Positions 1 through 64,000 of a stretch of DNA of 64,000 nt are shown here, piece by piece; positions within the stretch are counted from its first letter, which is position 1; every line of letters begins with the position of its first letter. The DNA is from Elsinoe ampelina (lineage: Eukaryota), in contig ML992506.1 in NCBI GenBank assembly GCA_010093995.1, positions 568,551-632,550 on the forward strand, in the 5' to 3' direction. The translations under genes were made by a program, and so were the position numbers. The notes beneath the pieces were generated by a model that was given only the letters and a program-made list of their open reading frames with translations, was not told the origin of the DNA and did no database searches.

Positions 1-385
1 AGGTGTTCTAGCTATTAAGGTATTAGTATCTATAGTTATTTATCTCTTTATTAACACCTAAATCCTATAGTTATAGTTAAGGTAGTTCTTAATAGATTCT
101 AATACTTAAAAAGCAAGATAGTAGAGAATTAACTAATAAATAGAGTAGGAATGTAATAAAGTAATATACTTATATAGGGGTAGTTATACTAGGCTTATAA
201 CTATTGACTTGTGTAGGGGAGGAAAAAGGATTAATTACTACCTAATCTACTAAACTAAGGTAGATTATAACTATATAAATACTTAACCTAATAAACTAAG
301 AGATAGATAAATTAATAGAACTCCTAAGTAATAACAGATTAAGACAATAACTATCTAATTTAATCATGAATTAGTAGAGTAGTAG
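1..385. mobile_element. Edge of an AT-rich, RIP-degenerated repeat region (family not identifiable)
   Basis: Strong TpA excess with CpA/TpG depletion; abrupt switch to ~50% GC near 390. Confidence 0.75.
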
Positions 386-1142
386 ACAAGTGTTCAGTTC
401 TACCAGGGGATGAACTGAATCAGGGTCCTTCTTGGCGCTCCAGCTTATACCTCGGTTGACATCTACTGTCCATGACTCGACCCCACGTTCCATACCCGGC
501 TCGAGAAATGCGGGACCAGAGGATGTGAAACACCAGGCGTCGAGCTCGCGCCCACAATGCAATCAACCTCAACCAATCCTTTGATACCAGGGACTGCGTA
601 CCCCGACAAACAGGTATCGCCTGTCCCTGTCGTAAGCAAAACAACTGGACATGCATGCTGTTCAAAATTAGTCCAAAGGTAGGCGTCAAGCAATTTTCTC
701 TCGTCCTCTTGCATCGACTGCCGCCCGGGGTCCTACTCCTGAAGCAGACATCCTTCGATTGCACGCGTTCGGGCTCGCATGCAGCAAGTGGCGAAACGCG
801 TGCGTGATTCTCTGCTCTCAATCAAATGCGGACCATTGTCGCTCTTTTGAATAGACTCTCTTCTTTCACTTTCACCATACCAATTGTCTATTGTCGAGCA
901 GGTGAATAGAGGACTGCAGGCAGAAGGCCTCCTCTATCTTTTTCCCTTCCTTCATCTCTCTCCGTACCTACACATCTTTGCCGACCCTCTGCTTCAGTCA
1001 TCTGCCGGTCAGATCTCTTTAATATTGAATGTTCCTTCGACTTCATCCTTTCAATCTGTGGGCAAATCTTGCCATGCATACTGTGGCATACACTGACGAG
1101 ACCAGCTACTTAGACGTCCTGCCTCGCAAGAAGCTGCCCTCC

Positions 1143-2260
1143 ATGGCTCTCTCCTCAGAAAGTCTCGCCGGCTTTGGCTATATCGCTCTCAATGGAATCC
1201 GGGTCATGAACATCATTGGCTTCCTGGCCGTGATAGCAGCAAGCGTGGTCATGCTGATCAAGACAACCACCGACTCTGCCGTATGTTTACCCTCGTTCTC
1301 TTCGAAGTGATACTGATAATTCCAGTACTTCTTCTTCGACGCCTGTTCCGACGTGGTCGTTGCCTTCTCATCCAGTAAGTGCATTCCATCCAGTCATCAC
1401 ACAACCACTCACAACCACCAGCCTTCCTCCTCATCTCCGAACTCAACCTCTTCAAGACTTACTTCGCCCGCAACATGCCCCTCCTCTCTCCTTCCCACGG
1501 CTTCGTCACCCTCTCCCTCGCCATGCTCGTCCTCGGCACCGACCTCCTCGGCAAACTCAACCACCCCACCAACAGCCAAGAAGCCCTCGGCCTCGCCTTC
1601 TGGCGCATCGTCATCGGCGCCGGCATCCTCATCTTCATCCTCTCCTTCATCAACCTCATCGCATCCTACCTCTTCCGCGACCGCCGCGCCGGCATTACCG
1701 CCCGCCAAGTACGCTCCCACGGCGCCGTCGCCTCCCACATGACGCCCGGCCCCGAAATGTCGACCAAACTCGCCCCTTCCTCCTTCCACTCCTCCTCCCC
1801 CCGCTCCTCCCCTCGCACCCCCGTCACCCCCGACCGCACCGACCGCCGCTCCCGCAACCCCCTCCGCCTCATCACCGACCCCCTCCAAATCATCCACGAC
1901 CGCCTCGACGGCGGCAAACCAGGCGACCCCCCGATCCTGCCCAGCTACCACCAAGCCAGCACCATCCCTGGCTCCTCGTCCTCCCCTCCCGGCCACCACC
2001 AGCACCAACAATCCCATCCGCACACCCACCACCTCCGCCCGGTCGCGTCCCCAGACCCAGGCGACAGCCCGACGAGCAAGTACTCGCGCGCGACCATGTG
2101 TTTCAAGAAAGGCGGGTTCCACCCTTTCGGTAATAAGAAAAGGGAGAGTCTGGCGCCGCCTTTGCCGGTGAATATCTCTGCGCCGCTGGGGGGCAATCCG
2201 CAGTTTGATTGGTTGAGGAGGCCGGAGAGTGCGTTGCATCCTAGTCGGGGGAAGGTTTGA
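1143..2260 (+). CDS. Fungal membrane protein of unknown function (about 4 TM helices, Pro/Ser/His-rich C-tail); 3 exons
   Basis: ATG 1143; introns 1281-1325 (GTATGT..CAG) and 1375-1421 (GTAAGT..CAG) join MALSSESLAGFGYIALNGIRVMNIIG / YFFFDACSDVVVAFSS / FLLISELNLFKTYF into one hydrophobic ORF ending TGA 2260. Confidence 0.8.
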
Positions 2261-2678
2261 TTTAGGGCATTTAGTGAGGGAGGAGGGAGGAGGGGGGAGA
2301 CGACGGGGGAGGACGGGGGAGGGGAGAGGTATGGGATCTTTGAGGGGTTGTGCGAGGCGATCAAGGGGAGTTGAAGATGGTAAGGGGAAGGGTAGAGTGG
2401 GCAGGGGATGTCGTTGTGTGGGATGAGGAGATGGAGCGGAGTGGTAATGACCTGGCTGGCATTGACATTCGTTTGGCGCATGGGAAGATATCCGCCTCGC
2501 ACCAAAACGGGGGCACCACTATCGTTGATGAGATAATGATTATTTTCAATTTCGTATCATTTGCCGATATAATCTACCATGAGAAACGCTGTCTATTCCA
2601 TATGCAGATCGTGTTATGTACAACATCGAGCAGCACCTCTCCTGTAAAGCTTGAATCATTGCTGAACGCTGCTCTCGT

Positions 2679-3922
2679 CTACTGAATCATCGGATCGGCT
2701 CTGCCTAGACCTGCATCTCCTTTACCGCCGCCGACCTTCCTTCCTCCCTCGGCGCGCTTGACTCTGCACCACAATCCGACCTGCTCGTCCCGGATGAATT
2801 GCCAGATCACGCCAACCCAGCTCTTATGGCATGGGAGGTCATCATAGAACTCGTGTGCAATCCTGTTCAGCTCCGGGAGTCTGGTCCAGGGAATGGCAGG
2901 AAAGTCATGGTGTTCGTTATGCAGACCCACGTTGTAGGTTAGGTAATTCAGCGGTCCATAGTAGCTGAATGTCTCTGGCACTGGGACGCTCTTCAACGCC
3001 TCTTTTGTCGAGCTGTTCGCCTTGCGGACTTGCTCGGTATACTTCCTTTCGATCCCGTCCCGGTCGAAAACGTAGTGTTCGGCGATGAAGTGTCCAGCAC
3101 AGGGGTGAAGACTGCCAGCGAGGAATGAGGAGAAGATGAAGTACTTGATCGTTTGTGCGCCAAAACTCTTATACATGACAAAGTCGAAGATAAGCTGGGT
3201 GGCCAGATTGAGCGCGGAGATGTTCGTGAAAGGTACCTGGTAGACGAACATGGGTCGGAGGGCGTAGAACAGAATCTGGAAGGTGCAGAAGAAGGATTTG
3301 CCTGCTACGCTGTCGAGGAAGACTGCTTCAAAGGCTGTCGGGAGATCTGTGTCCAACCCATCTACGCCCAAGCTCTTGTGGTGCGTCAAATGATATGGTC
3401 GGAACGACGCAGAGTATGGAATGCCGATAGGCAGGTTGGCGAAGATGGCAAACAGTCGGTTGAGTTGGCCAGACTTGAAGGCAAGGTTATGAGAGATCTC
3501 ATGGATGGCCAGGAAGAGGTTCTGGTTCGCGGTCGCTCCAATGATGTAGGCTGTCAAAAAGAACCGTAGAGAGAAGAAGGGTGTTGACTGTAGCAGATAT
3601 GCGCAGAGGACCTGGAGTGAGACGACACCGATCACGACTGGAATGGTGAGGGGTTCTGGGCCGCAGAGCTTGAGTACCTGGAATTGTAAGTCTGATATTA
3701 CCAGATGCCCAAGCAAACACATTGACACACCTCGGGATGTGCCTTTATTATGGCCTGTCGCCGCGTCCTGTGTGGCTCCTCTGTATACGTCCAAAAGAAA
3801 TCCTCCTGCTCTTTGCCAGACTTGTGCGATATGGTAGTGGCTTCAGGGGCAACATCCTCTGTCAATCGTATGATTGGCGTAGATCGAGTCTCCGTCGCGG
3901 TGATGGTCATCGAAGGCGCCAT
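2679..3922 (-). CDS. DES1: Sphingolipid (dihydroceramide) delta-4 desaturase
   Basis: N-terminal FFWTYTEEPHRTRRQAIIKAHPEV; His boxes HEISH, HLTHH and HNEHH; intron 3678-3730. Confidence 0.95.
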
Positions 3923-4680
3923 TGTTTCTTGAGAGTTGAAGTCAGAAGAGAGCGGGATCAAGGTCTTTGTACGCGCTTTGATGAGGCGACATTTGGCGGA
4001 ACGGCCTGGAGTCTTGAGAGACTTGCGCTTGCTCCACAAATTTCGCCGGAGCTGTCAACGTGCAGCCAGGGTCCTAAGCCATTGACCAATCAAAAGGCTT
4101 TCACTAGACCCCTGACAAGCGGGGATAGCCGAGTACCAATCCAGCTTCTATACAAGTAGATCATTTGCACCTGAAGGTGTTCTACCTCTACTACTATTCC
4201 ACTGATTCAATTGCATGCGACTACGCAGTTCACGTCTCTTCGGCTGAATGGCAAGGATAAGTTCTATTGGACACATCATATATCTGCAGAGGTCCGAGAC
4301 GACGTGATTTTGATCTGATGGCGATTTTATTCAAGCACGATCGTAGTTGAGATTGCAGACGATAATGTCAACTGGGTGCGCTGAGTCTTTAGCAGTGCTG
4401 ACACGGATCTGTGTTCCTTTCTGGCGGATCGGCTTGCATCTGGACGCAAATCACGAGCCAGTTGTGAAATGCCATCGGATTTATGGTGCTTTGAGCTCGT
4501 CAAGGGAGACCCGAGCATCAAGGCCATGAAGTTTTGCGCCTCCTGCCACAATAATGAGATGATCAGGCCGATTGAGACCACTTCCAGATTTCCGACCGTA
4601 TCACACACAAATGCCATGGTTTCCTCAACCTCAATCTACCAGGAGAATTTATGTTCAGATACAGCATAGTAGTCAATCAA

Positions 4681-5448
4681 TCATGCACTACTGCCTGGCA
4701 CACCCGCCTTCCACCTCCACCGCGCCCCTGAAGTATCCGGCTCTAACCACCGACCCATCCTCTCCTCGCCCTCCCACACGAACACAGGAATTCGAAACGG
4801 CTCATCCCCATCAGGATCAACAACCATATCCTCCCCAAGCCTTGAAAATCCCCCCTTCTCATAGAATCCCGTCGCCTCAAGATTCGACTCCAAGTACACA
4901 GGCAGGTCCTCCTTCAAAGCCAGCTCCTTGCCCCAATCAATCATCATCCTCCCCACCCCCTTCGACTGCTTCTTCGGATCAACCACAATCATATGCAACC
5001 GAACACAAGGCGGATGAGCCATCTGATCCTGCCCAAGAAACGCAGCCATGAACCCATCCAGGAATGCGTAATCAGTTGCTCCGTCAGAGACGTATCGTCC
5101 GTACAGCTTCTCCACCCCTATCAGTTTCCGCTCGACCCAATCCGTCCATGAGCTCTCGCTGACCCAGCGCTTGTACAGTGGCGTGTCCGAGCCTTCGACC
5201 GTCCAGCATGAGAGGCCTAGGATCTCGCTTGTGGAAGTATCTTCCACGACCATACTTCGTAGATTTGGAGTGGCGAAGCGCTCGCGGATGATGTTCAGAC
5301 GCCAGAGGTAGTAGCTGCCAGGATGGGTGTCTCGACCGGGGGATATGCGTCTGTGAAGAGCTGATTGAGCGTTTGCTGCGTTCCCCAAGTGGGCGAGTCT
5401 CGATATATCTGATCGCCGCGCGGGGCGGAGGTTGAGGTTGGAAGTCAT
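4681..5448 (-). CDS. GNAT-family N-acetyltransferase
   Basis: Starts MTSNLNLRPARRSD; acetyl-CoA motif VDPKKQSKGVGRMMI, then PVYLES and FYEKGGF; single exon. Confidence 0.88.
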   Translation of the reverse strand: MTSNLNLRPARRSDISRLAHLGNAANAQSALHRRISPGRDTHPGSYYLWRLNIIRERFATPNLRSMVVEDTSTSEILGLSCWTVEGSDTPLYKRWVSESSWTDWVERKLIGVEKLYGRYVSDGATDYAFLDGFMAAFLGQDQMAHPPCVRLHMIVVDPKKQSKGVGRMMIDWGKELALKEDLPVYLESNLEATGFYEKGGFSRLGEDMVVDPDGDEPFRIPVFVWEGEERMGRWLEPDTSGARWRWKAGVPGSSA

Positions 5449-5909
5449 TGCTATCGTCCTATTGGTGATAGCACCTGGAACGGTTGACAATGGAAGCAGT
5501 TTGTTTGACAAAGAATCACAAGTCTCTCCTGACCCACAACAGTAGTCTCTGATGCCTCTCTTTACATTCCTGCCTTGCGAGCGGTGTCCGGAAAGAGATG
5601 CAACCGAAGTAAATCAGTTTGACCCCGCAAGGCGTCCAATGAGTTCCTCCATGCTCGATTTTCCGGTGGTACATGCACATCGCTACGACACATGACACTT
5701 GGGCAGATACGAGACTATTCATCCAAAAGTATCCCATTCATCTCTATCAAAGAGACATCAAGGAGCTATTTCTCACTTAAATTTCACATGACCCGAAGCC
5801 CGTCATCGACATCCCAACAGTTGGTATTGCCTCCGACGTAGTCCCCTTCGATGCAGCAAGAAGAGAATCCCCAGTCCCATCCCCACAAGTTCATCAACCA
5901 TGAAACCCT

Positions 5910-7858
5910 CTACTGAGCCGGCGCAGGAGCAGGAGCAGCAGCATCAGCCCCCTTGACAATAGCAGCGACCTTTTGCGCAGCAGCACCAGTCTGGCTACCG
6001 TAGCTTGTGTGGCCACCAGATCCACTTGTCTGGCCCCGCCCGGCGCACAGAGCATCAGCGCTGCCGCAAACCTGGACGACTTTGCTGTTGTCGACGCCGC
6101 GGAAAGCCTGGCCGTTGAGTGGGTCTCCGAATGTGGCGACGGCCGCGACTTTCGAGCCGTCCACGCCTCCCTGGAGCGCCGCGTGGACCACCATTGCACC
6201 CTGAGAATAGCCGGAAAGAACGAGGTTGGTGTCTGGACATTTCTGGAGAGCCTGGTTGGCGAGTTGGACCATCTTATCTGCACCGGCGCCGCGGCCCATC
6301 TGAGAAGTTTGTTAGCTTTCATTCCTGCGCTCGTGGAGATATTCGAAGCATACCTGAGCATTGCCAGCGGCTGAAGCGGCGTAGTCGACGCCCTGGACAG
6401 CGACATCGCCTCCGAGACTCTGACGGAGAGAGTTAGATAGACCGGGGCCAACGACGAACCCCATAGTGGCCGGTTCGCCGGTTCCACGAGCGAAAATGAG
6501 GGTGGTGCCCTTGCACTCGCCGCTGACGACATCGTTGCTAGAGCCGCCGCCACCAGCACCTCCACCGAGGAAACCACCACCTGGTAGATGTTAATTACTG
6601 CATCTGGTAGTACTGATGTGCGGCGGTTGCGGGAAAGGGCAGGACAAGCACAGAGCCCGGTTCCGATAGCATGTGCCAAAGGAGACCTTGCAAACGTCGA
6701 GAGCTCGCAAGATCAACCTCAGCGACTGCTTTCATTCGTGATGTGAAGAGGGAAGTAATGAAGAAGGGATCGTACCAGCTCCGCCCAAAAAATCTCCGAG
6801 GCCTCCACCGCCACTTCCGCTGCCAGCACCTGGAAGAGAGCCACCACCTGAAGGGATGTGTTAGCATTCGTTTGTGTTCGATAGTGGTCCCAGAGCTTGC
6901 GGTGGTGCAGGAGATGGACGATGCGTATGGCCCAAGAGCCACAGACTCCAAGAGTCCGCATAGGAACCGTCTCTTGCTTTGAGTTGCCACATTGACACGT
7001 CCTACCAGGGACTTCGCGTCACAAGGTAAGAAGGAGTAGGTAACTTACTCGACCCGAGACCAGGTAGACTTCCTCCAGCGCCACCACCCAGGGAAGGCAA
7101 TCCGCCACCTGCACACGTGTAAATCTTCATATTCAATCAAGAATTGAATAAGACTTACCAGATCCTCCCCCCAATCCAGGAAATGATGATCCCCCAGAGC
7201 CAAACCCTCCTGTTGGAAGCGAAGGGAAGCTGCCACTGCCACTCCCCTTGCCAAGCCTGTCCAAAAGTGCACCCAGATCAAATCCGGATGCGGAACCCCC
7301 TCCAAGCCCAGATCCCAGCCCAGCTCCCCCTGAACCACCACCCAACGACCCGAGGCCTCCACCACCCAGCGAGCCGAGCCCACCAAATTGAGCATCAGCC
7401 TCAGCATCCCTCGCCTTCAGGGCCGGAGCTGCATCATCTCCCCCTTCGGCCCCCTCACGCTCCCTCAACCTCTCCAACAAACGGTTCAACAACTCCTCGA
7501 TCCCCCCGACACCAGAATCCCCCTCACCACCAGCCCCAGGGACAGGCGGAAACACCCCGGTCGGCACCGGCATGGGCTTAGACGGCCTACCTGGACGACC
7601 GGTAGGACGACCAGGGTTGCTCGTCGGACGGCCAGGACGAGGGCGAGAAGGACGTCCAGTCCCGATGGGGAAGGGAAGGGCGCCGCCTTCGCCTTGGCCG
7701 GGACGGGGAAGGGTGGGGGTCGGGATGGTGGCGCCTGCTTCGCCGTCGGAGCCGCCTGCGCCGGGGAGGTTGATGAGGTCGTCCTGGCGCTTTTCGACGG
7801 GGGCGGAGTGGGCGAGGGCCGCGAGGAGGGCGAGGAGGGTTGGAGTTGTGAACTTCAT
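5910..7858 (-). CDS. Secreted cutinase (CE5) with long Pro/Gly-rich N-terminal extension; 5 exons, ~482 aa
   Basis: Signal peptide MKFTTPTLLALLAALAHS; exons 7858-7159, 7108-7049, 6847-6776, 6580-6354 and 6299-5910 splice in frame; cutinase motifs CKGTTLIFARGTGE, GYSQG, TFGDP, CGSADALC and GHTSY. Confidence 0.85.
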
Positions 7859-9591
7859 GATGGCTGGTGGTGGATGTGATGTTGAACGGGGAAAGTGGGT
7901 GGGTGAACGAATGAATGTTCGACCAAGATCCTGCTTGGCGAAAGAAGAAAGAAGAGGTAGGGGCAAAAGAAGGACTGTGGATGAACGTGAAAGGCGAGTG
8001 GAGGTCTGAGAGAAGGAGAGGCTTATATCTACTCGCCTGGTGTGGCGTTTGTGCACGCCATCGGATGCATCAAGCGGGGACGGCTAGATTGGCAAGGCAC
8101 AACAGCTCATGCCGGTTTCCAAACAAGTCCATCTATCCTCGACGAGCGCCAACGAGCATGGTGATACGGATGCATCCCGGAGGGAGCAGAGTTGGTGGGC
8201 GGACGGGACCCTGGAGTGTTTCGAGAGGTGCAGAAATGCAGGTACACTGGCAGTTGGCGGTCGGATGCCAAGAGGCAGCATTGATGCTTGATCCAGACGA
8301 CCGGGGTTGCGTAATGTGACAGACAGGGCGAGATGTACCTTTTCCGAAGAAAAGTTCCGAGGCCATTGCTGTTTGACAGAAGCAAAAGAGATCAGGGGTA
8401 AGGACCGTGAGGCGGTGGGAGGTGGTCGGGTGCGGAACTAGGCCGTTTTTGGAAGCTTGGTAGTAAGAGTGAAACTCTGTGACGGCGGTGGTGCGGCTCT
8501 CTCTTCGACCGCATTTGCGTATCGAAAAATGAAATAGGCAGCCTGCAGTGGTTTCAGCGTCGTTTCACGGCAGCTACTTGCGATTTTGCCTCGGTTTGTC
8601 GACCACGGAACCTGCGCGATCTGGGTTCCCAGCACCCCGTCTGTCTTCGTACTGCGGTACAGAGGGGGATCTCATGCGCCGTGGCGCTGATCCGAAGTAT
8701 CATGCACAAGGCTAGCGGTCATGATGCTGGCGGCGCTGTCAGAGCTCCCTGTAGTCTTGCCGTTGTGGGTGGTATCGTCCAACAAGGTCCATCGCAATGA
8801 CGATTCAGCTGTGGATACTGAACGATCAGATGGATCTCTGCTCGACCCACAGCTGACTTGTTTGTCGTTCGCCCTGGCAATTTTACTTCCATCGTCCGAG
8901 ATCCGAGGCGATTAGGTGCGGATCGTGGTCATGGATCTCACGGGTTGAGAGTCATTGCGAATAGGCCTTGTTGACTTTGACAGGTAGGGTAACAATGTGA
9001 TGGCCAAGTTTGACAGGGTAGGTTTGGAAGACCACAAGCATGTTCCTCTGGCGGGATGGAAGGCGAAGAGGTGGCCGCTTGCAGCAATCGCACAGCGGCC
9101 AAATCGTACCTGCATCGATCGCCAGGAACAGCTTCGTGTATCGCGACCGCGAACCAATGAGCAGGCCAATACTTGTTCGATATTGCAACATGCTCACATT
9201 TCCCAACAAGTTACTGCGCCGAAGAGCCCGCGTGATGGCTGATTCCAACCACATAGACAGCCACCTTCTGCCGTCTTGCCTCGGCACATCCTACACAGAA
9301 AACGCCATACCAAGCCTTCTGAGACGATCATGCATCCCACCCTGCGGCGCCCCCCGCGGGAGTGCAGCAACTCTATTCGACGATCATCTATTTGAGGCTG
9401 AAGCTGCATAGAGGTATCCACACATCAACGCACTCTTCTGCATAAGACAGCGATTCTACCGGATATTTGCTTTTGTTGCATAAACATAACCACATGTAGC
9501 AATGGGAGATTGAAGTCCCTCCATTTGACGACTTGATACCCACTTCCTCCTCGGACTTCAGCGTTCATATCCTGGTCCGCTGCAAAGGCGA

Positions 9592-11331
9592 TCATGCTCC
9601 CTCGGCCGCCTTCAACAGGCCCTTGAGGTCGATGCTCTTGGGTCGCTCGATGGGCAGGCCTAGTGCACGATCCCAGATCAGCTGTGCGAGGGGTCCTAGA
9701 CCGCGGCTCACGCCGAAGATGGCAGTGTAGTACAGTGTCTCCTTGAAGCCGAAATGGTGGAAGAGCACACCCGATCCTGAGTCGACGTTGGGGAAAGGAT
9801 TCTTCGTCTGCGATACATGATCAGCTTGTGTACCGTGAAAATTCTACCCTGCAGACCCTGCTTCGTGCATCATCTTATCATGGAGATGAGCATAAACACG
9901 GGCGGTTGCAGCACGGAATCGTGTGGTCGATGAAAACATGACATGCATAGCGTTGGACTCACCTTTCCGTGCTCCATCAATACCCCCGGTGCAATCTCCG
10001 AGTTCTTCTTCACGAGCTGGAAGACAGGATCGGCCATGATTTCCGGCCTAGCAGCGCCAAAGGCGATCATGGCCTCGAACCTCGGGTCCGGCTTGCGCAA
10101 CACTGCGTGGCCATACCCAGGGATCACCCGACCACTCTTGAGTGTGCTCCAGAGGTAGTCCTTGATATCTGTCTCGGTGAACTTGGTGCCGATCTTGTCT
10201 TGCATTTGGAGGATCCAGCGGAGGACTTCTTGTGCTGCAAGACCGTGGAGAGGACCGGCGAGACCTTGGAGACCGGCCGAGTATGAAAGGTAGGCGTCTG
10301 AAAGTGCAGATCCCACAAGGTGGGTCGCGTGTGCCGAGACGTTGCCGCCTTCGTGGTCGCCGTGGAGCGCGCAGTAGAGACGGAGAAGGTCCTGGAAACC
10401 TTCATTCTCCTTTCCTCCCTTACCGAGCATGGCTGCGTAGTTGTAGCACCAGTCCTGGTCAGGATCGATCTGAGCTGGCAGGGCACCTCCTCCACGGTAA
10501 GAGTTCTGGTAGATCTTGGCTGCGATGGTAGGGAGCTTTGCGATGAGGTTGATGCTGTCCTCATAAGTAGGCTCCCAGTAGTCGGCCTTGTTGAGGCCAC
10601 GCTCGTACGCTTTGGCAAAGATCGACTCGTGGTTGAGTGCAGACACTGCGCAGGCGAATTGTGTCATTGGGTGGAGGTCCTTGGGGAAGTTATCGAGGAG
10701 CGTCTCGATATACTTGGGCAGTTGTCCCTTCTCTGCAAGCTCTCGTGAAAAGCCACGGATCTGGTTGACTGATGGCGCCTCCCCGGTAAGGAGAAGCCAG
10801 AACATGGCCTCTGGCAGCATCTCGGTGCCGGTGGTACCCTTGGGGAGCAAGTCCTGGCAATCCTTGATCGTCTTGCCGTGGAAGCGGATACCCTCGTTCG
10901 CGTCAAGGACTGAGCCCTCCCAGACCATAGCCTTAAGACCTCTGTTTTCCTTCAGCACTTCAACCCTTGAACATGGTAGATTTGGACGCACCTCATGCCC
11001 CCGATTGTGTTTTCAACCTTGACATCCCCGATCTTCTTGTCCGCATGGGACTTCACCTTCTTGAACAGCTCGCGCTTCTCGGGGATGACCTTGGCGAGAG
11101 TCTCCTTGAGCGTGGGCTCGGCCGAGGCGTAGTTTCGCTTTCCTTCATATTCTGTGCAAAGAGGTCAGTCCTGGCACTCGGAGAGCTCGGTCCAGACATC
11201 TTACGTGACACTGCAAATCTGCCAGTATTGAGCTGTACTCCAGTCAGCCTTCTGTCAATCTTTACAGTCGAGGGGTATCCCACCTTCGAAGCCCTGAGAG
11301 CTCGGGTTGCCCCACGCGTTGCCAGAGACAT
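9592..11331 (-). CDS. mcsA: Mitochondrial 2-methylcitrate synthase (citrate synthase family)
   Basis: [46 protein letters not shown] and LPIERPKS; presequence; introns ~11283-11233, 11204-11152, 10991-10942 and 9962-9808; divergent from methylisocitrate lyase. Confidence 0.82.
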
Positions 11332-12080
11332 ATTTGCTGCACTCGTGGTTGTCCTACCAAGTCAGTGGGTCTCTTTCTGGAATTAAATGCTCGGAAGGTA
11401 TCGACACGGCTTCAATGGCACAATTGACAGAGTAGAAGATGTGCATGAGGTGCAAATGCACCAAAACTTTGACCCCGGCAATCGTCGGCCTCGGCGTCCA
11501 TGACGTCCCTTCGGAGAAGCGGAGAACGACATTGCTCGGCATTGACTTTCAGCTGCAGACTAATCATCTTCTTTTTCCCTACTTCACGATGATCAAGTCG
11601 TGATACGTTGGTTGCAATACTGCAGCCGTAGAACATGCCATAACATTCTCTCTTTGTGATTCTGATCGCCCAAGAACCTGATATCCATCCCGGTGAGCAA
11701 AGGGGCAAGTGTGTCTCATTGGCATACAGTATTGCACAGGGGCAAGAATTGTGTTTGCTACGGAGTCTGTTTGCATAGCCCCAGCACTCGTTCAGAGTGA
11801 GGATGTATCAAGCTCGATGATCTGAGCCAGCTCAACAATTTGCCACCTTCGACACGCATAGTCTCGACGCAGTATAGCAGTCATCACGCCGGCTGAAGTA
11901 GTACACCTGGAAACACTTTGAGCCCCTTCACCGGATCAATCTGCCTATCTGCTTAAGCAGCTTCGCTTGCAGATAGTATCTACTGGAAATGACCAAAAAA
12001 GCAGGGACAAGCGTGGGATCACTGTGAGTGCACGTTACATGCCCCATATGAACCTGGCCCTTTCACATGCTCGGTGACTA

Positions 12081-12424
12081 CTACTCTCACTCCTTAATCA
12101 CTCACTACTTTATCACTTGATAGTGAGGGCAAAAACAATCTCTCGTGGCGAATTGAACTCTGGTTGTTTTTCGAGAACTGTTCACTCTCCTCGGCGTTTA
12201 TTTTAATGCGGTCTTGCTTTACGACCTCAGCTTTTGAGTCATGCTTTACGACCTCAGCTTTTGAGTCATGCTTTACGACTGATATCAGGGTGATAGCTAA
12301 GCTACACGCTTCCCGATATGGAAATGTCTGACGTCGTGGGGAGTGATAGCTTGGCTACTCACTCTCCCCACCCGGCCACGAGAGACCACAAACTCATCCG
12401 TGAGGATTGGTTTCGTGATAGCAG
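12081..12424. mobile_element. Candidate MITE-like or structured element
   Basis: TA on both flanks (12079-80, 12425-26); degenerate terminal inverted repeats; inner 11-bp inverted repeat 12139-12149/12375-12385; several hairpins. Confidence 0.4.
12215..12279. repeat. 27-bp tandem repeat, about 2.4 copies, each full copy with TGAGTCA
   Basis: TGCTTTACGACCTCAGCTTTTGAGTCA at 12215-12241 and 12242-12268, plus a partial third copy. Confidence 0.95.
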
Positions 12425-12839
12425 TACAGACCCAGAGCGGATAGGAACTACCCGATGAGCTACTTCGATTGGGATAGAGCAGGTCTAGAATAAATATATA
12501 CCTATTTGAAATTGGATCACGTGATCATTCTGACATTGCAAAACCTTTACTTGAGCAAGTCCATGATCTTCGCAGTTACAGCGAATGACGAAGAGATGGT
12601 GTATATCTATTCCATGAATACTGTGAGGCCATGTACGAAGAATACATGTTCAAATGGTTCACTTTGATATTGCCTCGGTTAGCAGCGGGGCAATGGAGCT
12701 CGTGAGCAAAGAATGCTGATTCGGCATCAAGTTCCGTCTTCAACATCAGCAGAGAAGGATTTGCAATTTATCCTCTCTGCCACACTACAGACCGCATCGA
12801 CTGGATAGATAATTACGGCATAATCCTAATCAGAGCCTG

Positions 12840-14754
12840 ATGTACAGGACTATGCGCCGAGCAGGGCTTCAATGCCTGCGGAGGCGGACTCCCATAACCT
12901 TCAGACCCCGTACATTTACTCAGACACGACCTGCGTCTAATGCATCAGGCACTATGACTGGCTCTCTCACATCCGTCAATCCACCGCTTCCCGGTACACA
13001 CCCCGCAGACTCCTACCAGTTGTTACCTGAAAATGAGAAAGCCGGACAGTCAGAGGATGCACTTTTCGAGGCACAGGTCAAGCAGGTCGAAGAGTGGTGG
13101 GCCTCGCCGCGTTATGCCGGCATCAAAAGACCGTATTCAGCAGAATCAGTTGTGACGAAACGAGGCACGCTGCAACAGGTCTATCCCTCCTCGCTCATGG
13201 CCAGGAAATTGTTCAATCTGCTAGAGACGAAAGCTGCCAAAGGCGAGCCAGTGCATACGAGTGAGTCTATGATCGGATAGGGATATGTCGTATTTATTGC
13301 TGAATGTTCAATAGTGGGCGCCATCGATCCTGTACAAATGACACAACAGGCACCGAATCAGGAGATCCTTTATGTTTCTGGGTGGGCCTGCTCATCAGTC
13401 TTGACCACCACGAACGAAGTCTCGCCAGATTTTGGTGACTATCCTTACAACACTGTTCCCAATCAGGTACAACGACTATTCAAGGCCCAACAACTACATG
13501 ACCGCAAGCACTTTGACGCACGGCGGAAGCTTTCGGCGGCTGATCGTGCAAAGACTCCGTACGTCGACTATCTCCGACCCATTGTTGCAGACGGCGACAC
13601 TGGACATGGTGGTCTTTCAGCAGTGCTAAAGCTTGCCAAACTATTCGCTGAGAACGGAGCTGCTGCTGTCCACTTCGAAGACCAGCTTCATGGCGGTAAG
13701 AAGTGCGGTCATCTTGCAGGAAAGGTGCTCGTTCCTACAGGAGAGCACATCAACCGATTAGTGACTACTCGCTTCCAATGGGATATGATGGGCTGTGAGA
13801 ACCTCGTCATTGCTCGTACCGATGCGGAGAGTGGCAAGCTCCTCTCTTCCGCCATCGATGCTAGAGACCACGAATTCATCCTTGGTCTGACCGACACCTC
13901 AGCGGCCCCAATCGCCGAGACCATCCAGAAGATGGAATTCGAAGGCGCATCCGGTGCCGAAATCGACAAATTCGAATCCGACTGGACCAAGTCACAAAAA
14001 CTCGTCACCTTCGACGAAGCAGCAGCCGAGCATATCAAGTCTACAAGCTCAGATCCCAACAAGGTCGCCAAATACGAACAAGCAATGAAAGCCAACCGCA
14101 ACATCCCCCTCCACGACCGCCGTAAGCTCGCCGCCGAACTGGCCGGCTCCCCCGTCTCTTTCTCCTGGGACCTTCCCCGCACCCGAGAAGGCTACTACCA
14201 CTACCGCGCCGGCGCCGCAGCAGCCACCAAGCGCGCCATCGCCTTCGGACCCTATGCTGACCTTCTCTGGCTCGAGACGTCCTCCGCGTCCGTCGAGACC
14301 GCATCGAAATTCGCTCGCGAGATCCGCTCTGTGCTTCCCGGCAAGAAGCTAGTCTACAACCTCTCGCCTTCGTTCAACTGGCTCGCGGCAGGCTTCACTC
14401 CGGAAACGCTGAAGAGCTTCATCTGGGACCTCGGAAAGGAGGGATTCGTGCTGCAGCTCATCTCTTTGGCGGGGCTGCACTCAACCGCTATGATAAGTAA
14501 CAAGCTAAGCAAGGGCTTCAAGGAGGAGGGCATGAAGGCCTATGTAGAGCTTGTGCAGAGTAAGGAGAAGGAGGATGGGTGTGATGTCTTGACGCATCAG
14601 AAGTGGAGTGGGGCTGGGTACTTGGATGGGATCCTGGGGACGGTACAGAGTGGGAGCTCAGGCAGTAGGAGTATGGGTGAGGGGAATACGGAAGGGAGTA
14701 AGTAATCCTGCGCTCTTTAGATGAAGGACATGCTGACATAAAGTAGGTTTTTGA
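12840..14754 (+). CDS. mcl1: Mitochondrial methylisocitrate lyase (ICL family)
   Basis: Catalytic KKCGHL (methylisocitrate lyase type, versus KKCGHM in isocitrate lyase), [21 protein letters not shown] and HQKWSGA; Arg-rich presequence; introns 13261-13314 and 14698-14746. Confidence 0.93.
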
Positions 14755-15400
14755 GCAGTAGACGCGACACAGGAGGAGTAATGTTTGATTCCTGGATCGT
14801 CGCAACTCTTCCACAGGATGACAAAGTGGCCGGATGTATGACACCTCTTCGCATCGGGGGTGACAAGCGATCTCTCGTGGCGGCATCGGACAGTCAGTAC
14901 TTGTGAACATGAACGATGAATGCACCAGTCGTGTGCTACAGTATTGTTGCCTCTGTAGATAGATGCGCAGAATCTTCGAATGCATCCTAGACTTGTTCTT
15001 GAGGGGACGTACATTATTACCGGCCCCCTCATATCAGTCATGGTGATTTAGCAGCGAGTGTGGTCAGGCGAGCAGAGCCGCATCCTCGTCTACCATCCAC
15101 CTATCCGTCATGAGCAATTTTCCACGCATGCCCGTACGCACATGACACGGGCACAAACTCATACAAGCTTCTATTGAGCTTGACGACGTCCATGCTGGTC
15201 CGGCCACTGCCTCTGGCTGACCTAACACGAAGATCGCGGGACGGGACCGATCCTCTGGCACTTGTCACCGTGTCACGTCACACGGGACGATGCAGGCCTT
15301 GCGGGCGTCCATGGATGCCGGATTGAAGGTCGACTGGACTTGCCCCGCTGTTCCAATACTGTCTGCTCACTACGAAGCGTAGCAACCTCGTTTCGCGGTC

Positions 15401-17551
15401 ATGAAACCATCCGGCGACCTCCCCCAATGGATGCGTACGCGTGAACATGGACGCCACCACGGACTCTCGCGTGTAATACTTCTTGTGTGCGTAATGCTCT
15501 TGTCCACAGGCCTAATTCAGAAGGCGACCTTCAGCTCAGGATCCTCTACACTCAATGGCATCGCTCCACTGCATGAGCTGCATCCAGATGATCTACCGTG
15601 GGCAAACATCAGGCCTGACAAGGACATTATCTATCATCCTTGTTACGACAATCTACAGTGTGCGAGACTGTTGGTGCCTATGGACTGGAACAGCACACAG
15701 CTCGATGATGGAACGGTAGCCATTGCCATAGTCCGAGTACCAGCAAAGGTACCTGTCACGGACCCCTCGTATGGAGGAGCAGTCTTCATCAATCCAGGTG
15801 AGCAGAGCCATGTTGGGCGCCGCTACGACTCGGCTGATCTTTGATCAAGGCGGACCAGGAGCTTCAGGAACACAAGAAGCAGTCCGAGAAGGCCGACAGA
15901 TGCAAGCGCTCGTCGATGCTACAGCCGACGAGACCACCTCGGGTGCTCACAAATACTTCGACATCATCGGCTTTGACCCTCGTGGTGTACGACAGACAAG
16001 TCCACGTCTGATCTGCTTCCCGGACTACCACGCCCGGCGGATCTGGGAGGTCCAATCCGAAGCAGAAGGCACAGTCGCCGCCTCAGATGTAGCCACTGCT
16101 GTGAAGAAAGCACGCTGGTCTGCCATGTCAAAGTCTTGTCTAGATAGGGCAGAAAAGGACCCTCGAGCGAAGGTCATCTACCATCTCAATACGACGCCCG
16201 TGGTGCGTGATCTGCTGGAAATGGTCGAGAAGCATGCAGAATGGCGAGAGAAGACTGCAAGATCGTGGCTCGGTAGTCCAGTGGGCAGGATGGCAACAAT
16301 GGGACAGCACGCAGACCACACGTCCAGCTGGCAATCTATCCTCGCTCGTACGTCCAATCGCGGCCAGGAGGAGAAGCTCAATTTCTCCGGGCAATCCTAC
16401 GGTACATTCATGGGCGCCATGTTCGCAGCCATGTACCCTAGTCGTGTTGGCAGTATGGTCCTTGACAGTGTGAAGCTACCCGCTGAAGGTCTGGCTGGTA
16501 CTCGAGGCTCCAGCATCATCCACGCCGATGAGATTGTGAAGCGCCTCTTCGACCTCTGCTATGGTGCTGGACCTGAGAAATGTGAGTTCCACTCTGCCTT
16601 CGGCCCAGCAGCGATGCAGGACGAATTCGACCAGCTACTCGAACACCTCCAGATTTCTCCTCTGTCAGTGTCTTCAACAGATAGCACAGGACCAGAGATC
16701 ATCACTTGGTCAGACGTAACCGGTGCCCTTCGCTCAGCACTCTACAACCCAATGAAGAGCTTTCCCAACCTCGTCAGACTCATAGCCTCCGTCTCGAGGA
16801 ACGACGGGACATACTTCGCCAAACACAAGCAAAGAACAAAGACCCACTACAACATCTCCCCAGAATGTGCCAAAGACGGCCCATTCTCACCCAGCTGCAT
16901 GCTCCCCGTCTCCTGGGAGGATGAAGTCAACCCCGGCGTATCCTGCAGCGACGCAGACCACAACGGCCTTGACACCGTGGAGAACTTCGACGCTTACCTC
17001 AAGCGCCTCGAGAGTCAGAGCAAGTACATCGCCAAACCCTGGGCGGAGCTGAACATGAAATGCGCAGGGTGGACTGCGAAGGCGAAGTGGCGATTCACGG
17101 GTCCGCATCTTGAATATTATCCAAGGGCACATGACTGATAGACGCAGGACCATTCACAGCCAACACCTCAAACCCGATATTGATACTCAACAACCTCCTC
17201 GACCCGGTGACACCAGTCGAAAAGTACGCTCTGCCACCGCCCTCCTTTCCCTCGTCCGACTAATCCTGAACAGCGCAATCGAAGTCTCGAAATCGTATCC
17301 TGGTTCCGTCGTCCTCAAGCAGAATGGCATCGGCGTGAGTCTCTCTCCTACTACCTCGGATGAAAATGGCTGACAGAAAAACACAGCACATAACAATCGA
17401 CACCCGCTCTGCATGTACAACGAAGTACATCAGGCGGTACTTCCAGACTGGCCAGCTCCCTCCGGCCAACACGACGTGTGAGGTGGATGAGCGACCTTTT
17501 GGGGTGAACGTCCAATGTACGTCCGATCTCGGCGCTCACATTTCCATCTAG
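15401..17551 (+). CDS. TAP-like (tripeptidyl aminopeptidase-like) alpha/beta hydrolase, multi-exon
   Basis: CARLLVPMDW, FINPGGPGASG, DIIGFDPRGV, nucleophile GQSYG, C-terminal VVLKQNGIG/H..SACTTKYIRRYFQTG; N-terminal hydrophobic segment. The 3' end is approximate. Confidence 0.85.
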
Positions 17552-17793
17552 CGAGCCTGCATGATCAATCGGATGGCTCCGGGCCTTGATACCTGGCTAC
17601 GGTCTCCCCGTCAGTGTCTAGAATTCGAGTCCTTGTGCTTCAGCCTGCTCATCCCAGTCCGTCTTGCCGTTGGTCTTGCCATTCGACTTTCCATCCTACC
17701 TGGTCTCCAACCTTGCTTTCTCTTTACATTCCCAACCACGCCGGCGAGCCCTTCGCGTGCCCTCGAGAGACTCAACATCAGAGCCGCTCGATT

Positions 17794-17854
17794 AAGTCGA
17801 GCCGATCAAGTCAAGCCGATCAAGTCGAGCCGATCAAGTCAAGCCGATCAAGCC
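17794..17854. repeat. 14-bp minisatellite x4 (28-bp higher-order unit x2)
   Basis: AAGTCGAGCCGATC alternates with AAGTCAAGCCGATC. Confidence 0.95.
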
Positions 17855-18696
17855 ACTCCAAAGAGGCAGCCAGCGTACGTCCCCCGAGAACAGTGGCTGA
17901 CACATCCAAACCATCGCTTTCAGACTGGAGGATACGGGTAGAAGGGGATGACAGACAAGTTGACGCCTGGTTGTGGCGAACACGGCGAGGAGATGTACGC
18001 GAGTGGCAACGAGACACGTCCGTGAAGTGTTGTTGATCAAATATATTAATCTACCAGATCTGGCTGCAACGCAGATATCTGCGAGAGAGCCACGCCAAGG
18101 GGAACGAACGATCTTGTGGGATTTCCAGGCGGACTGAGTATCTCATCCGCGCAGGGGGCGAGTGTAGCGCCATACGTATCCCCAGTGGGCGGCCGATTCG
18201 CGTGCGGCGATGTACGAGATAGACGGCATGGCACACATCACACATCACGCAGTACACGGAGACACATGTGATAGGACATCCATTCACCTCCCCCCTCCCC
18301 CTCCCTCCACTATGTTCCTCCCCTCACCCATCAAGCCCCGACTACGGTATCATTCTCAACCCACAATAGACACAAAAAAGGAAAACAACCCCCCATGACC
18401 CATGCGAGATCCCGGAAAACGCTCGCTATGCAGTACAATCCGACCAGATGACGCCTTCGCACACTCGCATCCGCCCGACAACCTGACCCGCATGCATCCC
18501 TCCTTCAACCGAGACTTTGACCACCGACTCTTGTCCTCCGACAGCCTCATGACCAGACGACGTCTTCAATCCCCAGTCGTGACACTGACGAGACAATATC
18601 CCCTTCGAAACCCCTCCTCTTCTCCTCCTACCATCCGATCTCCCACCACGTCAATCCCCCCAGACTAATCCCTCACCCTCCCCCTCAGCATTCGAA

Positions 18697-21600
18697 TCAA
18701 GCCAGAATCCCCTTCAACTCCTCCCTCCTCCCGCCCTCCTCAACAAGCACCCCTCTCTCCCCCATGACCCTCTCCACGGCCTCCACCACCGCCTCGAACC
18801 CACTCGCCGCGCCCCTCACCATCGTCCACCTGCCCAGACTCAACCCACTCCTCTTCCCATTCTGGAGCACAACGAACAACTCCACCCTGAAACTAACCGG
18901 CTTGATGCCCAGCGCATTCTGCTTCTCCACTCGCGCCGTGATGGCGTTCTCCTGCGGAAAATAGCATAGATCCCCAAGGCCGGCGTGTTGGAAGTCGCGG
19001 AGCAAGCGGTAGATCTCGGTCCTGGCGCGCGAGCGGGGGACGGAGAAGGCGGTGACGTGGCTCGGGGGCGCGAGGCGGAAGAAGCGGGCGAACCAGGATT
19101 GGGCGTTGACGGCAGTAGTGGGGGAGGTGGTGCGCGGGGATGGTTCGGCGGTGTTGGGGGATTTGAGAGGTGGGGCGGCGATACCTGGGGAGGGTTGGGG
19201 ATCTGGAGGCAAGGTTAGCTTGGAAAGGTTCGGGAGATGGTGGAGGAGATCCAGATTCGAGGCGAAGGGGAGACAGCCGGGTGTCTTCTTCGTCGTCGAC
19301 GTCGTGGTTCTGGATAGGAGGTGCGGCGAGGCCGCGGAGGGGAAGATGGGTGAGTCTAGGAAAAGTGGGTGTTTACCCTTGATTTCGATCGCGCGGATCG
19401 GTTCGTCCTTCTTGCCCAGCTTGTTGAGCCATTTGCTGAAGCCCTTCTGCTCGCTGTCTGAGGTGCGGCGCATGGGGAACTCGGAACCATCAGTGGGAGG
19501 TCCAGCCGGAGGGTCGGGCTTGTTGAGGTCGAGAGGAGCCGGCTGCTTGTCGCGCTTGAGCAGACTTGGCTTTTGCTTGCGGTCATCGAGATCCTTGAAC
19601 TGAACGGGGACGCCTGGGTGAGGATCTGGCGGCGAGGTTGCCTGAGGAGCAGGGGCCTTCTTCCAGCGGCGGAACCAAAAGGACTCCTTCTTGTCTGAGG
19701 CGGCCGGCACAGCGACGGGTCGGACCTCTTCCTCATTGGCAGTGGGCTTGAAGCCGATAGCACTGTCGTGGGACTTCTTTCTATGAAGGTAGTCGTATGG
19801 ATTAGGCACTTGGAGGTGCTTATCATCCTGTGGCATGGCACCATCAGATGTCTTTGGCCTGCTGACGAGCACTTCTTTCTCCATACTTGAGTCGCGCTTG
19901 TTTGGCACCACCTTCTGGTGAGTGATTGGAGATTGCTCGACGACACGAATGGATTCGTGCTTGGACTCATGCTTTCTCGCGGCAGCAGTCTGGGTAGGAC
20001 CAGGGGCAGTGAAAGAACGGTGACCCTTCTTCTCGCCCTTGCCAACCCTTAGTGTGTCTGGAAGTGGCTCCTCGGTGATGATGGGCAAGAAGCCCATGTC
20101 AGCAGCAGACTTTGGTTCCGGTGCAGAGGTCGTTCTACGCTCCGCTTCGGAGGGCATGATCTTTTCAAGAGAAGCAAGAACCTCGTTGATCTTCGCAGCA
20201 TCCGCTTCACCACCAGCGGCTCTCTCAACAAGCTTCTTCCTGGTCTCTTCGATAGTCCTGGCGATGAAAGTGTTTGGGGTGTCGGTAGGGACTGCTGGAA
20301 GAGGTCTACCACTAGGGCTGTGGAGTGCTGCACTGGTTTGATTGGAAATGGATGACGGTGGAGTGTCGTACGAACCCTGCCTGTCTGTCGTGCTCGTCTG
20401 ATCACTTGATCCATAGGATGATCTGAAGAAAGCCTCTTCACAAGCCTTCTCAAGCTCGGTGCTCACTTTACGAACCTCGGTCCTGATGATATGGCCAGGT
20501 GTCTCCGGCTTGCGTGGTCTGCTCCTCGGAGTCATGCCTGTAGGGACCTTGGACTTTCTGTTCTGGGCATCCTTGACGACACGACGGGTCGGGCTTGACA
20601 TGGTAGTCGCGGTCTCATCATCCTCGGCAGCATCCTCTTCGACGATCTCTTCCTCCTCGTCAATGTCAGGGGTAGGCGTGTAACGAGAGTTGCCAGCGCT
20701 ATGGTTGATGACACTAGTGTTGGAGCTCTTCCTGACATGCTGGAAGCTGACACTCCGCTTGTGAGACGAGTTTGTCTTGACATGAACAACCACAGGAGGA
20801 CTACTCGGCCAGATGGAGCTCGTCAGAGATTGCCGTGAGTTGGTGCGTGAGACCTTGTTGATGGAAGTGCGACTGGCAGATCGGCTGTGGGTGCCAGGGA
20901 CAGGGGTGATCTTCTGGCGAGCGATAGCTTGTTGATTGGCTTTCTTAAGCATCTCAACTCGCAAAGCTGCTCCCTTCATGCTACCGCTGTTGCCACGCTT
21001 GTGACCGGGGGCTCTAGGGATCTGTGATGTGCGGCTGGCGGCAGACTGTCGTCCTGATCTATAGGGATCGTAGCTTGCTTCCGACGGAGCTCTGTCAGCA
21101 ATGCTGCTGCTTCGAAGATGCTCATTATTCATGATCGAATAGGATGATTGCGAAGTTTGCTTCGTTTGAGGTATGTTTGGCTCGCCGCTTTCCGGGCGGG
21201 CATGCTGATAATCACTCGCTGCATAGGCGAGACCATCGACGCCGCCAGTGTAGTTTTCCATGTGATCTTCTTTGTGCTTTGCCAATGCCGCATAAAAGAA
21301 CTTTTCCTGATTTGGTCTGGGATGGTCAGTAGACGTCAGATACTCAGAATGTGAGCATGCATACTGGTGGCTAAGTAACTTCTTGACCAAAACATTCTGT
21401 GGCACACTGTGCCAAAGAGTCCTCATGTTGCGTAGAATTTCCTTGTCAATGTCGTCCTCGGAGTTGACCTTCCATTCATTCAACACTGCCTCTGGGCCTA
21501 TCCAACGATCTTTCTTGGTGAGATCGCCTTCGTATCCAAACTCTCTGTCGTATTTATGCAGAAGAGGATGCTCCCAGATTCCGTCCATGTCGATGCGTTT

Positions 21601-22806
21601 TTCTGGCTTGGTGATGAAGATCCTGCGCAGCAGGTCTTTTGCATGGTAAGTGAGATCGGGAGGCATGAAGTAGTCGGCTGCTTGAATCGCTGCGTACATA
21701 ACGGCAAGATTGCGGTCGTGATCGTAATTGAAGGGGGTAGTACCAGTGAGCATAACATAGAGGATGACACCGCAAGACCAGACATCGGCCTTTGCTCCGT
21801 CGTAGGGCCTGCTACGAATGACTTCAGGAGCGGCGTAGTGTGGTGAACCACATGCGGTGGTGAGTTGTTTTCCTTCTGGTTGGAGGGCTGCCATTCCAAA
21901 ATCAACGAGCTTGATCTGGGCATTGTCTCGGTCGAGGAGAATGTTCTCAGGCTTGAGATCGCGATGGTGAATGTTCATGCGATGGCAGTACAGAAGAGCT
22001 GCGACAATTTGACGGAAGATGTAGACGGTTTCCTTCTCGTCGAGCCCTCTTTGTTCCTCGACGTAATGGAAGAGCTCACCGCCGGGGACGTACTCCATGA
22101 CCAAATAGCTGTCGGTGTCAGCAGAGGAAGTATAGAGGTAAGAGGGACATTACAGCTCATTGTGGTTCTCCCACACGTCATACAGTCTGACGATATTGGG
22201 ATGGTCAAGTAATTTCATGATTGCAATCTCGCGCATGAGCCCAGGTGGAGGCGGGGCGATTATCTTGCCAGCTGCGACCAGATCCTGAATTGATTTCTCC
22301 TGTGAAGCAGCCAGGTTGGCCAAAGATTGTGCTCGGACTTGTTCTGCCATCTTTCGTGAGATGATCTTGACAGCACCTTGCTGACCTGTCACGACATGCC
22401 TGACGAGTCTGACAGTGGAGCATCCGCCTTGACCAACAGTCCTTCCAAGTTGCCATTGACCAATTGTCCTCTTTCTTCCACCTCCTGAGCCTGTAGATGA
22501 TGCTGTGGAAATCTCCGAATCACGCTTGGATCTCTGCTCTTGTTGCTTGATGTCCGAGACTCTCTTATAGCCTCTTGACTCATTTGGGCTGCTACGAACA
22601 TGTAGCGAGCCATCATTCTCGAGCGACTCGTTGCGAGGTAGGTTCTTGTCCTTTGACTCGGCATTGACGGGGCGCCTGGAGACCTTTTCTGTTGGAGGAT
22701 ATGCGTGAGCATGCATGTTAGCACGAGCGTCGCCAGGACCAAGTGGTTGCCTCCTTGTGGGTGGGCGGACGTGCGCGTATGCTTGTTGATGATACCGAGT
22801 AGCCAT
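18697..22806 (-). CDS. Nim1/Gin4/Hsl1-family Ser/Thr protein kinase
   Basis: GQGGCSTV, AVKII, HRDLKPEN, DFG and CGSPHYAAPE; post-kinase IDKEILRNMRTLW and NQEKFFY; C-terminal QSWFARFF..F.VELFVV domain; introns near 22150-22108, 21364-21317 and 19376-19203. Confidence 0.92.
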
Positions 22807-24422
22807 GTTGTTGTGGGTCCGGTGTCCTGGCGGATAGGTCTGATTAGGTATTATATATTACTACAGGGCGACTCTGTCTTGTCGCAGAAAATTGGTTGAA
22901 GGTGTACTGAGAGGAATCGATGCTGAGGTAATCGTGCCAGGTAGGATACCAGGTTATTCCCAAGTCATGCTGAAAAGTGCCAGGATGTATTATTGATGCT
23001 GCTTCCAGTGGGATCGAGCAGCAGCAGCAGCGTGGCAGCGGCAGAATGAGCGGCTAAAGTTGGGGCTTGTGTATATGATTACCTTTGCGACTGTCTCGTA
23101 GTATGAACAGATGATGCTGTGTAATCGGGAGGTCGAGGTATGGCTGGCGACCCACGTAAAAGAGCGCGTGTGGGAGCTGGCGTCGAGGATGGAAGGAAGG
23201 AATGAAGGTTGACTGGCAGTGGGCGATTGACCGATAAGGTGCAAGTGACTAAGCGTTCAAGGACGACACTGCAGAGTCTCGATTTGGCGGTACTGTGTCG
23301 ATTGGGCCAATTGCATGACCAAAGGAGGAGAATTGGAGGTGTTTTGTTATGGGGGGCGAGTGTTTATTCGCGGCGGCGGATAGGGAGCTGTATGCCCGGG
23401 CGCGGGACGTTGAGCTGAGGAATGCAAGAAATTCCTTCTTTAGTCGCGCTGCAAACACGACAAACACGCTGGACAAGGGAACAAAAAAAGTCGGACTTCA
23501 CTTGCTGCGATCACATGTACCGCTCGTGTGTTTTTCACATTTCACTTGTCTTGTTCCATTTCATCTCATCACACGTGTTGCCGCATGACACGAGATCAAT
23601 CAGACATGCCAAATGCCGCAGGAGAAGAGCTCAAATCAAAGTCGCGACCGTTACGTCGTCTTTGCCGTTACGCGGGGATAATTTGAGGTCCCCTTTGACA
23701 TACGAGGAAAAGATGGCCATGGATAGTCTTGAGGATATGTTGAAGAAGGAGGGAAAGATTCACATGCGAGTTCTGGGGACGTCTGCCCTACGGGTGGAGC
23801 CATCTGTGATCGAGAGGTCACCACTACAGTACACCTCTGGGCAGGTCGGGTAATAGACGGCATTTGTGCAACCACACTCCTGGTCTGTTGGCGGGATCGC
23901 TGGCTCTTGCTAGTGTGCGGAGGATGCACATGCAGCTAAAATGTACTACTGCTGTGGTCACAGTCATGTCAAATCAGAAGGCGACCACACAATGACAGAG
24001 CAGGGAATGGTCATTTGAATTCAGCAGGCTGTACTGTATCTGTCTGTTCTGATCTGTCGTATCATCTTCAGTGCCGCTGTTGCACTCAGCAGCGGGACAA
24101 AGACCGCCATCCAAGTGTGTCTGTGATGCTTACAGATCGATCCTAGCTGTGACAGTATCCTCTGTTTCCTAACTCTTCCCGTCTCCATGGCTCTAGCTGG
24201 TAGGCCTCTCTGGCGGACTGTGACCGCGCAAGAATTCATGCTGGACATTACTGGAACGCGAGTACTGCCGTAAAATTTGCTCTGGAAAAGGTCCCTCCGT
24301 CGTTTCTGTTGGAAGTATGTAGCATAATGTAATACAGGTCGATGAAGAAGATGGGGTATCGTTAATTCGCACACGCTTCGTGATATAGAGGTATAAAGGT
24401 CGGGTGAAAAGTCGAGGCGAGC

Positions 24423-25727
24423 TTATGCTGAAGCTGCCACGACCGGGCTGGAGTCGGCCATCTCGCTCTTGGCTGTTGGGGAGATGGATCCGTCTGACGA
24501 TCGCTTGTCACCGTCATTTTGAGCCCCGGCTTTTCCGCAACCTTTGACAAGAATGTGCCTCTGGCGGATTAGTCAGTACTCGGTAACTTGAGGGTTCAGT
24601 AGTGAACATACCTTGAGGGCATCCTTGCGGGAGAAGCTCTTGTCGCAGTGTCCACATGGGAATGGCTTGACAGCCAGATGGATGCGCTTGTGGCGCTTCA
24701 GGTCGTGGTTCCTGTTGAAGCTCTGCGGGCATTGATCGCACTTGAATGGTCTGTCGTTGTTGGGTCCTTGCGCTTGGCCTGCATGTCCGTACATCATCGC
24801 CGCGTGACCGCTATTATAGCCATGTACCATGCCATTGGGCATGCCGCCCACGAGCGCCATCTGGTTGCTCGGGTTGTTCATGTTTGACATTACCGGGCCA
24901 GGGTAGGAGAAGGGTCGCTGAGGCGCGTATGGCGAATGGGTCTGATTCATCTGGGAATTAATTGATGGAATCTGACCATGTTGATGGGTCGGAGACATGC
25001 GAGACAGAGGACCAGCACTGACTGGGCTGTGCTGGACGGGGGACGGACCGGCAGAGTAGGGAAATGGCGTCTGCGCGGGGGTCGCCGAATGTGGTCCGGA
25101 GTAGTATGTGGGTGTTGGTGGTTGTCGCGCAAATGCATCTTGGGAATGTACCGGCGAAGCCTGGGTGATCGGCGCGCTCATTGGCCCCTGGCCCATCATT
25201 GCCATTTGCTGCTGGGTGGAGAGCGAGGGGAGGCTGATGGGGGCAGACATCGGATAGCTCTGCACTTCAGAAGAGTGACTCGAATGTGGGAGATCATTAG
25301 GGTTCGGCGAGCTGGTGTTCTTGACGATCGTGCTCAAGGACGGCGAGAAGGGTGCTCTCGATGGGTTGAATGTGCTTGGTGACATTGCTGGTTGCTGGAA
25401 GTTGTAGTGAGCAGATGGCGCAGGCCAATTGTAGCTCGGCGTGTAGGGTGCCATCGAGTGAGGCGCTGTCGATGTTGCACCGACGGCACCTGCTGAAGAA
25501 GTCGGGCTTAGTCCGTCTGCAGAGGAGCCACTTGGGGGCGTCAACAGATTGCCGACGCTCGCGAGACTGGTCGATCCCGGTTGCGGGTGAGCAATGTGAG
25601 GCTGATAGCTGTTGTACTTCTGGAAGGCAGGCAGCTGAGGAGGCGGAAGCTCGAATTGGGGCAAGTTTGAAGCGTTTGGTCGGCGAGCTGTAAAGCTCGA
25701 GGGTGCGCCCATTGGATCCGAAGCCAT
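24423..25727 (-). CDS. C2H2 zinc-finger transcription factor
   Basis: Two fingers, CDQCPQSFNRNHDLKRHKRIH and CGHCDKSFSRKDALK/RHILVKGC (intron 24611-24561); Pro/Ser/Gln-rich N-terminus; start codon uncertain. Confidence 0.9.
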
Positions 25728-28700
25728 ATGGGACGGATATGCTACTGCGGCAGCCACGGTGAAGGTATTGCTGGGTGTACTTGGGAGCAAGCGAGTAATG
25801 TAACGTAGTCCGGAGCTTCACCTGTGGGTAAGGTGACTGAAGTCCAGACTTGGAGTGCAGATCTTCCGACTGAGCGGTCGAACTGGCGATTGTGCTTTGT
25901 TGGAGGAATGTGAAGATTTCAAATAGAAGCCTGCACGAATAGTAAGCTCCTGCGTGGTTCGCATGGGGATTGGGCACTTACTCGTCACCAATGAGATGCT
26001 CAAGCAAGTAGTTCCTGCGGTCGGTGTGCAAGGTAGACGAGTCCAGGCTGAGGAATGTCGGTGGCACAGAGTCGGGGAGGGCGAAGGTAGTGATTGATTC
26101 GCTGGGACTGAACGGTGGATGTCCGAACGAGAGGGGAACTGGGTGTGGTCTGGCACGCGTCGCGGTGAGCGTTCAGGCAAGGCCAACGAGGAATGCAAGT
26201 TGATGCGAAGCGTAAGTGACAACTGCCGCAAACGGGGCAGATGGTATAATGGTCTGAACGTGAACAATGAAAGCGAGGGGCCGTTGGACGGTCAGGTTCG
26301 GCTGTGAGTGGTTCACGGGGAGTGGCGATCCTTTGTTTAAGGTCCGACGTGAGGATGGCTGCTGTCAATGTCCTGGTCGTTGGTGCTGGGGAACGGATGG
26401 TGGTAGCGTGGGTGGAGGGTGAGGGCAGGTGGGCTGATCACGGTCCAGTCCCTCCGTGGCCAACGGGCGGACTTTGAAGCTGATATGTATGAGGGACAAC
26501 GGTGTGCAGGGCAGGTCAGATCCGGTAGGAAAACGACTAGCGAAGACGTGAATGGTCGCGCTAAGGAGAGGCGGGAATCCTAAGCACAGATTGTGTCCTA
26601 GGAGGGGAGAGCAAAAGCACAGATGCACAGAGGCTCGGACAGCGGTCCTTGGGTGCGTGATGGTGAATTCTGGATCGCGTCGGAGTGAGCCCGGAGCCAG
26701 GGAGTGGCAGCGAAGAAGAGTCAGGGAGGGGGGGAGCAGTGTAAACGAGGGAGGCCCATGACGATCGAGACGAAACAATAAGATATCTAACTCTGGTCTC
26801 TGACTCTCATCTCGACCGACTCGACCCTTGGACCGGACGAGCAACTAGCACGCATGGGGCCCGACCAACAATTGCGAAAAATGATGCTCCGCAAAGGGCT
26901 CCCATTGGTGTGGCCTATTGGTACTGCCCTTGACTCGTGGGCCTCGGGGGCCATTTGGGCACAAGACAGGTGCCAGAAATACACATCCTGGAGCAGCCGA
27001 ATGGCGCGGGGGCTACGAGACCTTGAGCAGGTCTGAACGAGATGGCTTGGAGGCGCTTGCATGATGAGATGCATGGTGCCGTGATGGTGGAAGGTGAATA
27101 GACAGATGGGGCTTGCGGCACGAGCGCCTCTGGGACGAGAAGAGTCAAGGAAACGAGTCAGAACATGCACTCGCTTCCGCACTTGGTCCCGCGCTAATGC
27201 TGCAGCTTCGCATAGCTGGGTTTCTGATTGGCCGCGCACTTTACAGGCCATGCGTGCCATCACCCATGCAGCCTCAACCTCAGATCTGATCCAAGCGTGC
27301 GGATGGCGGAACAAGCGTTGTCCGTTTGGCGGTCGCGCGCTAGCGGAACAACCCGGCAGCTCGTTCGAGACCTTTGCTCGAGGATAATATGGCACTCGCC
27401 GAGCAGAGGTAAGACCTGGACCGTGGGCAGAAGCAGAAGACCTGAGACGGCCGTCAACAACGGGCGCAGACTTGGTCGATCAGAGACAAGAAAGCGACCG
27501 CTGTGCAGGGCTGACACAATCGACTGTCGCAGCAGCATCTGCATCGAATGCACCGACAAAGCAACAACAGTGATGAGGGGAGATCCTCCGTCGCAGCAGC
27601 TGCCCAAGGAAGAATTCGATCCCGTACGGCAACGTCAAAGTTTGGGTCTAGCAGTCCTCCCGCTGTTGGGTAAGGTGGAGCAAACTTCCGAGCGAGGACA
27701 AACAGGAAATGGAAATGATACCTGGGCTCCCTCTCCACATGGCTCGTGGGTGGGCGGTCGAGTCGCTTTGGCAATCTCTGTCGATCCACGTCAATCACGC
27801 CAAACCCAAATTTGGCCGCATGGGCGTCTGCACGGGCTCGACCTCCTCTCCAATGCCATCACTTTTGGACCATTCTACTTTCCTTATTCGTCCATCAGAA
27901 CCGTATCTAGCTACTCTGCCTGCTCCCCAGTCCTCGGCTGACCTGGTCGTGCCACCTCATCGAGCAGTATCACGCCGCTCCGTGGCAGACGGCTCGTGAG
28001 CGAACCCTGCAGCTGGCGCGGCCGACTGGCTCTTACCCAGCAGTTCGGAATACCTCGGTGTACAGTAGGTCGCGCAAGACGCACAGACGGACGATGGTCG
28101 TTCAGCCTGAGATGCATCATCCACGGGAACGTGACGATGGGCGGGATTTCTGGCGAAACGTGGAAATTTGGATCGAAAAGAGACCCCGGCAGACAGCATG
28201 TCAAACCGAACCGTTTGAAAAGCGCAAAGGGTGTTAAGCGATGGTCGGTGTCGCCTACCACATCCTTCTTCCCAAAGACAGGACCATGTGTATAATCCGG
28301 TCAGGAGCAATAGCATTCCCTGCCGGACGTTTGACGGCGGGAAATCTTGCAAGCGCTTGTGGCCGCATCGATCGTGCCACTCTCGCCATCTCACGGTGCG
28401 GCACAATCATCACAATTTCACACCCACACCAAGCGAATCTAGGGTTTGATACGCTTGACTAGCATGAAGGAAGGAAGGAGTGTGTAATTGCACGGCGGCA
28501 ACCATTCCAGATAGGCAGCCTGCTAAGAGCGACAGGGCTAACATCGACCAAGATACAGGGAAAGACCATTTTCCATGTGCGGATGGCTTGGAACTGCCCT
28601 GTAGATTGCGACGGCAGGCAGACGCCCGCCATCTTCCTGAAATGCAGACACACTGTAACTTGCCCCTGGGCTGGGGTACTGTTCTGTAGCCGTCCCTGGG

Positions 28701-31700
28701 GTGAGGTCGCACGGGGCTGACGATACAGAGATCTGTGCGGCCGGCAAGCGTAACGATACGTGAAATGGGAACGCCACAAAAGTACAGACAAGCCAAAACG
28801 AAAAGCCATTGCGTTGCTGGTGCCAATGTGCCGGCGTCAGGGTGCTGGACGACAGACGGGCAATATCAAAACTCTGTTTTTTCCATCCAAGCGTTGACCT
28901 GTCAGCCAGCACACCGCAATCTTGCTATTCTGCCAATGTGAAAGGCAATCAGGTCATCTCGCAAGCTCGCACCAAACGCAGCATGAGGCACAGGGAGCAA
29001 GCTAGCTGGCTAAACGAAGTGTGCTCAAAACCGATTTCAATTCTCTTGACTCGACCGGCTCCGACGTCCAGCCAATGGCGAGCATCGACAAGCGAGAAAA
29101 CGCCAGAAGCGGTTGGCGCCGTAGTTAGTGCCGGCAGCGCTCCGCGCGCTTTTCACACACAGCGAAACAACAATGTGCTTTGCCCTTGCTGGGCAGAGCT
29201 TGTTGTCATCATCGGAGAGACCACAAGCCTGTGCAGACAGGAACCTGCTTCAGCGGTCACTTCGCCCTCACCGACTCGCGCAGCATGCTCTCACTAGTCA
29301 CTGTGTCAGTCATGATTGCCTTCTGACCGTTACAGCTCTGCTGCCCGGTCGAGCATCCGAAAAAACGTGTCCGCCCGATTCTCGTCCATAGCACCCCCCC
29401 TATGCTCATACGGCCGTACGCGACTGCCCCCCCTCCAGACAAGTTCGTTGCGAGCGGATTCTCCAGCTAGCCGCAACCTCATCGTTTGGAAGAATACAGC
29501 AACTTCTCCAACGTCGTCCGCGCGTAGCTTTCGCGTGACCTTCGGGGCATCCGGTATGCATAATCCAGTCAAAGCGTAGCCTTGGGTGGGTACCACAGGA
29601 CGTTTGTCCACCTCAGACGCCCATCATCGTTCACGGGTTTGACAGCGGTGACGGCGTGCACCTTGTGGCTCATGGGCCCTGCCACTTTGGAGGAGGCGGC
29701 AGCACTGCAGCTGCCACCTTTTGCTCCCGGGTCGTCTCTCCCAAAGCATGGCAGCCTTCAACTGTGGATCGAGTCGCCAAATGGCTTTTTGGGGCAGCAA
29801 GCCAGACCCAGTCTGTTGGGAACCCCCACCCACGCTTTTATCGCAGGCCTACAGTACGGAGGCAACCCCGCACAGAGCTGATCAGCAATGGCGACCACGC
29901 GAGCAAATCTCTTGGCTTGGTGAGCTCCACTCTACAATCTGCGGGCAGGGAGAGCCGGCGTGCAGCCAATTTGGGCAAGGTCCAGCTCACTCGTCGATCA
30001 ATGAAACGTCCTATGCACGTTCTAGCCTCCCTTTCATCTCGTCTTGCTATACTGCGATCGGTTGGGTTCGATAAACAGCTGCTCGAATCTACGATGAGCT
30101 TGGCACTTGCAATGCAGGCTGGCAAGTGCCGCCGTTGACAAGATTGGTTCACTATCTCGAGGTCAGCGGACCTCTACCTGCGGTTGGGGTCATATACTTT
30201 TCGCCTGCTAGTCTTCGGTCTTGCTTCTCCAATCAAAACGCAAGGCCTCGGATCAGGTCGGTCGTTTCTCCATAGTCTCAGTGACCTGCAGCTGGCAAGG
30301 CAGAGATGGCTTTTCCCAATGCCGTGGGCCTGGCGGGCAAGGGACTGGTGATCACTTTGTGACGACAAGTCTCCATTAGAGCCATGTGCTTCGCCAAACC
30401 ATGACCAATGACCGTGACCAAATCTCATTCTCCCCGCCTGTATCGTTGGCAACCATGAATCGCAGACAATAGCGTGCTCGACAAGAGCCTCCTGCATGTT
30501 CGTGTAATAACATCACGAGGCACGCAAATCTCCGATTGACTCTTTGAACCTTCTGGATACTGCAGACCGACTCAGTCCAGCCCACAGCAAAAGCAAAGAA
30601 ACGGGTGACAGACCACCCATGCCGCCGGGGTCTGCAAATCTCAATTTAGCACACACTATCCACAACGCACCAGCCATCACGGATCCCAGCAGCGCATCAC
30701 CACGGAATCGCACATGGGCGGTTCGGGGAGCTCGTGGAAGTGCAGCAGATCGACACCGCCGTGGCGCACTGTCAAAAGCCGTTGCTCTTCTCAGCTCGCA
30801 TGAACCCTGCTAAAGCAGCCACGAAGTCGGTTCCCTTCCCATCTGGCCCACGTCGATCTCCCACCTTTCCCCTCGACTTCATCTACTATCCGTGCGCATC
30901 TTTCCCGTGCTCTGCTCATCGCCTGATCAGGTAGGCACTTTTGCGTTGCGCTACCCAAGATCCCATCTGGGCAGCTACAGTAATGCATCTCCGTCACTTA
31001 CTCAGGTACTGCTCTAGCCATGGCCATTTCTTTGCAAATCGACTTCCGTGTCGATGCCAGGCTTTCTACCCTAATTAACATGCCGAGTCAAAGCTGATCG
31101 TCTCTCTCGTTTCGAGACAAGGATAATTGCATGATCTCCAAGGGGTGAACAACGTGGACCTGCTCCAGCATCACGGATACCGAAGCACGGATACAGCCAA
31201 CGCCATCACATCCCAGACGCGTGGGACATCCCAACACCCACCCGACGGACGGGTTCCGTATACGGATTGGTGTATCCCCCAGAGCCTTGCATACAGTAGT
31301 GGCCTCCTCACAACTTGCTTGATTCAATCTATTTGACTTCCTGCGAGGCGAGATGTCATTGCGCTATAGTTGCAAAGGTTTTTGCACCGATACCAAGGAA
31401 CGTTGCCCCTATTTTCGGCTTCGTGGACGCTGCTCCTGTCGTTGACATGACCAGCATCATGCCATCGCACATGCATGCCTATACGAGTGCTCAGTCTGAC
31501 TGCATGCGCTGGGATGTTGCAGGGTCTGCCTTTTCGGCGTTCTGCACGGTCAACGTCAATGTGGACTTGCACAACCTGCACTCCTGGATTTCTGCTGCCT
31601 TTACATGGACCATGCTTCTTCCTCGCATATTCTCGCTGCATCTCCCGTGTGCGATTGAAAACGACAACGCCTTTGGCTTGCTGCTTGGCAATTGCCCTTG

Positions 31701-32585
31701 GCTGTGCGTCTTTCTCTTGTCTCATCGAAGCAAGTCTGCCAGTGAACGTCTGCTGCCATTTGCACTCAAGCTCTGAGGCGCAAGCTTGATCCGAGACAAG
31801 ATCGGACCTCTATCTTCATGCGCAGCATTTGCAGGCAAGCTGGTAAGGACTCTCCACTTTCACTTCAATGCCCAATCCGCAGATGCCCAAATGCACTTCT
31901 CCTTCGATACTTGTCGCGTTGAAAGATAGTTCAAGCTTGCTATACCTTCTCCAAGTTTTCTACCATTGCAGATGTCAAGCAACCATCATGAGGACATGTG
32001 GAGATGAGGTCTCAGTACTGCCACAAAACCGTTCACGAATTGGCGAGGATCTGACCCGAAACATCTCCTCAAGCGCCCCAAGATTCAACGGAAGGAACTT
32101 CAGCTGCGAGCTGGTGTGAGCCCCGTCTCACATCCTCAGGCAAGCACGAGGCTGCGCCTGCTACAGTCAACACAAGGTACCTTTTTCCCATTTCTATAAT
32201 ATTGATCTCGCGCAATCATCGATTGTCGACAAACAACATCATCACTAGAAGGTACTTCACAGTCTATTGATTCATTTCCCGAACGGTGGAACGTTTGAGC
32301 TTATCCACGAACCTGTTCATCAAAGACCCTGATCCCCACCTACGACCTCGCTCCTACAACCTCACGTTTGAATAGGTGAGTCGAGATCTGGGCGATTGTA
32401 CAGAAGCACCAATTGACAATAATTAGATACCGTTTGGCAAGATAGAGACTCCAACAACCGGAACATCTACACCCTTCATCGCCTATCCTACACCAACAGC
32501 TTCCATAGCAGGACAACAAGCACTCGTAGATCCTCGACAACTATCCCGGATTGTGACAGTCCCATCACATCGACCTGCAAACATC

Positions 32586-33282
32586 ATGGCCGTCCCTACC
32601 ACCGGCCAATGGACTGCAGGAATCTGTGATTGTGGTGTAAGTGCTCCTTCCATCACCCTGTTTCAAGCAGCACGATTCCTCGCCACACTCTGACTCTCCC
32701 TTCGACTACCCTCGAACTGTCTAGCGCAACCACTAACAATCACCAGGGCTGCGGTCCCTGCATGGGAGCTTTCTTCTGCTACTCCTGCTTGTACGGCCGC
32801 GTCGTCCATCGCAACAAGCACTTCCCCCGTACTCCCGAGGAGACCAGCTTCTCGTACGTCAACAGCGACTGCCTCATCATGACTCTCGTCAACTACGTCA
32901 CTGGCGGCTGCGGTTGGATCCTGCAATTTCTGAAGCGCACCGAGCAGAGGGAGAGATTCGGCATCGAGGGTAAGTTCTCAGTTGCCTCTCTACCCGACCA
33001 CAGCTTCCCCTCTACGGACCAAGCATGGAAAGGACTGCATGACGCGGCATTGACTGACTCTTCCCAGGCTCAGGACTTAACGACTGCTGCTGCACCTTCT
33101 GCTGCTCTCCCTGCACCTTGGCTCAGGCAAACTTGGACCTGAAGACGAGGGCAGAAGGCGCCAGGCTCCTTGATCAGAATGGTGCTCCCGCCCAGACGTA
33201 CGAGAAGCAGGAAACTGGCATGGTGTATCAGCCTCCTGCTGCGCCGGTTGAGGTGCAGCATGTGCATGAGGAGAAGCACTAA
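32586..33282 (+). CDS. PLAC8-family cysteine-rich protein
   Basis: MAVPTTGQWTAGICDCG / GCGPCMGAFFCYSCLYGR..RERFGIEG / SGLNDCCCTFCCSPCTLAQ; introns 32637-32746 and 32970-33067. Confidence 0.9.
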
Positions 33283-33869
33283 GTGGTTTCCTTCCGAGGT
33301 TCTTGCGGGTAGGGGGTGGCGTTGTTTCATCGGCACTGGAGTCGGTGCTAGCAGGGCTCAAAGAGGGCGTTTAGGGATTTGATTGTGTTGTTTTCTGGCT
33401 CGATATCCATTTGTAGTCTGGTACGGATCGCACTAATTTTCTCCTCTCTCATGCTTGTTTGGTGCTCAGCGTGAATTTGATTCGATGTGATGGCCGTGAC
33501 TGTCATGGTGATTGTATCTACATGTGCCTCGTCATACCTCGATGATATGCATCCGACCATTCTGCGATATATCCCTGAGCTCTGAGTGGCTGATCGTCAT
33601 CCATGTCTCGCGTCTCTTCGGGAACATCGTCTGACCTGAGCAGTATCGACAGCGAAGATATAAAGGCAGCGCTTTTGCGAACTCCACCGGCAGAATAGTG
33701 GATTGCTTCCATCTCATCTGGGAGTCGATTCTGCCAAGTCCAACTGAGATGCCTGCTCTCCCCCGGGCAGCCCTCTGCCAACCCGGCAAGCCCAGCCAAT
33801 CTCTCCTCCATCCCATCACGACATGCCCCACCCACCACTAGCACCCGAACCATGCTCCTCCGAGGACAT

Positions 33870-35959
33870 CTACTTCATCAACTTCCCCACCGCCCACCCC
33901 ACGTTCAAACCTCTCAAATCCCCATAATGCTGCCCCACCCCCAGAAACACCACGGGAATCCCGGTAGCATGCACCATACTAACCAACGTCCCAACCATAT
34001 CCCCGACCGTATCACACTTGCTGATGATGAACCCATCCAGACCCCTCCCCCTCCCCTTGGCGTCGACAAACTGCGCGCTGAAATTCCTCGCCTGCGCCAC
34101 GCTGTCCGTCCCCACTAACGCCTCCCCGACCATGAAGATCTTGTCCGGGTTCGCCAGCTGGCCGAACTTGGTCAACGACGACATGAGACGCGTGTCGTTG
34201 TGGCGTCGCCCCGCCGTGTCGATGAGGACGACGTCGAAGCGCTTCTGCCCCGTCGTCGTCGGGTCCGTCTCGGAAGCGTACGCCACCGCGTCCCGGGCGA
34301 TGACGGCCGCGTCTTTGCCGTAGCCCTTTTCGAAGAGCTCCACGTGCCCGACTTGTTCGCGGCGCGAGAGCTCGGAGAGGTTGCGCACGTGCACGCGGAG
34401 TTGCTCCACGGCGCCGGAGCGGAAGGTGTCGGCTGCGCAGATGAGGACGCGGTACGAGTTTTGCAGGAGGAAGTAAGCTAGTTTGGAAAGGTTGGTGGAT
34501 TTGCCGACGCCGTTGACGCCGACGATGGAGATTACGTAGGGGCGCGGGGAGGTGGGGGAGGTGATGGTTGTGTTGATGCTGCGGAGGAGGTCGAGGGAGG
34601 TGGTGGGGGTGAGGATTTTGGTGAGGGCGCGTTGGAGGGAGGTTTGTAGGGTGGCGTCGATGGCTGGGAGTGTTAGCAGGAAACGACAACGGACACGGAA
34701 ACGGAGGAAGGCTTACAGGTGAAGTTGGCGGTTTTGGTGCCGACGAGGTCGCGTTCGACGCTCTCGCAGAGTCGGACGGCGGCCTCGCGGGCAACATTCT
34801 TCTTGAGGAGGTGGTCTTCGAGTCCTTTCAGGGGCTTCTCTAGGTCTTGCTTTGTGAGGGTCTTGCCACCGACAATGTTCTTGAAGTATCCGCTAATAGC
34901 GCCGACGCTGCTTCCAAGAAGACCTCCTCGGCTTGTATCGTCCGACTTTGCTGTTTGTTGCTCTTTGCTCTCCTTGATTATAGCGTCGACTTCGTCATCC
35001 AGGTCCTTGAGGACAAACATACCCTTACTTCGGCTGCCCATGTCCTCTGCTTTGATATCATCGACCCCGAAGGCCTCGTTCTGGTCGAGCTCGCCGTCTG
35101 GTGTCGCGACTGAGTAGTCCAGCTCCTCATCATCATCATCCTGTGCGAATCCGTCCGTGTCCCACCTCCGCTTTGCTTTGCCCTTGCTCTTCACGCTTCT
35201 CTTGCTCGCCGAGCTCTCGTCTCCCGAACTCATGGGTGCGCTTGTCGCCCCTCCTAGTGCCTTCTTTGCTCGTCGACTCATACGTCCTCCTGGTCCGCTT
35301 TTCGCCATCAGCAAGTGCTGATTTGTCACGGCTGGAGAGCTAGGCCGCGAAGTCTCTGGCGTGCCGACAGGCGTGGCGTCTGCAGAGCTGATATCTGACA
35401 TGATGTTTCTTGGTGTGATCTTCTTCAGACCCGGTACAGGAGGAGGTGCATCTTCTTTGCCATCTTCCGTCCCTCCTGAACTCGAGGGTGGAGTGAGCTG
35501 CGTTTCCGACAAGGATTCCGAGTCGCTTGGTCGAGTCGCATCGTTGCCGGCATTCGCGTCAAGCTTGGTGACGAGCGCGTCGAATGTAGGTGTGAATCGT
35601 GAGTAGTCTTGTGTCGACTTGTTTGGCTTCTTCAATTGCGCGCTGAACTCCTTTATAAAGAGACCCCGCACTACATCTAGAAGTTGGTCCACCCATGATA
35701 GGGACAGCAGCGATTGATAGACGGCGACAAAGATGAGACCAATGTCCTTTGCAGTTGTGAACTTCAGGGTATACTTCTCTTTCTTGTAAGGAGGATTTCG
35801 TGACGAGGGTCCGTCTGATGTATGTGATTTTGAGGGAAGTTTCTCTTCGATAAAGACATCGTTGATGAGAGCATTTATGATGTTGGAGCTCACTGGGATA
35901 TAGGATTTCGACCAGAGTACAACACCAGAGGTGGTCAATATCTCGAAAGAGTCCAACAT
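33870..35959 (-). CDS. SRP101: Signal recognition particle receptor alpha subunit
   Basis: MLDSFEILTTSGVVLW longin start; GTPase motifs GVNGVGKST, DTFRSGAVEQL, DTAGR and SKCD; one intron near 34717-34665. Confidence 0.96.
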
Positions 35960-36239
35960 GACGCAGACTCGAGATATCGGATTGACAGTGCTGTATGCGA
36001 CAAGCAAGTAATTCCAAGAGGGGTGGTGAGTCGAGGGACATGTGGCATGACGTTTTGGCGGTGGAAACGACGGCCCGAGCAGCCGAAGCTCTATACTTCT
36101 TTCACATTCAGGGACACATGGCTTCGTCAATAATCAGGCAGACAGCACCTTGGAATACACACACGCTCACCGCGCGTTCAAGCACATCATATCCTTCCAA
36201 TTCAATACCGCGGCCACTAGCAGGAAGTCATCGGACAAC

Positions 36240-37432
36240 ATGCAACGCGGTCCCTACTCTGCGGTACCGCCCGCACACTCACCTCCCTTACACCATCCAG
36301 TCCCACAACATGTTTCGACAGTACCTCAATTAAGATCGCCGCCTCCTCCGTCACAATCGCAACCATCGCAAGGTGGCTATGGCTATTCTCCGCAACAACA
36401 TCAACAGCAAGGCGGCATGGGAGGAGGAATGGGTGGGAACTACATGCATCCAGCATTCAATGGCTTCATGAGTGACCCCACAGCACAAGTTGGACTACAG
36501 ATGGGCAAGAGTGCAGTCATGGCAGGGCAGGAATATATGGAGCAGAACGTGCGTCTCAGATTCATCGAGCTATGCATATGCTCCAGATCTTGTACTAATC
36601 TTCAAAGTTCAATCGCTACATCCCTGTTTCCGCCCTCAAGCACTACTTTAACGTTTCAAATCGCTACGTCCTCAGCAAACTCCTCATAGTCCTCCTCCCA
36701 TGGCGGCATAGACCCTGGTCACGAACCCAATCCCCTCAAACCTCCGCAGCAGGTGGCCCGCTCTTCCTCCCACCACGAGAAGATGTCAACTCTCCAGATA
36801 TGTACATCCCTGCCATGGCATTCGTAACATACATCCTCCTCTCCACCCTCCTCGCCGGTCTTCGAGGCGCTTTCCGCCCCGAGCTACTCGGTCTGACAGC
36901 CACCAACGCCTTTGCCGTGGTAGCCATCGAGCTGCTCCTGTTGAAGCTTGGCACCTATCTCCTGAACATCAGTAACGAAAGCCAATGGCTCGATCTTGTA
37001 GCTTACTCGGGGTACAAGTTCGTCGGTGTCATTGCCACAATAGCCATCAGCGGCATCGCCACGGGAGGTAAAGGAACCGGCGGATGGATAGGCTGGACTA
37101 TCTTCGCTTACACTTTTCTCGCCAATGCTTTCTTCCTCGTAAGTCACCATTCCAGCCCTTCCCCACTCCTCCTTTCCTCCCCATGCTGTTCAAGATGAAT
37201 GACTAATCCCTCCCAGCTCCGATCCCTCAAATACGTCCTCCTCCCAGACAACTCCACGAACGGCCCACAGATGCAGACCATTGCACGCTCTCAACGCAAC
37301 CGACGGACACAATTCCTGTTCGTCTACTCCTACGTCGTACAATTCGCGTTCATGTGGTGGTTGAGCAGTCTCGATTCGGCACCCACAGCGGTGGTAGGGA
37401 AAGGGACGTCGGCCCGGGCGAGGGGTGTGTAA
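36240..37432 (+). CDS. YIF1: ER-Golgi transport protein Yif1/Hrf1
   Basis: PREDVNSPDMYIPAMAFVTYILL, DLVAYSGYKFVG and FFL/LRSLKYVLLP; two introns. Confidence 0.93.
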
Positions 37433-38072
37433 GGCACACGCACTTGACGTATCACGGTACACGCCGAGCCAGGGTTGCATCAAAGGCCAGGAGGAGATGA
37501 TGGATGGGATTGTACCTAGCGTGGCTGACATGGATGAGACGGAAAATGTATGATGATATTCTCGACTCAGTTCAGACTGTCAACGTCATTCATGCGAGAT
37601 GCGTGAAATAGGCTATTTGACTGACGATACGGTCGCATCCAGTCGGTCCGAATTGTGCAGGAGCAGAGGTTGATGGAGTGATCAATGGCATCTATCCGCC
37701 TTTTGTAATGTCGCCGCGTGCCGGGATATCTAGGACTAAAAATTATAGGTGTATGTACATGAATCGCCGTTTTTTTGAGCCGGCGTGTGCCACTTCTCAG
37801 GCTACTGTGGCTGCTTCTGCTGACTCTACTGATGACTCTCTTCTGCCGTTCTCTTCCGCTGGTCTTTGGTAGAGGCTGTCTCTGATCCCTTCCACAGCTC
37901 TTCCGAGGCTGGCCGCCATCGAAGACTTTTGTCGACTCTGGTATCATCAGCGGACCCACTGTCTGGTTGACCGTACCGAGTACCGCGAGTCTGATATCGC
38001 CATGATGCTGCGAAGCCGCCGAACCTCGTGGTCCTGACGGTCGGGTGTGATCTTTCCCCTTCTCGTGCCCGA

Positions 38073-39447
38073 TCACCACTGAGCCGTCGTTATAAAATTA
38101 ATACTCTGCACGCTGGTCCTCCGCGGTGCGCTCATGATCTGCTGAGCCCTCCTCTTCTCCCAACCCTCTGCCGTTTGATACTGCACGTCCCAGGTCGTGA
38201 ACGTCTCTATGCCCTCGGACATGGTGCTCCCATTCCGTTCCGTCACGGGTGGACCCCGGAAAACGCTCGCCCAGTGCTGGTTTTCCAGGTCCGGGCGGAA
38301 CGCTAGATGTTGGCGTCCTTCGCTGCGTTTGGCGAAGGTGTCGAAGATACTGTATGCGCCGAGTGTGCGGACTTGTGTCGCTATCGACCGGAGGGCCGTG
38401 GCTGCGGCGTTTTTGGTGGACATGCGTTCGGAGCGGCCGTATTCGTTGCCGACGATCTCGGCGATGCCGCCGGTGTTGAAGCGGCGGACGAAGGTGCGGA
38501 GGCAGGGTGTGGTGGCGAGGATGAGGGAGTAGCACATGAGGGCTTCTTGGAAGACTAGGTTTTTGACAATGCCGATGTTGTCGGCGCGGGAGGAGAGGAA
38601 GGAGATGTAGGTTAGGATGTAGTAGATGCCGAGGGGGAAGATTCTGATATGCATTAGCGGGGACCGTAGACGGGGAGAGGTCGAGCATACGTCAATCGAA
38701 AGCCGAAACCGACATAGACAAGGATCTTGTGGTCGCGCTGTAGCTGTATGCTGGTACAGAGGTAGATGGGTAGAAAGGATACAATGAACTCGGTGATGGA
38801 CTCTCCAACTGCGACGATGTAGAGTCGAGTGTTTTGTCCTCCGCATGCAAGGCCAGGTTCGCCCGTGAGGAAGTACTCGGGCCGGCAGCCTCCACACATG
38901 ATGGCGGGCGCTGCAAAAGCCCACGCGGAGACAAAGATGATAGCGACCTTCAACGTGAGCCATGGTCCTTTCGACTCGGGTGAAAAGAGTCTCTGGACGA
39001 ATAAGAGGACAGAAATCTTGGACATCCCAAGTACTGGGAAGAGCAAGAATCGGGTGACAAAGACGAGCTGGGACGAGGAGTCAGCTTCGAGCGGGTTACA
39101 AGGTAGAGTTGGACTGACCCTTGCTACGCTGAGGAGGTCATCGGGTAGAAGCAGGAAAGCCGCCTTTCCAAGCCCTGATTGCAGACCGACGTAGATACAA
39201 ATGTGTACGACGAGGGATATGACCTGCTGACTGTCAGTATGCGCCTTTTCTCAAAGATACTTTCCACTGGACATACATAAGCGATGGCCAATACCGAATC
39301 GCATACGTCAAAGACACCCCACTTGATGACGATTCGAATGATGATCACCAGCATGCTATAAATCAGAGCCAAAAGGCTCGTTACCCATAGCCATGCCTGG
39401 TGACTGTCCGCCGTATCCTGGGCGAACCTAGACGTCGTATGCGCCAT
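38073..39447 (-). CDS. PTH11-like (fungal rhodopsin-domain) 7TM membrane protein
   Basis: SKISVLLFVQRLF, LPIYLCTSIQL..KILVYVGFGFRL and YSLILATTPCLRTF; three introns; the 3' end is approximate. Confidence 0.82.
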
Positions 39448-41282
39448 GGAGGCGAGGTTGAAGGGTGTTGGACCTCCCTACCAAGCAAACCAGTGGAGAA
39501 GGGAAGGGATGACGGGAGGGCAGCGTTGATAATAGGATGGAAACAACACGGCAAGCCGATTGCCTCCCACCCAGTGATCAAAGGCTAATGGGAATAAGCA
39601 TCCGGTTCCCGCATGGCTTTGCACGCAGGTGTGCCCAGACAGAGACAATGGTCAGAGACGAGTGGAAGAGGAAAAGATGTTGCTCGAGAGACGCGAACGT
39701 TGAGCGAAGAGGAATGCCTTGAGTCTGCCGCGGGTGTGTTATCGTGTGGTGAGCAGAGGACATTGGGCAGAGATAGGTGAACGGTGCTACCTGCCGGGTG
39801 CTGCCGTAGACCTGGAGCTCCGAAGAGTGCGACAGAGCTAGGAATAGATGGCTGTCGATCAACGGTGAGTCAACGGCGCTGTGATGAAGGCGACGAATCA
39901 CTTGTGGCGAGAGACACGAAACACACTGGTCAAGAAAATGCGATAAAAAGGAACGGTTTGCAGAAAAGGAGATGCTTTGAACGTGCCTGAGCCCTAGGTC
40001 GGGCAGGTGGTGAAAGAGTGGTCACGTTTATGCATGGCGGTCGATGCAGGGCCAGGTCGTATGTCAGGGATCATGCAATCCACCCGTTTGCCTTCTTTTG
40101 AGCGACTCCCACCTGGTGATCTCCCGTGCGTACAATTACCGGCATGAACAGCTTCTTCTGCACCTTCGCCAGCCCTCGATGTCGATCCGAGGACTTTCGT
40201 GCGGCCGTTCGGGATTGCGCACTCTTTCGACAGCAGTTGAGCCCGAGGAAGTGGTTCTGTAGAATAAATGCTGCCAGTAGTGCAACGGGTACGGCGCAGG
40301 ATGGATCCATCATGCGTCCGAGCTCATGCCGCCCACGCCTAGGGGCCTTGTTTCCTTGGGGAAGAATATTCCACGCATCAGAGCTAGCCATTGCGATGCC
40401 CAGCCATGTTCCTGGTCGCGCAACGCTTCGATCTAGTCAGGAATCCCGACGGCTGTTGGACGGGTGCGAGACATTGGAAGCTTGGAGATGTAGGTCAAGA
40501 TGATCAAGAGATCTGGCAAAGGAGAGACGGATGGGCGAGGTGTGGTTGATGTGCTCGCTCCGTTTCCGGCCCGCCCCTCATGGCGTCTTTTCCCGATTTT
40601 CCCCACGGATCCAGACCTCGACGACCGTCTGGACCACGATTCGGTCTCTTCTGCTCTCTGCCTCTGCCTCACAGTGACACCATATCGAAGTGTATATCAA
40701 ACCCTCATTGCGACTGCCAGGGTACGGACAGACGCATATCGGACCCTTGCCAACTAGGCGCCGGCACTTTGATCCGCGTCCGACATGATAATGACGAACT
40801 GCCACGAGAGTTATAAACGTGAACATCGAAGAATATTCTCGTCGCCATGAAGATATCCGTCCGTATCGCCAATCGAAGCATTCTGTCGGCTACCTGAACT
40901 TCAGACGGTCCAGCCACTCGATTCCATGCCATGATTGGTGGCAAGAAACGGCCATCTTAATCTCTTTGAAGATGACCACTCAACGGTCGTTCGTGTCGAC
41001 TATTGGTAAAGGTAGGAGCTCCGATGAACCCGTCTAAACGGTTCGCTACCTTTGCTTTGCCCCTCCCGCTCCGGGACTTACGAGGCAAAAGATGCGACAG
41101 AGGTCTGTTTTGTCGAGACATTCGCGCCGAACCCTCCGGACGGCTTTTGATGGGCCAAACTCTGGCGGGATCGCCCTTGATCAAATCTGCCCATTGTCTC
41201 TCCTTCTGCCGGCAGGCGTGACAGCTTCATGAGGCCACCACCCAACCCTGGAGGAGTCTCTCGCTCGAACAGCATCACGATA

Positions 41283-43087
41283 ATGCCTGGTATCCTGGAA
41301 TGTGTCGACGATGACCAAGGAAGCCCGCTGCCAGGAAAGGTCATCTATTCCGCAAGACCGTCAAAGGCGGGTTTGTCGACGATCATGGACAGTCCTCTCA
41401 TGCATTCAGGATCTGACCAGCGGGACATGTACCGCATGGGACGAAAGGCTGAGCTTCGAGTCTGTGCCATGCTCCTGCCTACCTTTTGACCATTGCTGAC
41501 GGCAGTAGCGAAACTTCAGTCTGTTTTCATGTATAGGCTTTTCGATTGTGTTGGGCTGCTCATGGGAATTCGCGCTCGTGTCCGTACTCTTGCTATGACG
41601 TCCTCGGTTTCGCTGACGCTGTATAGGACCGGCACATACACGCTCGCCAATGGAGGTATTGCCGGCACCATCTGGATGTTCGTTGCCACTTGCTTCGGAA
41701 TGTTCACTGTCATGTTGTCGATGGCTGAAATGGCCTCGATGACACCGTCATCCGGCGCTCAATACCACTGGGTCTCGGAGTTTGCACCTGCTCGTTGCCA
41801 AAAGTTCTTGTCTTTCACAGTCGGTAGGTGAATGCCGTAAGGCTCGGTGGACTGCACTGACATTGTACAGGCTGGCTGGCAGTCTTAGGCTGGGAGTCTT
41901 GTATGACCCTAGTCGGATACATTGGCGGTCAACAATTCCAATCACTAATATCATTGCTCGATCCATCATATCAACCTTCCGGCTGGCACGGGACTCTCTT
42001 CACCATGGCTGTGACGACCTTTTCTGTTTTCTGCAACATCTTCTTGATTCGGAAATTACCATTACTGGAAGGCCTCATGTTCATCATCCACATCGGCGGC
42101 TTTTTCTTCATCATCGTCATCCTGTGGGTCATGGGTCCAAGAAGCGATGCCACCACCGTCTTTACCCAGTTCGACAACCAGTCTGGCTGGTCGGGTCTTG
42201 GTCTCGCCACACTTGTTGGGATCACACCTCCGGTCGTGACTCTGATCGGCGCAGACTCATCGGCCCATCTTGCCGAGGAGATGAAGAATGCATCACGGGA
42301 CGTGCCAAAAGCCATGATCTTGACAGCTTTAGCCAACTACGTCTTGGGACTTGTCATGGTCGTCACCTTTATGTTCAACATCGGAGATATCGAAGATGTG
42401 TTGCACAGCTTCACGGGCCAATCTTATGTCGCTGTCATACAGTCTGCCACTGGATCTACTGCGGCTACCATCTTCTGCACAGCACTCGTTGCTTTCATGA
42501 TGTGCGCGTGCGGGGTCAATCAGGCGACTACTTCAAGCCGGAACCTCTATGCTTTTGCACGGGACAATGGCATGCCATTCAGTCAGTGGATCGCCTATGT
42601 GAGTGTTGCAGTTTCCCGATATCCGATTCAAGCACTAATATACATGCAGGTCCGTCCTGGCTGGGACTTTCCTCTGAATGCTGTCGTCGCTACGCTCCTC
42701 TACGCTTTCATCACATCACTTGTTATCATTGCTTCGCCCAATGCCTTCACCATCATTACCTCCTTGTCACTAAATGGCTTGATCCTCTCGTATCTCGTCG
42801 CCATTGGCGTCATCTTTTGGCGCAAGTTGAGACCAGATCCACTGCCAAAAGGAAAATTCACTCTCGGCCGCAAATCCGGACTGGTGATCAACTTTCTCGC
42901 AATCTGCTTCTTGAGCTTCGTCTTCGCTTTCAGTTTCTTCCCATCGATACCCAATCCAACAGCAATGACAATGAACTGGAGCCTGCTAGTCATGGGATGC
43001 TGCGTGACGGGATGCTCGCTTTATTACTGGTTGCATGCACGGAAGCACTATACTGCGCCGGTGGAGCGGACACGAAAGCATGACTAA
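41283..43087 (+). CDS. APC-family amino-acid/choline/GABA permease
   Basis: ELR/RNFS, SMAEMASMTPSSGAQYHWVSEFAP, GADSSAHLAEE and SRNLYAFARDNGMPFS; about 12 TM; 4 introns; start codon approximate. Confidence 0.9.
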
Positions 43088-43212
43088 TGTAATGCATATA
43101 TATGTACATTTGCGAGAGATGAGCGTTGTTTCTCCCCATATAACAGACCGACACAAGTCGTCTAATGTCTATTCACACATCCATACAACATCTTATAACG
43201 GCCGTCAAACTA

Positions 43213-44523
43213 CTATTCAACCTCTTTTTCCTCGTTCTTATCCGTATCATACAAACCCAGGTACCTCACCGCGTACTCAGCCCCCATTCCTACCACAATT
43301 GTCCCTCCCGTGATCCACACACCTTTCCTGAACCACCACCAACAGCTCGCCGCATCCTCCAACCTTACCTTCCAGATCTGCAAGCCATTCCCCACCAAGC
43401 TCCCTCCTACCACGCCCACATGATATACCCATCCAGCCCCACTCACTGCCCCCGCCACGCCCAACAACCCAGCCTGCACCACCGCCAACCCCGCCAACAC
43501 CGCCTTCGTCTCCCCCTCATGCGCCCGCGCAATACTCCTAATCCCGGCCCTCTTATCATCCTTCAGATCCATATGGGCATACACCATATCATACAAGACC
43601 GTCCAGGCGACATTACTCCCATACAAAGCCGCAGCAGCCCACAACGCCGCTTGATCCGCCAACAAATCCACCCCGAGCGCAGGGAACCCCATGATCGCCC
43701 CCCACGAAAACGTCAGTCCCAGCACAAACTGCGGGTAATTCGTCACCCGCTTAGCAGCCGGGTAGAGGCCCACGAGCAACAACGACGGGGTGGCGTAGTA
43801 GAAACACTCTGCGGGGAACTGCAGCAACACCGCTAGCCCCGAGAGGAGCTGTACCCCCGTCCACACGACCGCGGAAGGGAGCGACACTGCGCCTCGGGCT
43901 AGTGGCCGGAGACGGGTGCGCGCGACGTGCGGATCGAGGTTTCGGTCCCAGATGTCGTTGATGGTGCAGCCTGCGCCGCGCATGATGAGGGAGCCGGAGA
44001 TGAAGAGGAGGGTGGTGGTGAGGAGGCTGGAGGGGGCGATGGGAGGGGAGGTAAGGGGTGCTGCGAGGAGGGTGGAGAAGATGCAGGGGAGGAGGAGGTA
44101 GTAGGTTCCTATTGGCTTGTCGAGGCGGGAGAGTTCGGCGTAGGGGATGAGGGAGGGGGGAAGGTGGGAGAGGAGGCCGGTTGTGGGGGGGTGGTAGGTG
44201 GTGGGGAAGGATGGGGGGGAGTTGTTTTGGTCCGTTGTGGTTGTGGTTGGGGGTCCCGTGGATGTGGTGACTGAGCGGAAGGGTGTGGGGTGCTGTCGAG
44301 GGAGGGATGGCGGTATGGGACGTCGAGTCCGATATGGAGGAGATCCGAGTGTCGGTATACGATCACGTGCCGAGCAGCTGTGTCGCGATTGAAAGGACGT
44401 CCATGTTCGACGTGACAAATTCGGCAGGTCACCCTTGGGTGCTTTCGCCACCGAACTAAGCCTTCTGGATGTAGTCAGCTGCTGAACGTGTTGGAAGTCC
44501 GTGACTTTCCCACAAGGAAACAT
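43213..44523 (-). CDS. COQ2: 4-hydroxybenzoate polyprenyltransferase (UbiA family), mitochondrial
   Basis: RLDKPIG, RGAGCTINDIWDRNLDPHVARTRLRPLA and YDMVYAHMDLKDD; N-terminal presequence. Confidence 0.95.
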   Translation of the reverse strand: MFPCGKVTDFQHVQQLTTSRRLSSVAKAPKGDLPNLSRRTWTSFQSRHSCSARDRIPTLGSPPYRTRRPIPPSLPRQHPTPFRSVTTSTGPPTTTTTDQNNSPPSFPTTYHPPTTGLLSHLPPSLIPYAELSRLDKPIGTYYLLLPCIFSTLLAAPLTSPPIAPSSLLTTTLLFISGSLIMRGAGCTINDIWDRNLDPHVARTRLRPLARGAVSLPSAVVWTGVQLLSGLAVLLQFPAECFYYATPSLLLVGLYPAAKRVTNYPQFVLGLTFSWGAIMGFPALGVDLLADQAALWAAAALYGSNVAWTVLYDMVYAHMDLKDDKRAGIRSIARAHEGETKAVLAGLAVVQAGLLGVAGAVSGAGWVYHVGVVGGSLVGNGLQIWKVRLEDAASCWWWFRKGVWITGGTIVVGMGAEYAVRYLGLYDTDKNEEKEVE

Positions 44524-44976
44524 GGCCAGAGAAGGAGCGCAACATGCCCTGGGCTTGACTTGGATGCGATGTCTGGTGCTGCAAGACGATTATGAAAGCA
44601 TTGCTTCAGAAACTACTTTTCGTGCGGCGGCGATTGGATGTTCCGTCCAAGTGTAAGATTCCCTGTGAATTCCAGTGCTTCCTTTTAATTCCAGTGACGC
44701 CGAATATAATGTGGCGAGTCGGCCGCACGAATACAGTCGTTTTGAGTTCAACCGAGCCACCCCGGGCTTGGCGGTACTCTTCACCGACTTCTGCTCACCA
44801 AAATTGGCTAGCTAGAGGTCTAGAGAGAATATAGAGTCGAATAGCTTAACAACGCTGTCTATTTGAATAAAATTGAAGCTAAAAAAAGGTGTAATAGACT
44901 AGTTAGTATATACTAACGTTACTAAATTATAGCTTATAAGTGTTCTTCTTCTATAACTAACTATTGCTCTAGCTAT

Positions 44977-45821
44977 NNNNNNNNNNNNNNNNNNNNNNNN
45001 NNNNNNNNNNNNNNNNNNNNNNNNNNNNNNNNNNNNNNNNNNNNNNNNNNNNNNNNNNNNNNNNNNNNNNNNNNNNNNNNNNNNNNNNNNNNNNNNNNNN
45101 NNNNNNNNNNNNNNNNNNNNNNNNNNNNNNNNNNNNNNNNNNNNNNNNNNNNNNNNNNNNNNNNNNNNNNNNNNNNNNNNNNNNNNNNNNNNNNNNNNNN
45201 NNNNNNNNNNNNNNNNNNNNNNNNNNNNNNNNNNNNNNNNNNNNNNNNNNNNNNNNNNNNNNNNNNNNNNNNNNNNNNNNNNNNNNNNNNNNNNNNNNNN
45301 NNNNNNNNNNNNNNNNNNNNNNNNNNNNNNNNNNNNNNNNNNNNNNNNNNNNNNNNNNNNNNNNNNNNNNNNNNNNNNNNNNNNNNNNNNNNNNNNNNNN
45401 NNNNNNNNNNNNNNNNNNNNNNNNNNNNNNNNNNNNNNNNNNNNNNNNNNNNNNNNNNNNNNNNNNNNNNNNNNNNNNNNNNNNNNNNNNNNNNNNNNNN
45501 NNNNNNNNNNNNNNNNNNNNNNNNNNNNNNNNNNNNNNNNNNNNNNNNNNNNNNNNNNNNNNNNNNNNNNNNNNNNNNNNNNNNNNNNNNNNNNNNNNNN
45601 NNNNNNNNNNNNNNNNNNNNNNNNNNNNNNNNNNNNNNNNNNNNNNNNNNNNNNNNNNNNNNNNNNNNNNNNNNNNNNNNNNNNNNNNNNNNNNNNNNNN
45701 NNNNNNNNNNNNNNNNNNNNNNNNNNNNNNNNNNNNNNNNNNNNNNNNNNNNNNNNNNNNNNNNNNNNNNNNNNNNNNNNNNNNNNNNNNNNNNNNNNNN
45801 NNNNNNNNNNNNNNNNNNNNN
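44977..45821. other. Assembly gap (N run)
   Basis: 845 N. Confidence 1.
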
Positions 45822-47030
45822 TTCTAAGCTCTTTAATAGGTCTACTACTACTACCTTTATAGTAATCCTCCCTTAGATCGACGCTAGTAAGGATAGTATA
45901 GACTCTAGTAGCTAGTGTAATACTACTATCTTTATAGATAGTATAGCTAGCACTACTATTGTAAGGTTAAGGCTTAGTAACAAGCTAATTACATAGTACG
46001 CTCGAGGGCATAAATAGCAATAAGAAGCCTCTATTAGAGTTAGTATAGACTTATACTAATTATAATTACTATAACTATAAGAGGTTATACTAGCGTATAT
46101 TAACTAGTAAGTACTACCGGATTATAATAGAGAATAAGTATACCTAGGCTACTACTATTTACGATAGTAAAGCTACTATTAATTGTCCTCCTATAGGCCT
46201 TATATTAAGTCTTAATTGCTTAAAGGCCTCGAGGAGTGTTAAAAGCGCTCTACTAACACTACTAATACTAATGCCTTTAGCGTCTTTAGTGCCTTTTATA
46301 CTCTCTCTAACACCTATTAACTATATTAATATTATAAACTTAATTGCTTCTTACTAGCTATAGTAGCGCTTAGAGCCTATAAACGACTTAAGATTCTTAT
46401 CTATTACCTCTAAGGCTAACCCTTATAAAGTTTTAACTAAATTCTTTAAGTAGATAAAGAGAAAGAGAAGCTTTAAAAGAGATATTTAGGTACTAGATTA
46501 GGTTAAATTTAAGCTAAAGAAGGAGAATTATAATCTTAATAGTATAAGAGATATACGCTTAGATAGGTAGAGAGATATCTAGGCCTTTAATAAAGGCCTT
46601 CTATACCGGATTTAAAGCTAAATTAGCCCTTTTAAGCGCTAGTATTACTCTAAGATAGTTATACGAGCTAGATTAAATTAAGCAAGTTAGATACCTTACT
46701 ATCTTAGTAGTCGAAATAGGCACTTTTATCTAGTTTATAGTAGCTAATATAGATACTAATTTACGTAGCGTAATAGACAATTTAACTAGCTTAGTAGCTA
46801 AGATAGATATTAATCTAGTTCGGCTGCCGAACTAGACTTAGTTTATCTAACTCGGAGTAGTATATATATAGTATAGAGTAGTTATAGTAGTAGTAAAGAG
46901 TTTTTACTAGGTCTTAGTATTAAACTTATTTAATATAAGTAATTTCTTACGTACTAAATAGATTCCCTATAACCTTACGCTATATCTATAGCTCTTAAAG
47001 TACGCTTTAGCGTATAGTCTACTATATAAG

Positions 47031-47453
47031 TGTCACGAACTGTCTAAACTAAGGTTATATAAGTAAGTCTTAGGTCGAGCTAAGAATAATATATTCTACT
47101 TCTATAGTAGTATAGCACTAAGGTAAGAGTTAGAGAAGGTATGTCTTATAGATAATAAAGTATAATTAGATAGTATTATAAAGGCTAGCCTTAGTAATAC
47201 TAGTGTTTACTATCTAGACGAGGTTAACTATAGTACTTATAGAAGGTAAGGACTACTTTCTATATACTATATACTCTTAGGCACATAGGTTTAGTAGTGT
47301 TAGAGCACTAGTAGGGAGACTACTATCCCGTAAATACTATAAACTACTTTCTGTTTAGGACAGATTACGTGACTTGTCTGTTTCTATCTTAGCGTAGGGC
47401 TAATTAGTTATTTGTAACCTATTCCGTAGGTCCTCTAAGAGACCTTTATAACA
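47031..47453 (-). repeat. 3' LTR (423 bp, TG..CA) with adjacent polypurine tract
   Basis: Begins TGTCACG and ends TATAACA; followed by CTATTCCTCTTCT, which reads AGAAGAGGAATAG (PPT) on the minus strand. Confidence 0.85.
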
Positions 47454-47548
47454 CTATTCCTCTTCTAGCTAGAGTTGTCTTTAACGTTTATAACTGCGCT
47501 ACTCCCTAGGTTATTTTTCTTTCTTTTCTTTTTAGGCTATAGCTAACT

Positions 47549-48133
47549 ATAGATAGCTTTTGTGTTAATAAGAAGAACAAGAGCTAGAAACCTTCTCGAT
47601 TCTAGAAGTAGCGTTATATTAATATAGCTAACGCTCTATCAATACCTAAGAACATTGTAATAGTTATATATACGAACTATCTAGAGTTTAGTATAGTGTG
47701 TTATTTTAATCGTAAGTAGTTAGTAAAGTGTGCCGAATATTAGAGAAACAATCGAAAGTATAATAGCACTTTTTCGTTAGAGAAATATCGCTAGGTAGGC
47801 GAGTAAAAGAAGGTAGTTAAGGCGAAGAGCCTTTAAAAACAAAAGGAGATAGCTCGGTTAAAAAGGAATCTTATTATAGTATAGTAGGCTCTAGCTAAAG
47901 CCGAGGTAGAGAACTTGTCTCTATAGGAGGATATAGTAAAGTTAGATAAGAAGTTAAATCGAATACTTCGCTAGGAAATAGAGGCGTTAGGCGTATTTAA
48001 TGCTATACCTCCTAATAAGGAGATTTCCTTAGGTAACTCTAACTTCGTTCTAGAGAGGATACTAATAGTCTAAATAGTTAATTAGCCTACGATAGGTTTT
48101 TAGTCTAATAGTCTAGAATTACTTACGAGGTAA
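47549..48133 (+). pseudogene. RIP-mutated antisense ORF in the retrotransposon: Zn2Cys6-like domain plus coiled coil
   Basis: One frame has TAT/TGT codons at 47669, 47678, 47699, 47729, 47738 and 47759 (C-x2-C-x6-C-x9-C-x2-C-x6-C after TAT>TGT reversion), followed by a K/E/L/A-rich heptad-like segment. Confidence 0.7.
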
Positions 48134-51100
48134 GGTATTTCTCTAGTTCCTATATAGCTTTACTATACTAATGTCCTTTCTAGTGGATTAAATAATAGTA
48201 CTTCCCTTTTATAATTTTATATCTTAAAACTCTTTTAATCTTATATCGTAGTTACTATATCTCTTCGTCTAGTTCGATAGGCCCTAGTATAGTATTTTAT
48301 AGTGCTTTTTCGAGTAGTAATATATAAAAGACTAGGTGTATCCTTATATATATTAGTAGTTCTAGTTTATATACGTTTTTGTTTTTCTTTTCGAGGATTC
48401 TAAAGGGTCCTAGTTTAGTGTAGTTAAGTTTCTTACTTAGTCTTTTCGTTTTAATGTTTCTACTAAGGAGATAAACCTTTTCCCCCTTATATAGAATTAG
48501 TCTCGTAATTCTCTTACTATTAGCGAATTTTACTATTCGTTTTAAGATAAATATTATATCTTAATATAATTAATTATATAGCTTCTTAATGTCTGTAACT
48601 AGTATATTAGCGTCTTCCGATATAGGTTTTATCTCTAAGGTGTTCTAGTGCAAATCTAGATATATGCTATAATTAGCAAAAAATAGTAATACTCTATTTG
48701 CCGATTTTCTGTTATTAATAGTAAGTTCTATAAGCGGTAGTAGCGATGCCTATAAATCTTATTCGTAGTTAAGGTAACATTGGAGGTATTATTCTAGTAC
48801 TTAATTTGCTTATTCTATTTGCCTGTCCGTTTATAGGTGGAATAATATTAATAATTTATACTTAATTCCTAGTAGGTCTATAAATAATTACTAGAATTAT
48901 AATATAAAGAGCTTATCTCTATTAGTAATTATATCTCGGGGTACTCTATGTCTAGAAACAATTATCCGGAGGAAGGCGAAGGCTATATTCTCGACTATAG
49001 CTATTGTCTTATATAGTATAAAGTAATAGTACTTTATAAATCTGTCTACTAGGACTAGAATACTATTGTACGTTACGCCTATAAGGGGCTCTTCTAAGAG
49101 TAGTAGTAGTCCTATAAAGTCTATCGTAACTAATTACTATAGTTTATCTAGTAGTAGCAATAGCTGTAATAAGCTATATAGCTTATACCGGGCGTGTTTA
49201 GACTTATAGTAAGTATCGTAAGCGGCGATATATTTCTTAATATTGTTTCGGAGTTCTTTCTATAGGTAATTTTATATAATAAGTTCGATAGTCTTATTAA
49301 TCCCGCTATAGCCCGTAGTAGAGTTATTATAGTATATTCGAATAACTTTCTATTTCTGTTCTTACGTAAGCTCCTAGGTAAGGCTATATAACTACTTTAC
49401 CTTCGGGTGCTTATAGACTAAAGCGCTATTCTACTACTTTAGTATAGAGGCCTCTATTATTGTTATATTCTTTAAGTAATCCGGTCTTTAGCTAAGAGCA
49501 TCTACTCCGCTATTCTCTAATCCCTTAATATAGTAGATCTAGAAGTTGTAACTTATAAGCGTTTCTAACTATCGTACCTATCGTCTATTAAGAACCTTAG
49601 TTATTGTCTAATATAGTAGGTTCTTATAGTCCGTATAGACTTATATAGGTAATGTTATTCCTTCTAGATATACGCGCTACTCGTAGAATACTTCTATAAT
49701 TGTAAGTAATTCCTTATCGTATATGTCGTAGTTAAGTTTAGGTCTAGTTATCTTTCTTAAGTAATATACAATTAGGCAGCGTCGTTCTTCTATGTCTTTC
49801 TACGCTAGATACGCTTCTATTACAAAGTCCGAGGTATTCGTTTCTAGTAGTGCTTATTAGTCTAGGTCGAAAAGTGCTAAAATAGGTACTATAGTCAGCT
49901 AATACTAGAGCTTCTTAAAGGCCTATTTACACTTATCGTCGAAGACAAAGCTAGTTTCCTTCTTTATAAGGTTAGATATTAGCGCTACTACTTTAGAGAA
50001 TCCTTTAATAAACTTACGATAGTAGTTAAAGAAACCTAGTAGTGCTTAAACCTCCTTAACTGTAGTAGGTTCTAGCTAGTCGTTAACGGATTTAATCTTC
50101 TTTAGATTAGGTCTAATACTATTAGTAGATATAATATAGCCTAGAAATTGTATCTTATGTTTGTAAAACTCGCACTTAAAGAGCTTTACTAGTAGGTCTT
50201 TCTCTTTTAGCTTCTATAGCACTTTACGAACATGTCCTATATGTTTGTTATATATCTTTAAGAAGATTATAATGTTGTCTAAGTAAGCCGAGATAAAGTT
50301 ATCGAGGTATTCTCTTAGAGTGTTATTAATTAATTCTTAGAAGAATACTAGCGCGTTAGTTAAACTAAAGAGTATAACGAGGTACTTATAGAGACTCTAT
50401 CTTGTCCTAAAGGCTATTTTCTATTCCTTACTGTCCTTTATCTATATTCGATAGTAGGCGTCTCTAATGTCAATTACGGTGAACTATTTAGCTCTAATAA
50501 GTCGATCCTAAAGCTTATTAATCCTCGGGAGAGAATAATAATTCTTCCTAGTAATTACATTAAGTTTCTAGTAATTAATACATAGTTATAGCAATCTATT
50601 CTTCTTAGGTGCGAAAAGCACTCTATACGCAATTAGTGATTTTAATAGTTGTATAAATCCTTTATGTAAGTGCTAGTCGATATAGGTTTTAAGGAAGTTC
50701 TCTTTCTTCTTCGATAGTAGTATAAGACCTTAATAGTGTATTAGGGATTTACCTTCTTCGAAAGGTATTTCGTAATTCTATAGTTTATATTAGAGTAGGG
50801 CCGCGATGCCTTTCTGTTCTTTAAACAAGTCCTCGAAGTCTTTATATTCCGGCGGAAGTGCTTAGTCACTTACGCTAGCGATAGCTCTAACTATTAGTCG
50901 TACCTATACTGTCCTTATAGTTAGTATCTATAGAGCTAATTATGCTCCCTTCGTCCTATAATTATACTTAGGGAATTCGAGTGTTTCTTTAATCTAGTCT
51001 ACTTCTAGATTGTGTTATTAAAGCTAGTTTATGCCGAGTACTATATCGTACTATATGTCTATAATGTCGATTGATTATTTCTCTATATATGTTCTAATAG

Positions 51101-53365
51101 TAATTAAAACGTTTCTTAATTCCTATATAACTCGCTCGTCCTTTTCTATAGGGGTTCTATCTACTATAGTAAGTAGGTAAGGTGACTCCTTTTGTCGTTA
51201 ATAGAGCTTTAGCTAATTAGCTACTATCGTAGAAATATAGCTATAGTTAGCCCCTAAATCTATTATTGCTCTTACCTTATACATGTATATTTTTGCTTCT
51301 AGAATAAAGTAATTTAACGTGTAAACTTTCATTATACTTAGGCTTTAAGTAGCGTCGTTAGTCTATCTATCTAGCTAACAATAAGCTAGTTTTTTGTTAT
51401 TACTAAGCCCTATACAAGGAACTAGTCTCTCCCTACGCGTACCTATTACTTATAGTAAACCTACTAGGCTATTCTTGTTTTATTTATATTAGTGAGATTA
51501 AGGTACACTACTAGGCCTACGCCCTAGTGTCCGTGAATCTCTAGAATTCCCTATTAGTCGCACTAGGTGTTATTATATATACGTACTAAAATAACTATTC
51601 CTTCTTAGTCTAGTCGCTCCCTAGTATCGAAGGAGAAAGCAAGTTCCGTGTTGTATATAGATCCTAATCGGTACTAGTAATAAGTGTAAATTATTATATA
51701 GTTTCTTTATATTTCTATAAGGTAGGCTTTAATTCGTTCGCCCTAAGGTGGTACTTTCTCTCCCTTAGAGAAATTCTAGTCTAAGTTGTTATATTAAAGT
51801 TATTCTTTATTTCTTTCGCTATACTCCTCGTTGTCGTCGCTGCCGCCGGCGTAGTAGCAGTTAGTAAGGCTATACTAAGTGTATTTACGTACTTAGCTAT
51901 ATAGGATTTCTTCGCCTATCCTAATAACCGTAAAGTCCGTTATAGCTTCTAGGCTAATAGTGTCTTCCCCTAGTACATTATATAAATAGATAGTGTAGTA
52001 CTACTTACACTCTAGGTTTATACATTTCTAAAGTAATACGTAATAGACTCTTTCTTTTAGTTTACTATAAGGGCTAAAGATAAGAGAACTATATTGTCGC
52101 GTAGTACTCGAGTCCTAGTAGCGTATTTCGATAATCGAGTATTAATTGTTGTTACTAATTACCCTCTAGAGTCGATTATAACTTATGTTAATAGTGATCT
52201 TATCTAGGTTAAGTCCTACTTATATAAGATATCTTTGTCTCCTATACGAAGTTAGCTTTCTTAGAAACTATTCTAAGCTCTACTTATCGGCTAAGTAAAT
52301 AGGACAAGTAGAGTTATAATAAGCTATCTATAATAGAGTATTATATAGCTCTTCTCGTTGTATCTTAATCGTGGAAGCGCTAGGCATAGTGCGTCGAGGA
52401 AGTATATCTATCTCCTAGATCGTCGTAGATCCCTTCTATGTTTCTATACCTACGTCGTTAATCGTTAGGTCTTCTATAGTAGTATCGGCCTTTTTCTCTA
52501 CTAGCCCGGCTATTATTATATGTAATCTATCGGCTAGAGCCCTCTATTAGTATTCCCTAGCTCGATGTCTAGGTCTTTTACACTTAAAACATAGATTCTC
52601 TCGTCTATACTTCTCTCTCTCTTTTCTACTAAGGAACTTTCCTCTATAGCTATAGCCTTATACCTATAAGAGGTAGCCTTCGCGTATAGCGTTAAGTTCT
52701 ATAGAGTCTCTATAATTGCGGTTACTACGTTAGAAGCGAGTATTAGCCTTATAGCCTTCTCGCTTCTCTATTCTTCTTTCGTATAACCTATTATCGATCT
52801 TAATTAACTTATCGATAAGCTCCTTAAGTTCGGCTAGGGGTCCGTCTAACATTGTATCCTTAATAGAGTTACCGAGTCCTTCGTAGAAGACTAAGGCCTT
52901 AGTACTATCGTCCTAGTCTAGGTGTTAAGTAAGCTACTAGAACTACGAATAGTACTAGGCTATAGAGCCTTATTACTTAAGCTATCGAATCTTAGTTACT
53001 ACTACTTTTTCTTTATCGGAGATGTTAAAGATTTGCTTAATTCTCTTTTTAAATTCTATATAGCTACTAAAGATCTATTTAGTCTCTTTCTCGGGAGTGT
53101 CGGATAGGTAGTCGCCTATATAGAGTTTAAACTATATAAATACGTTGCCTCGAAGGCGAGATATAGCATAGGTTACCCTAGATATATTACTTAGGTACAT
53201 ATCGGGTTATAGTTTAAATAGGAAGCTAAGCTAGATAAGGAAGCGTTTAAGCTAAGAGTAGTCTCTATAGAAGAGTTCTACCTTATTATACTTGCCTCTT
53301 CCTAGCTTGTTCCTCGAGTAGAAACGTTAATAACGTTCTTCTACTTAAGACCTAGTATTAGACAT
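48120..53365 (-). pseudogene. gag-pol remnant
   Basis: RT reads E*KIAFRTR*SLYKYLVILFSLTNAL..YLDNIIIF, a RIP image of EWKTAFRTR.GLYEYLVMPFGLTNAP..YLDD; RNase H NYDIYDKELL; protease RAIIDLGAN from RAMIDSGAN. Confidence 0.92.
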
Positions 53366-53481
53366 ATCGTTAATAGTAAGTCTTTCTAGCTTACTAGTAA
53401 TTAAGGATATTAAGAGTAACTTAGAGCAAGAGTTACTTATAAACCTCGTAGCGTGCTATACTATAGTAAGGGTAGTTAAAA

Positions 53482-53662
53482 TGTTATAAACTATCTAAAC
53501 TAAGGTTATATAAGTAAGTCTTAGATTAAGCTAAGAACGATATGTTTTACTTCTATAGTAGTATAGTACTAAGGTAAGAGTTAGAGAAGATATGTCTTAT
53601 AGATAATAAAGTATAATTAGATAGTATTATAAAGGCTAGCCTTAGTAATACTAGTGTTCGCT
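53482..53662 (-). repeat. 5' LTR (partial, truncated by gap)
   Basis: Matches 47031-47211 with 15 of 181 differences, all C/T or G/A transitions. Confidence 0.95.
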
Positions 53663-54477
53663 NNNNNNNNNNNNNNNNNNNNNNNNNNNNNNNNNNNNNN
53701 NNNNNNNNNNNNNNNNNNNNNNNNNNNNNNNNNNNNNNNNNNNNNNNNNNNNNNNNNNNNNNNNNNNNNNNNNNNNNNNNNNNNNNNNNNNNNNNNNNNN
53801 NNNNNNNNNNNNNNNNNNNNNNNNNNNNNNNNNNNNNNNNNNNNNNNNNNNNNNNNNNNNNNNNNNNNNNNNNNNNNNNNNNNNNNNNNNNNNNNNNNNN
53901 NNNNNNNNNNNNNNNNNNNNNNNNNNNNNNNNNNNNNNNNNNNNNNNNNNNNNNNNNNNNNNNNNNNNNNNNNNNNNNNNNNNNNNNNNNNNNNNNNNNN
54001 NNNNNNNNNNNNNNNNNNNNNNNNNNNNNNNNNNNNNNNNNNNNNNNNNNNNNNNNNNNNNNNNNNNNNNNNNNNNNNNNNNNNNNNNNNNNNNNNNNNN
54101 NNNNNNNNNNNNNNNNNNNNNNNNNNNNNNNNNNNNNNNNNNNNNNNNNNNNNNNNNNNNNNNNNNNNNNNNNNNNNNNNNNNNNNNNNNNNNNNNNNNN
54201 NNNNNNNNNNNNNNNNNNNNNNNNNNNNNNNNNNNNNNNNNNNNNNNNNNNNNNNNNNNNNNNNNNNNNNNNNNNNNNNNNNNNNNNNNNNNNNNNNNNN
54301 NNNNNNNNNNNNNNNNNNNNNNNNNNNNNNNNNNNNNNNNNNNNNNNNNNNNNNNNNNNNNNNNNNNNNNNNNNNNNNNNNNNNNNNNNNNNNNNNNNNN
54401 NNNNNNNNNNNNNNNNNNNNNNNNNNNNNNNNNNNNNNNNNNNNNNNNNNNNNNNNNNNNNNNNNNNNNNNNNNNNN
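53663..54477. other. Assembly gap (N run)
   Basis: 815 N. Confidence 1.
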
Positions 54478-55236
54478 TAGTAGAGATATTATTTAGGTAG
54501 GCTATTACCTCCTTAGATAGGTTAGTATAGAAAGAGCTTAGCTATAAAGGACTTATATCTTCTAAGAAAGAGATAAGAGTATAAGGGTATAGTATATAAG
54601 CTTTAATAGAAGAATAAGAAGTGCTAAAGAACTTAAGAGATAGTTAAATTTAGTAGATTATAGCTCTAGCTACCTTAGTAGTAGTATAAATAGCATAATT
54701 AGTATACTCTTTAGTAAGTAAGAACTATATGTCTATTAGTTTTAATTTAGCTATCTAATAATTAACTATAATAGTAATAACCTAATTAGAGTAGTATAGC
54801 GACTATTACACCTTTTTTTAGCTTTAATTTATTAGTATTCTCTATAGACTTCTAGCTAGCTAAATTTGATAACGAGAGGTCGACGCGGAGTACAACACGC
54901 CAAGCCCGGGGTGGCTCGGTTGAACTCAAAACGACTGTAGCGCCGCATAGAAAATCTAGCAAGCTCTTGACGAAGTGCTCAAAATGCCAAGCTAGAACTT
55001 CATTTCTGCTATAGTGGTCCGTGCGGCGTTCTTTACTCCACTCTATGAGCAAGACCGAGCTCCTCTCCTCTCACATTTACACGATAACACCCCATTCGAA
55101 ATCTGCTGCTTGATCAGGCTAGACCACCGTCGCGTGGTATCTAGGAGACACGCGGGTCAATACGCGACAATTCTGCCTCGTCTCGCTATCTCCCGACCCG
55201 ACTTCACACCGGCGATGAAGTGAAGCTTCCACAGTC

Positions 55237-58200
55237 ATGCCCGCACAGCGTCCTCGGGCGCAGTTTGAGCCTATACCACCGAATTTGAACCTCACACGGC
55301 TCGTGGAAGCATACGAGCATTTCGACTTCTGCCCTCGCATCACCTACCAAGACATCCTACTTCACGGCGTCGAGAGGTTCGAGAAGCTAGTGAAAAAGCA
55401 TGTTGTTACAGACGGAAAGCCACTGGTCGTAGAAGGCTTCGAAAAAGAACTCGATCCTTGGACCTTTTCCGCAAAATGGCTCAAGGACAACGTCGGCGAC
55501 AAAGTCGAGAATGCTCGCGACCTTAACAACAAGGAGTTCATACCTCTCACAATCCGGCACTACTTGAACAACATTAATGCCGTGACGAATCAACATTTCA
55601 AGAAGAAGGACGGCAACGATAGACCACCTCAGAGAATCTACTTGAAGGACATTGATTGTCCCGAGGTATGGCAGCAGAAGCTTGCAGAGATCATACCACC
55701 CTTTCTGTTCTACCTCAACGAATCGATCGGCGACTATGGCGGTCCTGGAGCGAGCGTGCTCAAGGGATCCACAGTGCCTGGCAGGCGGCTTGGCAAGGGT
55801 ATTGCACCGGCGGGCGATCTGATGAGCAGTTTGCCTGTGGAGATGAGGGCCGAGAATCTCATGTGTTACATCGGGCATGAGGGAACATACACTCCGGCGC
55901 ATCGCGAGATGTGTGCAACCATGGGGCATAACATCATGGTAGAATCATCTACAGAGCTCGGCGAAGATGGCAAACCTGAAAAGCCGGGATCGTCAGTTTG
56001 GTTCATGACCGAAGCAAAAGACAGACAGACGGTAGCGGAGTTCTGGTTGTCCAAACTGGGTCACGATATTGAGGTCGAAAATCACTTTGCTCAGATCAAT
56101 TCCTGGAAGCTAGCACCCTTCAAGGTCCATATCGTAGAGCAGAAGGTTGGCGATTTCGTCCTGGTCCCACCACTCGCACCGCACCAGGTCTGGAATCGTG
56201 GCACCCGCACGATGAAAGTAGCCTGGAACAGGACAACACCAGAGACTCTTGATATGGCAATATCCGAAGCTTTACCGAAAGCAAAGATTGTCTGCAGAGA
56301 CGAACAGTACAAGAACAAGGCAATCATATACTACAGTTTGAACAAGTACTCGGAACTTCTCTCGAACGTCAAGGCTCAATCTGAGAAGCTCCTTCCCGAG
56401 GCCGCCCAGCAGTTGCTATACAAGGGCAAGGTGCGGTCTCTGCAAAAGGATTTCCGCTCGCTGCTCGTCCTCTTCAAGGACGTTTTGCTTTCCGAACTGT
56501 TCTCGCCTGATGGCACCGGAGAGAAGTGCGAGTACATTCAATTCGATTCCAACATCACATGCGGCTACTGTCGTGGTAACATATTCAATCGTTTCCTGTC
56601 TTGCGACTCATGCAAAGATGCTCTTGGTCATGCAGAGTCCGAGCCGTATGACATTTGCATGGAGTGCTATGCCATGGGCCGGTCTTGCTATTGTATCGCT
56701 GGACATAAGTGGGTCGAGCAGTTCAAGTGGAAAGAGTTGGTCAGCAAGTACGAAACATGGAGACGTCAAATAATGGAGCTGCTTGGTGAGACTGATCACA
56801 CCATCCCTCTCACTCTGCATGAAGAACGCCGTCGATTGGGCAAGAAGACCCTGGCCGAAGTCGTTCGCGAGCAGCTGAAGAAGCGCCCATTCATGGATCC
56901 TAAGAAGCCCAAGGAAGATCAGGTCGAGGAAGAGCCCAGCGATGAAGAGGTGATTGTGGATGACGATGGACGTGTCAAGAAGCGGATCAAGAAACGCTCA
57001 AAGACGTGGTTGAAGAACCACTCACGCTGTCATGTTTGCCAGTACCGTCACGAGAACTGGAAGATGGCTCGATGCACCCGTTGTGACAGGTGGTGGTGCT
57101 TCGGTTCACTGTTCCGCGGCCACGATGACATGCCTCTCGACATTATGCAGAATCCTGATTGGGAATGCACGCATTGTCAGGGCGTCTGCTTTGCTGGCAA
57201 TTGTCGCCGCGACCCTCGCCAACGTCCATACCAGCCCAAGGGTACACTTCTCGGACACGACACCAAGAAGGTCGCCGATGCCCGCAGTGTCGAAGTCCTT
57301 GTCGACTTTTCGATTTCCAACCTGAACTGGATACGGGAAGAAGAGGGAGCAGAAGAAAGTGCCCAAATGCGCCGTGCCCGCGAAGAGGCCGAGAAAGCTG
57401 AACAGGCTCAACGAGCCAATCCCGGAGACGACGACGAAGACATTGATGCTCCAGCCGACGAGATTGAGGACACGACCATGACAGGTCATCCGATGGACAG
57501 CAATGACGCATTCTTGGATCCTGAACTACGCAACGAGTCCGACCTTGCTCAGCGCCTCACGCAATTTAACCAGACGTTTCCTTCCCCGGCGGCTATGGTG
57601 GCTGGCGCGCGTCCCGGCCAAGCGCCGGATGGCTACATTCCTGTGCAGGACGGCGCCTACAATCCAATGCATGATGAGGACGACTCCTACTTCTACCCTG
57701 ATCCCAATGAGCTCAACGACAATCCGCCCTTCGGCGGCAGCCCAAATCCTGACGGCGTGCGTCCCTTCTTGCACAAAGGCCGCAAGGGGTATGGCGATGG
57801 CGAGTTCTCAAAAGGCAAGCGCAAGCGACCTCGAGCCAGTGATGGCGACGCTCAGATCAGCATGGAGAAGCCGAAGAAGCGTCGTGCAACAGAACAAGGC
57901 GCTGACGTGCTCGCTCGTCCCGCAAATGAGGCGAGTCGACAGTACCAGGGCATCAAAGAGCGCAAGGCTCTGGAGAAGGCTAAATCGCAAGGGCGATATT
58001 TCGCTGTCAATGCAGCACTCAGAGGCAAGAAGAAGATCGTCCGTCTGCGCGTGCCTGGAGACAAGTTGGCATTCATCACAAGTCAGCCACCAAGAAGGGT
58101 GACTTTCGCCGAGACCGAAAGAGTCGATAGCGACGAGGAGGCCTTCGGTGGTGATCTTTTGAAGAGCGACGTGCAGCCCAAGAAGACCGCAAAAGCTCCA

Positions 58201-58974
58201 GCAAAGACCAGGCAGCGGAAGCGAAGACCAGGCGAGTCGGACGTGGAAGATGCCGAGGATGTGGACGAATTGGATGCGAGCGGCGAGGAGGACTTCTTGG
58301 AGATCACGTCGACAGCGCGCAGGGACGGGGATGGTCATGGTCGAAGGCGTATCTCTGCTTACCTTCAAGCCAGGCATGGAGACGAAGATCTCCCGGAGGA
58401 GTTGCCGGAAGGCTACAAAGATAGCAGGAGGAAGAGCCAAGGTACGGGGGTTTACAGGAACCCCAACACTATCCGCAACAGCGAAGGCAAATTCACCTCC
58501 ACGGCCGCATCAAAGCCAAAGAAGCCCTACACTGGCCGGCCAAGAGGCAGGCCTTCGAAGACTGGCCTGCGTCCAGCCGAGGATCCAGTCGACGTAGACG
58601 ACGTCACGGCCACGAACGGTGTCAACGGTCATGGCGAAGGCAGCAGCCAGGGTGTAAGCTTTGGTCTGGGTAGCAGCAGTCGGAAGAGCAAGAGTTCCAT
58701 CACGGAGGAAGAGAAGAATCGTCTTGCAAAGCTGGAGGCTTTGAGGGATGTGATGGGCGAAGACGACGAGCTGGACGACTCCATCGACGCCATTGCTGCA
58801 GCAGCCTTTGGAAATAGCACTCCTGCTCCTGTCGCGAACATGGCTGGACCTTCAGCGCCTGTGGCAAACATGGGCTTTGGTCCACCCTCGGCGAGGCAGA
58901 GCATCACGCAGAAATCTGGACCAGGAGGAAGGAAGGTGAAGATCGTCAGCGCGGCGAAGATGACAAAGACATGA
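55237..58974 (+). CDS. JmjC-domain protein with Cys-rich zinc fingers and AT-hook (DMM-1-like chromatin regulator)
   Basis: Intronless 1245 aa; JmjC iron ligands HRE..APHQVWN; Cys clusters CGYC..CDSC..CMEC and CHVC..CTRC..CTHCQGVC; AT-hook-like GRPRGRP. DMM-1 orthology is inferred from architecture. Confidence 0.88.
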   Translation: MPAQRPRAQFEPIPPNLNLTRLVEAYEHFDFCPRITYQDILLHGVERFEKLVKKHVVTDGKPLVVEGFEKELDPWTFSAKWLKDNVGDKVENARDLNNKEFIPLTIRHYLNNINAVTNQHFKKKDGNDRPPQRIYLKDIDCPEVWQQKLAEIIPPFLFYLNESIGDYGGPGASVLKGSTVPGRRLGKGIAPAGDLMSSLPVEMRAENLMCYIGHEGTYTPAHREMCATMGHNIMVESSTELGEDGKPEKPGSSVWFMTEAKDRQTVAEFWLSKLGHDIEVENHFAQINSWKLAPFKVHIVEQKVGDFVLVPPLAPHQVWNRGTRTMKVAWNRTTPETLDMAISEALPKAKIVCRDEQYKNKAIIYYSLNKYSELLSNVKAQSEKLLPEAAQQLLYKGKVRSLQKDFRSLLVLFKDVLLSELFSPDGTGEKCEYIQFDSNITCGYCRGNIFNRFLSCDSCKDALGHAESEPYDICMECYAMGRSCYCIAGHKWVEQFKWKELVSKYETWRRQIMELLGETDHTIPLTLHEERRRLGKKTLAEVVREQLKKRPFMDPKKPKEDQVEEEPSDEEVIVDDDGRVKKRIKKRSKTWLKNHSRCHVCQYRHENWKMARCTRCDRWWCFGSLFRGHDDMPLDIMQNPDWECTHCQGVCFAGNCRRDPRQRPYQPKGTLLGHDTKKVADARSVEVLVDFSISNLNWIREEEGAEESAQMRRAREEAEKAEQAQRANPGDDDEDIDAPADEIEDTTMTGHPMDSNDAFLDPELRNESDLAQRLTQFNQTFPSPAAMVAGARPGQAPDGYIPVQDGAYNPMHDEDDSYFYPDPNELNDNPPFGGSPNPDGVRPFLHKGRKGYGDGEFSKGKRKRPRASDGDAQISMEKPKKRRATEQGADVLARPANEASRQYQGIKERKALEKAKSQGRYFAVNAALRGKKKIVRLRVPGDKLAFITSQPPRRVTFAETERVDSDEEAFGGDLLKSDVQPKKTAKAPAKTRQRKRRPGESDVEDAEDVDELDASGEEDFLEITSTARRDGDGHGRRRISAYLQARHGDEDLPEELPEGYKDSRRKSQGTGVYRNPNTIRNSEGKFTSTAASKPKKPYTGRPRGRPSKTGLRPAEDPVDVDDVTATNGVNGHGEGSSQGVSFGLGSSSRKSKSSITEEEKNRLAKLEALRDVMGEDDELDDSIDAIAAAAFGNSTPAPVANMAGPSAPVANMGFGPPSARQSITQKSGPGGRKVKIVSAAKMTKT

Positions 58975-59128
58975 GTGTTTATTGCATTGCGGAGAATTTG
59001 GGAAAAGCATGGTGTTTATGGAGCATTATCGGAATGCTTGATAGGGGCAGAGATACCACCAATAGCGCATCCATGTCTTTACTCCAGCAAATCTGTACAA
59101 TATATACCTAGGCACGAACGATTCACAT

Positions 59129-60645
59129 CTACAATTTGGCCGCTACTCTCTTCTTCGCCGCTTTCTTCGCATACGGATGCCCCTCGGTCGTATTCACCAA
59201 ATGATCCACATCCAATGTACTCACCAGTCCCGGATGCAGGTCCTCGACACGACTCACCCCCAACATCTTCATCGTCGTCTCCACCTCATCCCTCATAATC
59301 TCAATCAAATGCCTCACCCCCTCCTCCCCATAATTCAACGCATACAAGAACGACCTCCCCATGCCCACCGCCGTAGCTCCAAGACACAAACACTTTACCA
59401 AATCCGTGCCCCTCCGTATCCCACTATCAACAAACACCTCCATCCCCTCAAACACCTCGGGACACACCCTCTGCAGCTCCACCAGCACCAAAACCGCCGG
59501 GGGCGACGTGTCCAAACTCCTGCCGCCGTGGTTACTGAGCACGATGCCATCCACGCCGGCCGCGAGCGCCAACCTCGCGTCCGCGGCCCCTTGCACCCCC
59601 TTGAGCACCAACTTGCCCTTCCACACGCTCCGCAACCACGCCAGATCATCCCACGTCATGGAATCGTCGATGTAGCTCCCCATGATCCTGCCCAGCCCGC
59701 CGCCCTTGGCGTCGTTCTTGGCCGACTGCCCCGACATGGGCGTGCTGAGCCCCTCGTCGGCCTTGACGCGTTCGTCGGCCTCGCGCTTGCCCGGCACGGG
59801 GGCGTCGACGGTGAGGAAGACGGTGGAGATGTTGAGGCGTGCGACGTGGGCGAGGAGGGAGGCGGTTTTGGCGCGGTCTTTGTTGACGTAGAGCTGGAAG
59901 AACATGGGGGTGGAAGGGGAGGCGGAGCGGATGGTGGCGATGGGGAAGGAGGCGTTGGTGGAGATGATTTGCGGGATCGGGGTGGGAGAGGCGGCGCCGG
60001 TGGCGAGGGCTTTCTCGCCGAGGGGCGAGATGAGTTTGGCTAGGGCGGCGGGGGCGATGTAGAGTGGGAGTGAGATGGGGTGGGAGAGCATGGTTGTGCT
60101 GGTGGAGATGCGGGATACGTTGCGGAGCATGCGGGGTCGGAAGGAGATGCGGGAGAAGAAGGAGGTGTTGAGGTCCCGCGTGAGGCAGTCGGTGCTGGCG
60201 GAGGAGTAGAAGGCCCATGTTTTGGGGGAGATGGTGCGGGAGGCGATCTCTTCGAAGTCGTGCGAGTTGAGGACCGAGGAGAGTGGGGGCTTTTCGTTTA
60301 GCTGGAGTTGAGGGGTGGCGGTTGGTGGTGGTTTGGCCCATTCTTCGGTCACGGTTCTAGTGTCCAGCTTGCCTTTGTAGTCGTTTGGCTTGAGATTGGT
60401 CTTGAGAAGGGAGTAGTCATGTATGCTGTTGTAGGTGCTGCTGGCATCGCGGCCGGCGTGGCGAGTGATGACTGGGAGTGTAAGCTTTGGTCATTGCTTT
60501 CGATAGACGACATACTATGTGCACCGCCGGGATGGTTTGGGGCGAACTCTGAGAGATCCCATACAGCACCGTCAACGACTATCCAGCAATCGTCCGCAGA
60601 CGAGTGCTTCGATATCTCGTCTACTGTGAGAAGCTTGTCCGACAT
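59129..60645 (-). CDS. Cytochrome b2-type FMN-dependent alpha-hydroxy-acid dehydrogenase with cytochrome b5 domain
   Basis: b5 motif DCWIVVDGAVWDLSEFAPNHPGG; FFQLYVNKDR, SNHGGRSLD and DSGIRRGTD; one intron near 60515-60472. Confidence 0.93.
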
Positions 60646-61001
60646 GATGCTCAAGATTCATGCACATGCGAGAAAGCGAGAAGTCAGAATGGCAAACGAG
60701 ATTGATCCATATGTCAAGTCTGCAAGACGCAGATCACCTACCTGTCGGCATTTGGAAGTCAGAACAATCTCGTCGTCGTTGGTTGGACAGAGGTGATCTC
60801 GCGTCAAAGGACCCCGAATCCTGCGGCTCTCGTCAAGTGCGGGGGCTCGGCAGATCGGCACCAAAAAGGAAACTATCCCGAGCATTTTATTCTTTTATGT
60901 GCTCGCCTTGCTATCGATGATATGCGTCTGTAGCGTTGAACCCATGGTTGCTCTATAGTTTGATACAATCCTGGCTCGAGACCGTAGGATACAGCCATGG
61001 A

Positions 61002-62227
61002 CTATCCCTCCGAGGTCTGCTCGCCGAGACCGAACATCTGTATCGAATTCTTCCAAGCTCTGTGCGTGGTCAGTCAAAACACTGGCTTGCAATATATCCT
61101 CACTTACACATCCGCGACTTCTTCAATCTTGATTCCTCTCACCTTGGCAATCACATGAGCGACTTTGCCAATCGTACAAGGCTCATTCCTCCCCTTGACC
61201 ATAAAGTCCTTGCCCCACTTCTCCTTCTTGACAGCCTTGGGTAGCTCCGGGGCATCATCGAGATGCTTCGAGCTGGCATGACTCGCTCGGATCTCACACC
61301 ATGGTCCGTCGGTCTCGATCTGTAACCTCTCAAGTGGTACTTCCTTCATGACAGACAAGTTCTCCTCAGTCTTGAGACTGCAACCGTTTATGCCAACATC
61401 GAAGCCCATCTTGACTATCCTGTCCAACTCCTCTTTCGTGCCAGTGAAGCTGTGGACACATCCTCTTTTCGGTAGCTCGTCCAGCCGAGCTCCCAAGATC
61501 TGCTCAAAGTCTTCGGCCGCTGCTCGACTGTGCAGGAAGAGCGGGAGTTGGAGCTCGACAGCCAGATCTAATTGAAGCTTAAAGTACTTCAGCTGTGTCT
61601 CCTTGTCGCAAAGTTGTAATCGATCATAGTCAAGTCCGATCTCGCCAAAGGCTGTGACTGTTCCCTCTTCTTTGCCAGCCTTGGCTACCTCTCGCAATGC
61701 CGAAAGAAGAGCTGTCGGACCTTCTGGGTAAGAATCGAATGTGCGCGCCGAGCATGGATGTACGCCAACTGTGGCATAGCAGAGGCCCGCTGTGTCTAGT
61801 CAGCTGTGGTCCTAGTGCCTCGTACAGCCTCGAATATACGGTACTCCTTGGCAATCTCGATTGCTTTCTTGCTTTCTACAAGATCTGATCCCGTTATCAT
61901 CAGCTTCCGGCATCCTGCTTTGACTCCTCTTTCTATAACAAATTTGAGGTCGTCTTCGTGGGCTTTCTTGCCATGATGTACACCACGATAGATTGGATCA
62001 GACAGATTGATGCCGATCTAAATCTCGGTCAGCCTTGTCCTGAGCTTGTCGCTGTGTGGGAGAAGCGGACAAACGTCAGCGTATTTCAAGGCCTCTGGTG
62101 ATGCTGCCGACGGAGGCACTGCGGATAGTCCAGCTGTCAGCGGGTCGGTCGACATCTTGCGAGCAGTAGCCAAGCTCCGGCAGATATGTCGCTGCAGCAA
62201 GGTCGGGGAGAAAGGGCGAATAGTCAT
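61002..62227 (-). CDS. TatD-family deoxyribonuclease
   Basis: D/IGINL, VGVHPC, FGEIGLDYDR, LPLFLHSR, VHSFTG, IETDGPW and RNEP; three introns; alternative in-frame ATG at 62155. Confidence 0.92.
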
Positions 62228-62507
62228 CAACGGATGGGGATAGCGATGAAGCGATGGTACCCAGATGCGCACGAGTCACTATAGCGGTGTCAAATTGACC
62301 AATCAGCGGACAGAGTCGCCGCGGACATCAAACATCAGGCAGGAGAAAGTGCCGACGATGAAAATACTTCCCGTCATTTGCAAGATGCACTACATGATCA
62401 GAGCCGCCTAGTGCCACGAAAGAGAGCGATACATAATATTCTGGTTGATCAATGTCGCGAAATCATGTTCAGATGACTCCATTCTGCTTTCACTACATTT
62501 CTTAGCA

Positions 62508-64000
62508 ATGCCCCCAGCTCGACCTCGTAACACATCGAGAGGGCGCGCGTCAACAACACAAGATGGCACTAAGATATTGCTATTTTTGTTAGCCTTCCGA
62601 ACATTCAATGCCTTCACTTTGAAGACATTCTTTCAACCAGACGAGTATTTCCAATCTCTCGAGCCTGCCTGGAAGCTTGCCTATGGAGGGGACAGCGGTG
62701 CGTGGATCACCTGGGTACGTATATCTAGTCTTGCTTTGTCTCTGATATGCCACATCAGTATTGAGGTCTGCAGCTCACGAGGTCAGGAATGGCGGGAGTA
62801 TCTCAGGTCCTCGATACATCCATTCCTCTTCTCCTACGCCTACAAGGTTGTGGCCTGGATCTCGACAGCACTACAATTAGACCTCCACTCCCATGGAGAG
62901 CTGCTAGTTGCTGCGCCGAAACTTCTACAAGCTTGCCTGGCTGCTCTAATGGATCTGTACACTTGGAAGTTGTCGAACAAGCATTACGGACCCGGGTCTG
63001 AGGTATCTCTAGCAATGGTCAGTGGTGGTGTCATGTCAGTAGTGGCACGAGACTGATCCTGTCAAAGCTCTACATATCCCTTCTGAGCCCGTGGCAATGG
63101 TTTTGCTCGACGAGAACCCTGATGAACAGTCTTGAGTGCACACTCACTGCTGCTGCGCTATACTACTGGCCTTGGGACATGTTCACAAGTGTCACTAGCC
63201 TCCGGAAACGACCAGAAACCAATCGATCGTGAATATGTCCCAAGCGGATTTGTGCCTAAATCTGACGTTGCACAGTTTACTCTATGCCCTCACCCTAGCT
63301 GCGCTCGCAAGTATATTCCGTGCACCCAACATCCTCATTTGGCTGGTGATTGGCGGTGTCTGCTTCGTTTACAGACTTTGGCTGTGGGAAAGGTCGATCT
63401 CGGTACTGTCAAGAGCCATCGCATATGCCATCCTCGTTGGGTATGAACGGATGTCAGCTCATGTCGTGCTCTCAGCTGACTTGCATAGATGCTATATCCT
63501 GGTGTGGTCAGCATTCCTAGACTGGCGTTTCTACGGAATTGCAGTATTCCCACCGTACCGATTTATCCAGTTCAACGTCGTTCAGAGCCTTGCCGTCTTC
63601 TACGGCCAGAACAGAGCAGACTACTATTTCACAGAAGGACTGCCGATCCTACTTACCGCCCTGCTTCCCTTCGCCATCCATGGCATGTACCGAGCTCTAC
63701 GTAGCAGCCGCACAACCAAATCGACAGTAGCGAGTCATACCGCCCGTGTGCGCGACCTCACCCTCATTCTGGTCGTTCTCGTCACTATAGGTACACTCAC
63801 AACAATTCCACACAAAGAAGTGCGCTTCCTGTATCCACTTGTACCTATTTTCCACCTTTTTGCAGCTCCATCATTCGCTGGCTTCTTTGCTCCGCTCCCT
63901 TTTCCGAACAAGACCGGCCGCAAAATGGTTCTTCTCATCGTGGTGGTATTCAACATTGCTCTTGCGCTATATGCATCGCTCGTGCACCAGCGAGGCGTCA
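62508..64000 (+). CDS. GPI10: GPI mannosyltransferase 3 (PIG-B family), runs off the window
   Basis: [42 protein letters not shown] and HQRGV; several introns. Confidence 0.93.

Follow-up and report, generated by a model that had tools for sequence, protein, structure and literature searches.

A RIP-degraded gypsy retrotransposon of Elsinoe ampelina carries a dead antisense accessory gene whose intact relatives encode a predicted Zn2Cys6-like, coiled-coil protein

Between the chromodomain end of pol and the 3' LTR of a retrotransposon of Elsinoe ampelina, the plus strand holds a reading frame full of stop codons. We asked whether this frame is what is left of a gene and, if so, what kind of protein the gene encodes where it is intact. 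The window, that is, the whole stretch of 64,000 nucleotides that was analysed (contig ML992506.1), had received an initial annotation made from its letters, which claimed a hidden antisense gene for a protein with a Zn2Cys6-like domain followed by a coiled coil. We find that RIP mutation has left in this frame a dead copy of an antisense accessory gene, that this gene is real and conserved across ascomycetes, where it is so far unnamed, and that it is linked to a gypsy element, in which it lies between the polypurine tract/3' LTR and pol.

The host of the frame is a Ty3/gypsy chromodomain retrotransposon on the minus strand, degraded by RIP (Table 1). Its LTRs form a direct repeat (47028-47207 versus 53479-53658, 92-94% identity), and the rest of the 5' copy is masked by a run of N at 53664-54477. 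In minus frame 0, Pfam placed RVT_1 (50130-50603), two RNase H models (49548-49940) and SH3_Tf2-1 (48303-48485) above cutoff and Integrase_H2C2 (49194-49361) just under it (23.4 versus 25.5 bits). The chromodomain-like motif at the end of pol was identified by eye, and the CCHC-knuckle motif of gag, CFKCKRPRHRAREY, is read in minus frame 1. The products of an intact relative, locus L001 (see below), matched the window by tblastn with 45% identity over 1043 aa for pol (51311-48186) and 34% identity over 297 aa for gag. RIP in the element is real: its TA/AT index is 1.85 and its (CA+TG)/(AC+GT) index 0.27, the corresponding values where the window is rich in genes being 0.55 and 1.30. Six-frame translation of the flank at 45822-47027 gave no Pfam family. 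The LTR repeat and the order and strand of the pol domains confirm the orientation that had been proposed for the antisense frame, which points away from the 3' LTR and converges on pol.

Table 1. Parts of the retrotransposon and of its antisense gene in the window (positions are those of the window).
Feature	Position	Strand	Basis or remark
3' LTR	47031..47513	-	Lower edge is the TG at 47031; upper edge, adjoining the polypurine tract, inferred from that purine tract
Polypurine-tract-like run	47514..47533	-	A/G only on the minus strand, read directly
RIP-inactivated antisense accessory gene	47549..48133	+	Translation, phmmer matches, full-length homolog alignment
Six-Cys cluster	47669..47761	+	Six codons, all on Cys columns of homologs
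Coiled-coil segment, ending in RE(M/I)xALGV motif	47777..47986	+	AlphaFold model of L001 homolog, family alignment
Acidic/hydrophobic tail with conserved D-W	48002..48130	+	Overlaps the 3' end of pol on the opposite strand
pol (protease, RT, RNase H, integrase, SH3, chromodomain-like end), RIP-degraded	48087..52463	-	Pfam, tblastn
gag with CCHC knuckle, RIP-degraded	52469..53311	-	tblastn, motif
5' LTR, visible part, cut by N run	53479..53663	-	Direct repeat

Translated from 47549 to 48133, the plus frame reads exactly as the initial annotation had written it. Its 195 codons, a total also given there, match the family length, and 16 of them are stops (12 TAG and 4 TAA, no TGA). All four Tyr codons said to define the spacing are indeed TAT (47669, 47678, 47738 and 47759) and TGT (Cys) is kept at 47699 and 47729, the cluster of the window thus reading Y,Y,C,C,Y,Y, with 4/6 Cys changed to Tyr. 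In RIP DNA, Cys/Tyr spacing alone is not significant: when each position was relaxed to Cys or Tyr, the pattern occurred twice in the six-frame translation of the RIP stretches of the window, the second occurrence (46805, minus strand, all-Tyr) being due to chance. Pfam found no family in the window copy at E<=10, and the density of stops is about the background of 9.5-11%.

The frame has many intact relatives. An exhaustive phmmer search against 1.84 billion proteins returned 46 of them at E<=1e-3, of which 26 reached E<=1e-10 (best 9.7e-24), with matches covering query residues 8-167, and all are small ascomycete proteins of about 170-230 aa. With the intact ORF of L001 as query 86 proteins were found, the profile of our alignment A3 found 101 sequence clusters, and the ESM Atlas contains family clusters of 62-122 members. 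By sequence comparison, the homology of the window frame to this intact protein family is far beyond chance. The family spans several ascomycete classes, with single-copy matches for example in Cladophialophora and Fonsecaea and candidate hosts of intact copies in Exophiala and Knufia, is annotated only as "hypothetical protein" and has no Pfam model; no precomputed Pfam domain was present on the matches of the L001-ORF and A3-profile searches. Across 74 family sequences that are only 36-75% identical, G75, F77, R137 and G143 are invariant. An RE(M/I)xALGV motif after the coiled coil is common to the family, and neither this motif nor the D-W tail had a counterpart in any family found by Pfam and PDB sequence searches. 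A scan of viral contigs gave 21 pattern matches, none of which is a relative.

Alignment to the homologs explains the window copy codon by codon. The four Tyr codons align with columns occupied by Cys in 16/17, 17/17, 17/17 and 16/17 homologs, the stops are found at Q, W or R columns (the TAG at 48083 at one that is Trp in 13/17), and the ATA at 47549 falls on Met1, which bears out the suspected change from ATG to ATA. Compared with L001, the window copy has a 7-residue insertion in the coiled coil. Less-mutated relatives have both a continuous ORF and Cys at all six codons, with the Zn2Cys6 spacing that had been predicted by reverting TAT to TGT. The window copy being RIP-dead, no transcript is expected from it. 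Two DNA data sets of one study contain the stretch; no RNA data set with it was listed, and three runs presumed to be RNA gave no coverage there, which does not bear on expression. Reading of this RIP-aware kind (TAT from TGT, TAG/TAA from CAG/TGG/CAA, ATA from ATG) can recover genes missed by ORF finders and by Pfam.

We also looked at the genomic context of the gene outside the window. Four context loci (L001-L004) were retrieved with a 7-sequence alignment; since all four come from one metagenome, the linkage to the element is shown in no more than two organisms. L001 carries an intact 190-aa ORF (3414-3986, plus strand) that converges on an intact pol with a 140-nt overlap. This pol, of 1112 aa, contains PR, RVT_1, RNase H, integrase, SH3_Tf2-1 and Chromo domains (Chromo E 9.4e-15) and has gag upstream, and a purine run on the minus strand (3383-3399) lies 14 nt before the ATG of the ORF. 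In this locus 433 of the 573 nt of the ORF are outside pol; across the ORF region the plus frame has 0 stops versus 2-3 in each minus frame, and the minus frames read as low-complexity. GC at codon positions 1/2/3 of the ORF is 0.62/0.42/0.65, and its overall GC is 56% versus 48% in pol. L002-L004 are RIP-affected, with Tyr at other Cys columns and Ile at Met1. Gypsy pol in antisense adjoins the ORF in 4/4 retrieved loci, the retroelement linkage anticipated for homologs, and in 5/5 when the window is included; the order of LTR/purine tract, ORF (plus) and pol (minus) is the same in all of them. The identities of ORF and pol form the pairs 37/45, 51/51, 49/50 and 59/48%, and by this measure ORF divergence tracks pol divergence. 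Both the homologs and the intact layout of L001 bear out the claim that pol and the 3' LTR flank a hidden antisense gene.

The family spacing of the cluster is C-x2-C-x6-C-x9-C-x2-C-x6-C, its columns being Cys in 71-74 of 74 members, and it agrees with the spacing required of Zn2Cys6 domains, C-x2-C-x6-C-x5-12-C-x2-C-x6-8-C. The proposed Zn2Cys6-like domain fits in its spacing and, tentatively, in its predicted fold: the sole matches of the AlphaFold models in the PDB, all at low scores, were Zn2Cys6 DNA-binding domains (Gal4, Lac9, Pho7, Leu3, Put3, Ppr1, Hap1 and AlcR). It falls short on two counts. First, the Pfam Zn_clus (PF00172) gathering threshold of 21 bits was not reached, 10/18 homologs scoring 12.1-17.7 bits and 26/74 members giving a match at E<=1 (best E 0.0019). 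Second, Gal4-type domains have their DNA-contacting Lys/Arg between Cys2 and Cys3, and across the 74 members such basic residues are absent from this segment, whose consensus resembles V-N-H-G-V-V and whose net charge averages -0.04; between Cys5 and Cys6 (L-R-H-Q-R) the average is +2.0. Searching PDB sequences with the family profile gave no Zn2Cys6 protein, only coiled-coil noise at E>=0.14, and no canonical Zn2Cys6 factor was among the listed matches of the A3 profile search. A canonical Zn2Cys6 gene, sought as a control elsewhere in the 64-kb window, was not found. "Zn2Cys6-like" is the right wording for the cluster as judged from alignment and models, the qualifier being needed because the Pfam threshold was missed and Cys2 and Cys3 do not enclose the canonical basic residues. 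Because of this absence, DNA recognition, if any, must differ from that of Gal4, and with basic residues in the second and not the first half of the cluster, DNA binding would be unlike that of host Zn2Cys6 factors.

A coiled coil and an acidic tail had also been proposed after the Cys domain, and both were recovered, in the helix model, the heptad spacing and the charge of the tail. In the AlphaFold model of the L001 homolog a single helix covers residues 79-141, starting 6 residues after Cys6, and the family models have high pLDDT. The distance between G75 and R137 equals 62+7n in 73 of 74 members, i.e., the length of the coiled coil varies in heptad steps. Models and alignment thus suggest a coiled-coil dimerisation element directly after the cluster, dimerisation itself being predicted. 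The mean net charge over the 74 members is +4 for the N-terminus and -8.1 for the tail of about 45 residues. As a separate observation, length variation so strictly quantised in heptads makes the family an unusually clean natural experiment in how coiled coils are spaced.

We consider that the best explanation overall, with somewhat better than even chances, is a dead copy of an accessory gene whose intact protein is a predicted miniature Gal4-type regulator. Ty3/gypsy chromodomain retrotransposons of one ascomycete lineage carry the gene in antisense orientation, with the polypurine tract/3' LTR on one side of it and pol on the other; the start codon lies about 15 nt away from the tract, and the final codons overlap the 3' end of pol. 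The intact protein, of about 190-220 aa, runs from a basic N-terminus through the six-Cys domain with its predicted Zn2Cys6-like fold, a long coiled coil and the RE(M)xALGV motif to a strongly acidic tail. An antisense promoter in the 3' LTR would transcribe the gene, and the protein would be a zinc-binding, dimeric nuclear regulator that influences how the element itself or host genes are transcribed. For this combination of regulator and antisense 3' LTR promoter, analogous in position to the antisense regulator of HTLV-1, the chances for and against are about balanced. That the product may be a transcription factor or an anti-silencing protein driven from the 3' LTR, as the initial annotation had put forward, is plausible from the architecture and from the start near the polypurine tract. 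More specific, and tentative enough to fall below even chances, is an element-encoded miniature Gal4-type transcription factor in which a heptad-tuned dimer would bind DNA in a non-Gal4 manner and the acidic tail would activate the LTR or host genes.

A different role for the same architecture seems rather unlikely to us. The protein might combine a Zn2Cys6-type fold with a coiled coil and nevertheless be a protein-binding accessory factor rather than a DNA-binding transcription factor, for instance an adaptor that helps in nuclear import, in choosing integration sites together with the chromodomain integrase, or in blocking host silencing. The neutral, hydrophobic Cys2-Cys3 segment is consistent with such a factor, as are the sub-threshold Zn_clus scores of every member tested and a motif and tail that have no counterpart in the families found; moreover, no antisense aORF of LTR retrotransposons has an established function in the available portions of PMC7264820. 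The basic character of the Cys5-Cys6 segment (+2) and of the N-terminus (+4) argues against it, known activators show the same succession of cluster, coiled coil and acidic tail, and no result points to a binding partner.

It is also conceivable, although improbable, that the antisense transcript matters and the protein does not, the transcript forming dsRNA with the genomic RNA and acting by small-RNA regulation with an incidental or weakly selected ORF. This possibility is raised for antisense aORFs in the portions of PMC7264820 available, and the complementarity between the transcript and the 3' end of the genomic RNA would be complete. What argues against it is a strong constraint on the protein, visible in the Cys columns and the four invariant residues of the 74 sequences, in the conserved ORF length, in the whole-heptad indels of 73/74 members and in the high-pLDDT models.

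A single transduction event, in which the window copy would have picked up a fragment of a host Zn2Cys6 transcription factor gene that does not belong to the element family, is very improbable. What speaks for it is copy depth: in the genome of the window, just two contigs span the region of the ORF at a likeness of at least 80%, versus a very high summed depth of LTR and pol. This low depth is ambiguous, reflecting either a rare variant or heavier RIP loss in a segment that was originally GC-richer, as the GC contents of ORF and pol in L001 make possible; the rare-variant reading was dropped as unproven, since heavier loss explains the depth equally well. Transduction is further contradicted by the presence of the same gene at the same place by pol in the elements of another organism (4/4 loci), by an ORF divergence that tracks that of pol, and by the rarity of longer host proteins with the module: among 728 longer candidates we found 1 match, a protein predicted in Aureobasidium whose N-terminal extension is unrelated and which is likely a mis-prediction.

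Finally, that there is no gene at all, and that the frame arose by chance in Tyr-rich RIP sequence (where the relaxed pattern occurs twice, stops are at background density and Pfam is blank) or as a shadow ORF opposite a conserved sense-strand coding region, is refuted by the phmmer homology to full-length intact proteins, the alignment on Cys columns, the intact L001 ORF lying mostly outside pol and the stops of the minus frames there, and retains a negligible probability.

The reading of the gene as one for a miniature Gal4-type regulator is best appreciated by comparison with known systems. Antisense extra genes in LTR retrotransposons are already known in plants and in Botrytis. For the latter, brtn is said to have been described by Zhao et al. 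in 2011 (Virology 417:248). In the available portions of PMC8365987, PMC4227169, PMC5987419 and PMC7264820, brtn is the antisense gene that Boty-like (BcGypsy1) retrotransposons carry in Botrytis cinerea, and it resembles the gene studied here in being an extra gene of a fungal chromodomain gypsy element, read in antisense and situated in the interval from pol to the 3' LTR; the same portions report no domain in BRTN. Among the named matches of the L001-ORF and A3-profile searches, which are only about a quarter of all matches, there is no Botrytis or BRTN name. We also found no report in the literature on fungal LTR retrotransposons that combines a Zn2Cys6 or binuclear cluster with an antisense gene.

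The plant aORFs (Grande gene23, RIRE2, Retand and PvRetro13) have the same position and orientation, as described in the accessible part of PMC7264820. According to that part, they are suspected of a regulatory, nuclear role, Grande is transcribed from a promoter just upstream of its aORF, and none of the plant aORFs has clear similarity to other proteins; none of the antisense genes it covers has a recognisable domain or known function. In contrast, the family described here is fungal, and a six-Cys cluster, a coiled coil and an acidic tail can be recognised in it. No sequence relation of the family to the plant aORFs was found, and none was expected. The transcription factor-like layout makes the role of antisense retrotransposon genes directly testable.

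With Gal4-type factors, the family shares the six-Cys spacing, the coiled coil right after the cluster, the acidic C-terminus and a second half, K-C-A-E-C-L-R-H-Q-R-x-C, that is basic like a canonical half-site. It differs from them by staying under the Pfam threshold, by the lack of basic residues between Cys2 and Cys3, by its size of only about 190 aa with no Fungal_trans middle domain, and by being encoded in a retrotransposon and not at a host locus. A miniature transcription factor of this kind, if true, would be a possible source of new host regulators.

The last comparison is with HBZ of HTLV-1, which is a bZIP protein. HTLV-1 has an antisense promoter in its 3' LTR (PMC7264820, available portions), and the likeness, an analogy of layout only, is that of a retroelement gene running antisense from the 3' LTR and encoding a small dimerising, transcription factor-like protein. 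The DNA-binding folds are unrelated (basic leucine zipper versus zinc cluster), and HBZ belongs to a vertebrate retrovirus. If the reading as a miniature transcription factor is true, the antisense gene would be to a fungal retrotransposon what regulators such as HBZ or Tax are to retroviruses.

The initial annotation had read the antisense frame at 47549-48133 (+) as a hidden gene, and its description of 195 codons with 16 stops (12 TAG and 4 TAA) was accurate. As evidence for a gene, the Cys/Tyr spacing carries no weight by itself. In the RIP DNA of the window, 7-9% of the residues in each frame are Tyr, and a six-frame translation of this DNA contains two instances of the relaxed Cys/Tyr pattern, one of them an all-Tyr chance match. 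Stop reversion also counts little, because the RIP rule can "revert" any TAA or TAG stop anywhere. Pfam gave no match to the window ORF copy at E<=10. On the other side, a phmmer search of 1.84 billion representative proteins, with the ORF translation as query and X in place of its stops, returned 46 matches at E<=1e-3, 26 of which were at E<=1e-10, to small proteins of about 170-230 aa; the best (9.7e-24) spanned query residues 8-167. We regard this homology as the decisive evidence that the window ORF is a gene. In agreement with the proposed Cys-to-Tyr changes, the TAT codons at 47669, 47678, 47738 and 47759 align to Cys columns (16-17 of 17 homologs), as do the retained TGT codons at 47699 and 47729, and the predicted spacing C-x2-C-x6-C-x9-C-x2-C-x6-C is exactly that of the homologs. 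The ATA at 47549, suggested to be a former ATG, aligns with their Met1, and the stops align with Q, W or R columns, as for TAG 48083 on a Trp column (13/17).

We also looked at related loci. A scan with a 7-sequence alignment found four, all in a single metagenome, including an apparently intact element (L001). The claim that the antisense ORF sits beside gypsy pol held at all of them and in the window: tblastn also placed antisense pol after the ORF in the window and in L002-L004, which makes 5/5. Since the copies' identity to L001 in the ORF follows that in pol (ORF/pol: window 37/45%, L002 51/51%, L003 49/50%, L004 59/48%), the data fit an ORF co-inherited with pol rather than captured repeatedly. 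L002-L004 are RIP-affected sister copies with Ile at Met1 in each and Tyr at Cys columns that differ by copy (C43 in L002, C46 and C53 in L003, C63 in L004), and thereby independently display the Cys-to-Tyr decay seen in the window ORF. The degraded copy in L003 (1-6900) adjoins ordinary fungal genes (PAF acetylhydrolase, GH76, aldo/keto reductase), which confirms a fungal chromosomal setting of the element.

In L001, ORF and pol overlap by 140 nt (3847-3986), opposite strands encoding the acidic tail of the ORF and the basic, disordered tail of pol after the chromodomain. Many family members share a common ...P-G stop ending, which may reflect the double coding constraint of the overlap. A purine run (minus strand, 3383-3399) ends 14 nt ahead of the ATG, and the window has the same layout with a 15-nt gap. 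That the ORF is a shadow of a sense-strand gene is ruled out, as only 140 of its 573 nt overlap pol, and over the other 433 nt the opposite minus frames contain 2-3 stops each and read as low complexity. GC at codon positions 1, 2 and 3 is 0.62, 0.42 and 0.65. We therefore consider it highly probable that the ORF is a conserved antisense gene that codes for a protein and is linked to the element, and that the window copy is dead, because its start codon and 4 of 6 Cys are lost and the 16 stops are present.

The window element belongs to the Ty3/gypsy group and lies on the minus strand, within an AT-rich island (about 44.8-54.9 kb, GC 0.29-0.36; flanking gene regions 50-60% GC). Its minus frame 0 matched RVT_1 (2.2e-16), RT_RNaseH_2 (9.6e-17), RT_RNaseH (1.2e-15) and SH3_Tf2-1 (4.9e-10) in Pfam, with Integrase_H2C2 slightly below the cutoff. 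The 3' LTR most likely spans 47031-47513, its boundary being placed by the adjacent pure purine run. The second N run hides most of the 5' LTR, and with it the target-site duplication and the LTR length and divergence. RIP indices of the element were extreme; element versus gene-rich part, they were 1.85 versus 0.55 (TA/AT) and 0.27 versus 1.30 ((CA+TG)/(AC+GT)). More RIP-like AT-rich DNA surrounds the element (44800-44976, 45822-47030 and 54478-54870); these flanks showed no similarity to L001 gag or pol, and a six-frame Pfam search of 45822-47027 gave no family.

Features of the window element and of the intact relative L001
Sequence	Feature	Position	Strand	Remarks
Window	N run	44977-45821		845 bases, inside AT-rich island
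Window	N run	53664-54477		814 bases, inside AT-rich island; covers most of 5' LTR
Window	LTR direct repeat	47028-47207 = 53479-53658		5' copy enters N run
Window	Purine-only run	47514-47533	-
Window	Chromodomain-like motif	end near 48087	-	by-eye reading
Window	gag with CCHC knuckle		-	frame 1
L001	ORF	3414-3986	+	190 aa
L001	pol, convergent with ORF	3847-7185	-	1112 aa; protease, RVT_1, RNase H, integrase, SH3_Tf2-1, Chromo
L001	gag	7242-8828	-

DNA contigs of the window's species, compared with the window at an 80% likeness bar, reached summed depths of 1e4-3e5 over the LTR and many pol bins, and only about 520-940 over 47336-48007, from two contigs (one of them identical, the other with 36 differences over 327 nt). 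Overall, 169 of 181 differing places were transitions. The low ORF depth means either that abundant copies have no similar ORF or that their ORF segment falls below the bar; the latter is plausible, since this segment started out richer in GC (56% versus 48% in pol of intact L001) and so lost more identity to RIP. Within 47000-49500, high-depth LTR/pol contigs often have C or G at positions that are T or A in the window (most of the depth shows T>C at 47163); many less-mutated relatives of the element are therefore present in the genome too.

With the intact L001 protein as query, 86 of 176 candidate clusters matched at E<=1e-3, and a 74-sequence profile (L001 plus 73 of about 130 fetched family proteins, full-length ones chosen and fragments excluded) gave 101 matches at E<=0.01 among 8000 scored candidates. 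Every annotation of the named matches was "hypothetical protein" or an automatic label, such as "Zn(2)-C6 fungal-type domain-containing" (UniRef, Exophiala mesophila) and "B box-type" (Knufia obscura), and none had a precomputed Pfam domain. Other named sources were Cladophialophora yegresii, Fonsecaea pedrosoi, an Exophiala sp., Aureobasidium melanogenum and a Circinaria calcarea MAG, with a distant match in Corynascus similis (1.8e-7). No longer fused forms were found, save one likely mis-prediction. In the ESM Atlas, as a lead only, the family forms unnamed ascomycete clusters of 62-122 members. Four family proteins in public databases (P0007, P0008, P0011 and P0012) show Tyr in Cys columns along with further changes of RIP type, and are probably gene calls on RIP-damaged copies that stayed open by chance.

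AlphaFold2 on the family alignment (whole-protein pLDDT 81.4) gave a short helix (21-32), two short helices within the Cys domain, a single helix (79-141) and a low-confidence tail; the Cys domain alone (70 aa) reached pLDDT 83.8 and pTM 0.69. Foldseek returned no match at E<=0.001, and its listed ranks 1-17 (full model) and 1-22 (domain) were Zn2Cys6 DNA-binding domains throughout (E 0.24-6), including Pho7, Leu3, Gal4, Put3, Hap1, Ppr1, AlcR and 1cld. Zn_clus was the Pfam family matching most members (26/74, best E 0.0019), none of which reached 21 bits, and the family profile found no Zn2Cys6 chain among PDB sequences. The sequence-level relation to Zn2Cys6 domains is marginal, and the models suggest that the Cys domain probably has a Zn2Cys6-type fold. 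In support of the coiled coil proposed to follow the Cys domain, the spacer from G75 to R137, both invariant, is strikingly regular: it measures 62, 69, 76, 83, 90 or 104 residues in all but one of the 74 members (101 in that one; 69 in the window copy), so that, this exception aside, its length changes only by whole heptads.

With only about 15 nt between the purine tract and the start codon, the mRNA would have to begin within the 3' LTR. The protein is predicted to bind two zinc ions, dimerize via the coiled coil and enter the nucleus via its basic N-terminus (mean net charge +4.0), the acidic tail (-8.1) being a putative effector surface. Overall, it would resemble a miniature Gal4-type regulator, with its own LTR or host genes as candidate targets; that it regulates transcription is a tentative reading, with a little less than an even chance. 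The Cys5-Cys6 segment is basic (+2.0). Unlike in Gal4, the Cys2-Cys3 segment is neutral (-0.04), which argues against Gal4-like DNA reading and counts toward an adaptor that does not bind DNA, a reading that we keep for this reason and still consider unlikely.

The putative regulator occupies the same antisense place as the antisense regulator of HTLV-1. Both brtn of Botrytis Boty elements and plant aORFs, Grande gene23 among them, have the same position and orientation as the window ORF. A review (PMC7264820) states that none of these aORFs has clear similarity to other proteins, and Novikova et al. 2010 (PMC2864245) mention, for some fungal elements, only an "add. ORF with unknown function". 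Antisense genes of LTR retrotransposons are already known; as literature searches aimed at extra or antisense ORFs in fungal gypsy elements found no report of a Zn2Cys6-like retrotransposon gene, what is new, for the first time in such a gene, is a recognizable transcription-factor-like architecture, together with a wide unnamed family.
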